Below are positions 1-20,000 of a stretch of DNA of 20,000 nucleotides, in pieces. The notes under the pieces are model-generated. The model worked only from the letters and a program-made list of their open reading frames with translations. It was not told the origin of the DNA and did no database searches. This stretch comes from an uncultured virus (IMG/VR IMGVR_UViG_3300032073_000002). Taxonomy: Duplodnaviria > Heunggongvirae > Uroviricota > Caudoviricetes. A program made the position numbers and the translations under genes. The stretch lies in the IMG/VR virus record IMGVR_UViG_3300032073_000002; one strand, written 5' to 3'. The stretch's first letter is position 1, and each line of letters starts with the position of its first letter.

Positions 1-5
1 GCCAT
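1..5 (-). CDS. Start of the next gene, truncated by the window edge (by synteny probably baseplate wedge gp6)
   Basis: The minus strand reads TAA-G-ATG-GC right after the gp25 stop. Identity is inferred only from T4-like gene order. Confidence 0.35.
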
Positions 6-6
6 C

Positions 7-426
7 TTATCTTGCCCTCGTTACGGTGAATGTTAAATCTTGGTTTTTTACACCGTCGGTTATGTTATAAAAGATGGTTACGTCCATCTCGTTTCTCTCA
101 ACCTCGCCAAACAATACTACAACATTTTTGACTCTTGGTTCGAAAGTCTCTATTACTTTTTTCATAGTAGACTTCATTCTGTTTACCTTTCTATCTGTGT
201 CCAATTCAAACAACATATTTCTAATAGAACCACCAAAGTTTGGCTTGAAAGGTCTTTCATATTTGTTGGTAAGAACTATATTTCTTACTGCTCTACGAAT
301 TGCATCTGTATCTGTTTTGGTTGTAATGTCACCAGTAACAGGATGTGGTTTCATTGTAATATCCATATCGGCATAGATATTTTTTGTTGCAACTGTTTTT
401 CCGTTATTTATTAGTGTCTTTGCCAT
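7..426 (-). CDS. gp25: Baseplate wedge subunit, T4 gp25-like
   Basis: Motifs 'DAIRRAVRNIVLTNKYERPFKPNFGGSIRNMLFE' and 'IETFEPRV' are typical of the GPW/gp25 family; the gene follows gp5. Confidence 0.93.
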   Translation of the reverse strand: MAKTLINNGKTVATKNIYADMDITMKPHPVTGDITTKTDTDAIRRAVRNIVLTNKYERPFKPNFGGSIRNMLFELDTDRKVNRMKSTMKKVIETFEPRVKNVVVLFGEVERNEMDVTIFYNITDGVKNQDLTFTVTRAR

Positions 427-431
427 GTATC

Positions 432-439
432 TATTTATA
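432..439 (-). promoter_or_regulatory. T4-type late promoter (TATAAATA) for gp25
   Basis: Plus-strand tatttata at 432-439 is TATAAATA on the minus strand, 5 nt upstream of the gp25 ATG (426). Confidence 0.8.
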
Positions 440-454
440 CTCGCTTACTTATTA

Positions 455-1753
455 CTAACTTGGTTTAACGGAACTATATGTTCCCGAACTAGAACCACCA
501 CTCACAGTTGTTTTATGTGTATGAGATGAAAGCTTAGGTTTATTACCTTTCTTAGTTTGTATCTCGCCATCTGCAACTATAGATTTCTTATTAGTCTGAG
601 CTCCAGTGATATGAACCGTACCGTCAACTGTTAGATTTGTAGTCATTTTTGTAGTTGGTGAAGTGAATGTAGTGTTACCCACTACGTCTGCGTTTAGTGT
701 TCCACCAATCTGTGCATCTACGTTACCTTCGGTCACATCTAGATTGACATTACCTTTTGATACTGTTGTAAGAACATTTCCTTCTGATACTGTTGTGGTC
801 ATATCACCCTTCAATATGTTTGTTGTTACATTACCTGTATTGACATTGATAGTTACGTTACCTTTCTCTACGGTTACATCTGCATTACCAGCTATGTAAA
901 TCTTGTCATCCTTACATACTACTTGATAGTGGTCATTAACTATTCTAGAAACTTCTGAACCATCGGGATGTATCTCATGAAACGTTCCCGACCTATGATG
1001 TAAATTAATTCTTTCTTTAGTTGGAGTGTCATCTAATTCTATTAAATGACCCGACTCTGTTTGAGTAACTTTATTGTATGGATAGACTGGTTCCTCTGCA
1101 CTGTCTAGGAATCCCTCTAGATTGTCTGATAATTTATGGTCATATAAAGTTCCAGTTTTGAGTGTTCCTCTTGCAAAGGTTGACAAATCGGATTGGTCGG
1201 TGTATAATGGATAGAAGGGTAAATCACTTTCAGTAAGTTCTGTCTCTGTAATCTTAGAACCAGTTGCATCATACATGACTGTAATTTCTTTTGGTGTTTT
1301 TGGTGCAGTATCTAATGCAGTTGTTATTCCGAATCCTCGTCTAACATCTTGTTTTGGATTAGGCCCATCGGGTGTATCATTATAATCTGCAACGGTTAAT
1401 TTTCTTGGGTCATTGAAACCTCTTTCAACTGACCTACTAACCTGTTCATCGGTTACAGTTTCTTTATAACCTTTTTGTGGAATACCTGCTGACGTTCCAA
1501 GAATGATAGGGTCTTGTTTTAAATCACCATCTCTGTAATATCCAAATACTGTACAACCTTCTATAAGTCCATGTTGAGTTCCTATACCCGAGAGTCCAGC
1601 TGCAGTTGTAGGCAGAATTACTTGACACCAAGGTAAGTCGGGTGTTGCAATCCATTGTTTATTATCAGTGTGGATTCCATGTATACGTACACGTACTCGA
1701 CCTATCTTTAAAGGGTCTTGTCTATCTTCAACTATACCATAAAAGTAATCCAT
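455..1753 (-). CDS. gp5: Baseplate central spike, T4 gp5-like (OB-fold + beta-helix, no lysozyme domain, C-terminal HxH)
   Basis: N-terminal 'FYGIVEDRQDPLKIGRVRVRIHGIH...LPW' (gp5 OB-fold), 'YPYNKVTQTESGHLIELDDTP..ERI...HRSGTFHEIHPDG', VxxGN beta-helix repeats and terminal 'SSHTH'. Confidence 0.93.
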   Translation of the reverse strand: MDYFYGIVEDRQDPLKIGRVRVRIHGIHTDNKQWIATPDLPWCQVILPTTAAGLSGIGTQHGLIEGCTVFGYYRDGDLKQDPIILGTSAGIPQKGYKETVTDEQVSRSVERGFNDPRKLTVADYNDTPDGPNPKQDVRRGFGITTALDTAPKTPKEITVMYDATGSKITETELTESDLPFYPLYTDQSDLSTFARGTLKTGTLYDHKLSDNLEGFLDSAEEPVYPYNKVTQTESGHLIELDDTPTKERINLHHRSGTFHEIHPDGSEVSRIVNDHYQVVCKDDKIYIAGNADVTVEKGNVTINVNTGNVTTNILKGDMTTTVSEGNVLTTVSKGNVNLDVTEGNVDAQIGGTLNADVVGNTTFTSPTTKMTTNLTVDGTVHITGAQTNKKSIVADGEIQTKKGNKPKLSSHTHKTTVSGGSSSGTYSSVKPS

Positions 1754-3204
1754 TATATCTCCTTCGGTGATTTATCACTATCTGCTAAACCTGGCGCATC
1801 CACAACCTTCATTGTGTAACTTTCTTTTGCACACTCTAAATGCATTACCCCTGTTGCAGTACCTATGTCTATGTTGCAACTAAGGTCGGTTATTAGATAT
1901 CTATCATCATTCAACGTGTCACTAACGTTACCATCTATTGTTTCTGCATTTGGAATGTTTAATTTAATAACTGTCCCTACTGAGATATCTGTTCTTAATG
2001 GTATCGTTACAATTATTTTATGTTGTTCTAAAATTTCTAGTAAAGCACTTCTTTCTAATCTTGCATTGTCTTTGTTTTTACTTCCACTAAAAATTTCATC
2101 GGTTGAAATATCATCTGCATTATCAAAGGAGTGGTTTGACGTGTATCCATATTCCACTTTAGTTTCAAATGCTTTGTTCATTGCAAGGTCTACATCAAGT
2201 TCAATTATACTTGGTGCTTCCCTTTCGTCCATCTGATTGTTAGCAGATAACATAACTTCTTCATCATCTGTTATTATCAATGGAAAGCCTGAGACATGTT
2301 TCTGACCTTTAGACATTGATTCTTGATAATCGTAAATAATGTCTTCTTCTAGTTTTCTAACTGGGTCATATATTTTCATAGATGAACCATATGCACCACC
2401 AATCAATCCAGCAAGTGTATCAAACTCTTGGGGTTTATAGTAATTGAGTATAACACTATTGAGACCGCCTGGAGCATTCAAATCAGTTTGGTCTGTTTCC
2501 AAATTACTCTGAGTCGGTTTAAAGGTAAACTCAATTGGGAATTCTCTTTGCATCATTCCTTCTACTGAACCAAATCTAAATCCACCATTAAGAGTCTGAT
2601 AGAAAAACATTGAGTTTTTCCATCCTTCACTTACTTCTGAGTTTGCAGTGTTGACAACGTAATCCATAAATCTATTCACTGACCAATTGGGACAAATGAA
2701 TTGATGATTTGTTGTTTCAGTACCTTCCCATAAATCAAATTCTTCGGGTTGGAAGTTTGCTTCGTCTAATAATGCATCCTGTAACATTTGACCTTTAGAA
2801 CCTCTGAAAACTCTACTAAGTCTTTTCTTATTAACATAGAATTGTCTAGGGTCAACAAATTTTACTACATAAGACATGGTAGACTCTTTGGGTCTTTGAG
2901 TGTTTTCTACTTTGTATATTCTGAAAGTCTTATCAATAGTAAACTCTTTTGCAGCTTCTTCATCAAATCCTTCTTTTTGTTTTACAGATATACGAATAAA
3001 CTCTTGTCCAGTAAAACGATAATTTTTAAGTAATCCTACCCCATCGATAAATGATGCTTGGCCCGAACAGAATTTACTGAAGATTGATTCATATAAAGTT
3101 ATACCAATACATACAGCATCAACCACGACTGTCTCACCGTGTTGATTTATAATTGTAAGTGCTTCGATGGAAAAACCACCAGCAGTAAAATTGCCTTGGG
3201 CCAT
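1753..3204 (-). CDS. Virion structural protein, probable baseplate hub (gp27-like)
   Basis: 483 aa, coupled between gp53 and gp5. 'ITLYESIFSKFCSG', 'FFYQTLNGGFRFGSVE' and C-terminal 'ISVGTVIKLNIP...DRYLIT' resemble hub proteins of T4-like phages. Confidence 0.65.
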   Translation of the reverse strand: MAQGNFTAGGFSIEALTIINQHGETVVVDAVCIGITLYESIFSKFCSGQASFIDGVGLLKNYRFTGQEFIRISVKQKEGFDEEAAKEFTIDKTFRIYKVENTQRPKESTMSYVVKFVDPRQFYVNKKRLSRVFRGSKGQMLQDALLDEANFQPEEFDLWEGTETTNHQFICPNWSVNRFMDYVVNTANSEVSEGWKNSMFFYQTLNGGFRFGSVEGMMQREFPIEFTFKPTQSNLETDQTDLNAPGGLNSVILNYYKPQEFDTLAGLIGGAYGSSMKIYDPVRKLEEDIIYDYQESMSKGQKHVSGFPLIITDDEEVMLSANNQMDEREAPSIIELDVDLAMNKAFETKVEYGYTSNHSFDNADDISTDEIFSGSKNKDNARLERSALLEILEQHKIIVTIPLRTDISVGTVIKLNIPNAETIDGNVSDTLNDDRYLITDLSCNIDIGTATGVMHLECAKESYTMKVVDAPGLADSDKSPKEI

Positions 3205-3920
3205 TATGAACTCATTATTCTATCAAACTCTTGCACTACTTTTCTTATGTACGTTGGTCTAATAATTTTTATTAATCTTTTCTTATCGTTTATATCAAAC
3301 TCATCTTGCCATAGTGATACTGAAGTATATCCATTTTCAAAATGATTTTTTCTTAATCCGTTACTATCTTTATAATATGCAATACCATCTATTTGATTAA
3401 CTGCATTTAGAATTGTGGAAGTCTTATTAGAGATATCACCAGTAATAGTATCTCCACCATCAAAACCTAGTTTACCTTCTACTCCAATTCTATTATATGT
3501 AGGTTGCACTTTAATGATGTGTGCTTCGTTACCATCGTTGGCCACAATCTTTTCCCCCAATAGAAACTTTGAAGTTTGGTCTATCATATCAGAGGTATTA
3601 TTGAAAGTCAACCATTGGCCTGGGTATTTTTGTTTCAAATATATTTCAAATGTTTGTGTGTCTTTATGCCAATCATAATATGATTGCATTTGGTTAACTA
3701 ATAACAGAGTCCAATGCAAGTCACCATTACCATAAAGCTTTGTTGCAACGACATCGGGTCTTTCACCATCTTCTAATTCGTAGTACTCATAATCAACAAT
3801 ACTGTTAACTGCATTTTGTTCTATTGTAGACTTTCTAAAGAAGTCTTTAATTGTAATCCATTTACCATTTGATAATTTATAATTGGTTGTAGGAAAGTTC
3901 TTGAAAAATTCATTTGCCAT
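3204..3920 (-). CDS. gp53: Baseplate wedge subunit gp53 (LysM-like)
   Basis: 'FFKNFP', 'YELEDGERPDVVATKLYGNGDLHWTLLLVN' and C-terminal 'NDKKRLIKIIRP' are characteristic of gp53. Confidence 0.9.
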   Translation of the reverse strand: MANEFFKNFPTTNYKLSNGKWITIKDFFRKSTIEQNAVNSIVDYEYYELEDGERPDVVATKLYGNGDLHWTLLLVNQMQSYYDWHKDTQTFEIYLKQKYPGQWLTFNNTSDMIDQTSKFLLGEKIVANDGNEAHIIKVQPTYNRIGVEGKLGFDGGDTITGDISNKTSTILNAVNQIDGIAYYKDSNGLRKNHFENGYTSVSLWQDEFDINDKKRLIKIIRPTYIRKVVQEFDRIMSS

Positions 3921-3922
3921 TA

Positions 3923-5062
3923 TTAACCACCATCTCCACTAGACGCTGCATTCGTAGCTGCAACTGTTTCTGACCTTCTCATTGCAAGGGATTTATTACC
4001 ACTACCGATAGTCTTATCTGCTTTAGAAGATTTAGATATCTGTTGATAATTTTCTTGAGTGAGTATTTTAATTTCTGTAAATGATAAGGACATTGTTGAA
4101 GACACAGGGTATCCATCTTCAAATAATTTAGTTGAATGTTTAGCAGATACACTTGTACAAACCATAGGTAAGAAGTCATCAAACTGTTCTGCGATTGGGC
4201 CTTCCCAATATGCCTTAAAAATATTTGGATAGTTGAAGTAGTTCTCTACTGCAGTGTCCCCTTCTGCATTACTATATGTATCGGGTAACATTGCTGTTTT
4301 AAAAGCCCATATGATATCTTGAACTTCTTGTGATTCATATTTATTTCTAGGATAAAACTCGTAATCAAAACTAAAGTCTCTGAATCCTACTCCTTGAAAC
4401 ATTTGTTCTTCCATAGGATTCACTGCTCTTCCAGCAAGGAAATTACTTGAATCACCAACTATCATTGTTGCAAGAGAATCTAAACCTGTTTGTATTGCAT
4501 TTTCTAATGCAGTTCCAACAGCCTGTAATGTTGACCCATCCATCTTACCATTGAAAGAATCTTTTATTTCTAATGCACTTCTAATACCTTTACCAACTCC
4601 AGTTGCTGAGTATTCTGCTTTAACATCATCTCCAACTTCACTTGGAACATATAATGCTATCTCTATGGTTTCAGATGATAGTAAGTTTTTATTGTTTTCT
4701 CCTTCTCTTGCAACCCTTGGTAATGTTTCAAAAATAATAAAATTTTCTACCCCATCCCCAATTGGATATTGTAACTCTCTCACCTTTGTTTCGGGGGAGG
4801 CCTTTGCATATTTTTTTGATTTCACTGATTGACGAGACTTTTCTAGACTTGCACGTCTATTGTTTAGTGTATTTTCAGCTTCTAATTTTTGTTGTGCTAA
4901 TTTATCTGCAACACCACCAAGAGCAGACCCTTCAATGCCTTGGGTCACCATGTCTTTTAGGTCATAACCTGTTCCACTGATTTTTGCTTGTATTCCTTTA
5001 AGAGATTTAACTGCTTGTTTCCCTTGGTTTACTTTGTTTAGTATTTTGTTGATATTCGGCAT
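3923..5062 (-). CDS. gp48: Baseplate tail tube cap gp48
   Basis: 'LQYP', 'IALYVP', 'NPMEEQMFQGVGFRDFSFDYEFYPRNKYESQEVQDIIWAFK' and 'MSLSFTEIKILT' match gp48. Confidence 0.88.
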   Translation of the reverse strand: MPNINKILNKVNQGKQAVKSLKGIQAKISGTGYDLKDMVTQGIEGSALGGVADKLAQQKLEAENTLNNRRASLEKSRQSVKSKKYAKASPETKVRELQYPIGDGVENFIIFETLPRVAREGENNKNLLSSETIEIALYVPSEVGDDVKAEYSATGVGKGIRSALEIKDSFNGKMDGSTLQAVGTALENAIQTGLDSLATMIVGDSSNFLAGRAVNPMEEQMFQGVGFRDFSFDYEFYPRNKYESQEVQDIIWAFKTAMLPDTYSNAEGDTAVENYFNYPNIFKAYWEGPIAEQFDDFLPMVCTSVSAKHSTKLFEDGYPVSSTMSLSFTEIKILTQENYQQISKSSKADKTIGSGNKSLAMRRSETVAATNAASSGDGG

Positions 5063-5072
5063 TCAGAATCCC

Positions 5073-5080
5073 TATAAATA
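5073..5080 (+). promoter_or_regulatory. T4-type late promoter (TATAAATA) for the gp4 operon
   Basis: Exact TATAAATA in the gp48/gp4 divergent intergenic region, 29 nt before the gp4 ATG. Confidence 0.8.
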
Positions 5081-5104
5081 GTTCTTGTTAATTATGGTTA
5101 CTGT

Positions 5105-5112
5105 TATTTATG
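5105..5112 (-). promoter_or_regulatory. Late promoter variant (CATAAATA) for the gp48-gp53-hub-gp5 operon
   Basis: Plus-strand tatttatg at 5105-5112 overlaps the gp4 ATG; on the minus strand it reads CATAAATA pointing toward gp48. Confidence 0.6.
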
Positions 5113-5559
5113 GCATATTCGGGTAAGTTCAAACCAAAGAACTACAAAAAATACAAAGGAGACCCCACTAAAATCTATTATAGGTCTTTATGGGAGCGTA
5201 GATTTATGGTTTACTGTGATGAAAACACCAATATCTTAGAATGGGGTAGTGAAGAAATCATTATACCCTACATTTCACCCCTAGACAAGAGACCACATAG
5301 ATACTTTCCCGACTTTTACATAAAATATAAGAATGCATCGGGTCAAATACTCCGTGAAATCATTGAAGTCAAGCCTAAGAAACAAACTAAACCCCCAAAA
5401 CAACCAAAACGTAAGACACAACGTTACTACAAAGAGGTTGCAACCTATGTTATCAACGAAGCAAAGTTTAAAGCTGCAGAAAGTTTCTGCAAAGATAGAA
5501 AATTGGGATTCCGTATACTAACTGAAGACCATTTACTCCCAAAAAAGGTAAAGAAATGA
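5110..5559 (+). CDS. gp4: Head completion nuclease gp4 (TnsA-N-like PD-(D/E)xK fold)
   Basis: 'MAYSGKFKPKNYKKYKGDPTKIYYRSLWERRFMVYCD..NILEWGSEE..IPY.SPLD..HRYFPDF...IEVKP' is the classic T4 gp4 signature. Confidence 0.95.
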   Translation: MAYSGKFKPKNYKKYKGDPTKIYYRSLWERRFMVYCDENTNILEWGSEEIIIPYISPLDKRPHRYFPDFYIKYKNASGQILREIIEVKPKKQTKPPKQPKRKTQRYYKEVATYVINEAKFKAAESFCKDRKLGFRILTEDHLLPKKVKK

Positions 5560-6137
5560 AAAAATTATATGTGTTTGATTTAGATGGAGTCTTAATTGAT
5601 TCCAAAAAGAACATGGAAACAGCATTCAACTCCTTAGAGACTGGTATGCCATTTGAAGATTACTTCAAACATATTGGTAAACCATTCAAAGACATCTTAA
5701 CTGAGATGGGTATACTTACTGACCAAGATGAGTTGATGAAAATGTACAACAAAGCATCTGAAGAAAATGGAGACATGATAAAATTCTACAAGGGTGTAGA
5801 AAAACACCTTCAACATTTACAAGCTGAAGGTAAAAAATTAGCCGTGGTAACTTCGAAGTCACATCACCGAGCTCATGCTATTCTGCTTGAACTTGATGTT
5901 GAATTTGAAATTATATGCTGTCCGAATGAACGGTTTAGAGGGAAACCATCTCCCGACCAATTACTATATACACTTGCAGAATGTAATGTAGACCCAAAAG
6001 ATGCAGTCTATGTGGGTGACATGCAAGTAGATATGGATTGTGCAGACAGAGCTGGTGTTGATTTTATTTACGCAGAATATGGATATGGAGATATAGAATG
6101 TTGTTGGAACAGAGCAAGTTCAATCGAGTCGGTTTAA
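5556..6137 (+). CDS. HAD-superfamily phosphatase (phosphoglycolate phosphatase/PPase-like, C1 cap)
   Basis: Motif I 'VFDLDGVLIDS', motif II 'VVTSK', motifs III/IV 'KPSPD...YVGDMQVD'; ATGA overlap with gp4. Confidence 0.9.
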   Translation: MKKLYVFDLDGVLIDSKKNMETAFNSLETGMPFEDYFKHIGKPFKDILTEMGILTDQDELMKMYNKASEENGDMIKFYKGVEKHLQHLQAEGKKLAVVTSKSHHRAHAILLELDVEFEIICCPNERFRGKPSPDQLLYTLAECNVDPKDAVYVGDMQVDMDCADRAGVDFIYAEYGYGDIECCWNRASSIESV

Positions 6138-6838
6138 TACCTGCCCGATATGGTTCATCTAGATTTGAGGGTAAACCCCTTGCATTAATCTGTGGTGAAT
6201 CTATGATTAAGAGAACCTATGACCGTGCATCGGCTTCGAAGAAACTAGACAAGGTCTACGTGGTTACGGATGATAATAGAATTGAATACCATTGTGAGAT
6301 ATTCAACATACCTGTAATAAGAGTTGACGATGATTGTGAGACTGGAACAGATAGGTGTGCAATTGCATCCGAACAAATAGATGCAGATATCTATGTTAAC
6401 ATCCAAGGTGACGAACCTTTGATTGACCCCGAAGCAATTGATAGACTATGTGATTATTTTAATCCTAATCTTGGTGTTGCAAATGCATACGTTACAGTCG
6501 AAGAACCTTACAAGGTCATGGACAACGATGTAGTAAAGGTTGTGTTTGATTCACATCATTGTGCAATGTATTACTCACGTCTTGGTATACCTTTCCCACG
6601 AGGTGAGGATGCAAGGGTACATCAACAACTTGGTTTATATGCATTCACTAAAGAACGTCTACAAGAGTTCTCTAAGTTGCCTATGCAAACTTTAGAGTTT
6701 GCAGAACGAATAGAAATGTTGAGATTCTTAGAACATGGATATAAAGTTCTAATGGTTCATGTAGAAGATGATGGTCTATCAGTAGACACACCTAAAGATA
6801 TCAAACTAGTAGAGGATAGAATAAATGCATATAACTGA
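6098..6838 (+). CDS. kdsB: 3-deoxy-manno-octulosonate cytidylyltransferase (CMP-Kdo synthetase, KdsB/KpsU family)
   Basis: 'IPARYGSSRFEGKPL', 'TGTDR', 'VNIQGDEPLI', 'VKVV', 'YYSR..IPF', 'LE.AERIEMLRFLEHG' and 'SVDTPKD'; GGAGA SD upstream. Confidence 0.92.
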   Translation: MLLEQSKFNRVGLIPARYGSSRFEGKPLALICGESMIKRTYDRASASKKLDKVYVVTDDNRIEYHCEIFNIPVIRVDDDCETGTDRCAIASEQIDADIYVNIQGDEPLIDPEAIDRLCDYFNPNLGVANAYVTVEEPYKVMDNDVVKVVFDSHHCAMYYSRLGIPFPRGEDARVHQQLGLYAFTKERLQEFSKLPMQTLEFAERIEMLRFLEHGYKVLMVHVEDDGLSVDTPKDIKLVEDRINAYN

Positions 6839-7541
6839 AGACCGCCTACGAGAAGCCTTTGAAAATAAATCTAAGGTATCAATACCAAAGATAGCGACTC
6901 TAGCCGAATGTAAACATTGGCATCCATATCACCCTAAGACATATGGAAAGAACTTATTAAAGTATATTCATCACATCAATGTTGCAGAGAATAAGACCGA
7001 CGATGATTCACTGAGAAACGAAGCACAGAAACTAGTTTGGTTAATAGACCAATACAAAACAGTAGGGTTTTATTCTACACCACAAGCATGGATTAAACCA
7101 AACGATAGATGGAGAGTTCACCCAGGCTCTGTTCGTGTAAATGCTCTGATACAATGTAAAGCTTATGAAACAAAATTTGTTGTTTGGGATGACTCTAATT
7201 ACTTACCTAACAATAAACAAATCACTTACGATGATTGGATAAATGAATTTCCAATCCCCGAAGGTAGAAATGCAGTGTTCTTTGATGTTGAAGGTATGAT
7301 TGAGTTTCATATATCTGAAGACCGTCCCGAAATGTATGAGTACTACTATAGACTTAGAGAATTATATGAGGGTAAGAAACCTAGACTCATAGGAACCTGT
7401 GATGAAAGTATAAAACATCTATTCGGAAATGGTAGAGTTACCGTTACTGGTCATATCACTGAAGAAGACCTCGGGTCATTCCTAGAAATAAATCCATCTA
7501 ATCGAGAAGTTATAGAAACTAATTTTAGTATTGTAGCCTAA
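6825..7541 (+). CDS. Hypothetical protein, possible ParB/Sulfiredoxin-like N-terminal domain
   Basis: 'KLVWLIDQYKTVGFYSTP....WRVHPGSVRVNAL' loosely follows the ParB-N pattern (L..SI...G...P....Y.iidGxxR..A); overlaps the kdsB stop; AGAGGA SD upstream. Confidence 0.5.
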   Translation: MHITEDRLREAFENKSKVSIPKIATLAECKHWHPYHPKTYGKNLLKYIHHINVAENKTDDDSLRNEAQKLVWLIDQYKTVGFYSTPQAWIKPNDRWRVHPGSVRVNALIQCKAYETKFVVWDDSNYLPNNKQITYDDWINEFPIPEGRNAVFFDVEGMIEFHISEDRPEMYEYYYRLRELYEGKKPRLIGTCDESIKHLFGNGRVTVTGHITEEDLGSFLEINPSNREVIETNFSIVA

Positions 7542-7545
7542 AATA

Positions 7546-7553
7546 CATAAATA
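7546..7553 (+). promoter_or_regulatory. Late promoter variant (CATAAATA) for the gp2-gp54-gp26 operon
   Basis: CATAAATAGTTCT lies immediately before ATG 7559 and shares ATAAATAGTTCT with the promoter at 5073. Confidence 0.72.
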
Positions 7554-7558
7554 GTTCT

Positions 7559-8146
7559 ATGGTATCAAGAGTCTTATTGTCAGCAGTAGCAAAAATGTTA
7601 CCCGAAGATGTAGAGTCGGGAACTGAAGATAGTCTTGAATGGTTTAGAAATAACGTAAGAGATATTAAACTAAGACCCGATAGAGTAATGGGTGGACTGA
7701 GTTCGGTTACATCTAGTGGTTTGAAACAAGGTAAAGTATACATGTTTCACTACGATGCTAAATGGCAAGATGAATTACCTTACTGGGATAAGTACCCAAT
7801 AGTGATACCAATAGAACAATATAAAGATGGGTTCTTAGGTATTAATACACATTACATTGCACCTAGACATAGAACTGCATTACTCAGACCCTTATTAGAA
7901 GAGCTAAGAGGCAATACAATAGAGGGTGATGGAGATACTAGAATGGAAGTTGATTACAACATCATTCAGTACAATAATGATTTAAGGTTTGCAAAACCTT
8001 GTATCAAAAGATATTTAACAACACACATAGGTGCAAGAATAGTGGAAGTACCTTATCAACAATGGGAAGCAATATTGATGTTACCACTTGCAAAATTTAA
8101 CGTCAACGCAAATACTGTGTATGCAGAGAGTCAAAGGAAATTCTAA
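7559..8146 (+). CDS. gp2: DNA end protector protein gp2
   Basis: 'SLEWFR', 'GKVYMFHYDAKWQDELPYWDKYPIVIP...GFLGIN.HY', 'KPCIKRYL' and 'W...LMLP...F' are typical of T4 gp2. Confidence 0.9.
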   Translation: MVSRVLLSAVAKMLPEDVESGTEDSLEWFRNNVRDIKLRPDRVMGGLSSVTSSGLKQGKVYMFHYDAKWQDELPYWDKYPIVIPIEQYKDGFLGINTHYIAPRHRTALLRPLLEELRGNTIEGDGDTRMEVDYNIIQYNNDLRFAKPCIKRYLTTHIGARIVEVPYQQWEAILMLPLAKFNVNANTVYAESQRKF

Positions 8147-8955
8147 TGAGTATAACAATAGATACGTTTAAAGCAAATTTTGATGTAGGTGCAAGAGGAG
8201 ACCTTTATGATGTTGCTATTCTAGCTCCTGCTGGATTAGGATTTCAGTTTTCTGCAGAAGACATGCTTAGATGTAGAAGTGTAGATATGGAAGGTTCATC
8301 TTTAGGAACTAATACAAGAGACCAATACAATTCGGGATATGAAATCCCCGACGGAACTGTAGACCAAGGTGGGTTTGTTGACTTAACCTTTATATGTGAC
8401 CAATCATTTCATGACCGTGCATTAATTGAAGCATGGCATCGATGGATTTACGAAGCATCATACACAGGTGGTGCTGGTGGAACTCAAGGTTCTGCACAAA
8501 TACCAGTCATGAAATATCTTGATGATTACATCGGACAACTTGAAGTGTATGCACTGAGAAAGGACGAAACTAAGTCTTTAAAATATACTTACCATGATGT
8601 ATATCCATCATCATTCGATACTCAAAGTTTTGGTGCAGACTCAAGTGGTATACTAGAAATTAGTATGTCATTCCAATACAGACATTACGATACAGAATAC
8701 ATGGTAGAAGATAGGAAGCCAAATAGAAATTACACTGAGATATATGATGATATGGTATCAAGACAACCAAAACTTCCCGAAGCTTCTGCACTAAATACTG
8801 GAAGAAAGATTTTAGATTCTACTTTAGACGTATTAAAAGTCGGAAGTAGATTTAACGATAAAGTTGGTGGTTACCTTAATAAGTTATCATCACTTGACAC
8901 CGCTGCCACTAAGTACAAAAACCTAGGAATAGGAAAGTTACTAGGTGGTGGTTAA
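8146..8955 (+). CDS. gp54: Baseplate tail tube initiator gp54 (gp19-like tube fold)
   Basis: 'LTFICD', 'IEAWHRWIY', 'YLDDYIG', 'YTYHDVYPSS' and 'ISMSFQYRHY' resemble the tube fold; position between gp2 and gp26. Confidence 0.72.
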   Translation: MSITIDTFKANFDVGARGDLYDVAILAPAGLGFQFSAEDMLRCRSVDMEGSSLGTNTRDQYNSGYEIPDGTVDQGGFVDLTFICDQSFHDRALIEAWHRWIYEASYTGGAGGTQGSAQIPVMKYLDDYIGQLEVYALRKDETKSLKYTYHDVYPSSFDTQSFGADSSGILEISMSFQYRHYDTEYMVEDRKPNRNYTEIYDDMVSRQPKLPEASALNTGRKILDSTLDVLKVGSRFNDKVGGYLNKLSSLDTAATKYKNLGIGKLLGGG

Positions 8956-8974
8956 TTAATTATGGAGTATAATT

Positions 8975-9679
8975 ATGGCCTTACCAATTCAGGCAACCCC
9001 CACATACACATGTGAACTGCCCTCAACTGGTACTGAAGTAAAATTCAGACCGTTCCTAGTAAAGGAACAAAAGATTCTTGTCATTGCACAAGAAAGTGAA
9101 GACCCGAAAACTACACTTAGTGCAGTTAAGGATTTGATTAATAATGTGACGTTTGAGAAAGTCAATGCAAATGAATTGACTATGTTTGACCTAGAGTACT
9201 TGTTCTGTAAAATCAGAGCAGTATCAGTAGGTGAAACAATTCCATTAAAGTTGGCTTGCATGGCAACTGACTGTAATGGAACTGGTGAAACAGTAGTTAA
9301 CTTAGATGACCTAACAGTAACAGAAGATACTGGTGGTGACCCTAAGATAATGATATCAGATGACGTTGGTATTATATTAAGATATCCAAAGGTTAAAGAT
9401 ATGGAACAAATTACTACTGCTTCTGAAGACCAACAATCGATAGAAGTTCTTAAGGCATCAATCACACAAATTTTTGATGCAGAGAATGTCTACGATGAGG
9501 CTGATATGTCAGCTGACGATAAATCAGAGTTTGTAGAAAGTTTAACCTTTCCACAGATTGAGAAGTTGAGTGCATTCTTTAACGGTATGCCCAAACTTCA
9601 AGGTAAGATTGAATACAAGTGTAACACTTGTGGTAAGTTGAATGAGAGATTATTGGAAGGACTACAAAGTTTTTTTTAA
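8975..9679 (+). CDS. gp26: Baseplate hub assembly protein gp26
   Basis: 'MALP....PTY..ELPSTG..VKFRPFLVKEQKIL', 'FDLEYLF.KIRA.SVGE', 'RYP', two Cys pairs and terminal 'LEGLQSFF'; GGAG SD. Confidence 0.92.
   Translation: MALPIQATPTYTCELPSTGTEVKFRPFLVKEQKILVIAQESEDPKTTLSAVKDLINNVTFEKVNANELTMFDLEYLFCKIRAVSVGETIPLKLACMATDCNGTGETVVNLDDLTVTEDTGGDPKIMISDDVGIILRYPKVKDMEQITTASEDQQSIEVLKASITQIFDAENVYDEADMSADDKSEFVESLTFPQIEKLSAFFNGMPKLQGKIEYKCNTCGKLNERLLEGLQSFF
9670..9677 (+). other. Candidate -1 programmed ribosomal frameshift site (T8; T TTT TTT)
   Basis: gp26 ends AGT TTT TTT TAA. The -1 frame reads TTT TTT TTA ATA ACC and stays open to 9873, encoding the gp51-like peptide. Confidence 0.6.
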
Positions 9680-9873
9680 TAACCCTTTCTCATGAGTCGG
9701 TGTTTAATTTTTATAGCACCAACTTTCAACTAATGCAACACCACAAATACTCGTTAGACGAATTAGATTCAATGATACCTTGGGAAAGGGAAATCTATAT
9801 TAAATTGCTCATGCAACATCTAGAAGAAGAAAAAGAACGTCAGAAGGCAGAACAAGCCAAAATGAGAAGATAA
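9679..9873 (+). CDS. gp51: Baseplate hub assembly catalyst, gp51-like short frame (not in the ORF track; start uncertain, possibly expressed by frameshift from gp26)
   Basis: Manual translation: ITLSHESVFNFYSTNFQLMQHHKYSLDELDSMIPWEREIYIKLLMQHLEEEKERQKAEQAKMRR*. 'NF.LMQHHKYSL.E...M.PWER.IY..LL' is the motif of short gp51-annotated proteins of cyanophage-type T4-likes. Confidence 0.85.
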   Translation: MTLSHESVFNFYSTNFQLMQHHKYSLDELDSMIPWEREIYIKLLMQHLEEEKERQKAEQAKMRR

Positions 9874-9901
9874 CGTTTAATTAAAACTAGAGGATACAAC
9901 A

Positions 9902-10282
9902 ATGAGCGATATGGATAAATTTCAAGGCGACATGAGTCGTAACGAAGTAGAAATTGACTTGAAAAAGTTTATGAGTATGGTTTCTGAAATCGGTGATTTG
10001 AAACAGGAAATCTTTGAACTAACTCAAGAAGATAGAAAGAACCCTTGGCAGAAATGGATATTTGCAGCCAAGACAATTGATGCATGGAGAATTATACCTC
10101 GTGCATTCCTAGGTATTTATATGTACCTATTATATTATGCGACCTTTTGGTTTATGGACTTGGCAGACCCAACCCTTGAACAGTCGGGATTAATTTCCGT
10201 ACTAGTGGGTGCTGGAGCTGCATGGTTTGGTCTATACACTTCAAGTGCAGCGAAAGAACACGGTGACCAAAACCCCAATTAG
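9902..10282 (+). CDS. Small membrane protein with two predicted TM helices (holin-like)
   Basis: Hydrophobic segments 'IIPRAFLGIYMYLLYYATFWFM' and 'GLISVLVGAGAAWFGLY' follow an N-terminal coiled-coil-like region; AGAGGA SD. Confidence 0.6.
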   Translation: MSDMDKFQGDMSRNEVEIDLKKFMSMVSEIGDLKQEIFELTQEDRKNPWQKWIFAAKTIDAWRIIPRAFLGIYMYLLYYATFWFMDLADPTLEQSGLISVLVGAGAAWFGLYTSSAAKEHGDQNPN

Positions 10283-10293
10283 GAAAATCATAA

Positions 10294-12546
10294 ATGGCTG
10301 AGACCAACGCAGATATAAAGAATTTTACAGAAGGTTTAATTGGAAGCTTGAACAGGGTAACAACTGGTCTTGCTTTCAAGCAGTCTGCTGAAATAATTAA
10401 AGCAAACGAAAGAATGAAAGAGTCTCAAGAAAGACTCGCTCGTAGGCAAGAAACACATCAAGAAAAGGTCGAAGCACAACAAGAAAAATTCGATAAGTCT
10501 CGTGAGAAGATTATGCAAAAACACGCAAATAATCAAACTCAACGAGACATAGAATTATACAAACTAGACAATAGAAGAAATGATGCAACTAAAGAATTGG
10601 TTGACGATTTTGATAAGTTTAAAAAATCATTAAGTGAAGGTAACGACTTAGAGAAAGACCACATCGAAAACCTTAAATCTCAAGGTAGTATGAATACTGG
10701 TATAGACGGAATGTCTTCTGGCATTGATGATATGGTTAAAGGTATTGAAGGTTTGACATTTGGTCTAGTAGACTTAAGTGGTAGTTCTAATAAACTAACT
10801 AATTTCTTTAAAGGGATTGTTAGTTTAGGTGTTGGTTTAATAAGTTTCTTAGGAAGTCTAGGTGAGACTGTTGTACTATTAACAGACCACTTAAAAGTCT
10901 TTGATAGAAAAATAAAAATTACTAGAACAGGGGGAGCGCCAGGTACAGTACCTAGTGGTATCACTGGCATGGGTGAAGATTTTGTTGGCCCTGTTAACCC
11001 CAATGCAGCTACATCATCAGAAGATATTATTGAATCATCGGTTGTTGATTTTGCAACCCCATTAGGTAAGAAAGCAGGCAGTTTCTTTAAAGGCATCAAA
11101 GATGGAATCGGTGGTGTCCTTGATACAGTAAGTCCACAAAACATCAAAAAGCAATTTGATGTTGCAACCAAGACATTTGCTAAAGGAGCAAGCATTGTTG
11201 CAAATGTAACACCTACTGAAAGTGAAGAACGAAGACCTCTCCAAGAAACATTGCCGGGCATGGAGAAATCACCCCAAGATAAATCAGCTGAGTTCCTATC
11301 TACATACAAAAGTGATTCTGTTCCAATAGAAGCAGCTGGTGCAATATCTGATATGTTAAATGGAATTAAAAATTCTCTTAGAAGTTCATTTTCGTTTGGT
11401 GATACAGACAAACAAGCAGAAGCTGGTGAGATGATGGAAGAAAATTTCTCACAGATGAAAGGTCATGCTGAAAACTTTAGAGGCTTAGTGTTTGGTGAAG
11501 GTTCTATGTTTGCTAAAATTACTGGTGGATTTGGAGATGCATTAAATTTCTATGGTGAGAGTGTTAATAAGGTAGGCAATACGGTTATTGGATTTGGGAA
11601 ATCAGTTGGCCAGTTCTTCAGTAGTGGAGAAAATATGAAAGCTGGGGTGGCGTCTTTCGCTGCATCTTCATGGTCATTTCTTAAATCTGCATTAAAGTTT
11701 GTTCCTGCTGTATTAGGATTCGTTGTTGCAACCACTATGTTTGTGGGTTCAATGATTGTTGCATCCTTACCATTCATTGCAATGGGATTATTAATTGCAG
11801 TTGGAGTTGCTTTACTCGTTGGAGCTGTAGTTGCAGTATTTAATAAGTTCCCTATCATAGGTGAGACTTTATCTACAGTATTTGGTTTTGTATTTGATAC
11901 CATTAGTGGTATAGTCAATGTTATTATGGATGTCTTCAGCAATATATGGGGAGCCATAACAGACATCTTCGGTGGATTCATCGATATGTTTAGCGCTGCA
12001 TTCAGTGGTGATTTTGGTGGTATTTTTGATGGTCTAATGAAGATAATAGGTGGAGTCTTTGATTTATTCTTAGCACCATTTAGAGCAATCTTCGATGGTA
12101 TAGCAGGATTTGTTAATTCACTATTACCCGATTGGGCAAAAGACATGTTAGGGGGTGATACTGCTTCTGCAGAAGAGAGTGGTCTCTACGATAAAAACAG
12201 AATAGGTAAATCTACTGTAGATGCATCTATGATATCTGGCGCTCCAACTAAAGACTTAATGGCCATTGTTTCACACAATGATTTATCTGAAGAAGACATG
12301 GCACTAGTTAAGGCAGAACTTGATTCAAGGAATATAGGTCTTGAAGGTACTCCTATGACTGGTGAAGAATTAAAAGAACAAAGAGAAGCATCTAAAGCTG
12401 CAATGGATGGTGGAACACAAAACAACACTGCAGTTGCACAACAAAACACTAATAACAATGTAACTAATAATGCATTCTCACAATCACCTAATCCTAGACC
12501 AACTGATTCTACAATTGGAAGAACTGCAGCTGTAAATCTAAATTAA
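10294..12546 (+). CDS. Tail length tape measure protein (gp29-like)
   Basis: 750 aa with an N-terminal coiled coil, Gly/Ala/Phe-rich amphipathic repeats ('FGGFIDMFSAAFSGDFGGIFDGLMKIIGGVFDLF'), a hydrophobic TM stretch and an Asn/Thr-rich C-terminus; lies downstream of gp26/gp51. Confidence 0.75.
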   Translation: MAETNADIKNFTEGLIGSLNRVTTGLAFKQSAEIIKANERMKESQERLARRQETHQEKVEAQQEKFDKSREKIMQKHANNQTQRDIELYKLDNRRNDATKELVDDFDKFKKSLSEGNDLEKDHIENLKSQGSMNTGIDGMSSGIDDMVKGIEGLTFGLVDLSGSSNKLTNFFKGIVSLGVGLISFLGSLGETVVLLTDHLKVFDRKIKITRTGGAPGTVPSGITGMGEDFVGPVNPNAATSSEDIIESSVVDFATPLGKKAGSFFKGIKDGIGGVLDTVSPQNIKKQFDVATKTFAKGASIVANVTPTESEERRPLQETLPGMEKSPQDKSAEFLSTYKSDSVPIEAAGAISDMLNGIKNSLRSSFSFGDTDKQAEAGEMMEENFSQMKGHAENFRGLVFGEGSMFAKITGGFGDALNFYGESVNKVGNTVIGFGKSVGQFFSSGENMKAGVASFAASSWSFLKSALKFVPAVLGFVVATTMFVGSMIVASLPFIAMGLLIAVGVALLVGAVVAVFNKFPIIGETLSTVFGFVFDTISGIVNVIMDVFSNIWGAITDIFGGFIDMFSAAFSGDFGGIFDGLMKIIGGVFDLFLAPFRAIFDGIAGFVNSLLPDWAKDMLGGDTASAEESGLYDKNRIGKSTVDASMISGAPTKDLMAIVSHNDLSEEDMALVKAELDSRNIGLEGTPMTGEELKEQREASKAAMDGGTQNNTAVAQQNTNNNVTNNAFSQSPNPRPTDSTIGRTAAVNLN

Positions 12547-12759
12547 TTCAGGCCCTTTAAGCATATCTGCTTTAGTCATTGCCTTTCTGTTATATTTTGT
12601 TTTATCTTTTTGAACTTGAGTAAGTCCATGTGAAGGTGTAACCTTTCTAACCTTTACTTCAGTTTTTTTACCAAAGATAGTATCCCAGTTATCTGAGTAT
12701 AATTTCTCGTTAGAATTCCTACGTTGTGAACCCTTGCCACCGTGCCATTGTTTTGCCAT
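12538..12759 (-). CDS. Small basic hypothetical protein
   Basis: 73 aa, Lys/Arg-rich: 'GGKGSQRR...YSDNWDTIFGKK' and 'QVQKDKTKYNRK'; GGTTGA upstream; starts 4 nt after the bS21 stop. Confidence 0.7.
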   Translation of the reverse strand: MAKQWHGGKGSQRRNSNEKLYSDNWDTIFGKKTEVKVRKVTPSHGLTQVQKDKTKYNRKAMTKADMLKGPELI

Positions 12760-12763
12760 GTCA

Positions 12764-13009
12764 TCAACCTAACGGCCCTCTAAATCCACGTCGTCCCATT
12801 GATGCTCTTTTTGCATCTAACTTCTTACGTCTCTTCAAGTCTTGGTTTCTTTGATTCCTAATTGTATTAGGTTTGATGTGATACTTTCTATCACGACATT
12901 CTTGAACTATACCTGCTTTCTCACAATCCTTTTTGAATCTGCGAAGTAGTTGGTCGAACCCTTCTACGTTCCGATTCTTTGGATTTATTTTAGGTGTTAC
13001 ACTAGGCAT
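12764..13009 (-). CDS. rpsU: Phage-encoded 30S ribosomal protein bS21
   Basis: '[32 protein letters not shown]' aligns with bacterial S21 'E.FD.ALRRFKRSCEKAG.L.E.R.RE.YEKP'; basic C-terminal helix. Confidence 0.92.
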
Positions 13010-13027
13010 AATTATTCTCTAATAGAT

Positions 13028-13184
13028 GTGAAGTCACCCCACGCTTTACAGCAACCCGTTCTTCACCGACCAATCCGCTATATGCTATTGACCTTTCCCT
13101 TACTGAGTACCCCCAATCATTTTCCACGGTCTCAGTGTGTAGTCGTCTTATTTTCAAGGACACATTTTGAATAAACACGACTAC
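13028..13184 (-). ncRNA. Candidate structured RNA (four tandem hairpins) between gp32 and bS21
   Basis: Inverted repeats: 13139-13146/13177-13184 (GUAGUCGU/ACGACUAC, extended by UUCAA/UUGAA), 13102-13107/13131-13136 (ACUGAG/CUCAGU), 13068-13074/13087-13093 (GGUCAAU/AUUGGUC with G-U pairs on the minus strand), 13028-13033/13061-13066 (GUGAAG/CUUCAC enclosing GCU-GUAA-AGC). It is the largest intergenic gap in the window and more GC-rich than its flanks. Confidence 0.65.
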
Positions 13185-13206
13185 CCCATTGTAAGAAACT
13201 CAACTA

Positions 13207-14106
13207 CTAACTATCAGCAGCCAGTTTCTTAAAGTAGTCCATCGCATCATCTTCTTCCACTTGGGGAGCAGATTCTGCTGATGCAACTACAGGTTCTTCT
13301 GCAACTGGAGACGTGTTAACATCTGACCATGGAAGTTCTTCCATATCATCTGCAACTGACTCAGCTGTAGAGTTAGTTACTGCACCTGTTAATCCAAGAA
13401 CTCTATCGAGTTTCTCTTTTAACTCTTCGTAAGATTTAAACTCACTTGGTGCAATAATTCCACTTAAGCTATGTAGGTTGTTTACCACATCTACAAGCTT
13501 TTGCTCATCATCAAATAAAGGTGCTTGTGAATCGAACTCTGATTTATCATAGTTCCAGTATCCGTCAACTTTTCTGATTTTAATCTTGAAGTTGGCACCT
13601 TCGTCTCTGAGGTCAAAAGGATTGATTGCTTTCTCATCTTCAAATGCTGGTGAGATTGCTTCCTTGAGTGCTTCAAAGATTTTTTTACCATATCTGTACT
13701 TAAACACTTTACCTTCGTTAGCAGGATTTTTAGGGTCTGAGATAACAAGGATGTTAGACACATAATGTAAACGTCTTTTCTGTTTACGTGCTTGGTCTTT
13801 GTTTGCCTCAACACCAGTATTCCATAACTGAGTATTGTATTCAGACACAGGGTCTTGTTTATTAAGAGTCGTTAAAGACTTCTCAATATACCATCCACCT
13901 GGCCCTTGGAAACCGTGGTCGAAGTATGATACCCATGGCATCTCTTCACCCTCGGGGGTAGGTAAGAAACGAACTACAGCGTAACCGTTACCACTCTTAT
14001 CGAGTTCGGGTTTCCACATAGTGTCGTCTGAGTAGGATTTTTTTTCTCCGCCTGTTGGGGAAGCTGATTCCATTGCAGCTCTTAGTTTATCTAAACTACT
14101 TGACAT
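13207..14106 (-). CDS. gp32: Single-stranded DNA-binding protein gp32
   Basis: 'WKPELDKSGNGYAVVRFLP', 'HGFQGPGGWYIEKSLTTL..DPVSE.N..LWN', 'GKKIF', 'GANFKIKIRKVDGYWNYDKSEF' and acidic tail 'DDAMDYFKKLA'; AGGAGA SD. Confidence 0.97.
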   Translation of the reverse strand: MSSSLDKLRAAMESASPTGGEKKSYSDDTMWKPELDKSGNGYAVVRFLPTPEGEEMPWVSYFDHGFQGPGGWYIEKSLTTLNKQDPVSEYNTQLWNTGVEANKDQARKQKRRLHYVSNILVISDPKNPANEGKVFKYRYGKKIFEALKEAISPAFEDEKAINPFDLRDEGANFKIKIRKVDGYWNYDKSEFDSQAPLFDDEQKLVDVVNNLHSLSGIIAPSEFKSYEELKEKLDRVLGLTGAVTNSTAESVADDMEELPWSDVNTSPVAEEPVVASAESAPQVEEDDAMDYFKKLAADS

Positions 14107-14132
14107 TGTATTCTCCTATTTTATTACAATTG

Positions 14133-14157
14133 TATCGCATTTTATCGCATATTATCA
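14133..14157 (-). repeat. Direct repeat ATGCGATA x2 (plus a partial third copy) with 10-nt period upstream of gp32
   Basis: Plus-strand tatcgcat at 14133-14140 and 14143-14150; tatca at 14153-14157. Confidence 0.5.
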
Positions 14158-14886
14158 AGATACTTCAGATGGGTGTCCCACCCCAAGTATCCACTTTTCA
14201 CTATTTTCATAGTTAAGTTCATTATACTCTACTTTCACAAAACCTTCAAGAGGCTTTTTCCAATAGACATTAATGTTTTCATACTCCTTTAATAGAGCAA
14301 GAAACTGTTGTTGTTGAGTATGGAAGACTCTATCGTCTTCTGAATAAACAACCTTGTATTTATACAAGCCAGACTCAGCAAATATATTACTGGGGTCATT
14401 ATGTTCAAGTGCATCGAATCCTATTAGACATATGTCTTTGTAACCGTTTTCGATTGCATATCCTAATGCACTCATTCCACCAAATAGATTCTTAAGCTTA
14501 GGATTATTATACATAACTATGTTATTCCCATAGTCCCCGCTAATACCTATAAAGAAACATTCCTTTCCGTCGTAACTTCCTTGGACTGAAAACTCCGTAT
14601 CTCCGTCCTTCCTAATCTCATAGAAGTTATCATATTCACCAATACCCATCTTCATCATATCCCACATTTCAATCGGGACGGTCTCGAACTCGGCAAATGC
14701 AACTTTGTTTGTTTTATAGTATTCTTCGTCTACAATTTTTGCTTGAACTTCTATATCAATTGCAAATAGTAAGTCGGGTTTAACAATATTATTTGATACT
14801 GCATTAAAACCCCACCACTCTTTATCTTTGAATTCTTCCCAGTCTACATTCTTCTGACTAGGGCCATTCCCTATTAAGTAGAGCAT
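14155..14886 (-). CDS. Hypothetical protein, Maf/MptE-like or sialyltransferase-like Rossmann-type fold
   Basis: 'LYLIGNGPS', 'WGFNAV', 'PDLLFAID', 'GGMSALGYAIENGYKDICLIGFD' follow the GxGPS...N...GxD pattern of the MAF_flag10/DUF115 and GT42-like families. Confidence 0.6.
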   Translation of the reverse strand: MLYLIGNGPSQKNVDWEEFKDKEWWGFNAVSNNIVKPDLLFAIDIEVQAKIVDEEYYKTNKVAFAEFETVPIEMWDMMKMGIGEYDNFYEIRKDGDTEFSVQGSYDGKECFFIGISGDYGNNIVMYNNPKLKNLFGGMSALGYAIENGYKDICLIGFDALEHNDPSNIFAESGLYKYKVVYSEDDRVFHTQQQQFLALLKEYENINVYWKKPLEGFVKVEYNELNYENSEKWILGVGHPSEVS

Positions 14887-15470
14887 ATTTCTAGAAGCTT
14901 CTTTTTGTATTTCTGTTGGTCATATGATATGAATGACTTGTACTTGTTAATTCTAATGTGTAAGTCGGGATACACTACCTTCTCTGAGATAAGTGCTTCC
15001 CAATCTTTAGTGAAACCAATTATTTCATCCATGATGCAAATGGTTTCTAAACTTACATCCTTACTCATGTAAGCTTTAAGTAATCTAGGGTGTTGACCGT
15101 CGACTACTTTAAGTTGTGTCTGAATCTTGAACTTTCGTATCAAGTCATTCACTTCTGTTTCAAACATATAACCTAATTTCTGATTACGTTTCTTCCATTC
15201 ACGATATCTCTTATCACATTCTTTATCTAGAAGGTCACCCGCCCAGAAATCTTTATATGATAGATTTGCAATATAGAAATCTTGTAATTCTTGTTTATAT
15301 GTTCGGTACAGTTTACCAAAATGGTATTTATCTTTACGTTTAAGAAATGACTTGATGTCTGACTTCACTTTTCCGTTATACTTAACGAAGTCATAATCCT
15401 TGGAATGAAAATGTAACTTTATCCCAAGGTATAACGTGTATGCATCATAACCTTCTCTAGAAGTCATCAA
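14874..15470 (-). CDS. gp59: Loader of gp41 DNA helicase, gp59
   Basis: 'Y..YLGIKLHF....YDFVKYNGKV.....SFLKRKDKYHFGKL', 'GQHP.LLK.Y....VSLET..I.D.IIGF...W' and 'KYKSF'. Confidence 0.9.
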   Translation of the reverse strand: MMTSREGYDAYTLYLGIKLHFHSKDYDFVKYNGKVKSDIKSFLKRKDKYHFGKLYRTYKQELQDFYIANLSYKDFWAGDLLDKECDKRYREWKKRNQKLGYMFETEVNDLIRKFKIQTQLKVVDGQHPRLLKAYMSKDVSLETICIMDEIIGFTKDWEALISEKVVYPDLHIRINKYKSFISYDQQKYKKKLLEICST

Positions 15471-15775
15471 GTAATAATCTTTTTCTCTGCTGGGACTTCA
15501 ACTCTTGGAGCTTCTTTTTGTCCTGTTGCAATAAGATATGCATTTTGAACACCTTCGTTAGATTCGGTTGCAAAAACATAATTATTAAATGTAATGACTG
15601 CTGGATTTTCGTCTCCAGTTACAGCCACACCTCTAGCAAAACCCATTCCACCTTCGGGATTGGATACTATCATTTTTGGTTGAGTTAATGTAATGGTTGT
15701 ATCTAACTGACTGTCAAATGTTCCAACATACTCTCCACTGATTGCCACTACTGTGACGATATCACCTTTTTTCAT
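15467..15775 (-). CDS. Conserved hypothetical protein (small beta-rich, possibly Sm-like)
   Basis: 'KKGDIVTVVAISGEYVG....DTTITLTQPKMI...GGMGF' and terminal 'VP.EKKIIT'; GTAGG SD; coupled to gp59. Confidence 0.7.
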   Translation of the reverse strand: MKKGDIVTVVAISGEYVGTFDSQLDTTITLTQPKMIVSNPEGGMGFARGVAVTGDENPAVITFNNYVFATESNEGVQNAYLIATGQKEAPRVEVPAEKKIIT

Positions 15776-15781
15776 AATTAC

Positions 15782-16018
15782 CTACTTGTTAAAGAAACCT
15801 GTAATGGTTCCTTGTGCTGATGAACCCCTGTTTATCATTTTCAAACCAGTTGCTTCCGCTTCTAGCTTTTCTTTGAGAGGTTGGGATATTAACCTCTTTG
15901 CTGATTCGGGTTCTACTTTGTTATCATCACAAACTTTTATGATTGCTCCCATAACATCCGTTTTACCACCTATCAATAGTTTTTCAACTTGTTCTGTAAA
16001 TTCTTTTTTACTAATCAC
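15782..16018 (-). CDS. gp33: Late promoter transcription coactivator gp33
   Basis: 'KEF...VEKL......MGAIIKVCDDNKVEPES.KRLISQPLKEKLEAEA..LKMI' and its position upstream of gp59. Confidence 0.88.
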   Translation of the reverse strand: MISKKEFTEQVEKLLIGGKTDVMGAIIKVCDDNKVEPESAKRLISQPLKEKLEAEATGLKMINRGSSAQGTITGFFNK

Positions 16019-16020
16019 AT

Positions 16021-16686
16021 TTATACTCCATGTAAGTTTGAATACTGTTCTCTCAATTTATACAACTCGTCAACATATTCGCATGGGTCTGCAGAAAATA
16101 ATTGAAAGTTACCATTTTCAAGACTTACTATTGCAGTAATTTCTTCAATGGGTGTTCCTGTTAGTTCTTCTACCATGATTGCATATGCAGTCATCTGTAA
16201 GAACCAAGGTTTAGCCATATAATCTTCTTTGAATGAAGAAGATGTCTTAAAATCTATAATAGATAATGCATCTTCAAATATTCCAATGCAATCTACTCGT
16301 CCAGCCATTTGCAACTTGTTACTTAACATAGGTGCTTCTAAACATATCGGTACTATTTCATCTAGTACTGGTTGGACTCCTCTGAATCTATTCTCTTCTA
16401 TAAGGTCTTGGAATACTACTTCCTTTTCTTGCCTTAGATAGTCTTCTACGACTTGGTGGAATGATGTACCACGTTTGGCTGCACCAGTTGAAATACGATT
16501 GGCCTCTTCTTCACCAACTCGTTCTCTCCACAATTTGATATGTTCTCTATTGAGTAAACCGACAACCGTTGTTACACTTGGATAGTGAAATGATTCTTCT
16601 CCATCTGTGTAAAATCTTTTACCATTCTTCTGAACAGTTTTTAAATCTAAATGTTCTAGTTCCCACAGTTCTAATAATTTACTCAT
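16021..16686 (-). CDS. PD-(D/E)xK exonuclease (phage exonuclease family)
   Basis: 'YPSVTTV', 'WRERVGEEEANRIS..AAKRGT.FH', 'AGRVDCI', 'IIDFKTS' and 'Q.TAYA.M.EE'. Confidence 0.88.
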   Translation of the reverse strand: MSKLLELWELEHLDLKTVQKNGKRFYTDGEESFHYPSVTTVVGLLNREHIKLWRERVGEEEANRISTGAAKRGTSFHQVVEDYLRQEKEVVFQDLIEENRFRGVQPVLDEIVPICLEAPMLSNKLQMAGRVDCIGIFEDALSIIDFKTSSSFKEDYMAKPWFLQMTAYAIMVEELTGTPIEEITAIVSLENGNFQLFSADPCEYVDELYKLREQYSNLHGV

Positions 16687-16695
16687 AAGTCTATT

Positions 16696-17004
16696 CTACT
16701 TCTTTCTTGATTGAATGTCTAGATGCTTTTTAACTATTTCTTTAGTCTTAACTTCTTTGGTTCCACGTTGTCTATGTCTGTCCATAGGTGAGCCTGGGTT
16801 TGCAGAAGAAATTTTATTGAGGACTTCTTTGAATCCATCATCTGTTTTTACTCTATCTCCATGTCCACCTACGGTCATGGGAGCGTCAAGTATTACTTGT
16901 TTTAGATGTGGGTTGTTTTCTTTGAATTGGTCAAGTTTTGTATAAGACATATTATGCTCTTCTACTTCACCAGTTTCATTATTTAAAAAATCATATAGAG
17001 GCAT
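16696..17004 (-). CDS. FmdB-like small protein (zinc-ribbon-related, Cys-free)
   Basis: 'MPLYDFLNNETGEVEE..MS...LDQFKENNPHL.Q' and 'DDGFKEVL.KI' resemble a conserved T4-like hypothetical family. Confidence 0.6.
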   Translation of the reverse strand: MPLYDFLNNETGEVEEHNMSYTKLDQFKENNPHLKQVILDAPMTVGGHGDRVKTDDGFKEVLNKISSANPGSPMDRHRQRGTKEVKTKEIVKKHLDIQSRKK

Positions 17005-17527
17005 TCATAAACTCGGGTGTTGGTCTTGCAGTCCATACTGCAAAATCTTTTTTGTATTTGTTATAGTATTTATGGTAACCATCTATACTCGATTTCATTT
17101 TGACATCGTCTGGCATACACTGAGGTGGTTCTCTCCATGCACAGAGGTCAATATTGTTCGGTAACTGGTTTAGTAAATCTAGTAGTTTTGTCTCTGTTAA
17201 ATGGGCCCTGGCATAACGATAGGTGTATTCCTTACATAACGCTGCAAATAGGTCATATACGAATTGATAGTGTACTGCATTCTCTCTAGTCCATATTGCA
17301 GACGGATGATTGACGTGTGAAGCCTTGTATAAATTGTCCATATCACCTTCAAGTCTCCATCTTTGAATTCTACGTCCACTTGAATCGTCAATATAATGTT
17401 TACCATCTAACATTCTATGTGCAGTTGATAAAAGCTGAGCATATTCTATAATCATTTTGACCACATGTTTGTCACAATGCAATTCTGCAGCGACTTCGGG
17501 TTCTTCATGTAAATAGAATATGTTCAT
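16991..17527 (-). CDS. Pyrimidine-dimer DNA glycosylase / endonuclease V-like protein
   Basis: 'MNIFYL......AAELHCDKHVVKMIIEYAQLLSTAHR', 'LYKASH.NHPSAIW.R', 'EYTYRY...H' and 'PPQCMPD' match the Pyr_excise/DenV-related family. Confidence 0.8.
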   Translation of the reverse strand: MNIFYLHEEPEVAAELHCDKHVVKMIIEYAQLLSTAHRMLDGKHYIDDSSGRRIQRWRLEGDMDNLYKASHVNHPSAIWTRENAVHYQFVYDLFAALCKEYTYRYARAHLTETKLLDLLNQLPNNIDLCAWREPPQCMPDDVKMKSSIDGYHKYYNKYKKDFAVWTARPTPEFMNASI

Positions 17528-17679
17528 TGTTTAATCTCCCTTAACCAATCTCTGTAAGGGACTGGATTGTCTGTTGTTGTTAAATACTTTTTGTATTCCT
17601 CTTTATTTTCTTTTGATTTTGTCATGGTATCAACCCAACCAGTGGATGAGTCTTGCCATCTTTTAGAATTCTCTGTCAT
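17524..17679 (-). CDS. Small hypothetical protein, 51 aa (not in the ORF track)
   Basis: MTENSKRWQDSSTGWVDTMTKSKENKEEYKKYLTTTDNPVPYRDWLREIKQ*. Its ATG overlaps the upstream gene's end and its TGA overlaps the downstream ATG (ATGA); it fills the gap exactly. Confidence 0.7.
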   Translation of the reverse strand: MTENSKRWQDSSTGWVDTMTKSKENKEEYKKYLTTTDNPVPYRDWLREIKQ

Positions 17680-18200
17680 TTATAAAATAAATGATTATTA
17701 ATAACTACAGTCTCATTCAATGAGTCTGCCCAATAAGGATTTACACTGTCACTATGGTAATGTGTGGCACCTTCAGTGATATCTTTGTACTCACCCCATG
17801 CAACTGCCTGTGCAACCTCGAGTGAAGCCAACCAAGTTGCACTATCTACAGGTTCGTCTGACTTACCATCACAAAACCATGAAAATTGACACATATTTCT
17901 AACTGGTACTGGATTACCTTGCCAGTTTGTTTTCCATTTGGACTGATAAATCACTCCACAAATATTATCGGGGTAATCTCGGTTTGCAACGCGATTCATC
18001 ACGACTTGTGCAACCGCTATTTTACCTGCCAGAGGCTGATTTCCAGCTTCGAAGTAAATATTTTTTGCCATACAGACATTTTCACCATTTGGGTCGGATG
18101 CAAAAGCCTTCTGAACGAAAATAACACCAATAAGGGTCAAAGTCATCAACCCCATGTGCATAGGAATGAACCATTTAGATTCTGAATTTGGTATTTTCAT
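17676..18200 (-). CDS. Cell wall hydrolase, SleB/Hydrolase_2 family, with N-terminal signal/TM segment
   Basis: 'CMAKNIYFEAGNQ...G.IAVAQVVMNRV....YP..IC.VIYQ', 'CQFSWFCDGKSD', 'DITEGATHYH...VNPYWA' and 'HLFY'. Confidence 0.92.
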   Translation of the reverse strand: MKIPNSESKWFIPMHMGLMTLTLIGVIFVQKAFASDPNGENVCMAKNIYFEAGNQPLAGKIAVAQVVMNRVANRDYPDNICGVIYQSKWKTNWQGNPVPVRNMCQFSWFCDGKSDEPVDSATWLASLEVAQAVAWGEYKDITEGATHYHSDSVNPYWADSLNETVVINNHLFYK

Positions 18201-18403
18201 GATTTATACTCCACCCAAGCCTTAAAAATTGTATTTGCTTGGTCTCTGTTAAAACCAAAGTTTTCTCTTAACCATCTTGGAGCTCCAAACATGTTAATTT
18301 CACCACTTTCTTGTAATAAGTCTAATTCGGGAAACCACTCAGCTGGTTCAAAAGGCAAATCTGCCCTACTTAACTGATTTTGGTTTAAATGATAATTACT
18401 CAT
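18197..18403 (-). CDS. Small hypothetical protein
   Basis: 'F.ELDLLQESG.INMFGAPRWL.E.FG.....A..IF..W' is a recurrent small phage protein pattern; GGAG SD; ATGA overlaps. Confidence 0.75.
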   Translation of the reverse strand: MSNYHLNQNQLSRADLPFEPAEWFPELDLLQESGEINMFGAPRWLRENFGFNRDQANTIFKAWVEYKS

Positions 18404-18639
18404 AATTGTTCTATCTCCTTCAGAGTGCTTTTTACGTCTGCATCTGATAAATAACCTATAACATCATTTGTTATATGTGTATTATAACACAATTCTCCTT
18501 CTTTGAGAACTGCCATTTCCCATAAACCGTCTTTACCGCCATATGAGTAGTCGTGTTTAACTACACTTGCACCATAACCGTTAGGAAATTCGTGTACAAC
18601 CTGTACACCATTGGCATATTCTTTAGTTTCTATAATCAT
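18400..18639 (-). CDS. Small hypothetical protein (start probably ATG 18639 rather than 18666)
   Basis: 'FPNGYGASVV.H.YSYGG..GLWE.AVL..GELCY.T.IT.DVIGYL' is a recurrent phage hypothetical pattern. Confidence 0.75.
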   Translation of the reverse strand: MIIETKEYANGVQVVHEFPNGYGASVVKHDYSYGGKDGLWEMAVLKEGELCYNTHITNDVIGYLSDADVKSTLKEIEQL

Positions 18640-18721
18640 CGTCATCATCCATAAGCATTTTGGCAACGGCTAAGCACATTACACACATAAACCCTACCAC
18701 TACTGTTAAACCTATATCCAT
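18623..18721 (-). CDS. Putative 32-aa single-pass membrane peptide (not in the ORF track)
   Basis: MDIGLTVVVGFMCVMCLAVAKMLMDDDDDYRN*. The ATG overlaps the upstream stop (TAATG) and the ORF fills the gap. Confidence 0.55.
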   Translation of the reverse strand: MDIGLTVVVGFMCVMCLAVAKMLMDDDDDYRN

Positions 18722-18933
18722 TAGTAACCGCTCGTTGTATGAGCATACTCATCTTCACAAGCTTCTTCACCACAGACACATATGTTCTCATCTAAATCCA
18801 ATTCACCTTGAAAAGGATTCATATCTTGAGCATTAGTTGTTCCATAAGTTGCAAGATTGTAAACATCATCTGCTGATAGTTTACCATCGGTACATGATGC
18901 AATTAGTTTTGCACTTTCGTAATCAAGCTGCAT
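18721..18933 (-). CDS. Small acidic hypothetical protein (start at ATG 18933)
   Basis: MQLDYESAKL...CVCGEEACEDEYAHTTSGY; GGAG SD upstream of ATG 18933; CxC-x4-C-x5-H may bind metal. Confidence 0.65.
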   Translation of the reverse strand: MQLDYESAKLIASCTDGKLSADDVYNLATYGTTNAQDMNPFQGELDLDENICVCGEEACEDEYAHTTSGY

Positions 18934-19315
18934 AATTTCTTTCTCCGTTCCAGTTCTCACCGTTTCTATTATAGTTGTCAACAATCATGTCAACAACATC
19001 ACCTGCCCAAAAGGACGTACCACCAATATTCCACTGACACTCTTCAGTAGGAATGTATCCATACTTCCAAGCATAAATGGTAACAGTCTCATACTCCCAA
19101 TCATCGTAATCAATCTCATCGACATTGTTTGCATCATACCACTTGGCATCAATAACCCACTCACATGACACTTTGTCATCGGGGTTAGCACTAGTAAATG
19201 TTGGGGGCCCCAACACTTCACACAACCTTGAATAGGTTGTAGTTTTATATCCCTTAAGGGATGTCCCGCCCGAACACATATCGGGGGAAAGGACTTCATA
19301 ATCTTTAATTATCAT
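18923..19315 (-). CDS. Hypothetical protein
   Basis: 130 aa; 'GTSLKGY..TTY..L.EVLGPPT.....DKV.CEW...TIYAWK......WNIGG' is a recurrent phage early-gene pattern; GAGG SD; ATGA overlap. Confidence 0.78.
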   Translation of the reverse strand: MIIKDYEVLSPDMCSGGTSLKGYKTTTYSRLCEVLGPPTFTSANPDDKVSCEWVIDAKWYDANNVDEIDYDDWEYETVTIYAWKYGYIPTEECQWNIGGTSFWAGDVVDMIVDNYNRNGENWNGERNYAA

Positions 19316-19665
19316 ATTGCATTTACCTCACTAATTAATTCTGTTACATCACCCACCCATGTAGGATTGTCGATTTCATCAGAACGAAAATCTCCTTCTT
19401 GCACTTCAATCGAAGTGATGTAATCGAATGACCCTCTCAGGCCATTGTACCTGTTGACATGTTTCATGACCAATGCAGCTGCACTAGCCTCAGTCAAACT
19501 AGGTGAATGGTAGTAAGAGTGTTCACCCTCACCATATGCGTTCTCCTCATACACGAGGGTCTCCACATCGAAACCGATGACATAATCCGACCCACCTTTG
19601 AACTTATGGAAGTTATCTCCATACTCTTCAAGATTTTGGGTGGTGATTACATATTGGTTTCTCAT
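19312..19665 (-). CDS. Hypothetical early protein
   Basis: 117 aa; 'VITTQ.LE.YG....KFKGGSDY'; AGGA SD; first gene after the sigma70-type promoter. Confidence 0.75.
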   Translation of the reverse strand: MRNQYVITTQNLEEYGDNFHKFKGGSDYVIGFDVETLVYEENAYGEGEHSYYHSPSLTEASAAALVMKHVNRYNGLRGSFDYITSIEVQEGDFRSDEIDNPTWVGDVTELISEVNAI

Positions 19666-19695
19666 AATTTTTTCCTATTAATTTATTACTCTACT

Positions 19696-19725
19696 AGTAT
19701 ATCAAAAAGCCAGAGCCATTGTCAA
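19696..19725 (-). promoter_or_regulatory. Sigma70-type early promoter
   Basis: The minus strand has TTGACA (19725-19720), an 18-nt spacer ending in TGA (extended -10 TGn), then TATACT (19701-19696), about 30 nt upstream of ATG 19665. Confidence 0.8.
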
Positions 19726-19965
19726 GGCATTCTTAATTAAGAATAGTAGACCTACTGCATTAAGTAATATCAATGCCCTATCGTTCCATAAGAATGATAC
19801 CCATAACCAAAGTGCAATTCCAATCATGGAAAGACCTAAGTCATAATGCGCCATACCATCGATACCTCTTAGAGACATCGCTGCAAGAACGAATACACAT
19901 GCCAACCACTTAACATACCAATCCGTGGTATGTTTTGGGGTTACACTTTTTTTTGAATATTTCAT
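19702..19965 (-). CDS. Small membrane protein (three hydrophobic segments)
   Basis: 'DWYVKWLACVFVLAAMSLR', 'DLGLSMIGIALWLWVSFLWNDRALILLNAVGLLFLI'. Confidence 0.72.
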   Translation of the reverse strand: MKYSKKSVTPKHTTDWYVKWLACVFVLAAMSLRGIDGMAHYDLGLSMIGIALWLWVSFLWNDRALILLNAVGLLFLIKNALTMALAF

Positions 19966-20000
19966 ATTAGATAATCCGGCCCGTATTTTCTCATGCCAGT
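19962..20000 (-). CDS. C-terminal end of a gene truncated by the window edge
   Basis: The minus strand reads ...TGMRKYGPDYLI* with TGA overlapping the next ATG (ATGA). Confidence 0.45.
   Translation of the reverse strand, partial: TGMRKYGPDYLI

What the first reader, a model, noticed from the sequence alone, without database searches (positions are those of the whole stretch)
8975..9873. Probable programmed -1 frameshift fusing gp26 to a start-less gp51-like frame (lambda G/GT-type chaperone logic in a T4-like phage)
Seen: gp26 ends ...CAA AGT TTT TTT TAA with eight Ts (9670-9677), a perfect X XXY YYZ heptamer. The -1 frame opens onto LITLSHESVFNFYSTNFQLMQHHKYSLDELDSMIPWEREIYIKLL...RR* (stop 9873). 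This frame has no ATG before the internal MQHH; the only alternative is GTG 9700 with a poor SD. Established: many long-tailed phages make two tail assembly chaperones (lambda gpG/gpGT) by a -1 frameshift upstream of the tape measure gene. Inference: the short 'gp51' here may be the C-terminal extension of a ~299-aa gp26-gp51 transframe protein, made at a fixed ratio to gp26. A tape measure gene follows one gene later. I do not know this to be described for T4-like phages.
Basis: partly seen in the sequence, partly recalled or inferred. Interest (0 to 1): 0.8.

Follow-up and report, generated by a model that had tools for sequence, protein, structure and literature searches.

The report
Frameshift joins phage gp26 to gp51
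One tail-assembly gene of this uncultured marine T4-like phage very probably makes a short and a long protein because some ribosomes slip back one base on a run of T's, which is how it gets from one gene what phage T4 gets from its separate genes 26 and 51; the site is real, but the trick is already in print for this phage group.

Summary
gp26 (8975-9679, Pfam T4_baseplate) ends AGT TTT TTT TAA. The T8 run at 9670-9677 gives an in-register T_TTT_TTT heptamer. The -1 frame is open from 9646 to 9873 and encodes the gp51 C-terminal module. In 89 of 92 related loci (25 of 28 clusters at 60% identity) gp26 ends with an in-register T_TTT_TTN 0-6 nt before its stop. The gp51-like frame is always -1, and it shows codon-periodic conservation from the slip site, upstream of any conserved start. 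T4 gp51 (249 aa) is a gp26-like domain plus this extension. T4 has two family copies and a non-slippery TTC TTT; four slippery-site genomes have one copy. T8 is not an assembly error: eight further contigs and three RNA-library contigs carry it. The gp26 N-domain model best matches tail assembly chaperone folds (HK97 gp13, Z 7.0).

This is not new. Vladimirov, Gautam and Davidson (Virology 2022), which I saw only through two citing passages, identified gp26/gp51 as the T4-like chaperones with poly-T slip sites. This scan has also reported the same thing on at least eight other genomes. Ribosomal versus transcriptional slippage on T8 remains open. Database records still annotate the two parts separately.

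The parts
8975..9679 (+). gp26 / short tail-hub assembly chaperone (TAC-N), 234 aa, zero frame, stop TAA 9677-9679
   Evidence: ORF. PF12322 T4_baseplate E 3e-57. phrog_150 E 2.5e-62. The AF2 model has pLDDT 83; its residues 1-87/95 best match TAC folds 3fgx_B Z 7.5, HK97 2ob9_B Z 7.0 and YqbN 3klu_A Z 6.7.
9655..9661 (+). SD-like GGAAGGA, 8 nt upstream of the heptamer; candidate upstream stimulator (inferred)
   Evidence: Sequence. In 23 of 25 cluster representatives there is a match of 4 nt or more to the SD consensus at -18..-6. The Glu codon there is GAG in 12 of 16 representatives against 4.3 expected from each locus's own usage; Poisson-binomial P 2.9e-5 assuming independent clusters.
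9670..9676 (+). Slippery heptamer T TTT TTT (part of the T8 run 9670-9677), in X XXY YYZ register
   Evidence: The same in-register T_TTT_TTN occurs in 89 of 92 loci. Codon-usage product over 25 clusters is 10^-11.7.
9676..9873 (+). -1 frame extension (65 codons after the slip plus stop TAA 9871-9873): the gp51 C-terminal module
   Evidence: phrog_634 'baseplate hub assembly catalyst' E 1.6e-28, and phrog_150 profile positions 229-280 of 282. Aligns to T4 gp51 residues 200-249, E 8e-8. Mean column identity is 69% over 29 relatives.
8975..9873 (+). Predicted transframe product gp26-gp51 (TAC-NC), 299 aa, the counterpart of full-length T4 gp51
   Evidence: Inference. T4 gp51 residues 1-201 match PF12322 (E 3.9e-52), and residues 200-249 match the window's -1 frame.
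9694..9725 (+). Tentative RNA hairpin (4 + 6 bp, 10-nt loop) 17 nt downstream of the heptamer
   Evidence: Fold: -11.2 kcal/mol, z -2.39, for 9677-9760. In 11 T8-clade sequences 84.5% of cells pair against 43-52% for slid controls, with 3 pairs showing double changes. RNAalifold itself predicted no consensus structure. The spacer is longer than usual for a frameshift stimulator.
10294..12546 (+). Tape measure protein (gp29 analogue), 750 aa; the presumed client of the chaperone (context)
   Evidence: phrog_58 and eight other tape-measure PHROGs, best E 1e-8. Binding is inferred by analogy and was not tested.

Best explanation
gp26 and the start-less 'gp51' are one recoded gene for the two forms of the tail/hub assembly chaperone. 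Most ribosomes terminate at TAA 9677-9679 and make the 234-aa short form. A minority slip back one base on T TTT TTT (9670-9676). This can happen as a tandem P/A-site slip, or as a P-site slip while the stop codon waits in the A site; both give the same protein. These ribosomes continue in the -1 frame to 9873 and make a 299-aa long form, the counterpart of full-length T4 gp51. By analogy with lambda G/GT, the shared N-part would coat the tape measure protein and the 65-residue extension would dock it to the nascent hub/tube. A fixed slip rate would set the ratio of the two forms. Shown here: the sequence anatomy, its conservation, the homology to T4 gp26/gp51 and the chaperone-like fold. Inferred: that the slip happens, that it is ribosomal, its rate, and the binding partners.
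For: Anatomy.

Family: PF12322 and phrog_150 for the zero frame; phrog_634 and the C-terminal 52 positions of phrog_150 for the -1 frame.

T4 gp51 equals a gp26-like domain (PF12322, residues 1-201, E 3.9e-52) plus the extension (window -1 frame aligns to gp51 200-249, E 8e-8).

Copy number: T4 has 2 PF12322 matches. Four complete genomes with the slippery arrangement have 1 each. T4 gp26 ends GAG TTC TTT ..., which is not slippery.

Conservation: 89 of 92 loci and 25 of 28 clusters at 60% identity have an in-register T_TTT_TTN 0-6 nt before the stop. This includes phages where TTT is only 16-24% of Phe codons. The product of codon-usage probabilities is 10^-11.7.

Frame: -1 in 81 of 81 detected.

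Coding signal: -1 frame entropy by codon position is 0.87/0.58/1.37 for residues 3-21 after the slip. Ser is kept through a TCG/AGT/AGC switch.

Start codons before residue 21 are not conserved and mostly lack an SD. Aeromonas phages have none before residue 34.

T8 is found in 8 further IMG/VR contigs at 87-100% identity and in RNA-library contigs of 3 studies that bridge the run without gaps.

TAC-like fold of residues 1-87.

Sullivan 2010 (PMC3037559, passages) noted that cyanophage gp51 lacks the first ~200 residues. This model explains that.
Against: There are no protein data; everything is comparative.

T7 runs are not rare in this AT-rich window (9 found, 15.9 expected).

The window lacks the hairpin that sits 5-6 nt after the heptamer in other clades. 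Its own hairpin starts 17 nt downstream, and RNAalifold predicted no consensus structure.

Three of 28 clusters (Pseudomonas Cygsa01, Vibrio K444, Vibrio Kuja) have no heptamer. Two of these have an ATG overlapping the gp26 stop, so the extension can apparently be made as a separate peptide in some lineages.

Three further lineages have both a heptamer and an overlapping ATG.

Contigs cannot exclude a minority of U9 transcripts.

Clusters are related, so the probabilities overstate independence.

The title of Vladimirov et al. [quoted passage not shown]
Confidence: 0.78

Rival explanations
1. Transcriptional slippage. RNA polymerase stutters on the T8 template run and adds one U to a fraction of transcripts. 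On these, normal translation reads straight from gp26 into the extension. The long protein would be identical to the frameshift product.
For: T8 is longer than the heptamer requires. All 27 loci of the T7-heptamer class carry exactly T8. The window has no proximal hairpin. An earlier scan note reports a relative with a U9 run and a different frame relation (unchecked). The 2022 paper's title mentions a non-translational mechanism, but one citing passage reads this as separate genes.
Against: Sixty-two of 92 loci have only T6, too short for efficient polymerase slippage by what is known of E. coli RNAP (recalled), yet they keep the same -1 relation. The run is always in the X XXY YYZ register, with a conserved upstream SD-like GAGGG/GAAGG. 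Those are ribosomal features. The eighth T is simply the T of the stop codon. RNA-library contigs from 3 studies show the run without insertion, though contigs drop rare variants.
Confidence: 0.12
2. Independent translation. The gp51-like frame is a separate small gene, started at GTG 9700 (57 aa) or ATG 9733 (46 aa), for instance by reinitiation after termination at 9679. No fusion protein is made.
For: All 12 annotated database records examined treat the two frames as separate. Ten give the small ORF its own CDS and two give it none. Two heptamer-less lineages have an ATG overlapping the stop. A free extension may work in those.
Against: In the window there is no SD before GTG 9700 or ATG 9733. 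Residues 3-20 of the -1 frame, upstream of the common Met, are conserved with third-position variation and align to T4 gp51 from residue 200. The Met at 9733 is Val in P-HM1 and T4. Start positions differ between clusters. This model does not explain the conserved heptamer.
Confidence: 0.07
3. Artefact or decay. A homopolymer miscall (true T9 or T6) splits one continuous ORF, or the gene is a pseudogene.
For: Homopolymers are error-prone. The window comes from a metagenome-derived record that is 22% complete.
Against: T8 is identical in 8 other IMG/VR contigs. Fourteen DNA runs hold all sampled words. Three RNA-library contigs bridge the run with 0 gaps. The same -1 relation holds in isolates with T6 heptamers from cyanobacterial, Vibrio, Aeromonas, Stenotrophomonas, Rhizobium and Agrobacterium phages.
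Confidence: 0.01

Closest known systems
T4-like tail assembly chaperone genes gp26/gp51 as described by Vladimirov, Gautam and Davidson, Virology 2022;566:9-15 (seen only in citing passages: PMC10885494; PMC12846349)
   Same: The same gene family and the same claim. gp26 is the short chaperone and gp51 the long one. Poly-T slippery sequences lie at the end of the short gene in T4-like phages, and some phages (T4) carry a short gene plus a fused long gene instead.
   Different: Nothing in kind. This is an uncultured marine relative (at most 44% identity to any isolate's gp26). Its heptamer abuts the stop codon (T8), and it lacks the proximal hairpin seen in sister clades. I could not check whether the paper covers these details.
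Phage T4 gp26 (208 aa) and gp51 (249 aa), hub assembly chaperones (Leiman et al. 2010, PMC3004832, passages and Table 2)
   Same: Both match PF12322 and phrog_150. T4 gp51 carries the C-terminal module that the window encodes in the -1 frame. gp51 is required for assembly but absent from the particle.
   Different: T4 uses two divergently transcribed paralogous genes, and a non-slippery TTC TTT at the homologous Phe-Phe. The window has one gene and a slip site.
Lambda gpG/gpGT, HK97 gp13, P2 E/E+E': the conserved -1 frameshift of tail assembly chaperone genes (Xu, Hendrix, Duda 2004; recalled, seen here only in reference lists)
   Same: A short and a long form made from overlapping frames upstream of the tape measure gene. 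An X XXY YYZ heptamer near the end of the short ORF. The N-domain fold resembles HK97 gp13 and YqbN.
   Different: No detectable sequence similarity (the PDB profile search found nothing). gp26 is about twice as long as gpG, with extra domains and Cys pairs. One small ORF (9902-10282) lies between it and the tape measure gene. The system builds a T4-type hub.
E. coli dnaX -1 frameshift (A AAA AAG with an upstream SD-like element and a downstream hairpin; recalled)
   Same: A homopolymeric heptamer with an SD-like element about 9-10 nt upstream.
   Different: A U-run rather than an A-run. The stop codon follows immediately. There is no hairpin at 5-9 nt in the window.

Membership tests
T4 gp26/gp51 hub assembly chaperone family (PF12322 T4_baseplate; phrog_150, phrog_634) | Significant match of the main ORF to the family profile | tested here: met
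   PF12322 E 3e-57, 194 bits against a cut-off of 24.5. phrog_150 E 2.5e-62.
T4 gp26/gp51 hub assembly chaperone family (PF12322 T4_baseplate; phrog_150, phrog_634) | gp51-type C-terminal module | tested here: met
   -1 frame: phrog_634 E 1.6e-28. BLASTP to T4 gp51 residues 200-249, E 8e-8.
T4 gp26/gp51 hub assembly chaperone family (PF12322 T4_baseplate; phrog_150, phrog_634) | Location in a T4-type baseplate/hub module | tested here: met
   Homologues of gp5, gp53, gp48, gp4, gp2, a tube-like protein, the tape measure, gp32 and gp59 are in the window.
G/GT-type programmed -1 frameshift of tail assembly chaperones | X XXY YYZ heptamer in zero-frame register near the end of the short ORF, with the -1 frame open from there | tested here: met
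   T TTT TTT at 9670-9676. The -1 frame is open from 9646 to 9873.
G/GT-type programmed -1 frameshift of tail assembly chaperones | Heptamer and frame relation conserved in diverged relatives | tested here: met
   89 of 92 loci and 25 of 28 clusters. -1 frame in 81 of 81 detected. Codon-usage product 10^-11.7.
G/GT-type programmed -1 frameshift of tail assembly chaperones | Position between the tail tube gene and the tape measure gene | tested here: met
   The tube-like ORF 8146-8955 (phrog_45) lies upstream and the tape measure 10294-12546 downstream, with one extra 126-aa ORF between.
G/GT-type programmed -1 frameshift of tail assembly chaperones | Tail assembly chaperone fold of the shared N-part | tested here: inconclusive
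   The top three of 48,161 chains are TAC-type (3fgx_B Z 7.5, rmsd 4.1, 85 aligned; HK97 2ob9_B Z 7.0, rmsd 3.4, 81 aligned; YqbN 3klu_A Z 6.7). The next hit has Z 4.8. Z below 8 is within the tool's common range. Foldseek against PDB found nothing.
G/GT-type programmed -1 frameshift of tail assembly chaperones | Two proteins made at a fixed ratio; the long form essential | not testable with these tools
   Needs protein analysis of infected cells or a reporter.
G/GT-type programmed -1 frameshift of tail assembly chaperones | Short part binds the tape measure; extension binds the tube/hub | not testable with these tools
   Inferred by analogy only.
dnaX-type stimulated -1 frameshift | SD-like element about 10 nt upstream of the heptamer | tested here: met
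   GGAAGGA at 9655-9661. 23 of 25 representatives have a match of 4 nt or more. GAG 12 of 16 against 4.3 expected.
dnaX-type stimulated -1 frameshift | Stable hairpin 5-9 nt downstream | tested here: not met
   The window pairs only 3 bp at the position of the hairpin that other clades have. Its own hairpin starts 17 nt downstream.

The most novel reading that the evidence does not exclude
Within the known gp26/gp51 recoding family, this clade (27 of 92 loci) may use a different stimulatory architecture. The slippery run has moved up against the stop codon (T TTT TTT TAA, T8) and the proximal hairpin of sister clades is lost. The pause would then come from the waiting stop codon plus an upstream SD-like GGAAGGA. 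Alternatively, part of the long form would come from polymerase stuttering on T8. That would be a natural series in which one recoding site switches between hairpin-driven, stop-codon-driven and transcriptional modes.
Probability: 0.3. Interest if true: 0.4.

Novelty: new member of a known kind. Interest (0 to 1): 0.28.

Why it matters
It settles what the 'tiny gp51' of marine T4-like phages is. Sullivan et al. 2010 noted it as lacking the first ~200 residues of T4 gp51. It is the C-terminal extension of a gp26-gp51 long chaperone, not a free-standing gene.

It shows that T4-type phages follow the near-universal two-form chaperone rule of long-tailed phages. T4 itself is the derived exception, with two genes.

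In practice, none of the 12 database records I examined annotates the joined product, and two miss the extension altogether. Annotation pipelines could therefore add a rule: PF12322 gene, in-register T_TTT_TTN within 6 nt of the stop, phrog_634 in the -1 frame.

Because the kind is already published and this scan has met it repeatedly, the scientific surprise is small.

Tried and rejected
1. Complex prediction of the 67-residue extension (alignment A5) with the upstream tube-like protein 8146-8955 (alignment A4): no answer, score 0.00. This is neither for nor against binding.

2. Foldseek of the gp26 model against PDB: no match at E 0.001 or better. A profile search of PDB sequences gave only a chance-level hit.

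3. RNAalifold on 11 T8-clade and 21 other sequences: no consensus structure. Named hairpins were then counted by hand-given structures. Because they were derived from these sequences, the counts lean towards them.

4. Reads: only Logan contigs were on offer, no raw reads. U9 minority transcripts could not be looked for. Run X20 does not bridge the run by 31 nt.

5. A second PF12322 copy in the window's own record: none found, but the record is 41.9 kb and 22% complete, so absence is not shown.

6. The 2022 Virology paper is not held. Searches for open papers that join gp26, gp51 and frameshift or chaperone found none on T4-like phages besides those citing it.

7. The AF2 model of the extension alone (pLDDT 78.8, four helices) was not searched further, because short helical models give unspecific matches.

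8. L029 was dropped from all counts because gp26 runs off the locus.

Full report
**1. What is there**

The window is part of a T4-like myophage. It encodes homologues of gp5, gp53, gp48, gp4 (head completion), gp2 (DNA end protector), a tube-like protein, gp26, a tape measure protein, gp32 and gp59. The window lies in a 41.9-kb virus record estimated 22% complete. The nearest isolates are Synechococcus phages, at no more than 44% identity for gp26.

The ORF 8975..9679 (234 aa) matches Pfam PF12322 T4_baseplate (E 3e-57) and phrog_150. It ends CAA AGT TTT TTT TAA. The eight T's are at 9670-9677. The heptamer T TTT TTT (9670-9676) is in the X XXY YYZ register, and the stop follows at once.

The -1 frame has its last stop at 9643-9645 and is then open to 9871-9873. 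From 9646 its product matches phrog_634 'baseplate hub assembly catalyst' (gp51; E 1.6e-28). It also matches the last 52 positions of the gp26 family profile phrog_150 (E 9e-9). The only start codons in that frame before ATG 9733 is GTG 9700, without an SD.

**2. Is it more than chance?**

A T7 run alone is not. The window has 9 matches against 15.9 expected from shuffles. The comparative evidence is what counts.

I collected 80 IMG/VR loci with a gp26 relative. One of them, L029, was dropped because the gene runs off the locus. I added 12 annotated phage records chosen from 657 tblastn hits to span cyanobacterial, Vibrio, Aeromonas, Stenotrophomonas, Pseudomonas, Rhizobium and Agrobacterium phages. 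With the window this makes 92 loci.

- In 89 of 92, gp26 ends with an in-register T_TTT_TTN heptamer 0, 3 or 6 nt before its stop: TTTTTTT 27, TTTTTTA 35, TTTTTTC 26, TTTTTTG 1.
- By single linkage at 60% identity the loci form 28 clusters, and 25 of them have the heptamer.
- I took each cluster's amino-acid sequence as given and used its own codon usage. The chance of a T-ending codon followed by TTT is 0.09-0.69 per cluster and 10^-11.7 for all 25 together. This overstates independence, because the clusters are related.
- The site is kept even where TTT is a minority Phe codon: 16% in Stenotrophomonas YB07, 22% in Vibrio K491 and Agrobacterium OLIVR6, 24% in Rhizobium RHph_I34.

**3. The -1 frame is read from the slip site**

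tblastn with the window's -1 peptide found a relative in 81 of 84 loci searched. All 81 were in the -1 frame, and nearly all alignments started at the Phe-Phe of the heptamer. The three misses are one divergent locus, where the frame is visible by eye, and two loci that end early.

In 81 of the 89 heptamer loci the -1 frame runs 58-68 codons to a stop. In the other 8 the locus ends first.

Over residues 3-21 after the slip, nucleotide entropy across 20 cluster representatives is 0.87, 0.58 and 1.37 for codon positions 1, 2 and 3 of the -1 frame. That is a coding signature in a stretch that lies after the zero-frame stop.

The residue after Phe-Phe is Arg in most clades, encoded either CGN or AGR, and Leu in the window's clade. 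A conserved Ser switches between TCG and AGT/AGC.

Start codons in this stretch are not conserved in position, and few have any SD. Several clusters have none before residue 21, and the Aeromonas phages have none before residue 34. The Met at 9733 is Val in P-HM1 and in T4.

The extension is the most conserved piece of the locus. Mean column identity is 69%, against 54% for gp26 and 38% for the upstream tube-like protein.

**4. Relation to T4**

T4 gp26 (208 aa) and gp51 (249 aa) both match PF12322 over their first ~200 residues (E 8.8e-64 and 3.9e-52). They also match each other (E 2e-6). gp51 covers the whole 282-position phrog_150 profile, whereas gp26 stops at position 235. The window's -1 frame aligns to gp51 residues 200-249, starting at the slip-site Phe (E 8e-8).

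So T4 gp51 corresponds to the predicted transframe product, and T4 gp26 to the short form. T4 has two PF12322 matches. Four complete genomes with the slippery arrangement (Sf-FP1, P-HM1, YB07, K491) have one each. At the homologous Phe-Phe, T4 gp26 uses TTC TTT, which breaks the run.

This also explains the remark of Sullivan et al. 2010 that cyanophage and marine vibriophage gp51 lack the first ~200 residues (PMC3037559, passages).

**5. Not an artefact**

The same T8 is found in eight other IMG/VR contigs at 87-100% protein identity. Fourteen DNA runs hold all sampled words of the stretch. Contigs of three RNA libraries from three studies (X15, X16, X19) bridge the run with no gap. X20 does not bridge it. 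These are contigs. They show the main form only, and they cannot show whether a minority of transcripts carries an extra U.

**6. Fold**

An AlphaFold2 model of gp26 from a 31-sequence alignment has mean pLDDT 83. Against 48,161 PDB representatives, the three best matches all fall on residues 1-87/95:
- 3fgx_B: Z 7.5, rmsd 4.1, 85 aligned.
- HK97 tail assembly chaperone 2ob9_B: Z 7.0, rmsd 3.4, 81 aligned.
- YqbN 3klu_A: Z 6.7.

The next match has Z 4.8. These Z values lie in the range the tool calls common, and Foldseek found nothing in PDB. I therefore rate the fold as consistent with a chaperone, not proven. BFVD returns the gp26 family across myophages.

**7. How it probably works**

The heptamer allows a tandem -1 slip of two tRNA-Phe. 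Because TAA follows directly, it also allows a P-site slip while the stop codon waits. Both give the same protein.

An SD-like element lies upstream: GGAAGGA at 9655-9661, 8 nt before the heptamer. The two G's are invariant in 20 representatives. In 23 of 25 there is an SD match of 4 nt or more. The Glu codon there is GAG in 12 of 16 against 4.3 expected (P 2.9e-5 if the clusters are independent). This resembles the dnaX arrangement, which I recall from memory.

About half of the non-T8 marine sequences have a hairpin 5-6 nt after the heptamer, with compensatory changes: 76% of cells paired against 33-43% for slid controls. The window does not have it. The window has a hairpin at 9694-9725 that the T8 clade keeps (84.5% against 43-52%), but it lies 17 nt downstream. 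I regard its role as open.

**8. Rivals**

- Transcriptional slippage on T8 would give the same protein and cannot be excluded here. It fits poorly with the T6 sites of 62 of 92 loci and with the register and SD features.
- Independent initiation at GTG 9700 or ATG 9733 is contradicted by the conservation upstream of these codons.
- Three clusters lack the heptamer (Pseudomonas Cygsa01, Vibrio K444, Vibrio Kuja). Two of them, and three heptamer-bearing lineages, have an ATG overlapping the gp26 stop. A free extension may therefore exist in some phages.

**9. What is known**

Leiman et al. 2010 list gp26 and gp51 as hub assembly chaperones, with gp51 absent from the particle (PMC3004832, passages).

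[quoted passage not shown] I could not read the paper. One citing paper says that some T4-like phages carry a short gene and a fused long gene instead of frameshifting (PMC10885494, passage). Another says that poly-T sequences are known -1 signals in the TAC-N genes of T4-like phages (PMC12846349, passage).

My searches of the open library found no other paper on this point. Earlier notes of this scan report the same site on at least eight other genomes.

Database annotation lags behind. None of the 12 records joins the two frames. Ten give the small ORF its own, often truncated, CDS, and two omit it.

**10. Verdict**

It is a further member of a published kind, so its interest is modest. What remains open is the mechanism in the T8/stop-codon clade (ribosome or polymerase, and which stimulator) and the partners of the highly conserved extension.

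Noticed in passing
window 12764-13009 (-): An 81-aa ORF matches ribosomal protein S21 (PF01165, E 7.8e-13). This is a phage-encoded bS21 beside the tape measure gene, as reported for some marine phages (recalled).
   Followed up: partly
window 5556-6838 (+): A HAD-family hydrolase (PF13419, E 1.6e-33) and a CMP-sugar type cytidylyltransferase (PF02348, E 4.4e-43) sit inside the structural module, between gp4 and gp2. A 238-aa ORF of no known family follows (6825-7541). These are possible sugar-nucleotide auxiliary genes.
   Followed up: no
window 9902-10282 (+): A 126-aa ORF with hydrophobic segments (phrog_10198, unknown function) lies between the chaperone gene and the tape measure gene, where T4 has genes 27 and 28.
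   Followed up: no
L088 (Pseudomonas phage Cygsa01), L090 (Vibrio phage K444), L093 (Vibrio phage Kuja): Three gp26 lineages have no T_TTT_TTN heptamer (endings ATT TTC, CTT TTT, CTT TTT). The first two have an ATG overlapping the gp26 stop. In Kuja, conservation in the -1 frame still starts upstream of the annotated ATG. They may use reinitiation or another slip site.
   Followed up: partly
L089 (Aeromonas phage avDM6), L091 (Aeromonas phage CC2): The gp51-like extension is not annotated at all in these records, although the heptamer and a 58-59-codon open -1 frame are present. That frame has no start codon before residue 34.
   Followed up: partly
A5 (extension) against A1 (gp26) and A4 (tube-like protein): The 65-residue extension is more conserved (69% mean column identity) than the chaperone body (54%) or the neighbouring tube-like protein (38%). 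This suggests a tightly constrained partner.
   Followed up: partly
window 14038-14045 (+ strand T8; A8 in the mRNA of the minus-strand gp32 gene 13207-14106): A second 8-nt homopolymer lies inside the gp32 gene. I did not check whether any alternative frame is open there.
   Followed up: no
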